Origin: Zancudomyces culisetae HAW-14-8
Taxonomy: Eukaryota; Fungi; Kickxellomycota
Reading direction: 5' to 3'
Length of the DNA: 64,000 bases
NCBI GenBank assembly: GCA_052426225.1
Contig: JBNJNM010000011.1
Span: forward strand, 4,278,001 to 4,342,000
Within the stretch, counting starts at the first letter, position 1. Every line of letters begins with the position of its first letter. Shown here piece after piece: positions 1 through 64,000 of the stretch. The translations under genes were made by a program, and so were the position numbers. The notes under the pieces are model-generated. The model was not told the DNA's origin, did not search any database, and saw only the letters and a list, made by a program, of their open reading frames with translations.

Positions 1-237
1 ACATATTATTGTTGTACTCAAAAAAAAACAAGTACAAAACATGACAAGGCCAAAAGCTTTAACAATCGCATACATTTATTTTATCACTGAATTTTAAGAA
101 TGATATCTTGTTTTTGTATAAAACTTACAGTAGCGTCCTCTTTTTACAGCATCATTAGATGGAGGAAATATCTATAGTCTTTGTTTCATGACATTTTTGG
201 CCTTCCTAGAGTAAAAAAAATATATACGCAAGAACTC

Positions 238-1755
238 ATGTTGAATTATAGAATACTAGGTACCATAATGGTACTTCTGGCCACCTTGGTAACAGGTGAT
301 GAATATGGGCCAGATAAGACACAATCTAAAGTCGAGGTAAAGAGTGTTCACAATAATGCAGGATCTCATATATCCAAAAATATTGAAGATTCAAAGTACA
401 ACCCTTTAAAAGGGAAGAACTGTATGGAAATACTGGCAGGGAACAATGGGGGTAAGGGCTATTCTAACAAGAACAGAAAGTATATTTGTAAAGAAAAAAG
501 CGACAAAAGAATGAAATCACAGAATTATAAATGCTATACACTTCTAACCAACAGCTATACAGACCTTACATGTCCAGACCTTTCAACTTGTATTGTTGAT
601 AGAAATTATTTGGTTTGTAACCCCGTAAAATCAAGCCAAAAAAGGGATGATACCTATTTGAACCAATACAATGGAGTATATCCAGCCTACAGTAAAAGAT
701 TCACCAAAGACCTTAAACTAAATAATACAGACTTATTAAATGATTATGGTTGGCTTGATGTATGGGGTAACAGTACTAATTCTAGAAAGCAATATACCAA
801 AGAACTTATAAACCAGGATATGAAAGATTTTAGCAACTACACCAACGATTATGTGGACCTTAGTCAAAAAAATAGAGCGATAGAGGTTGGGAATATTCCG
901 CCTGATCTAGATATACAAGGGTACGTCAGTACAGTCACGGTAAAAGAGACAGTAACTATTGAAGAGAACTGTAGTGATTCTGATGTATATCCGGACGAAA
1001 CAACTGTTGTGATAGAATCCGATTGCGATGATTCTGGGGTATACCCGAACGAAACAACCGTTGTGATAGAATCCGACTGCGATGATTCTGGGGTATACCC
1101 GAACGAAACAACTGTTGTGATAGAATCCGATTGCGATAATTCTGGGGTATACCCAACCGAGACAACTGTTGTCTTGGAAACAGATTGCGATGATTCTGAT
1201 GTATATCCAACCGAGACAACTGTTGTGATAGAAACAGACTGCGATGACTCTGGAGTATACCCAACCGAGACAACTGTTGTCTTGGAAACAGATTGTGATG
1301 ATTCTGGTGTATACCCAACCGAGACAACAATCACCGTAGAAACAAATTGTAGTGACTCTGAAATATATCCAACTGGAACTACAGTTGTGATAGAAACAGA
1401 TTGTGATTTTCTACAATTAAATTCAAACGTAGAAACCAAAACGGTAGAGATCAATTGCTATAATCAAAATGGAAACCTTATGGTAGACACAGGTGTTTTT
1501 GAGGGGTATGTTTATAGGGCGGTTAGCTATGCAGATATGCAAAGAAATTTCACTGGAGGAATAGAGGGTGGTGGTTCATTATTAGCCCCCCTTAGGGACA
1601 ACACTGTGGATATCACTACAAATATGAAGAATGACTCTGGAAATGTGGTCTCTTCAAATGGTGGTAATACGACTGAATCTGAAAACGCCTCGTCCAAAAG
1701 GTACAGAGAGGTCAAGTTGGTATTAGCACCAATAAGCTTTCATAGCGCCGAATGA
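238..1755 (+). CDS. Secreted Cys/Asp/Thr-rich tandem-repeat protein (unknown function)
   Basis: Single-exon ORF. First ATG at 238 gives a signal-peptide-like N-terminus (MLNYRILGTIMVLLATLVTG), followed by a Cys-containing region, several KR dibasic sites and 8 copies of an 18-aa repeat. The track start at 181 is a TTG. Confidence 0.75.
   Translation: MLNYRILGTIMVLLATLVTGDEYGPDKTQSKVEVKSVHNNAGSHISKNIEDSKYNPLKGKNCMEILAGNNGGKGYSNKNRKYICKEKSDKRMKSQNYKCYTLLTNSYTDLTCPDLSTCIVDRNYLVCNPVKSSQKRDDTYLNQYNGVYPAYSKRFTKDLKLNNTDLLNDYGWLDVWGNSTNSRKQYTKELINQDMKDFSNYTNDYVDLSQKNRAIEVGNIPPDLDIQGYVSTVTVKETVTIEENCSDSDVYPDETTVVIESDCDDSGVYPNETTVVIESDCDDSGVYPNETTVVIESDCDNSGVYPTETTVVLETDCDDSDVYPTETTVVIETDCDDSGVYPTETTVVLETDCDDSGVYPTETTITVETNCSDSEIYPTGTTVVIETDCDFLQLNSNVETKTVEINCYNQNGNLMVDTGVFEGYVYRAVSYADMQRNFTGGIEGGGSLLAPLRDNTVDITTNMKNDSGNVVSSNGGNTTESENASSKRYREVKLVLAPISFHSAE
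967..1398 (+). repeat. Coding tandem repeat, 8 x 54 bp (consensus DCDDSGVYPTETTVVIET)
   Basis: 54-nt period read directly (gattgc at 1021, gactgc at 1075). Differences between units are mostly synonymous or conservative. Confidence 0.95.
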
Positions 1756-3382
1756 GTAGTACAGCCTAAACGCCGATTCAACCTAAACATGAAAAGTAAA
1801 GTAACTTTAACCAACAAGCGGAATTCGCATATTTTCCTTTAGTCTTTTTTTATTTTGTACTTGTAAATGATTGATTTTTTTTTAAAAATAAACAAAATGA
1901 GCATATTGCCATATATACTGTGTTTTGCAAATTAAATTAGACAAAGCCTTTTTGAAGAATAGGCTTGATAGGGCGTGAATGTACATAAGATAGACAGGCA
2001 TGAAAAAAAAACCAAAGCACGGAAAGCACGGTTTACACAGCGCATTCCCCTACACCCGCACCATCGTGTGCGAGCCAATTCCCCTTCGTTTGAAAAAAAG
2101 AAGCAGCGCTTTTAGCAGGTAGGATATTCAGGTTTTTGTTGGAATCAAAAGTGGCACATCAAACCAATGTGGAGTGTTATTGTGAATCAGACCGTAAACA
2201 TGCCTCCCTTGCCACCAATAAAACGTAACAAGAATAGTGGCCGGGAACACACGCATCCTCAAAACTCAAGCTTTCCCCTCAGCACATCCATCTTCCCTCG
2301 CCACAGCTCTTCTTTCCCACCTGCTAAAACCTTCCGTCCTCCCCTTTTTTACAAAGGAAGTCAAAAAGATAAGCAGGAAAAGAAAGCAGAAATGGAAGGG
2401 AGGATAGAGGAAAAGGAAAAAGCCCAAGTTGAAAAGTTTAGGTGCGAATTTTTTACAATCATCACTTTGTAATAAACTTCACATGGAAGGATCAAAGATT
2501 AGCCGGTTTTGGGCGCTTTGGAACTGTTTAAATAGTTTTTTTTTTCCTTTGAAGCATATTCACAAAAAGAAAAATTTGAGGAAGGAGGGGGTATGTTTCT
2601 GGATGAGACTTGTTGACTTTGGGCTATGATCGCGGGAAAAAGTAGCGGGTGTTAATATTGTTTGGGTACTGTGGAGAAAAAAACAAAAATGAAGCATGCT
2701 AAGTAAAGGGTTATGGGTATTTATTTATGATATTCATTGGGTAACTAGATCTGGCAACTGCTGGCTTTTTATTTCTTTAGTTATTTTCTTTATTGGAGCC
2801 ACTAGATCAAGCAGAGGAAGAATAAACGTAAAAAAAAAATTTTTTTTCAGTCAAATTCTAAACCCAGTTGTGGAACTCAAATACACAAACATGGCTAGAG
2901 TAACAGGGTGGTTTTATGAGGCATATTTCGTTTGTTGGTGTTAGTGGCACATTATAACCCTAGCGACGCAAAGGGGACGTCGTTTTCAGTGCCACCAGTC
3001 ATGAGCAAGATAATTTATAGAGGTGTGACGGGAGGTGTATATAGAGACAAGTTTGTTGTGTTTAAAACTGAGTCAGACTCGCTCTACCTCTTCCCCTCCT
3101 CTACCAGAAAAAATGGTAGCATTTGCCATATCTGTTGCTAATTTTACTAGTTTTGGTTTTGGCAGGAAAAAAGCTTATTTCATTCCCATTGATTAGGGCA
3201 ATTCAATCCCCATTTCAGCATTAATTTGCAAAAAAAATTTTTGATGACAGAAAACATCAAGTGGGAAGGAAAAAAAAAACAAAATAAACTAGAGCAAAGC
3301 AATTATTGTAAATAAACAACTTTGTAATTAAGAAGGCTCATAATCTAAAAAAGACCATTAACGAAAAAGAATATTTGGAGCA

Positions 3383-5206
3383 ATGGCGTTAAGAGTACCA
3401 ACTACAGGAAGTTCGAATTTGTTCAAAGAAGGGTACAAGACCCTTCAGGGTCTTGAGGAGGCGATAATTAGAAATATTATGGCAACTAAAGAAATAAGTG
3501 AGATGGTTAGAACTTCATATGGGCCACATGGTAAGTCTAGTGCTCGATAAAGATCGAGTCTGTGTATGTTAAAACAGAGATTTCTAGTCTAAATCAAGAA
3601 ACTGATTACATGAATAAATAAAACAAAAATAGGAAAAAACAAGATGATTGTGAATAGATTGGAAAAGATATTTGTAACAAGCGATGCAGCAACGATATTA
3701 CAAGAGGTCGAGGTAGTTCATCCAGCAGCCAAATTGTTGGTAATGGCTTCACAGCAGCAAGAAGCGGAGGTTGGAGATGGAACAAATCAGGTGGTAGTGT
3801 TTGGAAGCGAGCTACTTCAAAAAGCGGAATACCTACTGAGAATGGGGCTTCATCCCTCAGAGATAGCACAAGGCTACGAAAAAGCACTGGAAAAAGCAGT
3901 AGAATATTTGGAAGGGTTGGAAACAGAGAGGATAACAGATGTTAAAGACAAAAAGCAGATTATGGGCGTAGTGGAAACGGCCATTGGGGCAAAAGAATAC
4001 GAAAACCGCGAGCTGTTGGCAAAACTAGTGGCAGAGGCTGTTGTTGCAGTGATGCCAAAGAAATCAGAGCAGTTCAATGTAGACAACATTCGGGTAGTTA
4101 AGATTATGGGAGGAAGTATGGAGCAGTCAGTAGCAATGCAAGGAATGGTTATGGATAGAGAGCCAGAATCGGATATTCGATATGTCAAGGATGTTAAATT
4201 GGCAATATTTTCATGCCCATTTGATGTAGGTGCAACCGAGACAAAGGGAACTGTGGTTTTACACAATGCAGATGAGCTACTAAACTATACCAAAGGCGAA
4301 GAGCGGGAAATGGAGAAGGTTGTTGAAGAGCTCAAGGCAGCGGGTGTGAATGCCGTTGCTTGTGGAGCAGGGCTTGGGGATTTGGCCTTGCACTACTTGG
4401 ACCAAGAGGGGATCCTTGCAGTGAAGGTACCATCAAAGTTTGAGCTACGCCGATTGTGCAGACTGGCAGGAGGGCATGCGCTTGCGCGGTTGGGGGCACC
4501 AACGCTGGAAGAAATGGGGTATGTGGATGAGATACGCGTCGAAGAAATTGGAGGCGACCGTGTGACAGTGGCACGTAATTACCCAGACAGCGAGAAGGCC
4601 CGAGCAGTGGTATCAACAATAGTTCTGCGGGGTGCAACACAGAATCTTTTGGATGACTTGGAGCGAGCAGTGGATGATGGAGTGAATGTAGTTAAGGCAT
4701 TGACTAAGGATTCGCGGCTGGTTGCAGGAGCCGGAGCAATTGAAATGGAGTTGCACCGTGTGATTGGACAGTTGGCTGATTCGACCAGCGGAACTAGCCA
4801 GTATGCGATCCGCAAGTTTGCCGAGGCGCTGGAGGTATTCCCGCGCACAATAGCAGAAAACTGCGGACTGGATCCAACAGACACAGTGGCCAAGCTGGTG
4901 GCAGCACATCACCAAGACAAGGATACTGATACTGGTGCAGGAATCAATGTTGAATACAACGATCAAGTTATTGACCAGAACTACTACCTACATCACCAAA
5001 CAGGAGAGCAGGAGCACAACGAGCAAAACGAAGGTGAACAAAAAGCGTCGGTGCTTCTGGATGCCAGAAAAGCAGGCATTGTAGAGCCACTAGCAGTCAA
5101 ACTATGGGGGCTAAGACATGCAGTGCATGCTGCACTGACTGTATTACAAGTTGATCAAATTATTATGGCCAAAAAGGCAGGCGGGCCTAAAGTCAATCCC
5201 AAATAA
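3383..5206 (+). CDS. CCT8: T-complex protein 1 subunit theta (CCT/TRiC chaperonin); exons 3383-3530, 3633-5206
   Basis: Exon 1 (MALRVP...LFKEGYK...GLEEAIIRNI...RTSYGPH) joins in frame across a GTAAGT..AATAG intron to GKNKMIVN. Motifs TSDAATIL, EVGDGTN, TETKGTV, SKFELRRLCR, DDLERAVDDGVN and VDQIIMAKKAGGP are typical of theta. Confidence 0.97.
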
Positions 5207-5276
5207 TTCCTTTGCTGTTATAGTGTTTATTTATTTATTTGTTGTCTTGTTTTATAAATTCTTAAGTAATAAAGAC

Positions 5277-6582
5277 CTAAAAGTAGTGAGTTTCGGACAA
5301 TGTTCTGCCTCTCAAAAATGGAACGCCATTTCCTGGTACATACACATCCTTGAATAGCTCGCTGATCTCGGGCTCTGGTGATGCCTTGGCCTCGGCTACA
5401 GCTATATCAATATCTTTTTTGACCTGTTTGTCAATGGCCTTGAGTTCCTCCTCAGTTACCAATGGTGTGCTTTGCCCCCCCTGCTCACCTAGCAGCCGGG
5501 TACGGAGCCCGGTGATTGGGTCAGATGTCGAGCGCATGTGCTGCACTTCCTCACGGGTTCTGTATGTTGTTCCTGGATCTGACATTGAGTGTCCGCCGTA
5601 TCTGTATGTTGACATTTCCAGAACTATAGGTCCGCCATTCTTTTCCAAGATCCACTCTTTAGCAAATCGTAGCGATTCACGAACTGCAAGCACATCCATT
5701 CCATTCACTCGAAGTCCTGGGATTGTATCTCCGCGTGTATAGTAGTCTGGGTTTGATGATGCTCGTGATGCTGATGTTCCCATTCCATATTTGTTGTTTT
5801 CACAGATAAATACAGCTGGCAAGTTCCATAGTTTAGCAATGTTAAATGACTCAAACACCTGCCCTTGGTTGGCTGCTCCGTCTCCGTAAAGTGAAATCGA
5901 TATGGCCTTTTCGCCATTATATTTGTGTTTGAACGCCAGCCCTGCTCCCAATGGTACTTGTGCACCTACAATTCCATTTCCTCCAAAAAAGTTGGGTCCG
6001 TACATGTGCATAGATCCGCCCTTTCCGTTCGATATTCCTGTTCGTCTCCCAAAAAGCTCAGCAAGCACTTCGGTTGGGCTAACACCACGCATGTACGTGA
6101 AGCCGTGGCATCTGTATGAAGTGATAATAGAATCCATAGAGGTAATTGCCGCCTCAATCCCCACTGGGATTGCTTCCTGCCCTGTACACAAATGGCAAAA
6201 GCCACGGATCAGCTTGGCCTTATAGGCTGAATCTGCCGCCATTTCCAAACGTCGTACCATATTCATCTCTTTATAAATTTTCAATCCATCCTCTTTAGTT
6301 AACTCTACCTCCAAGTTGGGCATATTTTCCAGTTTGTATCCTGTAAAACTATTGGGATCCAAAGAAAATGTGGCTGAACTTGCGGTTTCAGAGCTCATGG
6401 ATCTTACTCCCAGCACCTATTGTCGTTTTAGAATGTATCTTTAGTCAATTATCCACCAGTTCATTTTCACTCTTATTGGTATTTAAATCTAATAGATCAA
6501 AGCCACCTACCACATTAGCCTTCTTTCCACATGCACCAATTATTCTTTGATTGACTTTTCCAAACATTCCTGCCTTAATCAT
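5277..6582 (-). CDS. PDA1: Pyruvate dehydrogenase E1 alpha, mitochondrial; exons 6582-6511, 6416-5277
   Basis: Motifs IRGFCHLCTGQEA, GKGGSMHMY, the ThDP motif YGDGAANQGQ..N and the phosphorylation loop YRYGGHSMSDPGTTYRTR. An upstream exon supplies a basic presequence (MIKAGMFGKVNQRIIG...) across a GTAGGT..AATAG intron. Confidence 0.97.
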
Positions 6583-7648
6583 TTTTATCTATCGTGTCCT
6601 TGTTGATACTTCTGCACGCTTCAGTATTCAAAACTCAATTTATTAAGCCAGACTGTTTTCGGTGTTATTTTTTGTTTACTCTGCTAAATCCCAAAAAAAT
6701 TTTACGCTTCACTATTTCGGCTCTTTTTTTATAAAACCGCAATTTAATTGTTACATTCAGTAAATCAAATTTCTCCGCAATTACCGCCCATTCTGCCATA
6801 AAATCACCACCCAGTCACAACCACCAATGAATATTAGCGAAAATATTTTTTTAGTGCTTTTCTTATTTACTATTTGTTCTTCCCATTTTTTTAGCTGTAT
6901 AAACAATAGCTGCAAAAAATTTTTTTTGTTGAATGTAAAAATAATAGAGTAGTACATAGTACATTAGCGGCAAAGTGTAATTAGGTCTCGGAAAGTGCGT
7001 AAAAAAAATACCAGCTTGGTATCCTGATGGCATTTCTTTTTCCTGCTTTTCTTTCCCCTTCAGTTCCACAATAAATCATTCTTGTCTTGTAAGGCGCGAG
7101 GGTAACTTTGAATGTCTTCCAGCTAAAAAAAAAGGAGAAAAAGTTAGATCAAGTAAATAAAAGACCTTTCAGAATAACGCAAGAGGGCATAACCTTTAGC
7201 TTGTATTCTTGTAACCTCTGACTGTGTAGATCTGCCGCAGATTTTTGAACCAAAAACAAGTCTATTGGCGTAAGCTTATCACAAACACACTCAACCAAAA
7301 CAATCAACGCGTTAGCTCGTTCGCTTTTCTGCCTGCTAAACATCTAGGAATCAAAAGAGGAAGTCCATTGCCCAACGTATGGATACACACAAATGCAATG
7401 TATACACCACACACACACACACCACCACCACCACCACTACACCCAATATTCAATGGGACTTACTAGTGGTTAATGTTGGATTTGGCGAACATATTTGTTT
7501 TTTTTTTAGTAAGCAGAGGTATTAATCATGTGATTTGTTTTTCTTTTTTTGGTGCACAAAAGGATGACTCTTGCCTAGGCAATTAATTTCAAGGAAATGT
7601 ATCCCTCTTAACCTTAAAAGCATATCGTTACTGTAAAGAAAAAACTAA

Positions 7649-8728
7649 ATGGATCAAAACGTACGGATATCAAAAACTCTAAGTTACATCCTTCGGCATA
7701 ACGCCAGAAAGATGGGCCTTAATGTTCGCGAAGACGGTAGTGTGTTGGTAAATGATTTGGTAAGAAAACAACATGCTCTTGAAGTGATTCATGTCCCTTT
7801 TCTTGTTATATTATTTCTGTTAATTTATTAAAAAAGTCGTACCTTTAACAACAAAAAACGAAATAACTGTATAAAACCAAATAGTTAAAGCTACCGAGAT
7901 TAAAAGGTGTTACCCTCGACAAAATCAAACAGGTGGTGAGCCAGGACAATAAACAGCGGTATACTTTGTACGAAGATCAGGATTCAAGAAGTTGGTACAT
8001 TCGAGCAAATCAGGGTCATTCAATGAAGGTAATTGTATTCCGAGTGGATTTTTATTCATTTACGTTTTAATTGACTTTATATTTCATTATCTCATCCAGA
8101 TTGACGCGTTGCCTTTAAGAAAAGTGGTTAGTCCAGACGAAATACCTATTGCTGTTCATGGTACATATCTTACAAAATGGGTGCATATTAGTAAGTAACT
8201 AATGTAATTTCCTTTCATTTACTTTCCACTCATCTTTTTCTTTCTCACTCAAAGGGTGGGGGGGGGAGGTGAGGAAGTGCCACAAACCAGAAACCCAAGT
8301 ATTTTATATTAGCTACGATTGTTCAAGAAAGTAGTACATATTTTGATACAAATTCTGTGTAAATAGAGAACCAAGGCCTTAAAACGATGAATAGACAGCA
8401 CATTCATCTAGCACCAGGGTTGCCTGGCGAAAGCAAAGTCATCAGTGGTACTTTTCAGTTATTTATTCGCTCCAAATATGTAGATATTGGCGCAGATCGT
8501 AAAAAAGATAAACATTAACTCATTAATTCTTAAATCGGTATTATAGGCATGAGAGCGAGTGCTGATATTTATATTTACATTGATGTCAAAAGCGCAATGG
8601 ATGACGGAATTGAATTTTTCATATCCGAAAACAACGTAATATTAACAAGCGGCATTGATGGTGTCCTTCCAACAAGACACTTTAAAAAAGTCGATACTAG
8701 AAGTGGTAACTTGCTTTCCCCATCCTAG
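7649..8728 (+). CDS. TPT1: tRNA 2'-phosphotransferase (Tpt1/KptA); exons 7649-7759, 7885-8028, 8100-8190, 8367-8447, 8547-8728
   Basis: Five exons with consistent phases give SKTLSYILRH, KQRY, IRANQGHS, HGT, MNRQHIHL, ISGMR and SENNVILT, the Tpt1 signature motifs. Confidence 0.93.
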
Positions 8729-9015
8729 CCACACTTGCAGTGCACACCCTGTTCCAAATGTCTCTGATAACTAGCAATGAGTATATCCCTCCTTCCCCCT
8801 TAGGAATGCTGCAAAAGCCCAATAATGATGATAAACTACAAGCTATTTGCCAACACAGGTACTCGGTGGACTCGGGTTACAGTTGTGCTATATAAAATTC
8901 AATTATACCATAGTGGTCGCAGTCACTCTGATACATAGTCACACAAAGGTATACGCGTATAAATAAATTTTATTTAGAAAAAACCAATCTAACCAGAATT
9001 GTTCCAAATCACTAT

Positions 9016-10293
9016 CTACGGAAGTTGCTCCCATTTTATTTGCGGTTTGTTGTTTTTCTCTAGATACTCATTGGCAAGCTTGAAATGTTTGCAGGTAAAA
9101 AACCCATTGTGGGCAGATAGCGGGCTTGGGTGTACGGTCTTCAAAACCAAATGTTTCTTCAAATTGATGATTCCCTGTGCCTTCTTCTGTGCATAGGCTC
9201 CCCATAACAAAAACACAACATTACTAAGCTTGTCGCTGATTGCCCTGATCACTGCATCAGTGAAGATTTCCCATCCCTTTCCCGAATGCGAGTTTGCCTT
9301 GTGCGCTTCGACAGTCAGTGTGGCATTTAGCAACAGTACGCCCTGCTTTGACCACCCTTCGAGATATCCATGTTGTGGTAGCGTTTTAAATTCATCCGGA
9401 TAGTCCGTTTGTAGCGTTTTATACATGTTTCTTAGTGATGGTGGGATTGCTACACCCTTGCGTACACTGAAAGCCAGACCATGTGCTTGGTTTACGTTAT
9501 GATACGGATCTATACAGTGTTTACGACCTGTTAAATTAGCATTACAGTACTAGACTAGATATTTATTTAAATCAGCGTTAACAACCTTGTCCTATTATTA
9601 CAACTTTGATATCGTTAAACTTTGTGAGTCTTGACCATGTATATACGTCGCTTTCTGGTGGGTATATGGTCTTTTTGGCATTTTTTTCCTGTTCCAAGAA
9701 GGTTTTCAACTATATAATATTTTCGAAATTGAATAAATGGTTGCATCTGTATGCTGCGAATGACATTATGTACCAAAATCATATTTATAAATACATGTTT
9801 GCATTCAAACTCATAAGTATGTTAACTCAGTATATAGTAAACAAGTGTGTTAACATACTTTTATAAAATATGGCTTTTTAAACTCATCGTGAAGGATCTT
9901 GTACCAATCCTCGCCCATGGTTCGCCCCTCTAAGGATCCATCATTATCTTGAGAGATCTTTTCCTTATCCTCGCTCTTAGTCTAATGCAGAATTCTTTGT
10001 TAAGCATATTTTCTCTTTTCATTATTACTATTATTGCTATTATTAAATAACACGAGTGTAAAATCTTGCTAAGCCATCAAATCCTGAAGGCTCTGTTTGG
10101 CTTTCCCAGTACAATTATACACAAATTTTCAAAATTCAGGTAATCAGGTAAATTAACAAAAACATACCTGTGTGCTTAATTTGGTCGTCTTATTTTTTGG
10201 TTCATCCTTTTTCTGAAAAAAGTTGGTTAAGGCCGCAGTTCTTTTAGAGCCCGTAGAAACTGACGATGCGCTAGTCTTTTCTGAAAGAGTCAT
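9016..10293 (-). CDS. UNG1: Uracil-DNA glycosylase; exons 10293-10168, 9981-9859, 9709-9586, 9509-9016
   Basis: The spliced product restores the catalytic VIIGQDPYH motif and has [14 protein letters not shown] and HPSPLS. An N-terminal PIP-box-like ALTNFF is present. All introns are GT-AG and in phase. Confidence 0.95.
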
Positions 10294-10900
10294 TTCTCGC
10301 TATTTATTATGAGTACGCCTTACGCAGATACACAGGTGCAAAATATATTTATTCTTATAACACTATCTTCCTTTAGATATGGAATAGTATTTACATAGAT
10401 CGTTTTCGGCTGCTTTTACTCTTTCCTAAGCAAATAATTTAAAATCTTGGATTTTTGTCATTTTGAAAATGATCACGAATTAGCAATTAGTAGCATCTTA
10501 TTTGCGAAAAATGTTTATTATTTACCCCGTATCGCATTGTTGATTTGCAGTTTATAGTTTTGCACCACACTAGGCGCATAAAACAATACACATGATATAA
10601 TATGATACGCTAACAGGTTAAATCAAGGTAAATCAGAGTATTTTCTGGGTGTACTTATCACTTAACTCTCAATTAGAAAGAAAAGGATAGTAATAGCCTA
10701 TTCTTGCTTTGTCTAATTATTCAAAAACTGTTCACTACCATTTCTAGAACAGAGGTGTTTATTTGTATTTGTGTATACAGCATAATGCACATCACTACAA
10801 GAGATCTAAAAACTGATATAAAATTACTCTTGGAAAAGCCGCGTTCTTCCAGTGGAATTGATTTAAATTACTAATTATACAACCCTGTTTCCTGAAGCAA

Positions 10901-11995
10901 TCAAGATTTTAACTTTGAATATTTTACCAGCAGATCTATTAGATCAAGTCGTACCTTTATATCCTTTTCAAGTTCGACATCAAAAGATTTTCCAATCTTC
11001 CACTGCTCACAAAACGATACAATGTCTATTGGGTTAATTGAGCTTGAATTGATCTCGATACGGTGTTTATTAAAATCACCAAGTGAAGATACTTTGATCT
11101 TTCCTTTTTCGCTGTCTTCTAGACTGCTAATAGTGACAGCACCATCTGATCCAAACTCCAAATAGCTCAAAGTAACATTCCCAGCGACTGAGATGGGGCC
11201 AGACTCGGTTGATAACGGATAAACATGATGTATTAATCTCAAATATCCGAGATACTCGTGCACAAAAAAAGCAAATGTCTGTGTAGACCAATCCTTGATG
11301 GTTTCTGCATTTAGGCCTGAAACGCCGAGATATCCTTCATTCTTGCTCAGCTTCCCACTACCGTTATTCCCAGGAGGATTTACTTTTGACTTTTTACCTG
11401 CTTCAGTGGTAGAGCCGCCTTTGTTTCCAGCCAGACCTCCTGTTGCTTTTTTACTTTTGCTTTTCTTTTTAGATTTGGAATGCACTTCTGTGGGTTCACA
11501 ATTAGAATCTCTCAGCTTTTTTAGCGACTTGGGCTCCTCAGTTTGCTTTACATTGGTGTTTATATTCATTTTCTTAAAATCTTCGTTCATACCATTTACA
11601 TCTTCGCAATTTAATACGCTTTTCAGCTTAAACGCACTTTCGACGCACAAACCCAGCTTGTCTTCAAGGGCTTGATTCATTTTCACCAAAATTCGCTCTA
11701 TTTCTGCATCTTGGGCACTACCCAGAGCTTTCAAGTAATCCAAACTTAAAAAGTGTTTTTCACCGACCAATTCGGTGTTCGTATTTATATATATCCCATC
11801 CTTCCTAGATATCTCCTTCAGCCATTTTGAATCGCGCCTCAATTCATTGATGCTTTCTTGGGTTTGAGTTTTTTGTTCAAGTAAATTTAGTAGCGAATCA
11901 CAAAGTTTGTCGGTCTCAACTTTGAAAGAACTAAACACTTCGATCTGTGTGTTAATACTGCGTAGTGCCCGCACACGGTCCTGGATCGAGTTCAT
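10901..11995 (-). CDS. Hypothetical protein (helical/coiled-coil N-terminus, Lys-rich linker, globular C-terminus)
   Basis: 364-aa ATG-initiated single-exon ORF in AT-rich DNA. No family recognised. Confidence 0.7.
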   Translation of the reverse strand: MNSIQDRVRALRSINTQIEVFSSFKVETDKLCDSLLNLLEQKTQTQESINELRRDSKWLKEISRKDGIYINTNTELVGEKHFLSLDYLKALGSAQDAEIERILVKMNQALEDKLGLCVESAFKLKSVLNCEDVNGMNEDFKKMNINTNVKQTEEPKSLKKLRDSNCEPTEVHSKSKKKSKSKKATGGLAGNKGGSTTEAGKKSKVNPPGNNGSGKLSKNEGYLGVSGLNAETIKDWSTQTFAFFVHEYLGYLRLIHHVYPLSTESGPISVAGNVTLSYLEFGSDGAVTISSLEDSEKGKIKVSSLGDFNKHRIEINSSSINPIDIVSFCEQWKIGKSFDVELEKDIKVRLDLIDLLVKYSKLKS

Positions 11996-12821
11996 TTTTC
12001 AAAATACACTTCTCAGCTTCCTATCACGTTTTTACCTTTCGGTTTTGTAACTTTGCAACTGGATAAAAAATCTAGCGAAATGGTTGTACTGGATCAATTA
12101 AAGAAAATTTTTTAAAATAAGCAGATGGATTTCATTTCAAATCTGTATGTAGCCAAGCGCTGGCCGATTTTAGCAAAAATTTGAAATTTCAATTGCAATG
12201 GACGCGCGCTTTCTCTATTTTTCCGTGCAATTTCATTATATTTCAATGTTTTTGCCTTGCCCACAGTGTAAATCTACTAACACCACTTTAGCACACATTT
12301 TCTATACCCGCATGTATTATCTTATTCAAAGCCGCGCAGGTAATCAGGCATACTACTGAAACATCACCAGCGACAATCGCGGTTTATTTTTTCCCTTTTA
12401 TATTTATTTTATACTCATTCTTACTCTACATTTGCATTTTTTTTTCATTTCCAAGATTTTTCTGTATTACAAGTTTAGATGCTAAGCTCAAAAGATTGAA
12501 TTGTTCCGAAACACCAAGATTCGCAGCAATTACACGAAAAATTGAATTTGAAAAAAAAGGCCCAATGTAGATGCAAATTGGTTTTTAATCTGGTTATTTA
12601 TTGGCTCGCAACGCAACTTTCCAAAGAAAAAAAGGACATACTTTAGCTTATTTAATGAAAAAGGAGTTGACTGCGGTAAATAAATGTGCGATTCTAAAAG
12701 GCTTCTGATGCAGTTAAAATTGACACTAAATTTAAAAATATAGGAAACATTGTATTGTAAGCTTATAAAAGCAATTTAATGGATGCATATTCTTGTACTT
12801 TAAATCGCAAACACTTAAAGA

Positions 12822-14249
12822 ATGGTCGTCTCTACACGAAGTAGGGGAATACGTGATATCAGCAGTGGTAGGTTAACCCTCTTTTTGTTCAACATACTTA
12901 GTTCCATGTTTGTAGTATTTCATATGTTGTTGAAAATGACCAATTTCATAATAATAGTCGAAAATGATAAGCCTAATAAGAATCCCAAACCAACCAAAGT
13001 TATTAAAAGGTAAGAATCGAACTCTTTTTTTATTTTTATTTTCTCATGATATTTTATCAACTTTTATACCACTTCATTTTGCAAATAAACTGAATACAAA
13101 ATATAGACAAAATGCAACAGTCGATAAAACGAAAAAAGAAAAAAACACAGATAATACTGCTAGGGCTGCACAAAAGAGATCTCCTGGTCGGAAGAGAAAA
13201 GAGAACTCCCAGCACTCATCAGAAGTTGGTAGCTTTGAAGTCGAAAGCCCTCGGAAAGAGCTGGTCGTAAAAAGAAACAGAACAAGTGATTTCTTTATGA
13301 CAATCGATGATAGCAAATTTTCAAAGCTTCTGTCTGAAAAAGCGGTTGATGACGATATATTGAATTTGGCTGAATTTGACACATTTGGCAGCGACTTGAA
13401 CTTTTCTGGCGAAGAGGGTAGCGGAACAAGTATACTAGAAAAGGGTTCAGAAAATTCGCTATTTGCAGGAGAACTTTCGGAAGAAAGGTTGGCTAGGTTT
13501 GAGCAAGGGTTGGAGGATCATATCAGTAGCTCTCTTTCTCAGTCATTTACAGGTAATTCTAAAATGCCCTCCATACTGAATGTGAGCCGCAAGTTTGCCA
13601 ACCCCTTGGCTTTTTTGAGGCTTCATAGTCAAAAGCGTTTACTTTTAATGATCATAATATGACACCATCTTTTTTTATAAAAAAAATAGATGATAAGAGA
13701 GCAGGTAGTGGTAGAAAAGTGAAGTCATCTCTACCGAAGGAGGCAAATGCAATTACAGAAACGGAGCTGGCATTTTCTGAGGCAGAATTTCCTACTGCAG
13801 CATCCCCTGTTAGTATAAACATTAAACCTACAGCAATATCAACACCTGTATCTAATCAATCATCAGACCTATCGTCAGATTTTGATTTAGATATGTTTTT
13901 AGGCCCTAAAACCAAGAGCACTTCCTCACCTCTTGGTCAGATCAAGTGGCTACTGGATCCAGGTGTTGGCAATGCTTTGCCGTTTTCATTAAAAGGCAAG
14001 AAACCGCAAAAAGTGTATTCGGCGAAAAAAGCAGCTAGAACCACAAAGCCCGCTATAGTTATCGATAGCACACCGGAAAATAAGCTCAGAGGAACGAACA
14101 AGGGTAAAAACACCAGGTTTACATCAGCAAACACATCATCTCTCGGTAATAAAAGCAGAAAAGTGGCTACGTCTAAAAAAACCGCCACAAAGGCAATACC
14201 AAAGACAACAAAAAGAGCCACAAGTAAAAGAGCCGGGGCCTCTAAATGA
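12822..14249 (+). CDS. Hypothetical basic, largely disordered protein, probably nuclear; 4 exons (~12822-12867, 12958-13009, 13107-13552, 13690-14249)
   Basis: Three GT-AG introns join the three overlapping track ORFs with consistent phases. Starts MVVSTRSR; has an SPGRKRK NLS-like motif and a Lys/Thr/Ala-rich tail. Confidence 0.65.
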
Positions 14250-14726
14250 TTGTTGTAGACTTATCCGTCATAAAAACGTTACCCACATTGTCTCATTATT
14301 TCATTTCATTATTTCTACCTTTTTTTTAGTCTTCCGTTTTCACTTTTTCTTGTCTTTCTGTTTATTTTTTCGGTTTGTTAGTTTTGTGACATTCGTAGTT
14401 TTTCTATCGATGGAGGGATTCTTGTATTATTCTGGTTTTAACTCTGAAGAGCTAAGCGAATAAATATTTTTGCGCTTATGGTACATTTGCACAACCTGCT
14501 TTCCTCCATCTTGTAATAAAGTCTTGTACAGTTACAGGTGCTTTTGCCCAACCTTGTGTATAATATGAGCGCCTATTTTTCACCAGCATTTAAACAGCCA
14601 ATAGCCATAAAACTACTGACTTATTTCAGGATTTTTTTACTTAGGTTGCGGATTATATAACAGCGATATTAATTTGGACCGTTATCTACAGTATTAAGTT
14701 TGAAAATTCACTAACATTAGCCGCCA

Positions 14727-16522
14727 ATGAGTACGAGTAGTGAGTATCTAATACCACCTTATCGATTCGACAGAGTGGAGAATAAGTTGTACAGAGGTGG
14801 ATACCCCAAGGAGAGAAATTTTAAATTTCTGAAGCAACTAGAATTGAAAACGATTATATCACTGATACCTGTACAGCAAGATGATAATTTAAATATTTTT
14901 TGTCAAAAAGAAGGGATAAAACACATCTTTATAAGCATCGATATTCCAGACGAAAATGTTACTCTAGATTACCGTGCTGTATGTGAATGCTTAAAGGTTA
15001 GTTGAATTGTCTTGTCCAATGGCATTTTTATATAGGCAACTTTTTTTTGAATTGTTGTAAATATTCCTGTACAAATAAGAGCAACAGGAATATATGGTTT
15101 TATGGTTTTTAAAAGTGACCTAACAGAATTATCGCTAAAGTGATTCGTTTTAAGAGAAAAGTGCTTAAAAAATAGATAATCACCGATGAATCGAATCTAC
15201 CATTATTCGTGCATTGTCTTAACGGCTCTAATGTGACTGGCTTGTTGATAATGTGTCTAAGAAAGCTACAACTGTGGAGAAAGCATAGCTACCACTTGGA
15301 ATTTACAAGGTAATCAGAAATATTTTTAAGAGCTCACTTTACATACTATTTCAGTCAGAAAATGGGATCATACTATATGTTTCTGCAAAATTTCACTCCA
15401 AGAGCAGTATAAAAATGTAAAACATTGTTTAATTTTATGTATTTATTGTGATGACATAGATTCATAATTGGAGAAGAGGTGCTAAGTGAAGAAACGGATT
15501 TTGTTGATGATTTTACAGGAGAGGGGCTGGTCCTAGCTAATCCATTTGTACCGTGGCTATGGCCCCACAAGCAAAAGATTATCGTTGCAGACAGAAATAA
15601 GTTGCCATTCAACACGTCTATCCATCCCACGATGAAAAAACTGCGTTTGAGTGTATGCTCGCTACCTCTTTCAGATATCCAAACAAATGAAAAGGTGATT
15701 CCTGATGAAACTACTCTAGGTTCGAGAAACCCTTCTGATAAAAAGTTATCTGGAGGAGCCTTATTACAAACAGGAGGGAAGCTTGAAACAGGCCCGGGTT
15801 TCGCACCGCTTAATGACGAATCAGCACTTATTCCTGGGCATAAACTGTTCTTCAACAGTGGTCATTTAGAAAGTGCCGTCCTAAAAGAAAAATCAGCACC
15901 CGTAACTACTGAAATTACACGCTCTACACTGCTGAGCTCTAAAATAAATTCTGCTAACAACACAGGAAGTATAGAGTCAGATGTCAATACGACTTCTAAC
16001 ACACCAGTAAGTGACCGGCCTATGGCGCTGAAAATGACTGAATCTCGGTATGCGTCTCATAAAAAGTCTCCCCAAGATGTTACTAACATTTTGGACGGGT
16101 ATAAGCTTGCAGAGAATTCTTATACAGACGATTTAAAATTAGGATCAGCTGTTGGTGTTGATACTGGCATCGATACTGATGTTTTTACTGACGCTGGTGC
16201 TTCACCGCAGCTTTTCGGTATCGATGGAGCGAACTGGGCAAGGGAATCATCATTATTTATAAATTTAAGTTCGAAGAGATCGAAAATGAATGATTTGGAT
16301 GAATATGACCCTTTTTATTCCGCCCTTATTTCTTCCAATCTTCTTTTTGACAAAAACGGGGTCTTGATAAAATCCAGCAACAGATATCAACTAGAAAACG
16401 CACTAACTTGTGATGATAGTACCCGCAACCCTGCAAAACACCAGAGGTTGTTAGAATTTCTGAATGGCTCGAAACTACCTCAGCAAATAGATGCACTTTC
16501 ATTAGAAGGACTGGGAATGTAA
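14727..16522 (+). CDS. Siw14/Oca-family tyrosine-phosphatase-like protein (Oca6-like) with long C-terminal tail; exons 14727-14996, 15176-15309, 15460-16522
   Basis: LIPPYRFDRVENKLYRGGYPKERNFKFL..L.LKTIISL and PLFVHCLNGSNVTGLLIMCLRKLQLW match the Y_phosphatase2 family. Confidence 0.85.
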
Positions 16523-17883
16523 ACATGTTGCACCAACTTGCGCACACGTGAACGTGTGTGTACCTATCGATTGTAATGGTATTCTCTTTATATATGGGCT
16601 AGACACTTAACCTTTTTTTTTGTACATATCTTTTTAAGTACGACTATCGAGTAGTAGGCGTATCAAAATTTAGACTGGTTTTAATATATTCAAGCTTGGT
16701 AAGCAATATTCAGTGAATATAGTGCCTACTTTTACACCTATTATTGAATACTAAGATGTTCTAGAGAAAAACAGTCTAGACATTTGGAAAAAGTCTTCGT
16801 TTATTTAAACCCTAATACTGCTGTTGTATAAAAATATCCAAAGATAAAGGTAGTCTCAACATAAAGTCAAAAAAAATAACATATTGGTATACTTTAGCGT
16901 AGTTAAAATAATAAGGGTTATGTGGGTTCAGTTTTTTTACGCTTTTATATACGGTAAATGACATGAAATAGTTATCCTACTAATTAAAAAGTCGCTCTTT
17001 TGGCAGAAAAAGAGCTCCGGCTATTTTGTTAACCTACCCACGCAAGTGATAAGAGACAACTTTGCCCCACAACAAGAGTAAAAGTGAGGAACTGTACTCA
17101 AGCACATCACCTTTGCTTTCAAAACAGTACACAACTTTGATGACAATTGTGGCAGGAATTTATCCATAAATCTTTTGGTAAGAAGCTATCTAACATTGCA
17201 AAAATGATGTAAACTGTACAAACGTTGCAAGAATATACAAATTGCTTTATCAGCTGATACGTCAGACTTTGGAAAATTGCATTTCTTAGCGCTTACCATA
17301 GCAAACTGAAAATATGTAAGGATTGCGGATTGAGCAGCAATATATCAGATATTTTAATGCTCATCTGACCTGATACAAGTAAATTTGAAAGGTAACATTC
17401 TATTAAAAATTTTCAGGTTCACTGTTTATTATCTATGTTACTCATCACATCTGGTTTCTTTCTTTTTGAAATATCATGTTTCATTATATATACTACCTTT
17501 GCACTGAAGGAACTTGAGTAACCAATACTAAACTGTGGAATCTTTAGTAATTGACAAAAAAATATTAATTTAAATAAACTTGACCAATAGGCAAGTAGTA
17601 AAAATATTTTCAAAAGAAAATCAATTTTTTCTTTGCAAAAGTTTTGTCAAATCAGGGGCTGATTCAGCTAATGCCTCAAAACAGCAAATGCGCTGTAAAA
17701 AAAAGACTGAGAAAAATAGTTGCTGTTTGAAGGGCGTTTGATTGACACCATAAAAGGTGAAATAGTTTTGGTGTTAATGCTAGAATTAACATTAAAAATT
17801 AACGAAAGACTGGTAAGCTTGTATAGAACATACAATTAGTAGATTAGAAACGAAAGAAGAGTGGCGGAGAAGAGACAAAGATA

Positions 17884-20541
17884 ATGTTGTCTGGTACTAA
17901 TGTCGATGAAAAACCACAGGAAAATGAAAGTGTGGAGCTTAAATCAAATGGCCAAGTCGCATTGAAGGAACTAAAGGAAAAGGCAATGGCAGACTACAAT
18001 ACCGAGGTTGTCGACAAACAAAAGGCGCAGAGGTTAAATTTTTTGCTCGAACGTTCGACGCTATATGCAAATTTCCTAGCCAAAAAATTGGAGCGACAAA
18101 AAGAAGAGAAGAGGAAGAAGGATGCCAAAAGAGAAAAAAAGACGGAAAAGCGAAAAGAAATGGAAACTGCTGTGCAAACCACGACGCGGAGTTCTTCAAG
18201 GCTCAAAAAAAAAGAAAGTGAAAACAGCTCCGTGGGCCAGATCGCATCACCCCAGAAACCCAAGAATCTCAAGACGAATGGAACGAGAAAAACAATGAAG
18301 GATTATTTTGGATCAAGCACAAAAGGCATGGCAGAGGATGGGAACCAAGTACAAGAGATAGAAGAGGTACAAGTGGGTCAAGACGAGCAGAGGGATGTAG
18401 GTAATGGAGAAAACAGCGAAAACGACGAAGAATATGAGGAAGGGCTGATTAGGCAACCCAGGGGGATAGTAGGAAAAATGAAAAAGTATCAACTGGAGGG
18501 GCTAGAGTGGTTGGTTTCCTTGTATGAAAACGGACTGAATGGGATACTTGCAGATGAAATGGGTTTAGGAAAGGTATGTATAAAATAAAAAAGTATCAAA
18601 GAGGGCATGGTATTCTCATGTAAATAAAGTCGCCATCTCATTGTATGTGCGTTATTTTTTTATTTTTTTTGAGGAAATAGTTATTAAAGTATGTACAAAC
18701 TAAAATAGACAATCCAGTCTATAGGCTTCCTGACATTTTTAAGAGAAAGAAGAGTATGGGGACCTTTTCTAATTGTATGTCCACTTTCAACTCTAGGAAA
18801 CTGGGTTTCAGAATGGCATCGATTTAGCCCATCAACACCAGTGCTGCTGTATCATGGAACCAAAGAAGAACGGGACAGAATCCGCAAAAGTAGGTTACAC
18901 AGAGAATTGGGGAAAAGTTTTCCAGTGGTAGTCACGACATATGAAGTAATTATTAAGGATAGTAGATATCTTCGCCAGTTTGCATGGAAATATATTATTG
19001 TAGATGAGGGACATAGGCTTAAAAACATGAACTGTATACTGATACGGGAATTAAAGAACTATCAGTCGGCAAACAGATTATTGCTGACAGGAACACCTCT
19101 TCAAAACAAGCTTTCGGAATTATGGAGTCTTTTGAATTTTTTGTTGCCGGATATTTTTGATAACCTGGACGAATTTGAAGAGTGGTTTGACTTTGATGAT
19201 ATTAACGAGCAAAGTGGGAAAGAGAGAATTCTGGGGGAAGAAGCATCAAATAAGATTATAACCAAACTTCACCATATTTTGCAGCCATTTTTACTTCGCA
19301 GGCTCAAGTCAGATGTGGAGCTTGAGTTGCCTCCGAAACGAGAGTACATTATTCGATGTCCCATAACTAACATACAAAAAGAATACTATCAAGCAGTTTT
19401 GAGTAACAGAATTAAAGAACTTTTAATGGAGAGGGCCAATGGGGCAAACGCAACAGGGAGTGTGTTGAATGGAACGCACATCAATGACGGACATGTTAAT
19501 GGAAATGGAAAACGAGCAGCTTCAAGGGCGGCAGCTAAAAGGATAGTGAAATCTAAAAAACTAGATGATGCAAACAACAGTTCAGAAGATGAACTCTTTT
19601 ACCAGAATGGGTTTGACCTAAGCACAAGCAAAAACGAAACTCAAAATGTGGAACCGGTAAAAAATACAGTTTCCAAAGCACGAATCAACAACTTGAAGCT
19701 AATGCACATTGTTATGCAGCTACGGAAAGTGTGTGATCATCCTTATTTGTTTGATTTTCCATTGATTGATCCTGAAGATCCCCAGTCAGACTATTTAGTC
19801 GATGAAGCGCTGGTACGAAGTTCAGGGAAGCTTTTGATGTTGGATGTACTTCTTCCACACTTATTTAAACATGGCCATCGCGTTCTTATTTTCTCGCAAA
19901 TGTCAAAGATGATTGACATTGTCGAAATGTATGTTGGCTTTAGAAACTGGAAGTTTTGTCGAATCGATGGGTCAGTGAAACATGACGAACGACTTTTACA
20001 GATCAACTCGTTTAACTCAGATCCCTCTATCGGTGTATTTCTGTTAACTACACGGGCTGGTGGTTTAGGTATCAACTTGGCTACTGCTGATACTGTCATT
20101 CTTTTGGATTCTGACTGGAATCCCCAGATGGACCTGCAGGCTATGGACCGTGTTCACCGTATCGGCCAAACCAAACCTGTTTTGGTTTATCGCTTTACCA
20201 CTGCTGGTACTGTTGAGGAGGATATACTAAACAAAGCCTCTTCAAAGCGAAAGTTGGAGAAAATTGTCATTCATCAAAATAAGTTCAAAGGTATTTCTCA
20301 ACTAAATACCTCAAACTATTACAACCAGCTTGAAGGAAATTCTCCCTTTTCCATTTCCGACCTAGATTCCATTCTAAATTCTTCTACCTTTTCGACCGTT
20401 TCAGACCAACAGGCCACAGTTTCGGATAAGATTGCGAGTGTGCCTTTGAGTGAAAAATTACCTAAAGATCTTGTTATTTCAGCCTCTGAATTACAGGCCT
20501 TGACGGATAGATCCAACTTAGCGGCCAATGACACCTATTAG
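17884..20541 (+). CDS. SNF2-family chromatin remodelling ATPase, LSH/HELLS/DDM1/Irc5 subfamily; exons 17884-18573, 18709-20541
   Basis: Motifs [11 protein letters not shown]|[30 protein letters not shown] and [21 protein letters not shown]. The N-terminal [16 protein letters not shown] helix and the absence of chromo, bromo or SANT domains point to the LSH subfamily. Confidence 0.9.
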
Positions 20542-22246
20542 GCATTATGTTGTTGGTAACACTTATGCTCTCTTTGCCACTAACTTGCTATACATTACAC
20601 ATCTTTTTGTAATAAACAAGACTTTTGTTTATGTATCCAAGGTGCAGATTCAAACCTTTGTGACTCTGGTGATAAGAAGGATCCAATGTATCTAAAACTG
20701 TTGCACATTTGACTATGTTTTATATTGTCCATCTTTAAAAGTATATCAAAAAGATTTTTTTGATCTGGTCTGGTCTGGTTTGATTGTCACTGTGTTGTGG
20801 GTTTGTTTTGTTCTTTTGTGGGTATATACACCCATATGCTTAGGGCCATCTAAATAAAAGTTTTTAATCTGCTCAGTTAACCCGCAGATAAGATCATTTA
20901 CCGAGATAATATGCTCTCTCACCTATACATAAAAAGAATCTATAAAAGTGAATAGGTTGAGTATTTACATTTATCGCAAACACTGTTTTCTTTTTTTTCG
21001 ATTATTTCGGATTGTATGTGCAATTTAGTGTTGGCTTCTATCTGCACATCCGAAAAGAAATAATAGTTGTTATTTTCGGGCTTGTTCAGCCTTATCCATT
21101 TAATAAAGGATAATATTTCAACAGCGATTAATCAGCAAAAATAGCACCAAAAATAGGCACTTTTATTTTCATTTATATAAAATAGCACCATTTAGTTGGC
21201 TGGGTAACATTTAACAAGTCTAGTGAACTTGAATTTTAAGGCAAAGCCAGGCTACAAAGTGGAGTTTCGCTTAAAAGAACCAAAAATATAGCCGTTCTTA
21301 TGGTAGCTATAAAACTACATAAATCGGTTTGAGGGGCTGTTTGATAAAAACAAAAGCAACAACTATACTATTTAGCACGAGGTCCATCAAATGCATATAA
21401 ATGCGAAGATACCACAATGGAGAGAAAGAGCTAAATGCACAAAAATGAGGTTAAAGCTACACTGCCAAATATAGATATAGATACAGATATAAATATAAAT
21501 ATAGATATAATGGAAAACATGCATTACGAATTGAATAGCTTGGTGAGCTTCGATTTTTTTTACTACGAAGGATATCTATTCATTTTAATGCTTGCTAACG
21601 ATAACCGAAACGACTTTTGCTTTCCCACCCAACTCAAAACACTGTTTCGTTGGAACAGTAAAAAAATCAGTTTTATAGTATCTGTCTCAAACATTAAAAA
21701 ATTTATAAATTCAAAGCTAAGGTTTGCACAATACGCTTATGGCACTTTTCTTCATAGTATTAACAAAAAGGACTTGGCAAGAATCACTCGGTAATACACA
21801 TCATACACCAAACCTGCCAACGATTAAAGTACAATTATCTTTGTATCTTTCTGTCCTTCATTCGCAACAGTATCTTAGTATGTCAAGCTTAATTCATTTG
21901 ACTTTAAGTCGAATAATAAAGTATTTCCTTTTCTTGATGGCTTTTTATGTACATTTTAGCGTGTCAAATCTCTTTTTTACTTACAGACAGAAATCAAGCA
22001 TTATATATTATAGCTTTACAAGTATTTTTTGAGAGAGTAGAGAATGTTATGGTTAAATTCTTTTATTTTTGTAGACACATCGCTGTCATTTTCTATTAGC
22101 AATGATATTGAATAGTTGCACTAGTAAAAAAAACGCGATTTTCATTTTTGAAACCAGAAAATAGTTACAAAATACACTTAATTGAAATAAAGCTGCTTTA
22201 GATATAATAAAATATTAGTTTTCAAATACACTTACAACAGGTTAAA

Positions 22247-22974
22247 ATGTCTGGCTTAAGCGTAAGGAAACCGAAAAACCAAATAGAGGAGGATAGTACT
22301 ACTTTGCAGCTCGGAGAAGGTAATAAATTCTATGTAGCACTAGACGTGGTATTTTTTGATTAGCTTTTTGATTAGGATTTTCATTCTAAGTTGGAATCTA
22401 TTAACCAGAACAAACAGAAATACGAATATCTGTTTACAAGATGATTGAAATTTCCTTCTAGTAAATCCCACTTCAATAAAATATTATGTTAAAAACATTT
22501 AGATTTTCAAGATTCGGAATGTCTTTTAATATCTGAAGTCAAAATACTCCTCGAGGCACAAAAAAACGCGAAGCTAAAAGAAAACAAGCCGATCAGCGCC
22601 GTCCACGACAAAACACTTAAATATGCGAGTCAATTCAGTAGATTTAATAATCAAGATTCTTTAAGAGAAGTGAGAAAGTATGTTAATATCTTGGAACTAG
22701 GATTCCGCATATTTATCTATTTCCATATCCATTCAATTTACTTTTTTTTCCGTTTTGTTACCACTACTACTAACCTTGCTGTGATTATAATTTTAGAGTT
22801 CTTAATGCATCAAACTTATCAAGTTTCGAATTGGCACAACTTGGAAATCTGTGCTGTAATGAACCAAATGAAGCAAAAGCACTGATTCCAAGCTTAGGCG
22901 GAAGGATTGATGACGACCAACTTGATTTAATCCTCAAACAAATTGACACTATAAAAAACTTTCAAACACAGTAA
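22247..22974 (+). CDS. RPB4: RNA polymerase II subunit Rpb4; exons 22247-22319, 22503-22677, 22797-22974
   Basis: Not in the ORF track. Spliced translation: EEDSTTLQLGEDFQDSECLLISEVKILL...KTLKYASQFSRF...FELAQLGNLCCNEPNEAKALIPSL... Confidence 0.93.
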
Positions 22975-25353
22975 AATGTATTCATTCATTGTTTCTTTGT
23001 CTCTGTTTTCTTTTTTTTGTTTGCAAGTAGTAGGGAAAAGATATCAAGGGCTTTGCACGAGGCTTCAACACGGTTTAATAGGCCTTTTGTTTCAATAATG
23101 TAAATGGTAGTGTATGGCACTCTAAACTAATTTTCCTGGAGATGAACTCGTGTTTTTGGTATTCGATATTGCCTTGTTTTTAAAAAAAGGGAAGTACATT
23201 GGCTTAAATCAGCATACCCCTAGCTACGCTCACAACCATGACTAAACTAGTCGAGTCTTTTTCGACTGTTTAGGAACACCTTTTTTTATCCATCTAGTTT
23301 TGAAAATGCGTGAGATACAACCAGAAGAGAATTTTGTGAATTTGCTGGTTTTACCTCAAAGTCTTGCAACGATTTTTACATGGAACCGTGTAGGTTTGTG
23401 AATGAAATGTTATAACAGGGAGAATGGTACGACTCTGACCCACTAAGGAGGGTGGGGTGGGAAAATTTAAGCAGCAAATAAACCAAAGCGTGACGAACGA
23501 ATGGTACAATTCGCTTTACTTGTTTGCATTTATTTATTTTCCCCTTCATTTATACTGCTGACATTAGCATAGCGATTGCAGGCTGTGTCAACAGCTCACA
23601 CTCTCTCTGCAAGTGACTTTTACTACTGCATAGACCCCTTACTGAGGTTTATGTGGCCAGACTATGTTGCTGATGTTCCATTTGCTTGATATCACGTAAC
23701 GTCAGCGGGAAAAAAGAAATTATGGAATTCCGAAGATAAGATTTGCGAACTTTGTATCAGTTCCTCTAATTGGGAAGCGAAAAAAAATGTGTGCATTTAT
23801 CTGCCATTAGGTAACCAGCACTTGTTTATCGATCTTGTTTGGTTTTGGCTGAAAACTCTTGTTATATTGCTGGTAGTTTTGGTTCATTTAAGTTTAGAAC
23901 TTGTTATTATTCGTCGGGAAAACCTCCCCAACATTGTGTGGTCCATTGCGCTTGCAACCACTCCAATGCTGTGTTTAAGTGCAATTAAAAAGATTTCTAA
24001 CACAATTTTAAAAAGCCAGCTAAGGTAGTTCTAGAACCAGTTTTATCTCAATTTAGTATATCCAAAAGACATTTATAGCAGTGACAGGAAATGATTAGTT
24101 GTGGTAATAATCATTATCGGTCTCTTGAGTCTAAACTTGAAGCGATGTTTCTACATTGCAAACCAGTGTATATAAAAGCCTGGAAATATCAGCCTGGCTC
24201 AATTTCTAGAAACACAGCTTTAAGAAAAAAGCGATTTTCGGGAAATGTACTCGTATAATGATGTAATACCTAGCAGTTAAGAAATGGCACCCCACCCCTT
24301 CCTTTTTTTTTTGTTAGGTGAATTTATCAAATAAATCACATAAAACTACAAAAAGAATCTTATACAATTCTGTCCTTTCCCCTCCTAGAAAATTGTAATT
24401 ATTAGGGCTTCCTTGTTTGTAGTACTATTTACAACTATATTAGAGGAGTGACAGAGCTTCAAAGATTCAATGTTGTTCCATTTAGTATTTGATCATTTGG
24501 ATACCCATGCATTTTTCCTGACTCACAGGGCTCAAACACGGAAAGCAACCGCTCTGAAGCATATGACCATTTTTTTCACTTTTCTATATTCAGGGTTCTC
24601 TATCTTTGGAATAGGCTTTTCCAATGATTCATAATTAGTGTTGCGATAAAACAAACTATATCAGGCCCTTTTTTATTCTGGTTAAGGATGGTTTTCCCTG
24701 TTTTAATATTTACCGCTCAACTCTCGGTGGACTCATTTTTTTCTAAAACCCGAGGCTGATAATAACTTGGGTAATTCTCACATTTGACGTATTTGATGAT
24801 TTCAAGATTTCTTTTTATTAAGCAACATATTTTATTGCACCCTATCTGTATTGGACCATTTTGTTTTACTATATGACCACAATTGTCGCTTTCTAGCATT
24901 TCCCCAACTAATTGAGAATATTTGGCGAGAAAAGGGAAAGCCCCAAGAAAAACAAGGGCATGTTATTGTCCTTTAAGATACATTTTGCCATAACAGCGTA
25001 TTTTTTCTAGTGAAAATATCTTTTATCTAAGGTTATAATGACAAACAAATAGGTCTTAAATGTATTGATCTGTAACAAAAAAAAATTTTTTTATGGTTTG
25101 TAAAGCCGAGTCCTCAGTAGCTATATTTTGGTGTTTTTCGAAATGATTTGTGGTACAAAATACTATAAAAAAATACAACCAACCCACTTCTTTATACTTT
25201 GTCACAATCTATATGCTTTATTAATATCAGCGTAATTAAATTACTTGACATACCTTCGTAAATCCAATTAATTGAAAATCACATTTTTCCCCTTGCCAAC
25301 ACAATTTCTCTTGTCTTTATTAAATTAAAATAATCGAGACAAAAACACCAAGG

Positions 25354-28269
25354 ATGCCGGTGTTGTATTCAAATAAACTTAACCCTGGAAAAAAGAAGAG
25401 AGATAAGATAATTGGAAAAATACCAAGTGAACATATCCATATATGGAATATCAATGAAGCGCAAGAGCGGTTGAGTAGCACAACGGAAACATCGTTAGAA
25501 AACGCAGTAGAAATGAATGATACTTGGGAAGGTACAAACCAGGTCACTCCCAGCTTGAAAGAGGCTGTCCCCTTACAGGTATACAAAGGCAGCGTATCAA
25601 GAAATACAGCTTCTATGAATACGATTAGCCACTCAACCCATGATGCTGGTCATACTAGAAACCCAAAGAGGGGCCCTTATTGTGATGCCTTGACCAGTCA
25701 CAAAAACTTGGAGCTAGTGAATAAAACTGCGCCGAAGGTACGTGTATTAAATACTAATATTTACATGAACCTCGATGCAAGAGAACTGGAGTCAAAGGGA
25801 ATACCGCTTCCCGCGTTGGCAAACGATGATTATTTAGCTTTAGAAGAGTCAGGCCCAAGAAAAAAGGCAAGAGAACGCATTGATGATACATGTTGTAGTG
25901 AAACTATATATCCAACAACTTCGATGTTTATCCAAAATCCCGATGCGATGCAATCTAGGAATATCATAGAAAAAACTTTATCAAATCCACAAACTGTAGG
26001 TAAAAATTATTATGGCGCGTGTAGTTTTAGGGATAGCAACCCCACTCAAAAAAGATGCAGTGTTATGAACATATGCAATATAATTTCGACCGATGTTGAA
26101 GAAATTAAAGATAACCTGGAAATGTGTATATGTCAAGACTCCGTTGACAATAGTAACAAAGACATTTTTATAAGCAAAGTTGATATCAGGAACACAAATA
26201 ACTATGGTTTGGAAGGAGACTTCAAATATGAATGCATAGAAGACGTTCAGTCGAGTACTTCTAATAAATCGAATGGCATTTATAATAGTATATATAAGAA
26301 TGCTGGAATGATACATTCTACTGATTTAAAACCAACAAAGATAAAGAGGGATCCCTTTGGGCTTCATGATGCCCATGAGTATGTATTAATAAACACTGTG
26401 AGCTACAGATCACTGGATATAGGAGAGTATGATTGCAATATAGGGGTGGAAACGAACGTATATCGTGAATTAATAAAAGAGGCATTACCGCATCTCCAGA
26501 TAGGCAGCACCATGCTAATGTTGCCTACTAGAATTTCTGATTTTATGAAAAATCTTGAATCTAATAGGGTGCCCTTGTATATGTTGTACTCTTTGGTTCT
26601 GGTTGGTTCAAGATATATTCCTAGATACTCCGCTACCAAGTATCTTGATGATGACAAGCTGAGTGCGATTGCAGATAGGGTAGAAAAATACTTGTCAAAA
26701 AGATTTGATAAACCAAGACTAAATCATATTTGGTGTAGGTTGCTATTGGGTACATATTACGAGTTTATTGGGAAAGGATCTAGACTGGAGAAAAATGTCG
26801 AAATGGCTCTCAGTGCTGCAATACTAATGAAGTTGAATAACATAGACTCAAGCGAACGCTTCAAAAACCTCAAACCATTTGATAATGGGTACTTGGAAAC
26901 CGAGTTTAAAAGGCGAATTTGGTGGACAGTATTTCTAAAGCGCAGTTTTGTATATAAGAGCCTTTCTGAGAGATTTTACGGAGATATGAAAGACATTTTT
27001 CTAAAACTTCCAGCAAATGATTATTTTTGGACGAATAGTCCGATGGCTACACACAGTAGCTCCACGCTCAAAGCAAGTGAACCCTCACTGAAGTTGTGCA
27101 AAGCTTCTGAACTCAATCGGGGTAGCAACGGATGCCTTATTACTCTCAGGTGTAAGCTTGCAAAAATACAAAACAGTGTCTGCAACTTTGTCAATAAAAG
27201 ACAGTCTCTCTTAAAAAAGGATATGGATAAGGACTATTTTCTTTTCAATATGCTGATAGATCAACTCCAACAATTTACAACTGAGGTTGAAAATTTCATT
27301 AACGGAAGCCTAAAAAAAGCAATGCATTATAGAAACTTAAGCTACTTTTTGACGAACAGCATTGAAGTTCAAACATTACTTGTAAATGTAGCGACCCTCC
27401 AAATCAAAGTGCGTGAAGTTTGCACTATGTTATACATATCCGAAATAGCCCATTACAAAGCGCTAATGTTTAAACCTCAACGCGTCAAGGACGCTAAAAA
27501 AATCTGCATCGAAAACGCGGTCCAAACCGTGAAACTTTGTAAGTGGTGGTGGTCTAACCTACCCGTAGAATATTTCGATGGTGATCTGTGTTCAGCTGTT
27601 ACAAAATGTGGCTTTGTTCTTCTAAATGCGTTGTTTGTTACTGATTATCCAACCGCTCATAAAAACATCAAGAAAGCCTCGTTTATTCTTAAAATGACCA
27701 ATGAAGCTACCTTTGCGTCCCCCTATCTAAAGGTCGTTGGAAATATATTAAAATATGTATTTAAGGTTAAACGCTACTTTCATAAGAAAAACTCTATGCA
27801 TAAAACTATTCCTTTTCCACTACTTAACACCGCGGTCTCAAAAAAGGATGTATACCCCTGGTTTCTGCCACTGACTTCCACTTTATTGTCTCATTTCTAC
27901 TGTGCCGTTTCGTTCTCTTCAACACTCAATAAGAACTTTTTGCTGTCATATTATTTGGATCTCAAACCAATTGATTTATTTGACGCCGGTAATGAGACAT
28001 ACTTAAACATGTTTTCCGGCTTTGACGAGATGAAGCTTGACATCTATAGCTTTGCCGAATACGCTTCCGAAAATTGCAAATCTGAACCCATTTCGTCAAG
28101 ATTCTATTCAGATGCTTTGGAGGAGTGGGAATTTTTAATGAAAACCTTTGAAAGTCTATCAAAAAAGAATCATCTGGGTAATACATATCAAAAAAATTTA
28201 AAAAACAAGCTTGTCTCATTTGTAGAATCGATTTCTTTTAACAACACTGTTTTTAGAATCGTGGCGTAA
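25354..28269 (+). CDS. Fungal_trans (fungal TF middle-homology region) domain protein with no visible Zn2Cys6 cluster
   Basis: 971-aa single exon. ALSAAILMKLNNID...ETEFKRRIWWTVF...LKLPAND follows the characteristic MHR pattern. No CxxCx6Cx5-12CxxCx6-8C motif found. Confidence 0.75.
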   Translation: MPVLYSNKLNPGKKKRDKIIGKIPSEHIHIWNINEAQERLSSTTETSLENAVEMNDTWEGTNQVTPSLKEAVPLQVYKGSVSRNTASMNTISHSTHDAGHTRNPKRGPYCDALTSHKNLELVNKTAPKVRVLNTNIYMNLDARELESKGIPLPALANDDYLALEESGPRKKARERIDDTCCSETIYPTTSMFIQNPDAMQSRNIIEKTLSNPQTVGKNYYGACSFRDSNPTQKRCSVMNICNIISTDVEEIKDNLEMCICQDSVDNSNKDIFISKVDIRNTNNYGLEGDFKYECIEDVQSSTSNKSNGIYNSIYKNAGMIHSTDLKPTKIKRDPFGLHDAHEYVLINTVSYRSLDIGEYDCNIGVETNVYRELIKEALPHLQIGSTMLMLPTRISDFMKNLESNRVPLYMLYSLVLVGSRYIPRYSATKYLDDDKLSAIADRVEKYLSKRFDKPRLNHIWCRLLLGTYYEFIGKGSRLEKNVEMALSAAILMKLNNIDSSERFKNLKPFDNGYLETEFKRRIWWTVFLKRSFVYKSLSERFYGDMKDIFLKLPANDYFWTNSPMATHSSSTLKASEPSLKLCKASELNRGSNGCLITLRCKLAKIQNSVCNFVNKRQSLLKKDMDKDYFLFNMLIDQLQQFTTEVENFINGSLKKAMHYRNLSYFLTNSIEVQTLLVNVATLQIKVREVCTMLYISEIAHYKALMFKPQRVKDAKKICIENAVQTVKLCKWWWSNLPVEYFDGDLCSAVTKCGFVLLNALFVTDYPTAHKNIKKASFILKMTNEATFASPYLKVVGNILKYVFKVKRYFHKKNSMHKTIPFPLLNTAVSKKDVYPWFLPLTSTLLSHFYCAVSFSSTLNKNFLLSYYLDLKPIDLFDAGNETYLNMFSGFDEMKLDIYSFAEYASENCKSEPISSRFYSDALEEWEFLMKTFESLSKKNHLGNTYQKNLKNKLVSFVESISFNNTVFRIVA

Positions 28270-28995
28270 TGCTTTCCCCTTCTGCTTCATTTTTCTTACC
28301 ATTTGATAATACTCGCAAAGTGCCATGATATGCGCTTTGCTTATATAAAACAGCTTTTTTTTACTCTGTTCATTGTTTACTATTCCTGTTTTTTGCATTC
28401 AAACTCTATTTTAGTTTTAAAAGCGTTTATGATGAAATACAATAAGCTTGTTATACTTGCTAAAAAAAATTAAACATGCACGTGTCTTTTAGAGATTATT
28501 AGCTTGTTCAGATGACCCTCCCCCCCCAAAAAAAAAAAAAAACTTTGGTATATCAAGCGTGAACCCAAAAGAAAAATATTTGCACATTTTTTTCCATACA
28601 TATAGCTGCTAAAACATTTATCTTGACACGCGCCAGTATTTACTTTTTTGTAACTTGAATAATAGAAAGCCACCACCAATAGCTGGAATTACTACTTTTT
28701 TGACTACCCCACACTCCAAAAAGAATGAGTGAGACCACAGTAACCGTGGCTTTACTTTCTTTTAATTACTCTATTACCAGAAAGAAAGTGTTAGTTACTA
28801 ATAACTGCTTGTATGTAAATAGTTTGTATAAAAGTGTTAATCCAAACACGATAGCATTTTACAAAAAAAAAGGAAATTTTGTTAATGTATATAAACTTGT
28901 GCATGTTGGGATATAACGGATTTCTGTGATTATTTGATGCGAGTATTTCTATTGTTTAAAAAATAATAACAAAACAATAAAAACCATACAGAAAA

Positions 28996-29634
28996 ATGGT
29001 GGAAGGTGGTAAAAATCAAAAGAGCAAGACTGCTGATAGGTTTCTTGCTAATCATAGCTTCATGTTTAGCAAAAACTATGTAGATATTATAAAGAGCGGT
29101 GGTGACGTGAGTTATTACAATTATTTTATTGAAGACGCCTCATATAATATTCTTGGACATGTAAAAAATGTAATGACCATAATAACAGGTGAATTGGCGG
29201 ACGAAAACAGCACCATTATTAATCAAAGGATTATTGATAAGGATGGCAGATACCTATTTACGATTTCCAAAAAATACAATTATTTCGGGTCATATATAAA
29301 AGTCACAAACGCTGAATGTTCTAAACTCATTGGAATGGTCAAGATAGACAATAGTGTCGATAAAAACACAAAAATGACTCTCCATCTACAGAATGATGAT
29401 GATTATTTTTGTAGAGTTGTAAAAGACCCACTTAAACAAGACAGGTTGTTGCTATTGAATAAAATGGATATAGTACTGGCAAAAATCCAGGTGATAGATT
29501 TTGGTGCAAGCGTAGCGATCGGGTATTATAATTATGCAAATAGCATACCTGAAGTACCAGCATTAACCACGGAACAGAAAGCAACAGTTATTTCCGCAAT
29601 TCTCTACGATTTTATTTATGTCCTTGCGAGTTAA
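28996..29634 (+). CDS. Scramblase / Tubby-C-like domain protein, copy 1
   Basis: YFIEDASYNILGHV, IIDKDGRYLFTISK, LIGMVK and the C-terminal helix LTTEQKATVISAILYDFIY resemble the beta-barrel plus central helix of phospholipid scramblases. Confidence 0.6.
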   Translation: MVEGGKNQKSKTADRFLANHSFMFSKNYVDIIKSGGDVSYYNYFIEDASYNILGHVKNVMTIITGELADENSTIINQRIIDKDGRYLFTISKKYNYFGSYIKVTNAECSKLIGMVKIDNSVDKNTKMTLHLQNDDDYFCRVVKDPLKQDRLLLLNKMDIVLAKIQVIDFGASVAIGYYNYANSIPEVPALTTEQKATVISAILYDFIYVLAS

Positions 29635-31395
29635 AAGTCATTTTGAGGTGACTTTATTTGTTTTTTATACTTCGCTACATTGTAGAATAAAGTATAAGAA
29701 CCAGGCGATTGTAAGTATTAAAAAACTATTAGTGTTGGAGAGGACGAATACTTTTTAAAATACTCTTGTGTGTGATGAAATTACAAGTTTGACATTCTTC
29801 GTGATTATTTTTTGTACTACGAGGTTAGTTATCTTGGGCTTTGACACATGTAGCTGTAGTTTTATTCAGAATAACGAGCCACTAGAAATGCAAAAAAAAA
29901 AAGCAAAGGATATGATACTGTTGTCACATGGTATACTGTTAACTTTTTTGCTTCTTGCAACAAGCATTATTTTTATCCACACAAGAGTGTAATCACAAAG
30001 TCTTTCCGGCAAGTACATTATAAATTATGCTACGCACCTATTCCTTAAAAAAATATATATCCTAGTCTACTTACACATCAGGTTATATACTGGGTGATTA
30101 ACACACTCTCATGAAAAGAAAAACGATATTTAAACGTTTCCAGAAAGTTCAGGAATTATTCGAATATATAAGTAGAGTACAAAAGGGGTTTTATAAGCTA
30201 GATGTCTATCGATAAACAATAAATCCCAGTTCTGTTTCCCATGAACAAAAAAAAAGAAGAATCCCATGAGTTTGTGAATTATGGATGAAAAACGTGATTC
30301 GTGGTAAAAAAAAAAAAGGAATACTGAGTTATGAACAATCAAGAGGCATGATTTTCAAATATACTATCATAACCGAAGAGAATAGGTGTATTATTGCTTT
30401 AGGCGCGTTTACAAGAACTCATATCCCATAAATAACTTTTTTTTTTCATTAAAGCATCATTTTGGTAAATTCCGCATTATCCCAGAAAAAATACAAAAAC
30501 AAACATAGTGAACCAAATGAATTACCACACTGGATCAATGCTTATCACATGAGCGATATTTTACTCTACTTTGGTTTTTGCTTTGAACTTTGCAGACCTC
30601 CGTTTTTCGAAAAAGTATAATGTGTATTTTGAATATGGGGATATTGACTTTTAGAAATTTATACGTGACCATTCCAATCAGCCTAAACTAAACCCAAAAA
30701 TTTTCAAACATGGAAAATTGAAGTTCGCTATAATTTGAAGGCATACGTACGGAAAATACATCTGTAGCTCCTATGGTCAGGCTGTGAAACCAGAAATATA
30801 TACGTATCGTCCGTTTCTAAGCTGGGTGTTTTATTTTAGGCTAAAAAGTGTGGCTAACTTTAGGAAATCTTGCATTTGATTCCTAAGCACGTGCATTAGT
30901 TTTATACGTTTTAAAGAACGTATTATACCATCTCGAGAATTTTTGTATAAAAACCTCTGCTTGGTTCATAAACTATATGGCTAATACTAATGAATATCAC
31001 ACCTAGTGTAGAGAATTTTTCGATATTTATTTTTAAAGAAAAGCTTAAAAAGATCATGCCACATACTCTAAAAAAGGAATAATAGTACAATACTTCTATG
31101 CGAAAGAGAAAAGCATATGGCTGCGGCTTTGTATGTTATATTCATCCCATTCCGTATGTTTCCTTAACAAATATAATAAAAGCTCTAGTGTTTATTAGTA
31201 CAAACTAGTAGTGAGTATATAAATAGTTCTGATAACCGAATAGAAAGTAATAGTGAGAAAGGGTTATTAGTGATAGTTTAAATGTAATAGTTGTAAACAT
31301 TCGAGATTAATACTATTAGAATCGAAATTCGTCAAGTAGACATTTCTTATAAACTTAACAAGGCTATCTGATATACCTCAAATGATTAGCAAATA

Positions 31396-32016
31396 ATGAT
31401 GGTCAAACCCGTTAACGACGATTTCCCCTCTATAAGAAAAATACTGAGGAGCGACAACATTGCTATTATAAAAAATGAACAACTTAGCTCTTATACATTT
31501 TACTATCCTGGTGCGGTTCAGTATTGTATATGCGACTTTTCAAAAAACATACTAGGGTTTGTCAGAACAAATAGGGTTATGATGCTGAATTCCACAATAG
31601 AGGATAACATGTTTATAATAATTCTTGATGTTCTTGACGAGAACGGAATCAAAGTTCTTGAAATTATTAAACTATATGATGGTCGTCATAATTTAATCGA
31701 ATATATAGTACAGCTAAGTACTGGCGAAATAATTACTGGAAATATCAGATACACAACATCGCCGATTATAGTGAAAATTAAGACAAAAGGTGCACAAAAT
31801 CCCATAAACATTTATTATAACAGCGTGGATAAAGAATATTTAGGAGGTGACGAGGACAGTGGACTTATCGTTAGGTTTAAAGACCTTGAAGACCAGAAAA
31901 TAAAATTGGTCAGCTATATGCAGGTTGGAAATACATCTATGGCTACGAACAAAATCTATACGCGAGCTTGTCCAGGAATTCGACAAAGGGCCTCTATACT
32001 TGCATCGGTTCTGTGA
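31396..32016 (+). CDS. Scramblase / Tubby-C-like domain protein, copy 2 (3' end uncertain)
   Basis: YCICDFSKNILGFV, VLDENGIKVLEIIK and RQRASILASVL align in order with copy 1. Same length class and orientation. Confidence 0.55.
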   Translation: MMVKPVNDDFPSIRKILRSDNIAIIKNEQLSSYTFYYPGAVQYCICDFSKNILGFVRTNRVMMLNSTIEDNMFIIILDVLDENGIKVLEIIKLYDGRHNLIEYIVQLSTGEIITGNIRYTTSPIIVKIKTKGAQNPINIYYNSVDKEYLGGDEDSGLIVRFKDLEDQKIKLVSYMQVGNTSMATNKIYTRACPGIRQRASILASVL

Positions 32017-34319
32017 GAATATACTTTGTTAATTGCAAAGTATTTTGGTTTGTATTGTCTAGCATAACTCGTTTTTTTGTTAGCATTATCTTATAACATT
32101 GTTAATGGAATGTAGAGTTACTTATCAGAAAATATCTAATTGTACTATTATTTATTTATTTTTGGCGATATTGAGGAAATTTATAATTCGATAGTTCTGA
32201 GTCTCGGTGAGAAACTCATATACAGAAATCAATACAGCTTGCTGTTTTTTTTTTTTTTTCGTTTTTTTGGGGTAGTGACAAAGAGACTAAATAATGACGA
32301 GCAATACCTTGCAAGTTCAAATTGATATATGGCAATCTATCTTTTCATACAAAACAATTTATTAGAAGAATCTATACCTAACTCTATTTGGCATAGAATA
32401 AAGTAGCATATATTTTCCTAGCATCTTTGAGCGCACGCATTTAATCCTATAGAAATGGCAGGTATAAACTCAAAGTACAGCGTGACTCTGTCAAAATAGT
32501 AAAAAAGAGGAGTAAGAGTGAGATTGAGGAAAATATATAAAGTTAGAGACGAGCAACAATGAAACGAGGATTGTCAGTATATTCGTAATAGTGATAATAT
32601 CAAGTTGTGATGGAATGTAAACAGCGTACTAAGTAGAACAAAGACGAGGTGATAAAGCTAGATCCAGTTAATACGATTGACGCCGTGAAGGTTTCTGAGC
32701 AAAGATAGATTGTTCCAAATAAATGAAACTGGTCAGTTACGAAAGCAGGCATGAGTACGAAAAAGAATGCTTTCCACCGTGTATGTCGTTGAAATAACTG
32801 GATACTTGTTAGGAGATACAAGCTTCTCCATCACCTTTTTTCTATAACTATATTAATGGGCCGAGAAAGTTGCGAAAATAGCCGATAGTTTTCGGTTATT
32901 TCCTATTTGACTGTAGTACAAAATTCAAACAGTGGTATGTACAAGAAATGACGTTTTTATCACCAGTTTTTAAATTGTGTATATTACGATTCAATTTGCC
33001 CTTAATAAACACGCTTTTTTATGCTCTAACATTGGAAGAAACTACGACAATTGGTTAAATGGGGGTAATTTGACAAACTTTAAAACATAACTTGGTATGT
33101 TTTTAGTTGAAGTTTCATGTCGAAACTGATTATTAATCCTAAAGCAAACTGTATGAATCATTGAAAAAAAAATCATACAAGGTTTATAAATTAGGCTTAC
33201 ATATTAATTAAAGTTTGCCTATTAATGCACATGTCAAAGCATACTTAAAGACCGTCGTTATGTGCTATAGACGTTACTCATAGCTCACTTGGTCCACTAC
33301 TCCCCATTACATATTACCATATTCTCAAACATATAAGGGATATCATAACAAATTACCGGATCAGATTTATGTCGCATATGCTCTCAATTAGCCGAAGTTG
33401 ATGAGACAGGGGAATGTACTCTAAATTTTTTTTAGTTGAAACATTTTGCTCTGGTTGATATTTTCATTTCATAAAATCGGAATCTGATTATATAACAGCT
33501 ATCAATTAGCAACTCGGACCTTGCAGCTTACAAAACAGTGACATAATCAAAATACCCAATGGGTGTGGTTGATACATAAAGTAGCTCTAACACCATCAAT
33601 TTTTTGTTGTTTTCTTTAGTCCTGAAAGTTTAGTGTTATTAACAGAATTCAAATTTCCAAAAATTTTTTTCTTTGAATTTAACCTAAAATAAACAAATAT
33701 AGTAGATTGAAAATATTCGTATATTAGCATTACAAAATCATCATTGGATTTGAAGAAATGATAATCATAAACAACCATAATATCCAACCAAAATATATGT
33801 AAAGAAAACACATTCAACCATAGTTGCACAGAAACAAAGCTAATAAAATATTACATAACATATCAAGTTGTTATGAGCTTGCACATTTACTCGCAATTAA
33901 AAGCTGACTAGATTATGGAGAGCCAAAGCCCAAACACGAGAGAGATTTTGCTCAGTTTGTTTGTATTTGCACTAAAAATAGTGCCAGTAAATGTAACTCG
34001 TATTAGTTTGTTTTCCGCGTATTTATTTTTTATCCACTTTTATTGCCTTTTTTTCAACACTTTCAACACATTTTTCGACACATTTTTCGATGCTTTTTTC
34101 GCTTTATTTTTTACCATTATTCCAGTAGGTTCTGTTTATCACTTTTGATCTACTAAATTACGTTATTTGCTAAAGTAAAAAGTAACGAAATTTAAAACCA
34201 AAATAAATCAATCAAATCAATCAAATCAAAATCAATTAAAAAACAGCGAGATTGCAATGACACTAACTCTACCAAAATACCCTTACATAAATATATCACA
34301 GTATAGCCAAACAGTATTA

Positions 34320-34734
34320 TAACCTGATGCACAAATGAGGGCTGGTCACAAATCAGGTTAGATGGTTGAGGCAAATCGAGCAGTGATTGTGGAATGAGCT
34401 TTTGTAATTTTAAAAAACAGAATCACAGATTTCGAACACAAACACACAGAGCTAACGCAAAACAAAAAAAAGGGGGAAAGGTGAAGAAGGAAAAGCCAGT
34501 TGGCTGGTCAAAGACTAGTGCCGAAAATAACCAAATCAGGTTATGGTACAATGTGATCCACAAACAGTGCACTAGTTGAGTTATCTTGAAAGCAGCTGTC
34601 TTATTACCATATTCCATAATGTTTGATTTTTTAGCTTGCTATAAGAAAAAAAGGAAGCAATGGGAAAAGTATAAATTCCCTTTGTGTTGCTCTATTTCTT
34701 CAAACTGCAAAACATCCTTTCCTTTTTTTGTGGC
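34320..34734 (+). promoter_or_regulatory. Putative upstream regulatory region of the GH3 gene: cluster of CRCAAA (Ndt80/MSE-like) sites and repeated ATCAGGTTA
   Basis: CRCAAA at 34330, 34347, 34437, 34456, 34559 (+) and 34681, 34727 (-). ATCAGGTTA at 34320 (-), 34352 and 34535. GGCTGGTCA occurs twice. Confidence 0.4.
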
Positions 34735-34861
34735 TATTCTATTCCCCTACTTAATAGATCTAATAGACTAGTTTATACTACAACTCAGCCAGTCAAAAAT
34801 ATTAGTGAGACTTTACGTTTCCGTTTGATAAATAATATTCGTTTTATATTACTGTAGCACA

Positions 34862-36772
34862 ATGAAATACTCCATTATTCTTTCATCGCTTACAGCTCTT
34901 ATGATGAGTGCCGGCGCTGCGCCATCTAATCGCCCCAAGTGTGGAAAGGTTGATACTGTTGACATCGACAAGCTCATCAGTGAAATGACACTTGAACAGA
35001 AGATCGCCCAGAGACTTTTGCCTGACATGCGTAACTGGAACTATGGCGGTTGCAGCAACAAAGCTGCCAACGTAGAAGTAATGAATGACGAGCTTGCAGC
35101 CTCCATCTCAAAATACTCATTCGGTGGTATGGTTTTGTTTGCTGAAAACGTTGTTAACGCCGAGAACGCAACCAGACTCATTGATGCCATGCAAAAAGCC
35201 AACGCTGTCAACAGCAAGATCCCACTCTTTGTTGGTGTAGATCAGGAAGGTGGTATCGTTACCCGTCTCGGTAACGGTACTATGTTGCCAGGAAACATGG
35301 CTGTTGGTGCCACTGGTGACCCCAACAACGCATACTTGAGTGGAGCAATCACAGGTAGTGAGCTCAAAGCCATCGGTGCCAACATTAACTTTGCACCTGA
35401 TGCCGATGTTAACATCAACTACCAAAACCCTGTAATTGGTGTCCGTTCATTCGGATCTCACGCAGATCTTGTAGCCAAGAACGCCGTCCAGTACCAAAGA
35501 GGAGTAAAATCTGCCGGCTGTATCAGCTGTGGTAAGCACTTCCCAGGTCACGGTGATACTGCAACCGACTCCCACTTTGGTCTCCCACTTGTAAACAAGA
35601 CACTAGAGCAAATCCAAAATGTAGAACTCGTTCCATTCAAGGCCTTGATTGCAAACGACGTTGACATGATCATGACTGCTCACATCCAATACCCAGCTTT
35701 GGACGACACAACCATTCCAAACATCGTCGATGGATCTCCCCTAATTGTTCCAGCCACTCTATCCAAGAAAATCATGACTGACTTTTTGAGAGGTACTCTT
35801 GGCTTCAAGGGTGTCAGTATTACCGATGCCATGAACATGGAAGCTATCATCAGTTATGTCGGTAACGTAGATGCTACAGCCAGAGCCATCAGAGCTGGTG
35901 TTGATGTTATCATCATGCCAGCCCTTGTCCGTTGTGTTGCAAACTTCACCCTCTACGACGATGTTATTAACAAGGTTAAAAAGGATATCGCAGATAAGCT
36001 TTACTCCGAGGATGAGCTCGACACCTCAATCAAGCGTATCCTGACCCTCAAGAAGAAGTATAACCTGTTTGCCCCAGTAACCACCACCATCGAAAAACGC
36101 ATTGAAATCGCAAACGCAACATTGAGCGATCCAAAACACAAAGAAATTGAAAGAAACATGGCACGCGACGCAATCACCCTCCTAAAGAACGACCCAACTT
36201 ACGGAATCCCATTCAAGACTGATGAGACATCAAAGGTCGCAGTCTTTATGCCTGACGCCACTCAAATTGCCTCAGCTGTCCGCACAATGCAATCACTCGG
36301 TGTACGCGCCAACTTTACAACCTTCCCATTCACAAACACCTTGTTCAACGATACTATCAAGGCTATGATTGACGCTTCTACTCACGTAGTTATTGGATCC
36401 CTCGTAACCAAGAACACACCAGCAATTGATGGTGGTGACATCTTTATTGACACTGGAAAAATCGGATCATGGGCATACTCCTTCCCTGCTGGTGTTTCTG
36501 ATTACGCAAAGACTACCAAGAAGCCAATTGCCGTCATTTCTCTAAGAAACCCATACGACTCTGCAAACTTCGAGCGCACCACTGGTGCAGTTCTTTGTGC
36601 TTATGGATTTAAGGGATATACCAATGGTGTCTTTGGTCAACCTAACCTTCCAGCTGCTATTTCCACCGTATTTGGACACAGCAAGCCAAAGGGTAGACTT
36701 CCAGTTGATATTCCATCTGTATTCGACAACTCAACTATCCTCTACCCATTCGGTTTTGGTCTTAGTCTTTAA
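34862..36772 (+). CDS. nagZ: Secreted GH3 beta-N-acetylglucosaminidase, two-domain NagZ type
   Basis: Signal peptide MKYSIILSSLTALMMSAGA; DQEGGIVTRL; NPVIGVRSF; NagZ signature KHFPGHGDTATDSH (Asp-His dyad); nucleophile motif ITDAMNM; C-terminal GH3_C domain ending PKGRLPVDIP...YPFGFGL. Intronless. Confidence 0.95.
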   Translation: MKYSIILSSLTALMMSAGAAPSNRPKCGKVDTVDIDKLISEMTLEQKIAQRLLPDMRNWNYGGCSNKAANVEVMNDELAASISKYSFGGMVLFAENVVNAENATRLIDAMQKANAVNSKIPLFVGVDQEGGIVTRLGNGTMLPGNMAVGATGDPNNAYLSGAITGSELKAIGANINFAPDADVNINYQNPVIGVRSFGSHADLVAKNAVQYQRGVKSAGCISCGKHFPGHGDTATDSHFGLPLVNKTLEQIQNVELVPFKALIANDVDMIMTAHIQYPALDDTTIPNIVDGSPLIVPATLSKKIMTDFLRGTLGFKGVSITDAMNMEAIISYVGNVDATARAIRAGVDVIIMPALVRCVANFTLYDDVINKVKKDIADKLYSEDELDTSIKRILTLKKKYNLFAPVTTTIEKRIEIANATLSDPKHKEIERNMARDAITLLKNDPTYGIPFKTDETSKVAVFMPDATQIASAVRTMQSLGVRANFTTFPFTNTLFNDTIKAMIDASTHVVIGSLVTKNTPAIDGGDIFIDTGKIGSWAYSFPAGVSDYAKTTKKPIAVISLRNPYDSANFERTTGAVLCAYGFKGYTNGVFGQPNLPAAISTVFGHSKPKGRLPVDIPSVFDNSTILYPFGFGLSL

Positions 36773-37205
36773 AGTTATGGATTGAGTCCTCTCTCACCTT
36801 TGCTTTTCCATTTTTTCCCCTCGTTTTTTAGCTTTGTAGTGAAAAATGTAGCTTAAGTGGATTAACAGTAGTAAAAACTAATTAAAATAAAAAAGGTAGT
36901 CACTATTTGAAGAGTATTTCTATTGATGTTGCTATTATGAGAAGGTGGTGGCAGTGTGTAAAGTTTGAGATTGCAAATATGAGTTGGTGGATGTGCGTTT
37001 GATGCTTTCGATCTTGCTCCTCTGTCTCAAATAAGTTTAATATTATTATTTGTATTTTATTATCTTTACTATTGTTATTATTTCTATCACTATCCTTACT
37101 ATTACTATTGCCATTATCTGTATTAAATTAAAGGTATTTGTATTCAACTCCCTAACTAGAGCCATAAAAAGTTATAGAAAAAAAGTAAACCCCAGGAAAT
37201 CACCT

Positions 37206-38510
37206 TTATGATGTATCTGGAGTGACAACACATCCTTTTACACGGCTATCCTCTGCAGCGAATGTATACATATGTGACAACAATGACTCGTAGGCGCCAG
37301 ACTTGTTGAGCGAAGGATCATTGTATATCAAAGAGTCGATGAAGCTTGAAATAATTCCATAATCACCGCCACCATGACCAAAGAGGTCGGAATACACCTT
37401 GTATTGTTCCATTTCATGTGGATGCACCACCGTTTTTTTGCAGGTTGCAAAGTCAAATACAGTGATTTCACCAATACCATCAGTTATAAGCTCACCTTTA
37501 GAGCCGTAAATTTTAGTTTTACGGATACAGAGATCTTCTGTAAATGCTATCATTGTGAGAGTTGCAGTTTTATTGCCTTCAAACTCAAATGTGACAACCT
37601 GGTTATCACAAACGTTGTTATCACACTCATACACGCAGCGACCATATGGTCCGGATGTAATTGCTTTGGTGATGTTTTCAATATCAATAACATTTGTGAT
37701 GGCGTTCATAGGAAAACCGCTTTCGCCTCTCTTTGTAGGCTCCAAATAAATCGTTTTGGCAGAATAGGGACAGTTTGACTCATGGGCACATTCCATACAG
37801 GTTTTTGCATCGCCAGCCTCCATAGGCTTTTTGTCCTTCTTGAAATGCGACAAATGACCAAATGATGAAACCTTGGTGCATTTTGCACCACCCATAAACC
37901 AATTGATCAAGTCCACATCATGGATACACTTGGTCATCAAAGAAAAAGATGTCTCCTCCTCTTTTGCCCAGTTTCCACGTACAAAAGAGTGGGAGAAGTG
38001 TGTATTCCCTATAGCCTCAAGATGTTGTACAGAGTAAATCTCCCCAAGCACGCCCGAATTTACAAGTTTCATAACTTCCGAGTAGATAGGTGTATAGCGC
38101 ATAACATGGCATACAGCAAGTGTAATTCCATTATCAACCGTCGCTTGATATATATCTTTACAGTCCTGTAGGCTGGTGGCCATCGGCTTCTCAAGAAGAA
38201 TATTATATTTTTTGTTGGCCATGGCAACAGCAATATTGCAGTGGGTCTGATCAAGAGTAGAAACTATAACGGCATCGGCAAACTTGTCCATCCCCACAAG
38301 TTCATCCACCGATGTGAGTGTGTGTTCTGCTTGTATATTGTGCTTCTTTGCCATATTTTCACGGCGCACAGGATCTGGATCTACAACACCAACAACTCTC
38401 ATCTTTTCTGGTCGCGACATGGCGTATGTAGCGTATATATTTCCACGCATCCCCGCACCAATCACAATCACAGTAATTGGTCCTGAAACAGTGACATCAG
38501 CATTCGTCAT
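37206..38510 (-). CDS. Gfo/Idh/MocA NAD(P)-dependent oxidoreductase, YteT-like
   Basis: Rossmann motif VIVIGAGMRG, LLEKPMA, CHVMRY, HSFVRGNW, KCIHDVD, GPYGRCVYECDNNVCD and GHGGGD. Intronless. Confidence 0.9.
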   Translation of the reverse strand: MTNADVTVSGPITVIVIGAGMRGNIYATYAMSRPEKMRVVGVVDPDPVRRENMAKKHNIQAEHTLTSVDELVGMDKFADAVIVSTLDQTHCNIAVAMANKKYNILLEKPMATSLQDCKDIYQATVDNGITLAVCHVMRYTPIYSEVMKLVNSGVLGEIYSVQHLEAIGNTHFSHSFVRGNWAKEEETSFSLMTKCIHDVDLINWFMGGAKCTKVSSFGHLSHFKKDKKPMEAGDAKTCMECAHESNCPYSAKTIYLEPTKRGESGFPMNAITNVIDIENITKAITSGPYGRCVYECDNNVCDNQVVTFEFEGNKTATLTMIAFTEDLCIRKTKIYGSKGELITDGIGEITVFDFATCKKTVVHPHEMEQYKVYSDLFGHGGGDYGIISSFIDSLIYNDPSLNKSGAYESLLSHMYTFAAEDSRVKGCVVTPDTS

Positions 38511-39815
38511 TTTTAAAATATTGTAATTTATAGCTTTCGATCACGGAGCATTGAAATCGCAACTGACACTAGATTGATTCTTGAGGAATTCACAATTGTT
38601 TTCGTCTAGAGAGTTAATAGCGGATAGAAATTCAAAACTTTTTGTGGGTTTTTAAGGACATGAAATAAATTATGGATATAAAGTTTCCACTTCACATATG
38701 TCAAAAACAGTACGGCATTGTTGTTGCTACTGTTACTATTGTTTTTGTTACTTTTATCGCAGTTAATGCTGAAACCAACGGTAAAAGTGGCCTGCCCCCT
38801 TAATTTTTATTTTAAAATTCGCACATATTAAAAAAGCGCTACCCATTGGACAATACTATTGAAATTAATTTTGATCAATAGTATAGCCAGTAAAAGTTTA
38901 TTGCATAACTTCAAAGTAGATTAAATAAGTGGATTAGAATTTGTCTAATCTTTATGACATTCACAATCAGGCGATTTTAACGGAGTATTTCAGATACTTC
39001 GCATGATAAATAGCACATCCTTCAGAACAAAATCCACAAATTTCTCGCTACTATATTAGGAGAACATAAAAAAAGAACATAGTACAAGTTAAGGTAAGGC
39101 CATACCTCCTCTTTCATCTGTTTAGAAACCAAACCTGTTACTAAAAAATTCAAGAGCAACAGTCGGTTCAATTGATTTTGAACCAAACTATAATATGCTC
39201 GCACTATCTTTAAATGCTGGGCCCACAAAAAGTAGGAGTTCTATTATTAACAGATGTGCTCTTTTCGTGAGATGTGACTGGAGCTTGTCGAAAGGTCAGC
39301 AGATATCTAGTAAAAAAAAAATAAACATAAACCCACCAAAAGAAGAGAGTCAATTGTGAAAATTGATATTCTAGCTACTGAGCGGTTCCAAACCCCATCC
39401 ATAGTTTTGTTACCAATCACTACAGCTCTTATTCTTTTTTTTTTGTTTGATATAGAGGTAGAATGCCTCTTCATAGTATATATCTCCATTTTCGTTTGCC
39501 TTGCTACAAATTACCGTACGCTAACTCTTTTTTCTAAGCATAGCTGTTCTTTGATGTTGTCATAAATGTTAACTATTTACTTAAATCTCAAACTAAGCAA
39601 ATCAGCTGTTGCTGCACCTCTGTACAGCAAAAGCTTGCAAAAAGGCTATGTTAGCCCCACTTGTAATCAGAATTACATGTATGTTTCATTTTGTAAATTT
39701 TTTGTAATGTCTATTGCAGTTTACTAAGTTCTATAGAGGCTATATGAAAACCCAACTATAGAAAAAATATGATACGTAACAAATTGTACACACATGAAAA
39801 ATTAATGCGGAAATG

Positions 39816-41219
39816 CTATAGATTTGAATAGTCAACTAGGTACTCCCCCCATTTAATCGGTCCATCAGGATTCTGTGTATTATTTTTCACTAGCGGATGG
39901 CATAAAACCTGTTTAGGCCCTTCAACAAACTCAATCTTCTTATCGATATCTACATGTAGTTTGTTAACATAATCTCTCTCGAGATATTTAAATTCTCGTG
40001 TGTTATAGGGTACCTGTACAGTTGGAACCACCATAACCCTATCAAAGCCCAGCCTCCAATAGTCGTTACAAAATAATGAGCACTCTGATGCTGCGCATTC
40101 GGTTGTATTAAGGACTGACCTTCTAAACCTTAGATCAAATGGATTGTCAAATGGCTTTGGATTTAATACTACAACTCCATTCCAACAGCATTGAACTTGA
40201 AATGGTAGCCCCTTTTCTGCTCTTTTGTTTGATTCGCTGTCGGTAGTTAGATCCTTTATGTTTTTTCTGAACGCATCTCCCTTTATATCTCTCGCCACCC
40301 ATGTATCACGGAATGTCTTTATTGGGATCTTATTTCCTGATGAATCTGTTTCGTCATAGTAGTCCAAATCCATTGGACATGTGATATCTGCCTGGTTGTT
40401 ATTAGATTGGAGAATCAGTTCCAGTATATCGTTCCTGCAAAACATAATATCATTGATAAATATGATTTTGTCAAATTCCATGCTTCGATCACCGCTAAAC
40501 ATCCTTCGCTGCCTTTTTCTCTCGCTAAACTCATAGTATGGCTCCAGTGCCTTGTTTCTAACATTTGCCAAATATTCTATTCTGTGAGAGTTTTCAGGGC
40601 GTTTTGAATTCTCCATATTAAGCCTGTGCTGAACCTTATATTCCTCCAGACGAGCTGAAAAGCTTTCTAGCATTTCTTTAGTTTTATCGGTAGAACCATT
40701 TTCGTATATAGACATATACACATTTTCAAATCCCAAAAATTCAAATACCCTTAGCAGCTCCTGCATAAACTGTGGGAGTATTTCCTCATTATTGTGCAGA
40801 TTTGCAGCAAAAAAGTACCTAGGGTGTTTTTTGTGTTTGTTATTTTTTTCCTTTTTTCTGTAGTAGTACACCTGATTTCGGATGGAATATTCATAAACAA
40901 CATAGTCGGGACTTGAAGCAGAAAGTGGCAAATATCTTCCATACACCTCTCTGTTTTTATCAAAGTCTATCCGGGCATCTGTAGAACAAAGTTCTGCAGG
41001 TTGGATAGGTTTGACATCGACTGTCAATTTTCTTGAATTTTTTACTGTATCCTGTTCCTCGCCATCCCTCTCCCCTAACAGATTACCTGCAATGTATATT
41101 GTGATGATAGTTAATGAAATAAGAATAATTCTTATTATTATATGCTTCTTTCTGAATGCCATGGCGATAATGCCTTTTGAGTGTGTATCAACTAATGAAC
41201 TATATGGATGATCCTGCAT
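39816..41219 (-). CDS. GT69 (CAP59/CMT1-like) alpha-1,3-mannosyltransferase, type II membrane protein
   Basis: N-terminal TM helix; FFAANLHNNEEILP, SIYENGSTDKT, RIEYLANVRNKALEP, IIFINDI, DTWVARD, PFQVQCCWNG and CAASECSLFCND. Confidence 0.92.
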   Translation of the reverse strand: MQDHPYSSLVDTHSKGIIAMAFRKKHIIIRIILISLTIITIYIAGNLLGERDGEEQDTVKNSRKLTVDVKPIQPAELCSTDARIDFDKNREVYGRYLPLSASSPDYVVYEYSIRNQVYYYRKKEKNNKHKKHPRYFFAANLHNNEEILPQFMQELLRVFEFLGFENVYMSIYENGSTDKTKEMLESFSARLEEYKVQHRLNMENSKRPENSHRIEYLANVRNKALEPYYEFSERKRQRRMFSGDRSMEFDKIIFINDIMFCRNDILELILQSNNNQADITCPMDLDYYDETDSSGNKIPIKTFRDTWVARDIKGDAFRKNIKDLTTDSESNKRAEKGLPFQVQCCWNGVVVLNPKPFDNPFDLRFRRSVLNTTECAASECSLFCNDYWRLGFDRVMVVPTVQVPYNTREFKYLERDYVNKLHVDIDKKIEFVEGPKQVLCHPLVKNNTQNPDGPIKWGEYLVDYSNL

Positions 41220-42678
41220 TTTGAACTGTTGAAAAATGAACTTTAAAATTCCTCCTGCAGATTTTATATCAAATCGTGTTTGCTTTTTTCATTATTTTGC
41301 TTAGGTTTTGAAAAAAAAAATAAAAAGCTTTTTTTAGAACAACTGCTTTATGTAATGTGGATAGTTTAGAAAATCCACGATTTAGCTAAAAAGAAAAATT
41401 AGCAAACTCTTTACATATTCTGGACTCTAAAAATGATTTTGATTGCCATATTGGTAATACAAGGCCATAGTGCAAACGTATCACACGACACCATGCTTAC
41501 AACGCGGGCAATGGAGAGTACTTGGAAACACAGTCACTAATCTTCTAGGTTATGGATGTAGTACCTAGCTCTTTTTTTTCCACTATTTTTTTCTTTGTTT
41601 TGGCGTTTGGTCTCAGTGCGAATTCAGGGCTCTTTTCTGCGAAAAAATAACAACACTGCACGTAATTACAAGCATTAGAAAAGCAGATTTAGAGATCTCG
41701 ATGCATCTCAAAACTGCGACACTGTGCTTTGACTATGGATTTTTTTGGGGAAGAGACCTCTTGGTGTTTATAGATTTTTCCAATGTGTTTTATACATTTA
41801 GTACTTTGGGTTTGCAAATGGCTAGGTAGACTTTCTGATTTAGGATAGAACCTAAATCTGAGCCGCTTGTATGATGATTGCTTTGCTTAAAATATGATGC
41901 CATAGTGCGGTACATTGATGTGATTTTTGTGCACCGTTTGGGTCCAGACATATTCACGAAACTACCAAACAAAACTATAATAGGCATCAAGCAGCACTCC
42001 GCTTTACTTGTTTCTCATGGTTCTGGTGAGTTTGGGAGTTGAATAGTGCATATCATTTTCACCCAAGTTTTTTTTTTGGTATAATTAGCTGCAGAGCTCG
42101 TTTACATGAGTGGATATGACCAATGATGAATAAATGAGGTATTGGTCCCCTAGCTAATGAAGGGGGTGGGGATATTTATTAAGATTATGTAAACTATACA
42201 AAATCAACTCATATTTACATATTTGTAATTCATGCAGTTACAAAAAACGAACAAAAAACTATTAAAGGAATAAAATTCAAAAGAAATAATAACCCCAACC
42301 CAAATGGCAGCGATCGCTATTTGACAAAAAGTCACTTTTTATTTATTTTACATAAAGCTTACAAAAAATTATAAACTGTTATAATCATTTTATGCAGTTA
42401 ATAACCCGAACGTAACTGTTGCTTTTGCTTTTAGGTCATAGGTGTTTAATTAGTACTATGTTTTATTACTTGTTTAAATTAGACACATAATGCTGAAGTT
42501 AGAACCCGGATTTCCGAATACAAACCTTTCCATTATTTGCACATAAATAATATTCGAGGTCAAGACTCAACCGCTCCGCCTTTGCATGTATAAAATGTTG
42601 TTCATGATACAAACACTTCTTTTCTACTAAAGATTAAATGCGGGCACCTGTGCTGTTTTTTGCTACCTTATTATCTTA

Positions 42679-42724
42679 ACCCCAAACCCCAAACTTCAGA
42701 CCCCAAACTCCAAACCCCAAGCCC
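42679..42724 (+). repeat. Degenerate heptamer tandem repeat (ACCCCAA) x ~6, telomere-like
   Basis: accccaa accccaa acttcag accccaa actccaa accccaa gccc read directly. Confidence 0.6.
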
Positions 42725-45700
42725 TTTTTACTTTATTGATAATATTCCCTCTGCTCATTAAAAGCAGAAATTAAAATTACTCGTCAAATATTATATAATT
42801 TGTTTTCAATATATTACATAATATAAAAGGAAGGGTTTACACCAAGACTTGATTCTCTTATCTCTTCATGTATAGAACCTTCTTTTTTTTTGGTATTCGA
42901 CGTCGCAGAGAAAATTTTTTCCAAGAGCCTCCACTTGTTAGAGGTTTGTGGTTCTGTCTGTCCTCCTAGCAATTTTACTACTCATTCTTCAATAAGCACA
43001 GCAGTTTATATCCATAACTTTGCACTGTTTTGCTTCAAACGCAAAGTGCGTAACAATCAAGGACACTAGGTGTTGGTTAAAAACTCTTGTATTTTGAATT
43101 AGCATGTATTTAAATCTCAGTGGAGCCTTGACCCTACTGTAAACTTTGATCATATAATACAGTTACATTAAAGTTAACAAACGACGGGTATATTGATGGT
43201 CGGATTGTACACTGAGTAAAAAAAATACCCGGTACCCCGGCATTTATAACATCTTTTCATGCTTTTGCAACCCTTAAATGGTCCACTTATTTGTTTGCTT
43301 TTTATTAAGCATCTATAATATAGTTCAAGAATTATTTAGCATTACGAGTTTAGTAACAACGTATTTTTAGATCATGGTAGGAAAAATCAACCTAGTTGTT
43401 CTGTGACTAAATTTAGATGATGGTTTTCAGGCTTTCTTGATTTCATCTCAATTCCAAAGCAAACTGCTTGGAGTATAGTATTCATACACATTGGGCGTTC
43501 CAAATATGACCCTCAATGAAAAAATGAAGGCAACTAGCCCAAACTGGATATCATATACTGAGATGAAATTTTGAGTATGTATTTTTTTGTTTCTATCAAA
43601 TAGGTATCTGCTAATGCAGAATAAGTGTGTGATACCAAGAAAGACAGTATTGCTTTTAGCAACGCTGAAAGAGACGACCCCTTCCACATTTTTTTCAACC
43701 GTGGCCATATACGTAGAAATACTGATAATAATGCATTTTTTTATGACAGCTTGTAAACTTGTCATAACAACCTCGTATTGCACAATTGCTGTGCACTTAG
43801 CCGGGTTGCTGCTTGAAATACTAAATATTTTTTACTATCAAAAACTATCAAAGAGAATGCACAGCTTCTTTGAATTTAAATATTAAAAACCCACCCTGTT
43901 GTATTTTAATACAACTATTCTGTTTTGGTTTACAGTAATTAGCTTTAATGATGAACTGAGTATTTATTTTATTGTGAAACCAAACTATTAAGACTGCTTT
44001 TCTCTTGTAAAATATAAATTAATAGGTATTCCTAATGCTAAAATACTAAAGTGAAAAACCAGATACTTGAAAAAACTGACTGCTAAACGAGTACTTGAGC
44101 TCTATATATGTATGTGAGTAGTTCCTGTTATTTGCTCTTTGCTCTTTTCTCTTTTTGTTAGTATATATACTTATTTGAATTTTTATGCATTTTCCCTATT
44201 TTTTGTTCAATTGAAATAAGAGCATCCTAGTTGTATTTTGCAGTCTCAAATAATTAGGCGTGAACATATTTTAAACAATTACCAACCCATCCCAGTTATA
44301 TAGGTAGTTTTAGTAACTCATTTATAGCTGTTTGTTAATGATGGTGGGAGATAATCGTAAGTAAATACGACACCCAAATCCTAGAACGCAACTCTTTGAC
44401 CCGCATGTACAACGCATTCCGCTCACATAGCTTTTTTAATACTATTCCTGAGCAGTTTAAAAAACATAGTATGGAGTATCTATTGAACTGTGTTCTTCCA
44501 AGTTTGTTGGATAACCCAATTCGCGTGGTTTATAGAGTTGGCGCAAGTGACTTGTTTTGAACTGATGGTTGAACTTTTGCTTGACAACGAATATTTATGA
44601 CAAACATTTGAATACAGGCTAAAGGCGAGAACAATTTTTTATGTTGCTCAAGTGAGCAAATAATTTCTGAAGTAGGAATTAGGCAGCAGTAACTATAGTG
44701 TATATAGGAGCAAAGCTTCTACAATCCCTGGCTTCTTAGAGTATTTATGTACATTAATTTCAACACTCTTCTCCCAGTGCGAAAAGCCAATCATTAAAAT
44801 ATAGACCCAACCTATTATTTTGGGGGGGGATGTGGTGTACTCTTTTATATACAGTATTTACAATACTTTCAATATTTTTAATAAATGTACCTGTGAAAGG
44901 TACATTTAATGTCAGAATCACTAAGAAAATGGTAGTTTGTATATTTTCAAAAATAATTAAGATTATTCCTACCTGGGAAATTTCAACTTTGTATAGTAAT
45001 AATATAAGATTAGTTGTCATATTTACATATACCAGGAAGTATGAAAATTTTGTTCTTGGGTTTTGAATCTTATAAATGTTGGTTATTCTCTGTAAAAGTT
45101 TGGCGTTAGTAGAGCTCTTGGAATTCCAAGTCATCCTGTTGATGGGTGCTATTTTGGTTTGTCTTTGTTAAATGCGCTAAATATCACATTAAACTATTCG
45201 TAACTATATGCTACAATTGAATGTGTAACCACTTGTTCATTTTATCCAGTAAAGCACTGTACTATTTCACTCTAAAAATATTGGCTACCTTACAAGGGAA
45301 ACACTTAGCCTTTCGAATGCACGACTTTTGTCGCTCATTAACATATTTTATCTACAAGGATAGTTCTGAGTGAAGGTGTTTTGCAATACAAACGAATAGG
45401 CTCCGCAAACAAAGAAATCTGGTTCTAGAATGAATTTTGGTGTGCATTAATATGTGGTCATGGTGTCAAATATTTAACCAATTTGAACATACTAATACTG
45501 TTTATCTAAAAACATAGGGAAGGTATCATGGAATAGCCAACCAGTTATGACAGAAAATGAAAGTTTGACAACTTTTGTTGGTTTATACGCATATGAAACT
45601 TGTGGTAGCTACGCAGTGATAGAATCCAGATATGTATCTTTACAAAAGCATAAGCTTAATACTCAGAATGAAAGCAGGCTGTTTGAATTATTGGGTTTTA

Positions 45701-45944
45701 CTCTTTTGGTTTGTTGAATGTGCCTTATGAAGCGTAAAACGAATTCCACCAAACCAGATCATAATACTGGCACAATAGTAAACTGGCAACTAGTAAGATA
45801 AGATTTTTGTACAGAGATTCAATAGTCAAAAGTCAAAAATGTCTGTTTTCAAGGTTGACTTTATTAAAGAGTAAATTCGGGCTAGTTTATAAAAGTTGTA
45901 AATGTCGTCATATGCTACAAACATTAATTCGGATTTTAATCGCT

Positions 45945-46479
45945 TCAAAGGCGCTTCGAGGGTGAAACCTACAATTGATTTTTGATAGAGTGAGCAAAAG
46001 AAAAAGAAAAAACAACAACAATAACAATAACGAGGGTGATCGCACATGGGTGGGCGTAGAAATTCGCATTTGAATGTCATGATAATAAAAAGTATCATAA
46101 ATAAAAACTTACAAGGATTACGCCATCTCCTCTAACAAAAATCATCTTCATGTTTCTAACCAGTGTCTATATTTAATCAAAAAGAAAAACTCGTAAAGAT
46201 GAATTGGCAATATATTTCTAATTCGAGTAAGCATTATCGTATTGGTGGAGGGGATCTTACCTGAGTTTGAATTTCATCGGCTGAATTTTCGTTAATTACC
46301 GTAACTCGTTCCTCTACATCTTCAAGAACCATGTTTAAGTGCTGGTCGTAGGCGTGTAATTTTCCAAAAAGTTCCCGAGTACCCCGCAGCTTTATGTAAA
46401 TGTTTTCATCGAGACAAAGTTTGACAAGATCGAGGGGCTGTGAGATCATTGAGCTCATTGAGTTGTTAGTATCAGCCAT
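45945..46479 (-). CDS. LSM3: U6 snRNA-associated Sm-like protein Lsm3; exons 46479-46261, 46166-46113, 45968-45945
   Basis: QPLDLVKLCLDENIYIKLRGTRELFGKLHAYDQHLNMVL (Sm1) and the spliced MIFVRGDGVIL|VSPSKRL (Sm2). Confidence 0.95.
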
Positions 46480-46737
46480 TTTGTGTATGTCTACCTGTGC
46501 TGCCTTGGTTTATGCGAAAGTAAAATTAATTCTTGCAAATGTAATATAGAAATCAACTTGCAAAAATATGCTCGAAACAAAAAAAATTACACAAATATTT
46601 TATCCTTTTTTGTATTGCAATTATTAGCGCCAAATTCAAAAAACACAGATCTTAGACTATAAATTAAGAACAACACAAATAGTATGAAATATAATAAAAT
46701 TAAGTAACAAAATAAAACAAAATAAAATCAACAAAGT

Positions 46738-47898
46738 TTAGTGGCATTTCTGTTTTTCAGTAATGTAGTAAAAAAGGGACTTGGTGGGCATAGGCAAAAA
46801 CCGATTGGTAGTTTTTTGATAGAGGGAGTAGTAGGGATATTTGGAGGATGAAATGGACTCTGTTAGCCTGGTGCTAAAATGGAACAGCAGCAACAACACA
46901 AGTACTCCAGGGGAAAAATAAATCAGAATATCTTGATGAACACCAATTTGTGAGCAAAATAAAATAGTTAGAGGATAAAGAAGGATTAATACCCAGAAAG
47001 ATTGTTCGGCAAAGTAGTTTGGATGTCTGGATAGTCTAAAGAGGCCGGAGCAATTGAACCCAAGGGAGGTATAGCGTAAACTTTTGTCGGTGGATTTGTG
47101 ATGTTTTGAGTGGGCTGAGGATTTCAGTTTATGAAAGTTCCACACTTGCTGATCAGATACAGTTTCGAACAGAATGCAAGAAAGAAGCAGGCCATAAAAG
47201 ACATGATCGATTGGTGGGAAACTTGTAATAATGTTAAGCACCTCAAGTTGGTATACCAGGTATACCGGAAAAGTTATTGCTAACAGTAAAATGCTTTGAA
47301 AAAGGCTCGTGAAGAAAAAGTTGAAGAGCTCCCAGAATAAAGCGTTATTTACCTTATTTTGTATGATCGACCATCTGTAGTCCTGCTCGCTTAAACTGTA
47401 TCCTCCTCTTCGATAAAAGTTGTATGTTAACCTCAGCCCCCATATCATAACTAGAAAGCTTACTGTCCATAACCGATAATATTTTAATATACTGGCATAT
47501 ACCAAATTTATCCAACTCAAATCAATATATCTTCCCCCGTATACCGTTATTCCATCAATAAGCTTCTTTTCTCCTAAATAAGTCCCTAGTATCTCGCTTG
47601 TTATCGTTATATAGTAACAGTAGTATGCCGAGTATATTATTGGTGTTATTGACCATATTCTATCTATATATGAGTAATTTCGTTTCTTTTCCCTTCCCAC
47701 TGGTAACAGTGAAAGTAACCAACATCCAAATGCCGAACCTAGGCACAGAAGTGTATTGAAAATTAATGGATCCGGATAGTTAGTTATATATTCTAAACCC
47801 CCTGCTGCGATCCTGCTTCCCCCATTGCTTCTGAGTGTATAAGTCACGTATTTTTGCCAAAATTCTTCATAGGTTTCGAGGGGTGTTGTAAAATCCAT
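46738..47898 (-). CDS. DUF1295 (steroid 5-alpha-reductase/ICMT clan) membrane protein, copy 1
   Basis: NYSYIDRIWSITP, WGLRLTYNFYRRGGY...DYRW, ETVSDQQ, GLFRLSRHPNYFAEQSFW, TESISSSKYPYY..YQ; multiple TM segments. Confidence 0.88.
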   Translation of the reverse strand: MDFTTPLETYEEFWQKYVTYTLRSNGGSRIAAGGLEYITNYPDPLIFNTLLCLGSAFGCWLLSLLPVGREKKRNYSYIDRIWSITPIIYSAYYCYYITITSEILGTYLGEKKLIDGITVYGGRYIDLSWINLVYASILKYYRLWTVSFLVMIWGLRLTYNFYRRGGYSLSEQDYRWSIIQNKVNNALFWELFNFFFTSLFQSILLLAITFPVYLVYQLEVLNIITSFPPIDHVFYGLLLSCILFETVSDQQVWNFHKLKSSAHSKHHKSTDKSLRYTSLGFNCSGLFRLSRHPNYFAEQSFWVLILLYPLTILFCSQIGVHQDILIYFSPGVLVLLLLFHFSTRLTESISSSKYPYYSLYQKTTNRFLPMPTKSLFYYITEKQKCH

Positions 47899-48799
47899 CT
47901 TCGAGGTTGATAAAATTAATGCTTTACTCTTAAGACTTTGTTTTTTTTAGAGAGTTTTTTATTTATTTTTGCATTTAATCATAAGAAATAAATCGAAAAT
48001 TATAAAAGAAGGCTAATTTGATTAACTAGGAAAAAACACTGGCAGTTTTGCAACAGCTGGGTTAACGGCCTATTTTTTCTTTTGCTCCCACCATTCCTAT
48101 TTTGAATGCGCGATTCCAGTTTGTTCAGTGTTCTTTTCCATCATTTTGTTTCGTTGCAAAGAAAAAAATTTGATAAACTGCATATATATATTTATTTGTA
48201 TATTGATTATTATCTAATAGCTGACTATTTATTTGCTGAAACCCCACCAATTAAAGCAAGAGTGGGTAGAAAATGTTTTCTTAGAATGATGACCCCCACC
48301 TCATGTATTCCTGTATTTAAAGTTCACGTGCCAATATAATCATAAACTGTACAAAGCTATGTCCGCAAAAATACAGAAAAGTGTATACTCGTCAATGCAA
48401 ACACAAGAAACGTATCTTTACCCACCACTAATACCATTTACTCTGATCTTCATCGTTTTGAGGTGGGGGAGAATGAGGATGAAAATAAAAATGGAGTTAA
48501 TAACCTGATCAACTAGAAAAGATAACCCTTAAAATTTTATCTTTGATAGCTGACCCTCTTGAATATCATTTATATAATTTCAAAAACCACTTTAATTCAG
48601 TTAGTTTCTTTCATGACACAGGAGGAACGATATGAAGAAATGTATATAGTTGATTCCATAAAACACTGACTTCATTGGTCAAGTCCAATCATAGGTTTTA
48701 TTTCTTCGCTTTGGACTACTCATTCACAGGCTTTTTATTCATTAGTTGTGTAAAATAAACTAAGATCAAACCAAAACAAGTATTATAACACAAAATTTC

Positions 48800-50059
48800 T
48801 TATTCGGATTTGTTGTTTGCAAGTACATTTTCAACAAAAGAGGTGCTCGAAGCGAAGGCAGGCCATGGCAAAAGCACACTTGTACTCTTTTGATAGAGTG
48901 TGTAGTATCGATACTTTTTTGCCGAAAGAGACTCCGTCAACCTGATACTAAGTACAAATACCACAAAGAATATAGCAGGGAATATCAGAAAGCCAAGTGA
49001 AATAGAAAATACTTCGATGCCATTAACACTGCCGCCAGTGCGGGAAAGTGGCGATGTTAACAAAACAAACACCGGGTACATGAAAATTAGCACCCAAAAC
49101 GAGACATCAGCGAAATAGTTTGGATGCCTTGAGAGACCAAACAACCCAGTACAGTTAAATCCAATAACAGAGTAGTACAGGTGATCAAGATCGTTAGTTT
49201 TGATTGCATTACCACCTTTGGACCGGCTACTAGCTTTTTTCTCGTCAGTTTTTTCTCCATTCCCTGACGCTGATTGTTTTTGAAGGTACTGTCTTTTCCT
49301 TTTTTGAAAGTCTGACATTTGTTTATCAGAAATAGCTTCCAGAGCAACACTACCTAGGAGCAAAAGGTAAAAAAAGTAATCGACAGCTGTCAAGGAAGTG
49401 GATAATGTGTTGGATAACTCCAGTTGATACAGCAAATAAACCGGGACAGTCATAAAAAGTGACAAGAGATTTTGAAAAAGCCCAATAAACAAAAAGTTGT
49501 ATATCTCCCAGCTAATTTTGCGTTTAAATCGAGATTTTATCACCAACCATCGATAATCCTGTTCATCAAGTGAATAATACCCGCGTCGATAGAAATGATG
49601 AGTGAGTCTAGCTCCCCAAATAGTTACAATAGCACAGACCACCCACATCCGGGAGTACCGCGCAATACTGTTACAAATTACGTTTAAACTTTCCAAAGAG
49701 ACATATTTTCCAAACAATTCAGTACCAACAACCAGGTTTTTTCCGCCTGTGTAATCTCGTAGTGAGTTGTCGTGTACTATCAAATAATACAAATTATATC
49801 CAGAGTAAAATATTGGTGCGAGTCCCCATACCCTGTCCCCATACGAATAGTTGCGCGCTTTTTTATTCTTTTTCCCCACAGGTATAAGCGAAAGTATCCA
49901 GCACACAATGCCAATCGCTAGTGATAGAGATAAATTGAAAATCATCGGCTCAGTAAAGCTAGTCACCGTGTTTAGTCCGGTAGGCTGCTTACCCGTCCCG
50001 CTTCCTCTTATGCCTCCAAGATACTCTACAATTGTTCCAAAAGGTGTTCTTAATTCCAT
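48800..50059 (-). CDS. DUF1295 membrane protein, copy 2 (tandem paralog)
   Basis: NYSYGDRVW, WGARLTHHFYRRGYY...DYRW, EAISDKQ, GLFGLSRHPNYFADVSFW, TESLSAKKY..Y..YQ. Confidence 0.88.
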   Translation of the reverse strand: MELRTPFGTIVEYLGGIRGSGTGKQPTGLNTVTSFTEPMIFNLSLSLAIGIVCWILSLIPVGKKNKKARNYSYGDRVWGLAPIFYSGYNLYYLIVHDNSLRDYTGGKNLVVGTELFGKYVSLESLNVICNSIARYSRMWVVCAIVTIWGARLTHHFYRRGYYSLDEQDYRWLVIKSRFKRKISWEIYNFLFIGLFQNLLSLFMTVPVYLLYQLELSNTLSTSLTAVDYFFYLLLLGSVALEAISDKQMSDFQKRKRQYLQKQSASGNGEKTDEKKASSRSKGGNAIKTNDLDHLYYSVIGFNCTGLFGLSRHPNYFADVSFWVLIFMYPVFVLLTSPLSRTGGSVNGIEVFSISLGFLIFPAIFFVVFVLSIRLTESLSAKKYRYYTLYQKSTSVLLPWPAFASSTSFVENVLANNKSE

Positions 50060-50742
50060 CTTTATACTCTTGGATTAAAAGTCAATTTTTTTAGTCTATT
50101 AAGCCATTTTATTCTGACCTTGATAGTTATATAATAAACTCATTTGACAAAAAAAATTTTTTCGACCTAGCTTGTTAATCTTTTTATTGAATGTGAATTT
50201 TTACCACTCTCTGACAAATTGACTTGGCATTAACCATTTTCCAAACTCAGCCTCCAAAACATCGGGTGAGGACTGATTTCATTGGAACTACACAAAGCTT
50301 GCCTATTTCTTCCTGTAATATTGAAGCTTTTACACAGCCAAGACCTTGCTGCTGACTAATGCAAATAATTTGTAAAGATAATCACGTCTAAGTATAGGTC
50401 AATATTATCGCATAGTCTATTGGCAGGATTAATAAATCTTCCCCTGATAATTACTTTTTATTCTTTTCATCTAGTGCTGTGTTTTCTTTGGTTGTCACTG
50501 CATATTTTGTTCCGTTTTTAACGATATCTATGTTTATTGTTATTCTACTTGTATTAAGCCAAATACAACAACTATCATTGGTTTGAAGACTATTTGTTAA
50601 AAATAATTCCCAGTCCTCCTCCGTTTTTTCTATTTTTTTCTATTTTATTCTACTATATTCTTTTTTATATGTTCCTTTTGACTTTTCTTTCCCATTGTTT
50701 GACAATCGTGCCTTGGTAACTTGTAGACAAATCCATGAATTA

Positions 50743-50819
50743 CAAGAATAATAATAACAAAAGCAATAATAACAATACCAGTAACAATAACAATAATAAA
50801 AATAACAACAATAATAATA
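50743..50819 (+). repeat. Imperfect (AAT/AAC)n microsatellite
   Basis: aataataataacaaaagcaataataacaataccagtaacaataacaataataaaaataacaacaataataat; explains the spurious Ile/Val-rich ORF 50645..50848. Confidence 0.7.
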
Positions 50820-51018
50820 GTATGGGTATAGTAAAATGTTAAATGCAAAAATATTTTAAATGCATTTGGATTTAAAGGTTCGATAGTTTATTTGGTATGC
50901 AGACCACTTAGGGAACTGAACCGCATCAGTTCATTACACTAGCAGATAATTATAATAAAATAAACAAATCAAATATTAGTGATAAACACAATTTTAAGAA
51001 GTGAGTGGTAAAGAGAAC

Positions 51019-52413
51019 TTAAAGCTTAGATATTGGGGTGGATGAGGAACAGGCAAGAGCATGTACCGATTGTTGAGCATGAGGTGAATGCAAACGCTGA
51101 GGTATTTTGCCCATGTTTTCAACAAGACGCAGTTTGTGCATTCCAGCATTCAAATAAATTCGATGTAGTGGCTGGGCTGCATTATCAGCACTTGTAGACT
51201 TTGATGGAGCGTTTGGTGTTGAACTTTCAATAATAGGTGACTGAGAAGTATGACCCGGATACTGATAGTCACCATTGAATAGCAACACCTGCTGTTTTTG
51301 CTGTTTTTTCTTGGCTTCAGCATCGCGATTGCCATCACTAGATGGCGGGGGCTTTTGCTTTAGTAAAGCAGGTGTAATTGGCTCTACTAAATGCGAGTGA
51401 GTATCAACATATTTTTTTAGCTCTTGGAATGTTGCAAATTGTGCAATAACATTTAGCATATAGTACTGGGGAGGGTACAGGATTATCTTGTTTTCTTTGT
51501 TGCTGTGAAAGTCGTCAAGATACTGACCAGGTGTTGACCAAAATAATTTTACAACTTCGTTTGATTGGAGTTTGTAGCTGTCATTCGATTTATAAATTTG
51601 ATGATGTATCAAGTTATGCATATTCTGGTCTTCTTGGTTGCTAGAATCCAATTCCAGCTCCTTTGGGAGATTCAGCATGTAGAAATAGGTGTCAAACCGT
51701 TTTGGAATGTGAGTCGGTGTGATCCAATGCGCAAATAAACTCAAGTCGTTAATACTGAATATACCCTTTTTATTGTTATACTGAGCGTCCTTGTGTGTCC
51801 CGATGTCGACACTACCGCTACCAGTGGCATTTGTGCTATCGTTTTTTAGACCTTGGAGCAGATCCAAACCTGTTTCCTCAAACGTCTCGCGCAACGAACA
51901 AATTTTTAGTGCAGTTTGGGTATCAATATTACCATCAACATATTTAGAGGCCAATTTGTAGTCCGATTGCTCCTCGAGTTTCCCCCCTGGGAAAACCACA
52001 GCACCTCCAAAATTTCCACTCCCAACCCTAAGAATATTCAATGTAGATGTATACCTGAATGTTCAGAATTACCACAAATGTAAATATATCCTAAGATAGA
52101 GCTCGAATTACCTTTGGGTCATCAACAGCTCGTAGTTGCATTTAAGCTTACGTGCCTTTGCCTTGTCAAGTATTGGTCTCGTGACTATTATTCTGTAAAT
52201 ATAGAGTTGTGTTGGTGTTGAATGCTTGGTGCTTGAATGGGCATTTGCCTATGATCACAGACGAAACAGAAAAAAATACACACACACACACATGAATATA
52301 TAAAAAAAGTGTTTTCTACCGTGTGTTCTCAAGGGTCAAGCGAAGTAATAAAAAAAAAGGACTTACGAGCTTGAGGGGATGGGTACATGGAATGGAAGTT
52401 TTGCAGCAGGCAT
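51019..52413 (-). CDS. NUDT19-like Nudix hydrolase (acyl-CoA diphosphatase), peroxisomal; exons 52413-52367, 52192-52112, 52027-51019
   Basis: Spliced PIPSSSIIV...YELLMTQR...FGGAVVFPGG; interrupted Nudix box ALKICSLRETFEETG; HWITP...RFDTYFY; LYPPQYY; C-terminal PTS1 -SKL. Confidence 0.87.
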
Positions 52414-52855
52414 ATTTCTTTACTCTGGTTTGTTTATTGTGAAATGTAAAGAAAATAGTTTTGTATAAGAAATAGGGAATGGATTCTAATAGCTGCCTTT
52501 TTGAAGTTCAGTCTGTGCTTAGTTTCGGGTAATGTACATATGTATATTATAAACTCCTAAGCAGACCAACGAAATGGAACCCAACACACAATCTGTAGTA
52601 CTGGTTTACCAACAATTTTAAGGGATAGTTTGTTTTGAGTTGAAACCCCCCCCCCCCCCACCATGTGAAAAATGACAAGTACGTGTTAAGAAAATTTTAC
52701 TACTTAGGCTGGAATCGCCAATACGTTATAAAAACACATGATAAAAAAAGGGGGGAAAGGTGTGAATGGAAATACGATGAAAAAAGACAGATAAAATTAC
52801 AAAAAAAAAGAGTAAAGAGATGAATGCGATTTAATTTAGGTTGGTATGGGCTAGT

Positions 52856-55411
52856 TTAGTCAAGAGAAGTTTCATGGTCGATATCGCGAATCAGGTCGGC
52901 AAACTCTTCGTCATCAAATTCATCGACACTGTCGATGTCCTCATCCCCATTTTTGTCTTTACTATCGGAATCATTGGTTAGCACGTTGGTTTTCAAGTCA
53001 GTAAGTGGGTCTGATAAGAGTTTTGGTCTTTTGCCATTTGGTAGTAAATCATCCACATAGTCAGCGGAGTATAGCGGTTTCGCCTCTTTCACATCTTCCA
53101 CTTCCTTCTCCTCATTTTCTTCATTTTCTTCATTTTCCTCATCAATTTTATCTTCATCTTCATCTTCATTTTCGGTTTCATTCTCGTTTTCACCAGAAGT
53201 ATGTTCAGAATCAGAGCCATCTGACTGGTCAAAATCAGATAGTTCGTTTAGTTCACGATCAACTTCAGCCCAGTCCACATGATCGACCAAGCTCTCGATT
53301 TGCACGGCTTCTTTGGCATTGGGCTGGTTGTCCGAACCAGCGACCCCGGTATCAATCTCTGTTTGAATGGCATACCCAGCTGTATTTTGACCTTCGATTT
53401 CAAGTTGACTCGATGTAATCGAGGATATTGATGAGGCTAACTGATCTTTAATGTCAAATGGGACTACAACAGTCGCATTGCTATTATTGTTGTTGAGGTT
53501 GCTATCTGTGTTATAGTTGAATAATAAGAATGGACGCTCATCAACCCACTCCCACTTGCTGAACACTTGGTGCAGCCAGTTAAGGTTGACCACAGCCACG
53601 ATGCTCTTTTTTGGTTTTGTGTTTTGATCGTCTTTCTGCTCCTTCTGTTCAAGTTGAATATCAAGTGAGATTTGTTTTGCACGTCTAACTTTTTCGGTAA
53701 TGCTGGTTTGCGAAATTATCGTGTTGGAAACAACTACATGTGTTGTTGTCTCGTCGACAACTCCAGAGCTGACGCAGATTGCTCCAAACTGCTCAGTCAT
53801 TTTCCACAGCTCAGTTTGCCTACCATCAATACCACTACTAAAGATACCACTGAATACAATTCTGGCTCCCTTTAAAGCTTGACTTTTAAATGAATTCATT
53901 ATTAGTGATACTGGTAAAGAACCAACTTTATCCTCATCACGGTAGAACGAAGAGTGAATTCGCTCCAAAACATTCAACAAATTCTCCAACTCAGCGTCTC
54001 GATCCACAATAAGCTTCTCTTTAGTTAGCTTTTCAACCTGCTCTAACTGTACATCGTTGTTTTTTTTCTCAGTTTTGTCATCATCAACCCTAACGGCATT
54101 CTCACTATTGTTATTTGTGCGCACTGCGTTGATATCACCAACACCGCCAAAGAAGCTGTATGGCCGAACTTTAACCAAATTGTCGCTCCATTGCCAGATA
54201 TCTCCACGATCATCAATCACCACAACCATGCTGTCATCGCATGGAAATAGCCGCTTAATCGACTTGTGTGTGATTGAACCGGATTCATCGCGCGATAAAA
54301 TTCGTTCTTGAAAATACTCGTGATTCGGATCAACCAGTTTGGCTACTCTCTCGGCATAGCTACGCGTGCCCATCGTGTAAATATGCATCTCATATTTTTC
54401 TTTTAGGCGCTCTAAAAATATCCCTAGCTTTGGCCGTTGCTTGATGTAGTATCGCATACGTGGGTTTTCAGGGAGCACAAAATACCCGAGCTCGGGGAAC
54501 AAGCTATAGACTTCTTTAGTAGATGTTGTACCAGGCATTTGTGAATTTTGCTGTTCTTGTTCTTGTTCTTGTTCCTGTCCCTGTTCTTGCTCTTTTTCAC
54601 CTTTCTGTGGTGATTTTGTTTTAGAGTTAGAGCTTTCGCCCAAATCGTGGTTTTCTATAATCCACTTTTCAAACGCATGATTACTGTCTTCTTCCGTTGC
54701 AAATGCATGGATAATCGTTTGATCCAGATCCACAATCAAGCTCAACTTGCGCTCATTCAACAACCGCTGTGAAGTCTCACGCTCGAGCCTTTCCGCCTCT
54801 TCTCGAGTCACCAGTAAGCCTGTTATCTGATGAGTCATCGAAATTTTGGCCATATCCTCCTCCCCTGCCGCTTTCTCCTGCTCCAGGTGTCTTTTTCTCT
54901 TCAGCTGCAAATGTCGCTGTGCTTCCCGTTCGCGTTGCTCTCGCTCCCTTTCCTGTTGCTCTTGCTGTAGGATTTCAAAACTCAAATCCTTACCGCATAT
55001 CGAACACAGCTTGTTGAATACCACAGCATGGCTACATTCTTCTTTTACTTGCGCTATCTCCAGATCTCCTGCCTCACCGCCAGCACCCAGCTCCTGATCT
55101 TCCCTGACTGTAAGCCGCTCAACTTTTCCAGAATACTTGCTGTATAAGATCTCTCGCACTCGTGTCTTCATACTGGATCTTGTACCTTGTACTTCAAGCA
55201 GAGCTTCTTCGAGTACCTCATCCCGCTGTACCTGTCCACCGATCCGGATATCCTTCTCATTGCTGTTAACTCCACGTTCATTCTTTATGTCATGCTCATA
55301 GTAACATATCTCCTGACCCTTCTCGACCTGCTGTCCTTCCTGCACTTTGAGCCTAATTATTTTGGCCGGCAAATGTTCCCTTGGTATTTTAATTTTTTGT
55401 ACTTTTTCCAT
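52856..55411 (-). CDS. FCP1: RNA polymerase II CTD phosphatase Fcp1
   Basis: CSHAVVFNKLCSICGKD, catalytic LIVDLDQTIIH, YTMGTRSYA, RILSRDE, LFPCDDSMVVVIDDRGDIW, a BRCT domain (IVFSG...TTHVV...W) and an acidic tail. Confidence 0.96.
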   Translation of the reverse strand: MEKVQKIKIPREHLPAKIIRLKVQEGQQVEKGQEICYYEHDIKNERGVNSNEKDIRIGGQVQRDEVLEEALLEVQGTRSSMKTRVREILYSKYSGKVERLTVREDQELGAGGEAGDLEIAQVKEECSHAVVFNKLCSICGKDLSFEILQQEQQEREREQREREAQRHLQLKRKRHLEQEKAAGEEDMAKISMTHQITGLLVTREEAERLERETSQRLLNERKLSLIVDLDQTIIHAFATEEDSNHAFEKWIIENHDLGESSNSKTKSPQKGEKEQEQGQEQEQEQEQQNSQMPGTTSTKEVYSLFPELGYFVLPENPRMRYYIKQRPKLGIFLERLKEKYEMHIYTMGTRSYAERVAKLVDPNHEYFQERILSRDESGSITHKSIKRLFPCDDSMVVVIDDRGDIWQWSDNLVKVRPYSFFGGVGDINAVRTNNNSENAVRVDDDKTEKKNNDVQLEQVEKLTKEKLIVDRDAELENLLNVLERIHSSFYRDEDKVGSLPVSLIMNSFKSQALKGARIVFSGIFSSGIDGRQTELWKMTEQFGAICVSSGVVDETTTHVVVSNTIISQTSITEKVRRAKQISLDIQLEQKEQKDDQNTKPKKSIVAVVNLNWLHQVFSKWEWVDERPFLLFNYNTDSNLNNNNSNATVVVPFDIKDQLASSISSITSSQLEIEGQNTAGYAIQTEIDTGVAGSDNQPNAKEAVQIESLVDHVDWAEVDRELNELSDFDQSDGSDSEHTSGENENETENEDEDEDKIDEENEENEENEEKEVEDVKEAKPLYSADYVDDLLPNGKRPKLLSDPLTDLKTNVLTNDSDSKDKNGDEDIDSVDEFDDEEFADLIRDIDHETSLD

Positions 55412-56143
55412 TCTGTTTCTCTGCGTTTGGTTAAACTATTCTCATTTTTTAACACTTTCTCCTGTAGCCTAATTCCTACTATCAAATTTAACCACTTGAA
55501 TCCAATCACAAATTTAAATATTCTGTATTTTCTCTACTTGCGACTAATTTATTTTTATTTTTGAAGTTGTATAATTAAAGCACAGTTGATTCTTAGTTTT
55601 AAAGAAAAATAGTTGTAAAGAAAAATAAAAAATAAACGAAAAAAATAGGTCCAATCCTAGGCAAATCTGAACTATTTTTGTTGTGCTGGATTTTGGCGAT
55701 TTTGCCTTATTTTCTGTTTTGCCTTTTCGTGATTTTTCTAGCATTTCTGTTTTTATCACTACTTTTTCAAACTCATCTATATTCTCTTATAAAAAAAAAA
55801 CATTTATTTGCTCAAGTTGGCAAATTCTAAACCTATTCTTTGCTTTTTTATTACTTTATTTCTTTTTATCTAATTTAATAAATGGAATTAAAATATATGC
55901 AATTAGTTTGGATCAATCAAATGATGACTCTAGTTTTTCTGCTTATTATCATACCTATTTTCTCCCATTTTTCCTTCACAACAATTAAACAAAGCAAAGC
56001 ATTGGCGGAACATGCCTTATTCGAATAGTGCCAATGAAAATCACATATATGCATCTGCCAATTATAATAAAGCAGCTTTTTTGTTTGGAATATCCTGTTC
56101 TGCTTATTGTGGTCAACATCAGAAAAAGTAAGAAAAAAATGCT

Positions 56144-58543
56144 TTATTTAACAACTACAAACAACTCTACTTGGCAGCAATCAAACAATTTGTACGGCTT
56201 CAATGTATACAGGTATATTCTCGACATCACATCTGATCTGCACCACAACAACAGCATGTTGGTCAATGGGAGTACCGATTTTTTCCCTGTATGATAATGT
56301 GTCATTGCACTATCGCTTTGCCCATTATCAAGATATGTTTTGTGGTATTCAGAATTGCTGAGCGTTGTCAGAATGTCAATCAAAACCTGATTGGCTGATC
56401 TTTTGTTAGTTTTCATGCCCTCATTATACTCTGCAAGTAGGTCAGCCATTACTGTAGCACTATTTCCACCATTGCCACTATCACCATGATTAGCATTGTC
56501 ATCGTCACCACTATGTCTAGTGGACTGCTCGGGAATGGGGAAGCTAGTTGTGCTATCGATAAAGTATCGCAAATAATCTAGCTGGGCCTTTGGAAACCAT
56601 AGAATGACCCATTTTTGTACTTGATCATCTTCATTAAGCTTGCTTTTATGCAGTGGAGATGGGGGCAGCAAGGCAAACAGCCCATCTATAGTTGATCTGG
56701 TTTGGAGTAGCTGAAATACAAGATAAGAATTGTTTTGTGGGTTGTTCTGGCAAATCGATACAAATGTGTCTAGCAATGCCACCAACCAAAGGGCTTGGAT
56801 CTGATCATGCGATACAACATGTACAATGTCGCTTGCTATTCGCTCAAACAAATCAAGCAAACATCGAACCGATGCCGTGCTGAGATGACCAATCAGGTGC
56901 GAGACATTGCGGATTGTAATGAACAAGCTGGAGTACATCGGCTTAAGTTGCTGGCGTGTATCATTTACAACTAAGTTGTGGGTTGTTTGAATCAAATAGT
57001 CCACATAAGTCATGTTCTCGGTGACCACAATGTTGTGCTGTAGATGAATAGGCACCATCCATTTAAATTCAGTAAAAGGCATAATAACTTGGACACCAAA
57101 CCCTGCTGTTTCGCTGAGCTTGTGAATCAGATGGCCCATTCCCCGAATCATCCCAACATGCGCAGTCTGCCTGTTCGTCACATTGATGATATTGATCAAT
57201 TGTACAAGCATACGCTTCAGTATGTTGTGGTCTCCAAAATACTCTTTGAACTCTCTATTTATGGTGCTCAACTGTGTCAACATCATTACCACTCCGGCCA
57301 CTCGCAACCACTTTACTCTTTCTTCTATTGTCGCATTCGCATTTGCGCCTACACTCATATTTGATCCGCCACCACCCATTTGTGTCGTTGATGATACTGG
57401 CCTACCTGGTATAGTCGGCGTACTCGGTCCACTCTGTGGTACTGACGCTGTCACCGACGATATTGCTGCCGACGACCCCTTGGAAATCGCCTCTACAATC
57501 GACTGTGACCGTTTCATTGCCTGCTCAACTATTTTATAGCCATTGACTATGATCCAATCAGTCTTCTCTTGGCTACTGATTATCTTTTCCACTTCATTAT
57601 AAATCCTTCCTCTTTTTTCCTCGGGTTTACTTTTGGTCATTTTTGCAATTTCGTAATCCAGTATTACATTGAGAATAAGCAGGCTCAACTCAGCTATCTG
57701 TATTTGCTCCTCTCCTGCCTCTGCCCGTTTTCCCAGTAGCCATATTATTTCTCCCCTTTCTATTCCCTTTACTCCACTATTTATGAGGCTCTCAAATACA
57801 CTTCCCAATTTTTTACTTTTACTAAGCTCCTCAAGTATTAAATTGGGTTCTTCTAACACTCTTTGAGGACTCTTAAACATATCCTGAGATACTAGTACTG
57901 TCAATAGTCGAAGAGTTTCTGCTCTATTCGCATAGGTTCGTTGATCTTTTACGCCCGTTTGCTGTCCCCGCTCTTCCCACACTTCCGACTGCCCGTTCTC
58001 AATACAGAACCCCTCTGTAAATAACAATCTAACTATTGTTTCCACCAAACACTGCCCTACCTTTTCCCCATTTAAAAAGCGCTTATCTTTTTCATTGCTT
58101 TTCTGCCCGCTTTGTGTCCATAACACTTTATTTTGTATATCCATCCGCCTTTTTATGTTTGCGTTGATATTTGTATATCTCTCCGGTCTATTGAAATCTT
58201 GTGGTTCACTGAATAAAAAACCCGTTAGTCTAGTCAGCATTCGTATGCAATTTAGCGTCTCCTTCCGTATTTCGTCATCTCCAGCATTCCATCTTGCTGT
58301 GTCTTTGCTATTTTCCAAGAGTTTGCCCACCAGCCTTTTATATAATCTCTTGTAATTTTCGAAACTTACACTCACCAGTTTCTGTACATCCTTGCCTGTT
58401 ACTAGCGAAAATACCTCTGTATCTGTGTTTAAGTCTGTCCAAAACACTCTCCATACTTCTTCTTTAGCCTCTGGTATTTCTTTTTCCTCTATCAAGTTAA
58501 ACACCTTTTTTCTGAACTCCAATTTGCTTCCTTGTCCCCCCAT
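56144..58543 (-). CDS. HID1/Ecm30 (dymeclin-like) Golgi-associated protein
   Basis: Myristoylation-type start MGGQGSKLEFRKKVFNL, then W..FW....T..EVFSL, LNCIRMLTRL, NRAETLRLL and a C-terminal W..S.....IY...LF.....ELF pattern. Confidence 0.8.
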   Translation of the reverse strand: MGGQGSKLEFRKKVFNLIEEKEIPEAKEEVWRVFWTDLNTDTEVFSLVTGKDVQKLVSVSFENYKRLYKRLVGKLLENSKDTARWNAGDDEIRKETLNCIRMLTRLTGFLFSEPQDFNRPERYTNINANIKRRMDIQNKVLWTQSGQKSNEKDKRFLNGEKVGQCLVETIVRLLFTEGFCIENGQSEVWEERGQQTGVKDQRTYANRAETLRLLTVLVSQDMFKSPQRVLEEPNLILEELSKSKKLGSVFESLINSGVKGIERGEIIWLLGKRAEAGEEQIQIAELSLLILNVILDYEIAKMTKSKPEEKRGRIYNEVEKIISSQEKTDWIIVNGYKIVEQAMKRSQSIVEAISKGSSAAISSVTASVPQSGPSTPTIPGRPVSSTTQMGGGGSNMSVGANANATIEERVKWLRVAGVVMMLTQLSTINREFKEYFGDHNILKRMLVQLINIINVTNRQTAHVGMIRGMGHLIHKLSETAGFGVQVIMPFTEFKWMVPIHLQHNIVVTENMTYVDYLIQTTHNLVVNDTRQQLKPMYSSLFITIRNVSHLIGHLSTASVRCLLDLFERIASDIVHVVSHDQIQALWLVALLDTFVSICQNNPQNNSYLVFQLLQTRSTIDGLFALLPPSPLHKSKLNEDDQVQKWVILWFPKAQLDYLRYFIDSTTSFPIPEQSTRHSGDDDNANHGDSGNGGNSATVMADLLAEYNEGMKTNKRSANQVLIDILTTLSNSEYHKTYLDNGQSDSAMTHYHTGKKSVLPLTNMLLLWCRSDVMSRIYLYTLKPYKLFDCCQVELFVVVK

Positions 58544-59309
58544 GCTATCTTCTACTATTACATCTATACCTATCCTTTTCGGATTTTATATCTGTGTTTA
58601 TGTATATTGCTGGGGTTTATATGAGCTTTAATGTTGTGTTTTTTCCCATTGTGATTTTCTGAAATTTTGTTTTGTTTGTTTATAATTTTCCCTTTTTTTA
58701 ACTTTTTTTTTGCCACTCACATTTTTGTTTTAATTGACCCAAAAACAATAATAATATAAAAACCGCATAGTTGCTTCAACATCTCGCCAAAGATTAGAAC
58801 GGAAAAAGCCATAATGCATTCAGAATACCACACTGAATTTATATATCCTATTAGTCCTATTCAAACCCAGTTACATTTTAAAGTATTTTTACGCTTTCTT
58901 TATTTGTAAAAGGTAATAGCTCAGAGCACAAAATCCACACTATAAATAATACTACACAAACATCCCAACTCCTCATATCTGCACCCCTTCTTCAAACAAA
59001 GCATTATCTTCCTACCTTGTATATGTTGTGCTTCCAAGCTATTATTGCCACATATGTGTGTTTTTTCAACGTATGCATATGAGAGAGATGTGTTATGTAG
59101 TTTTATACTAAGCGCAATACGTTTTATAACCAGCACACAATAATCATAATACTTTTAATTAAAGTTTGAGTTTCTAGACCTTCAATAAGTAATTTTAAGA
59201 AATTTATAATAAAATACTATAATTGCTATATTAATAGCGATAGAAAATCTATTTTCTAAATAATAATAAAATAAGTTGCTTGAGTTTAAATTAATATACT
59301 CATAATCCT

Positions 59310-62300
59310 TTATTGACAAGGGAAGAGAGTCTTTGGAATAGTGTGTGTAACTGTAATAGGAACTGTGACAAACGATGTCTTTTTTCGGCTATTCGTACTA
59401 GTATTGGTAACAGTGAAAGTAACATGCACTTTGTCAGTACATTTTGGTTTGACAATTGAGGTGATAGTACTATAGTTGGTCTCAACGTTTATTACTGAGA
59501 TTGTTACACTCTTGGTCGTGTAGAGAGTTGTTGGGACAATGGTAGAGATGTTTTCAACTAGAACATTACGGGTAAGCACAGTGTTAGTTACACGCGATTG
59601 AGCAGTGGTACTTGTGGTAGTGGTGGTAAGAGTATCAGTAGTTGTGCTGGTTGTAATGGTTGAAGTTGAAGTGGTGGGGATAGTTGAATCTAGTGTTATA
59701 TATCTATCTACTATCACTGTTCTGATAACAATACTTGTTCCTCCAAACTTTGGAATTATGGTTGTTGAGATGGCTTGAACAGAAGATGTCAGTGTGGTTG
59801 TACTTCTCGCGGTTCTAGTATTTGTAGAAACAGACGTTGTAGTTACAGTTGCTATGTATGAAGCACATTCCTTAACACTTTTAGTAAACGTTTGAGTTAC
59901 TACTTTGGTCTTTGAAACCGTCTTTGTTTTTGTAGATGTAGCAGTATTATAAATAAACGCAACATCTGTGCGTGTGGTTGACACAACAATAGGTTGAGTG
60001 CTGTAAACGGTGGTTTTTGAAGTAGATGTGCTTGTACTAACTGTGGTTACTGGAATTCGGGTTGTTGTAGTGGTTGTCTGCCCGGAAACTAGCATTCTTG
60101 TAGTGGTAGTGATGACGCTTCTTGTCTTTGTTTCTACAGCTGATATTGTAGTTGTGGAGAGTACGCTTGATGTTGTTGATACTGTTAGACGGCTCTTTGA
60201 TGTTACACTTGCAACAGTAGTAACTGCTGTACCCTTGGTGGTATTGATAGTTTGTGTAATCTTTTGTGTCACATTCAAAATACTGGTTTGCGTTATGGTT
60301 TTGGTACTTGTAGTAGTCATTGGAACATTGATTGTAACTGTACGTGTAGAAGAGTTTGTGCTACGTACTGTGCTAGTGGTGGTACTTATAGGCCTGGTAT
60401 ATATTGTAACAGTCACCGATACACCGCTGGTTACTGTAGCGGTTTTTGTTGTTGTGGATGTATCAGTTCTAGTTCTTGTGAGTGTAGTCGTTGTCATTGA
60501 TGTTGATTGGATACCACTTGTCTTTGTTGTTGTCTGAACTGATGTGACGTAGCCGGTAGAGATAATGTTAACCAAATTGGTTAGTGTCGTGGTTGTAGTT
60601 AGTTGTTCAATGTGTACTGGGCAACGTCCCGTGGTCTGGAACGCCGTGCTTGTTTCTGTAATCCAGTCTGTAAAGGTAGAAGAAATATTGGATGTCTTGG
60701 TTTTGGTTTTTGTTTTGATGATTGTTGTTGTCACTGTTTCCGTACCTGTAACTACTACTGTTACACCAGTTGATCTTGTCATAGTTGACTGAGGATAACA
60801 CTTGCTGTACTTGCCGTTGTTTTTTCTAAAGGCTCTGCGAAGTTGGCGTAGCTCTCTCTGTTTCTTCCTAAGACTCTCCTCAAACTCCACTCGTATTTTT
60901 TCCATTTCCTCTTCAAATTTGGCTCTTAGTTCTTCAAGTGAGTTTAACTTGCGCCATTTACCTTTTCTTACTGTTGTGAGTGGTGATGGTGATGGTGATG
61001 GTGATGGTGATGATGATGATGATTTTCCTGGGAATGTTATTGTTGGTGGTGGTATTCCGATACTTGTTGTGGTTTCTCGTGGTTCCATTGTTGAAATTGG
61101 CGTCGCTAATGGTAGTGCTAGTTCTCTCACAGCAATAGATGGAAGAGGCGTGGTTGAGCTAGTCTTAGCTACCAGTGATGAAGATGTGCTTCTGCGTCGG
61201 AATGTTATCTTTGGTGGTGGTATTCCAATTCGTGGTATATTTTTTGAAACTCGGGATGCTGGCGGTGGCACTGCTGCTCTAGCTGCAGCAGATGAAGGAA
61301 GTGTAATAGTAGCTGAACTAGGTTTAGCTACCAGTGATGAAGATGTGCTTCTGCGTCGGAACTTTATCTTTGGTGGTGGTATTCCAATTCGTGGTATAGT
61401 TTTTGAAACTGGGGATGCTGGCAGTGGCACTGCTGCTCTAGCTGCAGCACGTGGAGGAGGTGCAGTAGTGGTTGAACTAGACTTGGCTGCTGATGATGAA
61501 AATGCGCTTCTGCGTCGGAACTTTATCTTTGGTGGTGGTATCCCGATGCGTGATGTAACTTTTGAAACTGGGGATGCTGGCGGTGGCACTGCTGCTCTAG
61601 CTGCAGCAAGCGGAGGAGGTGCAGTAGTGATTGAACTAGGCTTGGCTGCTGATGATGAAGATGCGCCTCTACGTCGGAACCACACTTTCGGCTGCTGTAT
61701 TCCGGCGCGTGATGCAGCTTTTGAGTTAGGTGACGCTGCTGATGAAGATACGCCTCTACGTCGGAACCACACTTTCGGCTGCTGTATTCCGGCGCGTGAT
61801 GCAGCTTTTGAGTTAGGTGACGCTGCTGATGAAGATACGCCTCTACGTCGGAACCACACTTTCGGCTGCTGTATTCCGGCGCGTGATGCAGCTTTTGAGT
61901 TAAGTGATGCTGCTGATGAAGATACGCCTCTACGTCGGAACCATACTTTTGGCTGCTGTATTCCAGCAGCTTTCATTTCAGCATGCGTCTCTCCTTTATT
62001 TTCTATGGCGCTTGCATCTAGGTTTAGTACTTTTTCAGCTCCTATTTTATTAGCAAGGATATTCACTAAATAAACTCATCTTAACGTAGATATAATTCAG
62101 CTAATTTACATATTTTTATCTTGTACACTTGTAAACACTTTTCTTTTGTTATCATTCTAGGCCTACGACCTTAATATTATAAAAAAGTTTTTAATCCAGC
62201 ATCACAATCATTACCTTCACTCATAGTCCCATCACTTGCACGTTTATTATTTTTAATGTTAGTATCCTTACTATCAATATATTCTCTCCCCCATTCTGCG

Positions 62301-62566
62301 TATCCACTTTTAGAATCTTTTATACTGTCAAGTATTTTTTTACTCGCTTCGATGGAATGACTGTTTTCTTTGTGTAATCCAGACTCAGACGATGCTGATT
62401 TTTGACTGTTAGACCATTGATTGTTGTTTATATTCCCCTGGACACTATTAAGACTATCTTTAAGATTATGTTTATCTAGCTCGCTAGAACTTGCTAGCGT
62501 TGTTGTTGAACATATTATTAGGGCAGTTGCAAGTACTTTCCCAAAACTAACTGTATTCGGCTTCAT
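59310..62566 (-). CDS. Large secreted protein (~1035 aa): signal peptide, FRRR-containing cationic repeats, coiled coil, Thr-rich stalk; exons 62566-62215, 62065-59310
   Basis: Track ORFs 62177..62566 and 59310..62066 join in frame through a GTAATG..TTTAG intron (G+TG=Val). The N-terminus MKPNTVSFGKVLATALIICSTTTLA is signal-peptide-like. Confidence 0.8.
61030..61970 (-). repeat. Coding tandem repeats: 87-bp (29-aa) units followed by 159-bp (53-aa) units
   Basis: The (A/G)CGTCGGAA anchor (reverse complement of the FRR codons) occurs at 61932, 61845, 61758 and 61671 (period 87), then 61512, 61353 and 61194 (period 159). A degenerate eighth unit lacks RRR. Confidence 0.95.
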
Positions 62567-64000
62567 GATTTATTGCAGTAATACTATCAATATTCAATTT
62601 CAATATTTAAGAATCCCGGATTTGTCTTTGTCTGTATTACAAGCAATTACCAGGTAGAGGAACACTGATGTGCTGAGAAAGGTTAGTACGTTTTATGTTC
62701 TGAATATACCTATCCTCTCGAGTATTTACTGCTATTATTGTAAGTATAATGAGCGATTACTTTCTTTTGGTGTTTTTAACCAAGTACAGTCATATAGATT
62801 ATTTCAATACTAAAGAGAGATGATATTTAAAAAAAGTATGAGAAGGAATGAAAGGAAGAAAGGAGAATATATATTGATTAACAGTGTTGTGAGTATTTGA
62901 ACTTTTGAGTAAAGTCCGCTAAAAAAACTGGATAAGCCTTTCAAATTTTTAATAATTATATTGATCAGCAAGGTTGCCTTTATAACCCAACCAATTTACT
63001 GTTTAGACTCTAGATATGTTGGTTGGTCTCGCTATAAGATATACCCACTACCCTTGCACATTCCTTTTTGTATGCATATGAGCAGTTTATCATTCTGTGA
63101 CAAAAAAACTAGCACGAAGGTTACTGGACCTTGTGTTAGCTATAAATGATATGATAGGATTTGCAATTCTTTTTTTAAATTATGTTACAAAGTATCCTAA
63201 AGTTGCTGAGCACAGTGGCGATACCCCCCTAACCCTCTTCGTTATTACCAAGGAAAAGTTCTCTAGAAACTACTTTTTAATATAACGTGAGCATTAGACA
63301 TAATACATATAACCTTTAAAACATACTAGTGCAGAAACAAAGCAGATCAAAGTTTTTTTTCAAAAAAAAGCTGTTTAAAACGACATTTGCCTATAAAGTC
63401 TTTATTATGCATGTTCCAGGACATAACCCACATACTTTAATATTGTTGCGAGATTCTAGTTCATTTACTTTTTTAAAATACACATAAATTGTTGATCAAA
63501 ATTCCAAATCTGCAAATTCTATTTGCTATATGGCTCTGCTTTTTTTTTGCCTCCCCTTAATATCCCACCTGTCAAAAAATGGGATTTATTATAAAAGTTC
63601 TTTTTCATTCACAAAAACAGTAAGACTAGGCTGGGCTGAACTGGACAATAGAACTGAAAAGTTCAATAGTCTTGAATCATATGTTTAAAGCTACATTTAA
63701 CTTAAAGGTTACCCCAATATCTAGTACCCAAAAACATGTTCTTTACATTCAAGTATTTTCATTATAGTTCGCCGTCATAATTATGTAGGCTAAACTGGTT
63801 TGATCAACTCAAATGCGGTTGTAGCTTTGAATGCGTTTGCACACGCTTGCACCATTAGAGACAGAGAAGTGAAAAAATGTAGTATTTTGTAAATCTTGTG
63901 GAGTTATGAGCTAGGCCCAGCTATAGACCCACATACACATTAAGTTGACAAGTTTCAATTTATACCAATTCTTTTTTTGCCATGGATATTTCCAATAACT

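Follow-up and report, generated by a model that had tools for sequence, protein, structure and literature searches.

In Bacillus subtilis, peptidoglycan is degraded from its non-reducing end by NagZ, AmiE and NamZ acting in turn, with NamZ working on MurNAc ends only and needing NagZ to proceed, and a nagZ mutant accumulates GlcNAc-anhMurNAc (PMC8054146). NagZ (YbbD; structures 3bmx and 4gyj) is encoded there in a murQ-murR-murP-amiE-nagZ-namZ operon. The NagZ of B. licheniformis hydrolyses chitobiose completely (PMC7996098). In fungi, the Nag3/Ngs1 enzymes (RmNag of R. miehei, 4zm6; NAG3 of T. reesei; MaNAG3/4 of M. anisopliae) share a NagZ-like motif and the beta-N-acetylglucosaminidase class; they are cytosolic, often GNAT-fused, and lie in GlcNAc clusters. 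Elsewhere among eukaryotes, anaerobic ciliates are predicted to catabolise peptidoglycan amino sugars using bacterial genes, namely laterally acquired NamZ, anmK, murQ, pbp4b and nagB, and the paper lists no NagZ (PMC13198582).

Here, we analyzed a NagZ-type gene of Zancudomyces culisetae, a member of the Harpellales, for which the one transfer highlighted in the papers covered here is that of a host ubiquitin gene. Z. culisetae lives in the guts of mosquito and black-fly larvae, and the diet of Harpellales in larval guts is poorly known. Like the B. subtilis system, Z. culisetae combines a two-domain fold, catalytic dyad, nucleophile and predicted export signal, and its genome encodes NamZ and MurQ as well. 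In contrast to it, the organism is a eukaryote without peptidoglycan of its own, and the genes are scattered, with neither AmiE nor a PTS MurP. Nag3/Ngs1 enzymes are apparently absent from the genome. While the ciliates phagocytose bacteria, Z. culisetae is an osmotrophic fungus whose enzymes would act outside the cell in the proposal made below.

The gene and its predicted product

The window, i.e. the whole stretch of 64,000 nucleotides analyzed here, spans 4.28-4.34 Mb on a contig of more than 4.3 Mb, in an assembly of 27 Mb and 25 contigs. Its positions 34862..36772 (+) hold a single unbroken frame of 636 aa, an allele of OMH85678.1/OMH81348.1 annotated in public databases as beta-hexosaminidase. 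Its domains and alignments identify the product as a GH3 beta-N-acetylglucosaminidase with two domains, resembling NagZ (YbbD) of Bacillus in type. Profile matches delimit the GH3 N-terminal catalytic barrel (PF00933, aa 43-396, 34988..36049, +; E 3e-85) and the GH3 C-terminal domain (PF01915, aa 438-635, 36173..36766, +). The active site is intact: the NagZ signature KH(F/I)PG(H/L)GX4D(S/T)H, as defined in PMC7996098, is present as KHFPGHGDTATDSH (aa 225-238, 35534..35575, +) and includes the Asp236-His238 dyad, and the catalytic nucleophile Asp322 (35825..35827, +) aligns with B. subtilis Asp318, pairing with the Asn of the D318N mutant 4gyj.

Comparison with known structures gave a consistent picture. 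B. subtilis NagZ (3bmx) matches the protein with 532 bits across aa 5-635, and the segments that a preceding sequence-only reading had named as typical of Bacillus NagZ are indeed present and align with it; the fungal GH3-GNAT enzyme RmNag (4zm6) reaches 201 bits. The AlphaFold model used, which represents the allele of another strain with three differing aa (mean pLDDT 88), superimposes on 4gyj/3bmx with a TM score of 0.91, an rmsd of 1.8-1.9 Å and 41-42% identity, with the GlcNAc-MurNAc complex of B. subtilis NagZ as best structural match, versus a TM score of 0.73 and 26% identity for 4zm6. A domain profile search found no GNAT domain, and the score against NCBIfam NF003740, the equivalog of single-domain proteobacterial NagZ, was 174.7 bits at a cut-off of 207, which places the protein outside that subfamily.

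Several features suggest that the enzyme became a secreted fungal glycoprotein. A probable signal peptide (aa 1-19, 34862..34918, +) has a short n-region, begins with MK followed by a hydrophobic core up to about aa 19, and has no lipobox; it coincides in part with a low-confidence helix (aa 2-17) in the AlphaFold model. A leader of this type is kept across the Harpellales copies, in line with the signal peptide claimed previously, and it does not have the Lys-rich n-region seen in the Bacillaceae matches. The protein has six Cys, of which C64 and C358 are conserved in Harpellales only, and eight N-glycosylation sequons, versus means of 0.5 and 2.6, respectively, in the 112 top bacterial matches. 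In two-fold pyrimidine boxes, 66% of the NagZ codons end in C versus 22-47% in 19 other ORFs of the window, so the codon bias unlike that of the neighbours, noted before, is real. ATA is not used for Ile, and AAG reaches 71%. As the same bias occurs in the nagB, GH20 and NGT1-like genes of the genome, it represents the codon set of highly expressed fungal genes rather than a trace of the bacterial past. Between strains, 15 synonymous and 3 non-synonymous codon differences were counted (17 and 5 in a second comparison), and the gene is under purifying selection.

Chromosomal residence, origin and history in Harpellales

Bacterial contamination or misassembly has nothing in its favor beyond the bacterial type of the protein, and its probability is negligible. 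Besides the length of the contig, a short-read assembly of another strain speaks against it: both haplotypes show the same neighbours, 98.9% identical across 18 kb, and the copies of five other Harpellales species also lie among fungal genes; the fungal high-expression codons argue in the same direction. The gene is not contamination, and the earlier description of the flanking contig as fungal thus extends to two assemblies and six species with copies. Vertical inheritance, i.e. descent from a fungal Nag3-type GH3 with loss of the GNAT domain and a mere resemblance to Bacillus NagZ, is very improbable as well. Fungi do possess NagZ-like GH3s (PMC4950302, PMC6415606), and our trees, which took in Harpellales, Bacillaceae and proteobacterial sequences, left fungal Nag3 out, so this explanation was judged from scores. 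Against the 201 bits of RmNag and its low identity and TM score stand at least 150 clusters (at 50% identity) scoring at least 338 bits, and their identified members outside Harpellales are all bacterial or unnamed metagenomic. In addition, no Kickxellales protein occurs among the top matches, although Kickxellales proteomes are in the searched database. Altogether, an ancient bacterial origin of the Harpellales NagZ is almost certain.

The gene converges with a Gfo/Idh/MocA (YteT-like) oxidoreductase gene (37206..38510, -), whose best matches are in Harpellales, Kickxellales and animals. Being eukaryotic and inherited vertically, this gene marks the locus as fungal, and its matches rule out a co-transfer with NagZ. 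A CAP59 mannosyltransferase, identified by its domain profile, is a further neighbour. A conserved NagZ-oxidoreductase-GT69 cluster is not supported, as these genes are not linked in S. megazygosporum, F. boomerangus, S. culicis, S. angustum or Martensiomyces. In Linderina pennispora, the YteT-like oxidoreductase adjoins a UNC-93/NGT1-like transporter (locus 10001-14249), while in Z. culisetae it adjoins NagZ; these neighbourhoods may hint at an amino-sugar role of the oxidoreductase, but three other species do not share the arrangement. Neighbouring genes of 971, 434 and 467 aa consist of single open frames as well, so the absence of introns in NagZ is uninformative. Of the initial description as an intronless 636-aa two-domain GH3, frame and domains were borne out, and intron loss was dropped as transfer evidence.

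The best matches of the protein belong to Smittium megazygosporum, S. culicis, S. mucronatum, S. angustum and Furculomyces boomerangus (48-71% identity), followed by Bacillaceae with 43-47% identity; full-length Bacilli matches, C-terminal domain and export signal included, show 44-47% over 94-100% of the length. At E 1e-60, the subfamily was detected in 66/401 genomes of Bacillota versus 3/401 of Gammaproteobacteria. All trees recovered the Harpellales copies as one fully supported clade, surrounded by bacterial sequences and not nested in Bacillaceae. In the free trees, a proteobacterial clade is the sister group (SH-aLRT 86-93, UFBoot 98 under LG+G4). The AU test does not reject the grouping of Harpellales with Bacillaceae (p-AU 0.17), and a site-mixture model favors it over the quick free tree by 5.2 log units (p-AU 0.60). 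As donor, Bacillaceae and the proteobacterial clade are not separated by the trees. The long GH3 hexosaminidases of Pseudoalteromonas, Vibrio, Burkholderia, Sodalis and Serratia, the sister group in several trees, belong to the same long two-domain subfamily, but show 30-37% identity and do not have the C-domain segment aa 515-538 (36404..36475, +) common to Harpellales and Bacillaceae. This segment contains 5/6 of the columns exclusive to these two groups; three exclusive columns are shared with proteobacteria. Identity in the C-domain is 41% to Bacillaceae versus 28% to all other groups. A Bacilli-related donor seems somewhat more likely. The placement among Firmicutes put forward in the sequence-only reading therefore stands by similarity, while nesting inside Bacillaceae was not observed in the trees. 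Long GH3 genes were also seen on Providencia and Enterobacter plasmids, beside a DUF1343/NamZ gene or beside GH18 and an amidase; the module is mobile among bacteria.

The gene resides in the genome, is restricted to one fungal lineage and, in the trees of Harpellales and bacterial proteins, is nested among bacterial sequences. Its carriers include members of the non-Smittium, true Smittium and Parasmittium groups; a published estimate puts the divergence of these groups at 270 Ma (PMC5954228). Since the copies of these six species form one clade, the transfer predates this split (about 270 Ma). A recent or species-specific transfer is ruled out by the Harpellales-wide distribution and the 48-71% identity between copies. 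In the trees, the closest companions of the Z. culisetae gene are the S. megazygosporum gene and one of the paralogues of S. angustum/F. boomerangus, which suggests that duplications predate the species split; in S. angustum and F. boomerangus, the family has expanded to about six types. One of these, S. angustum PWA03244.1 (F. boomerangus cluster mate: PVU87655.1), is likely a pseudoenzyme, as it retains neither the dyad His nor the nucleophile, lacks further residues of sugar binding and has no signal peptide. These data support a single entry of a bacterial YbbD-type NagZ into the ancestor of the sampled Harpellales, followed by duplication. The proposed bacterium-to-fungus transfer with domestication and chromosomal residence was thus upheld, but not as an event of one species: it is Harpellales-wide, old and duplicated. 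We found no paper calling the gene a transfer or describing the route in fungi, and nothing relevant on Harpellales and peptidoglycan or on MurQ/AnmK in fungi; the NagZ accessions do not occur in the part of the xenolog tables of Ciach et al. covered here.

Partner genes and proposed peptidoglycan salvage

A profile search of the Z. culisetae genome detected NagZ as the only GH3 match. NamZ, AnmK and MurQ genes are assigned here by family score and position, and partner genes lie on other chromosomes than NagZ. Four NamZ/GH171 matches exceed the cut-off in the profile search (218-238 bits, 45-49% identity to a Bacillus-type NamZ): C15:19531-20670 and C15:55102-56241, which score identically, C21:1645188-1646330, and C21:2614339-2615517, where an internal TAA indicates an intron or a broken copy. 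MurQ scores above the curated cut-off of TIGR00274 and is fused to a BadF-type kinase in a single frame of 658 aa; an AnmK-family gene lies at a distance of 1.8 kb (together C9:1326219-1330872); a second AnmK-family copy lies 40 kb off (C9:1370137-1371294). Fungal AnmK-family proteins include levoglucosan kinases, a point against the route proposed below. nagB and an intron-containing nagA form a divergent pair (C7:44080-49810), a remnant GlcNAc cluster with no hexokinase, transporter or GH3 nearby. UNC-93/NGT1-like transporters gave four matches, and a GH20 hexosaminidase with a signal-like N-terminus is present that would cover chitobiose. The queries used for MurNAc-L-Ala amidases (AmiE etc.; PF00144, PF01510, PF01520) and for GH24, GH25, GH73, SLT and NlpC/P60 found no match in the genome, and the GH19 matches are nearer to chitinases than to lysozymes. 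NagZ, NamZ and MurQ hence co-occur, and the AmiE part of the recycling set was not found. Lacking a detectable amidase or endo-lytic enzyme, the fungus alone could not dismantle intact sacculi, and host or bacterial enzymes would have to act first.

Lysozymes and PGRP amidases are provided by the insect gut, and turnover of their walls makes bacteria release fragments. We propose that these host enzymes or bacterial autolysins would supply fragments from which NagZ in the larval gut removes terminal beta-1,4-GlcNAc; its substrates would comprise GlcNAc-MurNAc, GlcNAc-anhydroMurNAc and longer glycans, with peptide present or absent. Fungal NamZ would remove the exposed peptide-free MurNAc, so that both enzymes alternate. 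GlcNAc, MurNAc and anhydroMurNAc would then be imported and phosphorylated by the BadF-type kinase domain and the AnmK-family kinase, MurQ would yield GlcNAc-6-P, and NagA and NagB would convert this into fructose-6-P and ammonia. Since MurNAc, a sugar of bacteria, is the sole substrate of NamZ and MurQ, peptidoglycan is the best-supported target of this NagZ, and its salvage is probably the main role of the enzyme. The family, the intact active site, chromosomal residence, the single Harpellales origin and the partner genes are supported directly; secretion, substrate, cooperation with NamZ, transport and the supply of fragments by host or bacteria are what we infer.

In the wider proposal, which we favor somewhat, Harpellales eat bacterial walls: an acquired secreted NagZ-NamZ pair, downstream of insect lysozymes and amidases, would feed MurNAc catabolism, its acquisition would have accompanied the move into insect guts, and it may also clear immune-active muropeptides. 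The transfer of a bacterial glycosidase into a gut fungus is, alone, an ordinary kind of event; here, a secreted-type peptidoglycan exo-glycosidase would have been kept for about 270 million years with MurNAc-specific partners, in a culturable species. If true, fungi would join ciliates as muramic-acid-catabolising eukaryotes, and in mosquito and black-fly larvae, gut bacteria and host receptors would face a fungal competitor for muropeptides.

One alternative shares the bacterial origin but sees the main job in finishing the breakdown of chitin from the peritrophic matrix, the hindgut cuticle or the fungus' own wall, replacing a lost Nag3 and overlapping with GH20. As NagZ is the sole GH3 found, the usual fungal Nag3 appears to be lost, and the genome encodes nine GH18 and five GH19 matches, the latter closest to chitinases. 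The proteobacterial relatives include chitinolytic genera, and one of their genes adjoins a GH18. The chitobiose cleavage by B. licheniformis NagZ (PMC7996098) makes chitobiose a plausible second substrate. Nevertheless, a secreted-type GH20 is already present, and a chitin role leaves the retention of the MurNAc-specific NamZ and MurQ unexplained, which makes this explanation unlikely. The choice between peptidoglycan and chitin, left open by the sequence-only reading, thus tips to peptidoglycan with NamZ, the MurQ-kinase, the AnmK family and the separate GH20, with chitobiose as a possible second substrate. Muropeptide monomers trigger insect PGRP-IMD signalling, and another explanation could be that NagZ mainly trims GlcNAc-anhMurNAc-peptide elicitors to dampen gut immunity, or weakens bacteria, with nutrition being secondary. 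A secreted-type enzyme in a gut commensal and the expansion to about six types in S. angustum and F. boomerangus, one of them catalytically dead, would suit this function. However, NagZ as an exo-enzyme does not cause lysis, the queries used yielded no endo-lytic enzymes, and the intracellular MurQ, NagA and NagB point to catabolism, so we consider it improbable.

Putative regulation and further observations

In Trichoderma, the Ndt80 family controls GlcNAc genes (PMC4950302), and the Z. culisetae genome has one Ndt80 gene. Upstream of NagZ, seven CRCAAA (Ndt80-type) hexamers, taken without regard to strand, are locally enriched at 34330..34732 (130-530 nt upstream; scan p 0.005) and represent putative sites. 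Such sites number 1-4 per 1.5 kb at nagA, nagB, GH20 and the transporter, and 1-2 upstream of three Smittium NagZ copies. As the cluster is missing upstream of these Smittium copies, nagA, nagB and GH20, control by Ndt80, as in a RON1/Ndt80 GlcNAc regulon, remains a lead. No promoter motif common to NagZ and nagA/nagB/GH20 was found.

The start ATG has an A at -3, and a TATAAA lies 190 nt upstream of it (34670..34675, +) as a match to the consensus only. The 11-mer AAATCAGGTTA occurs twice upstream of NagZ (34350-34360 and 34533-34543 of the window). Elsewhere in the genome, five identically scoring GH18 matches with 1154-aa frames are spaced at about 26 kb (C24:8973-108443), an array that reflects either segmental repetition on a large scale or an error of the assembly.
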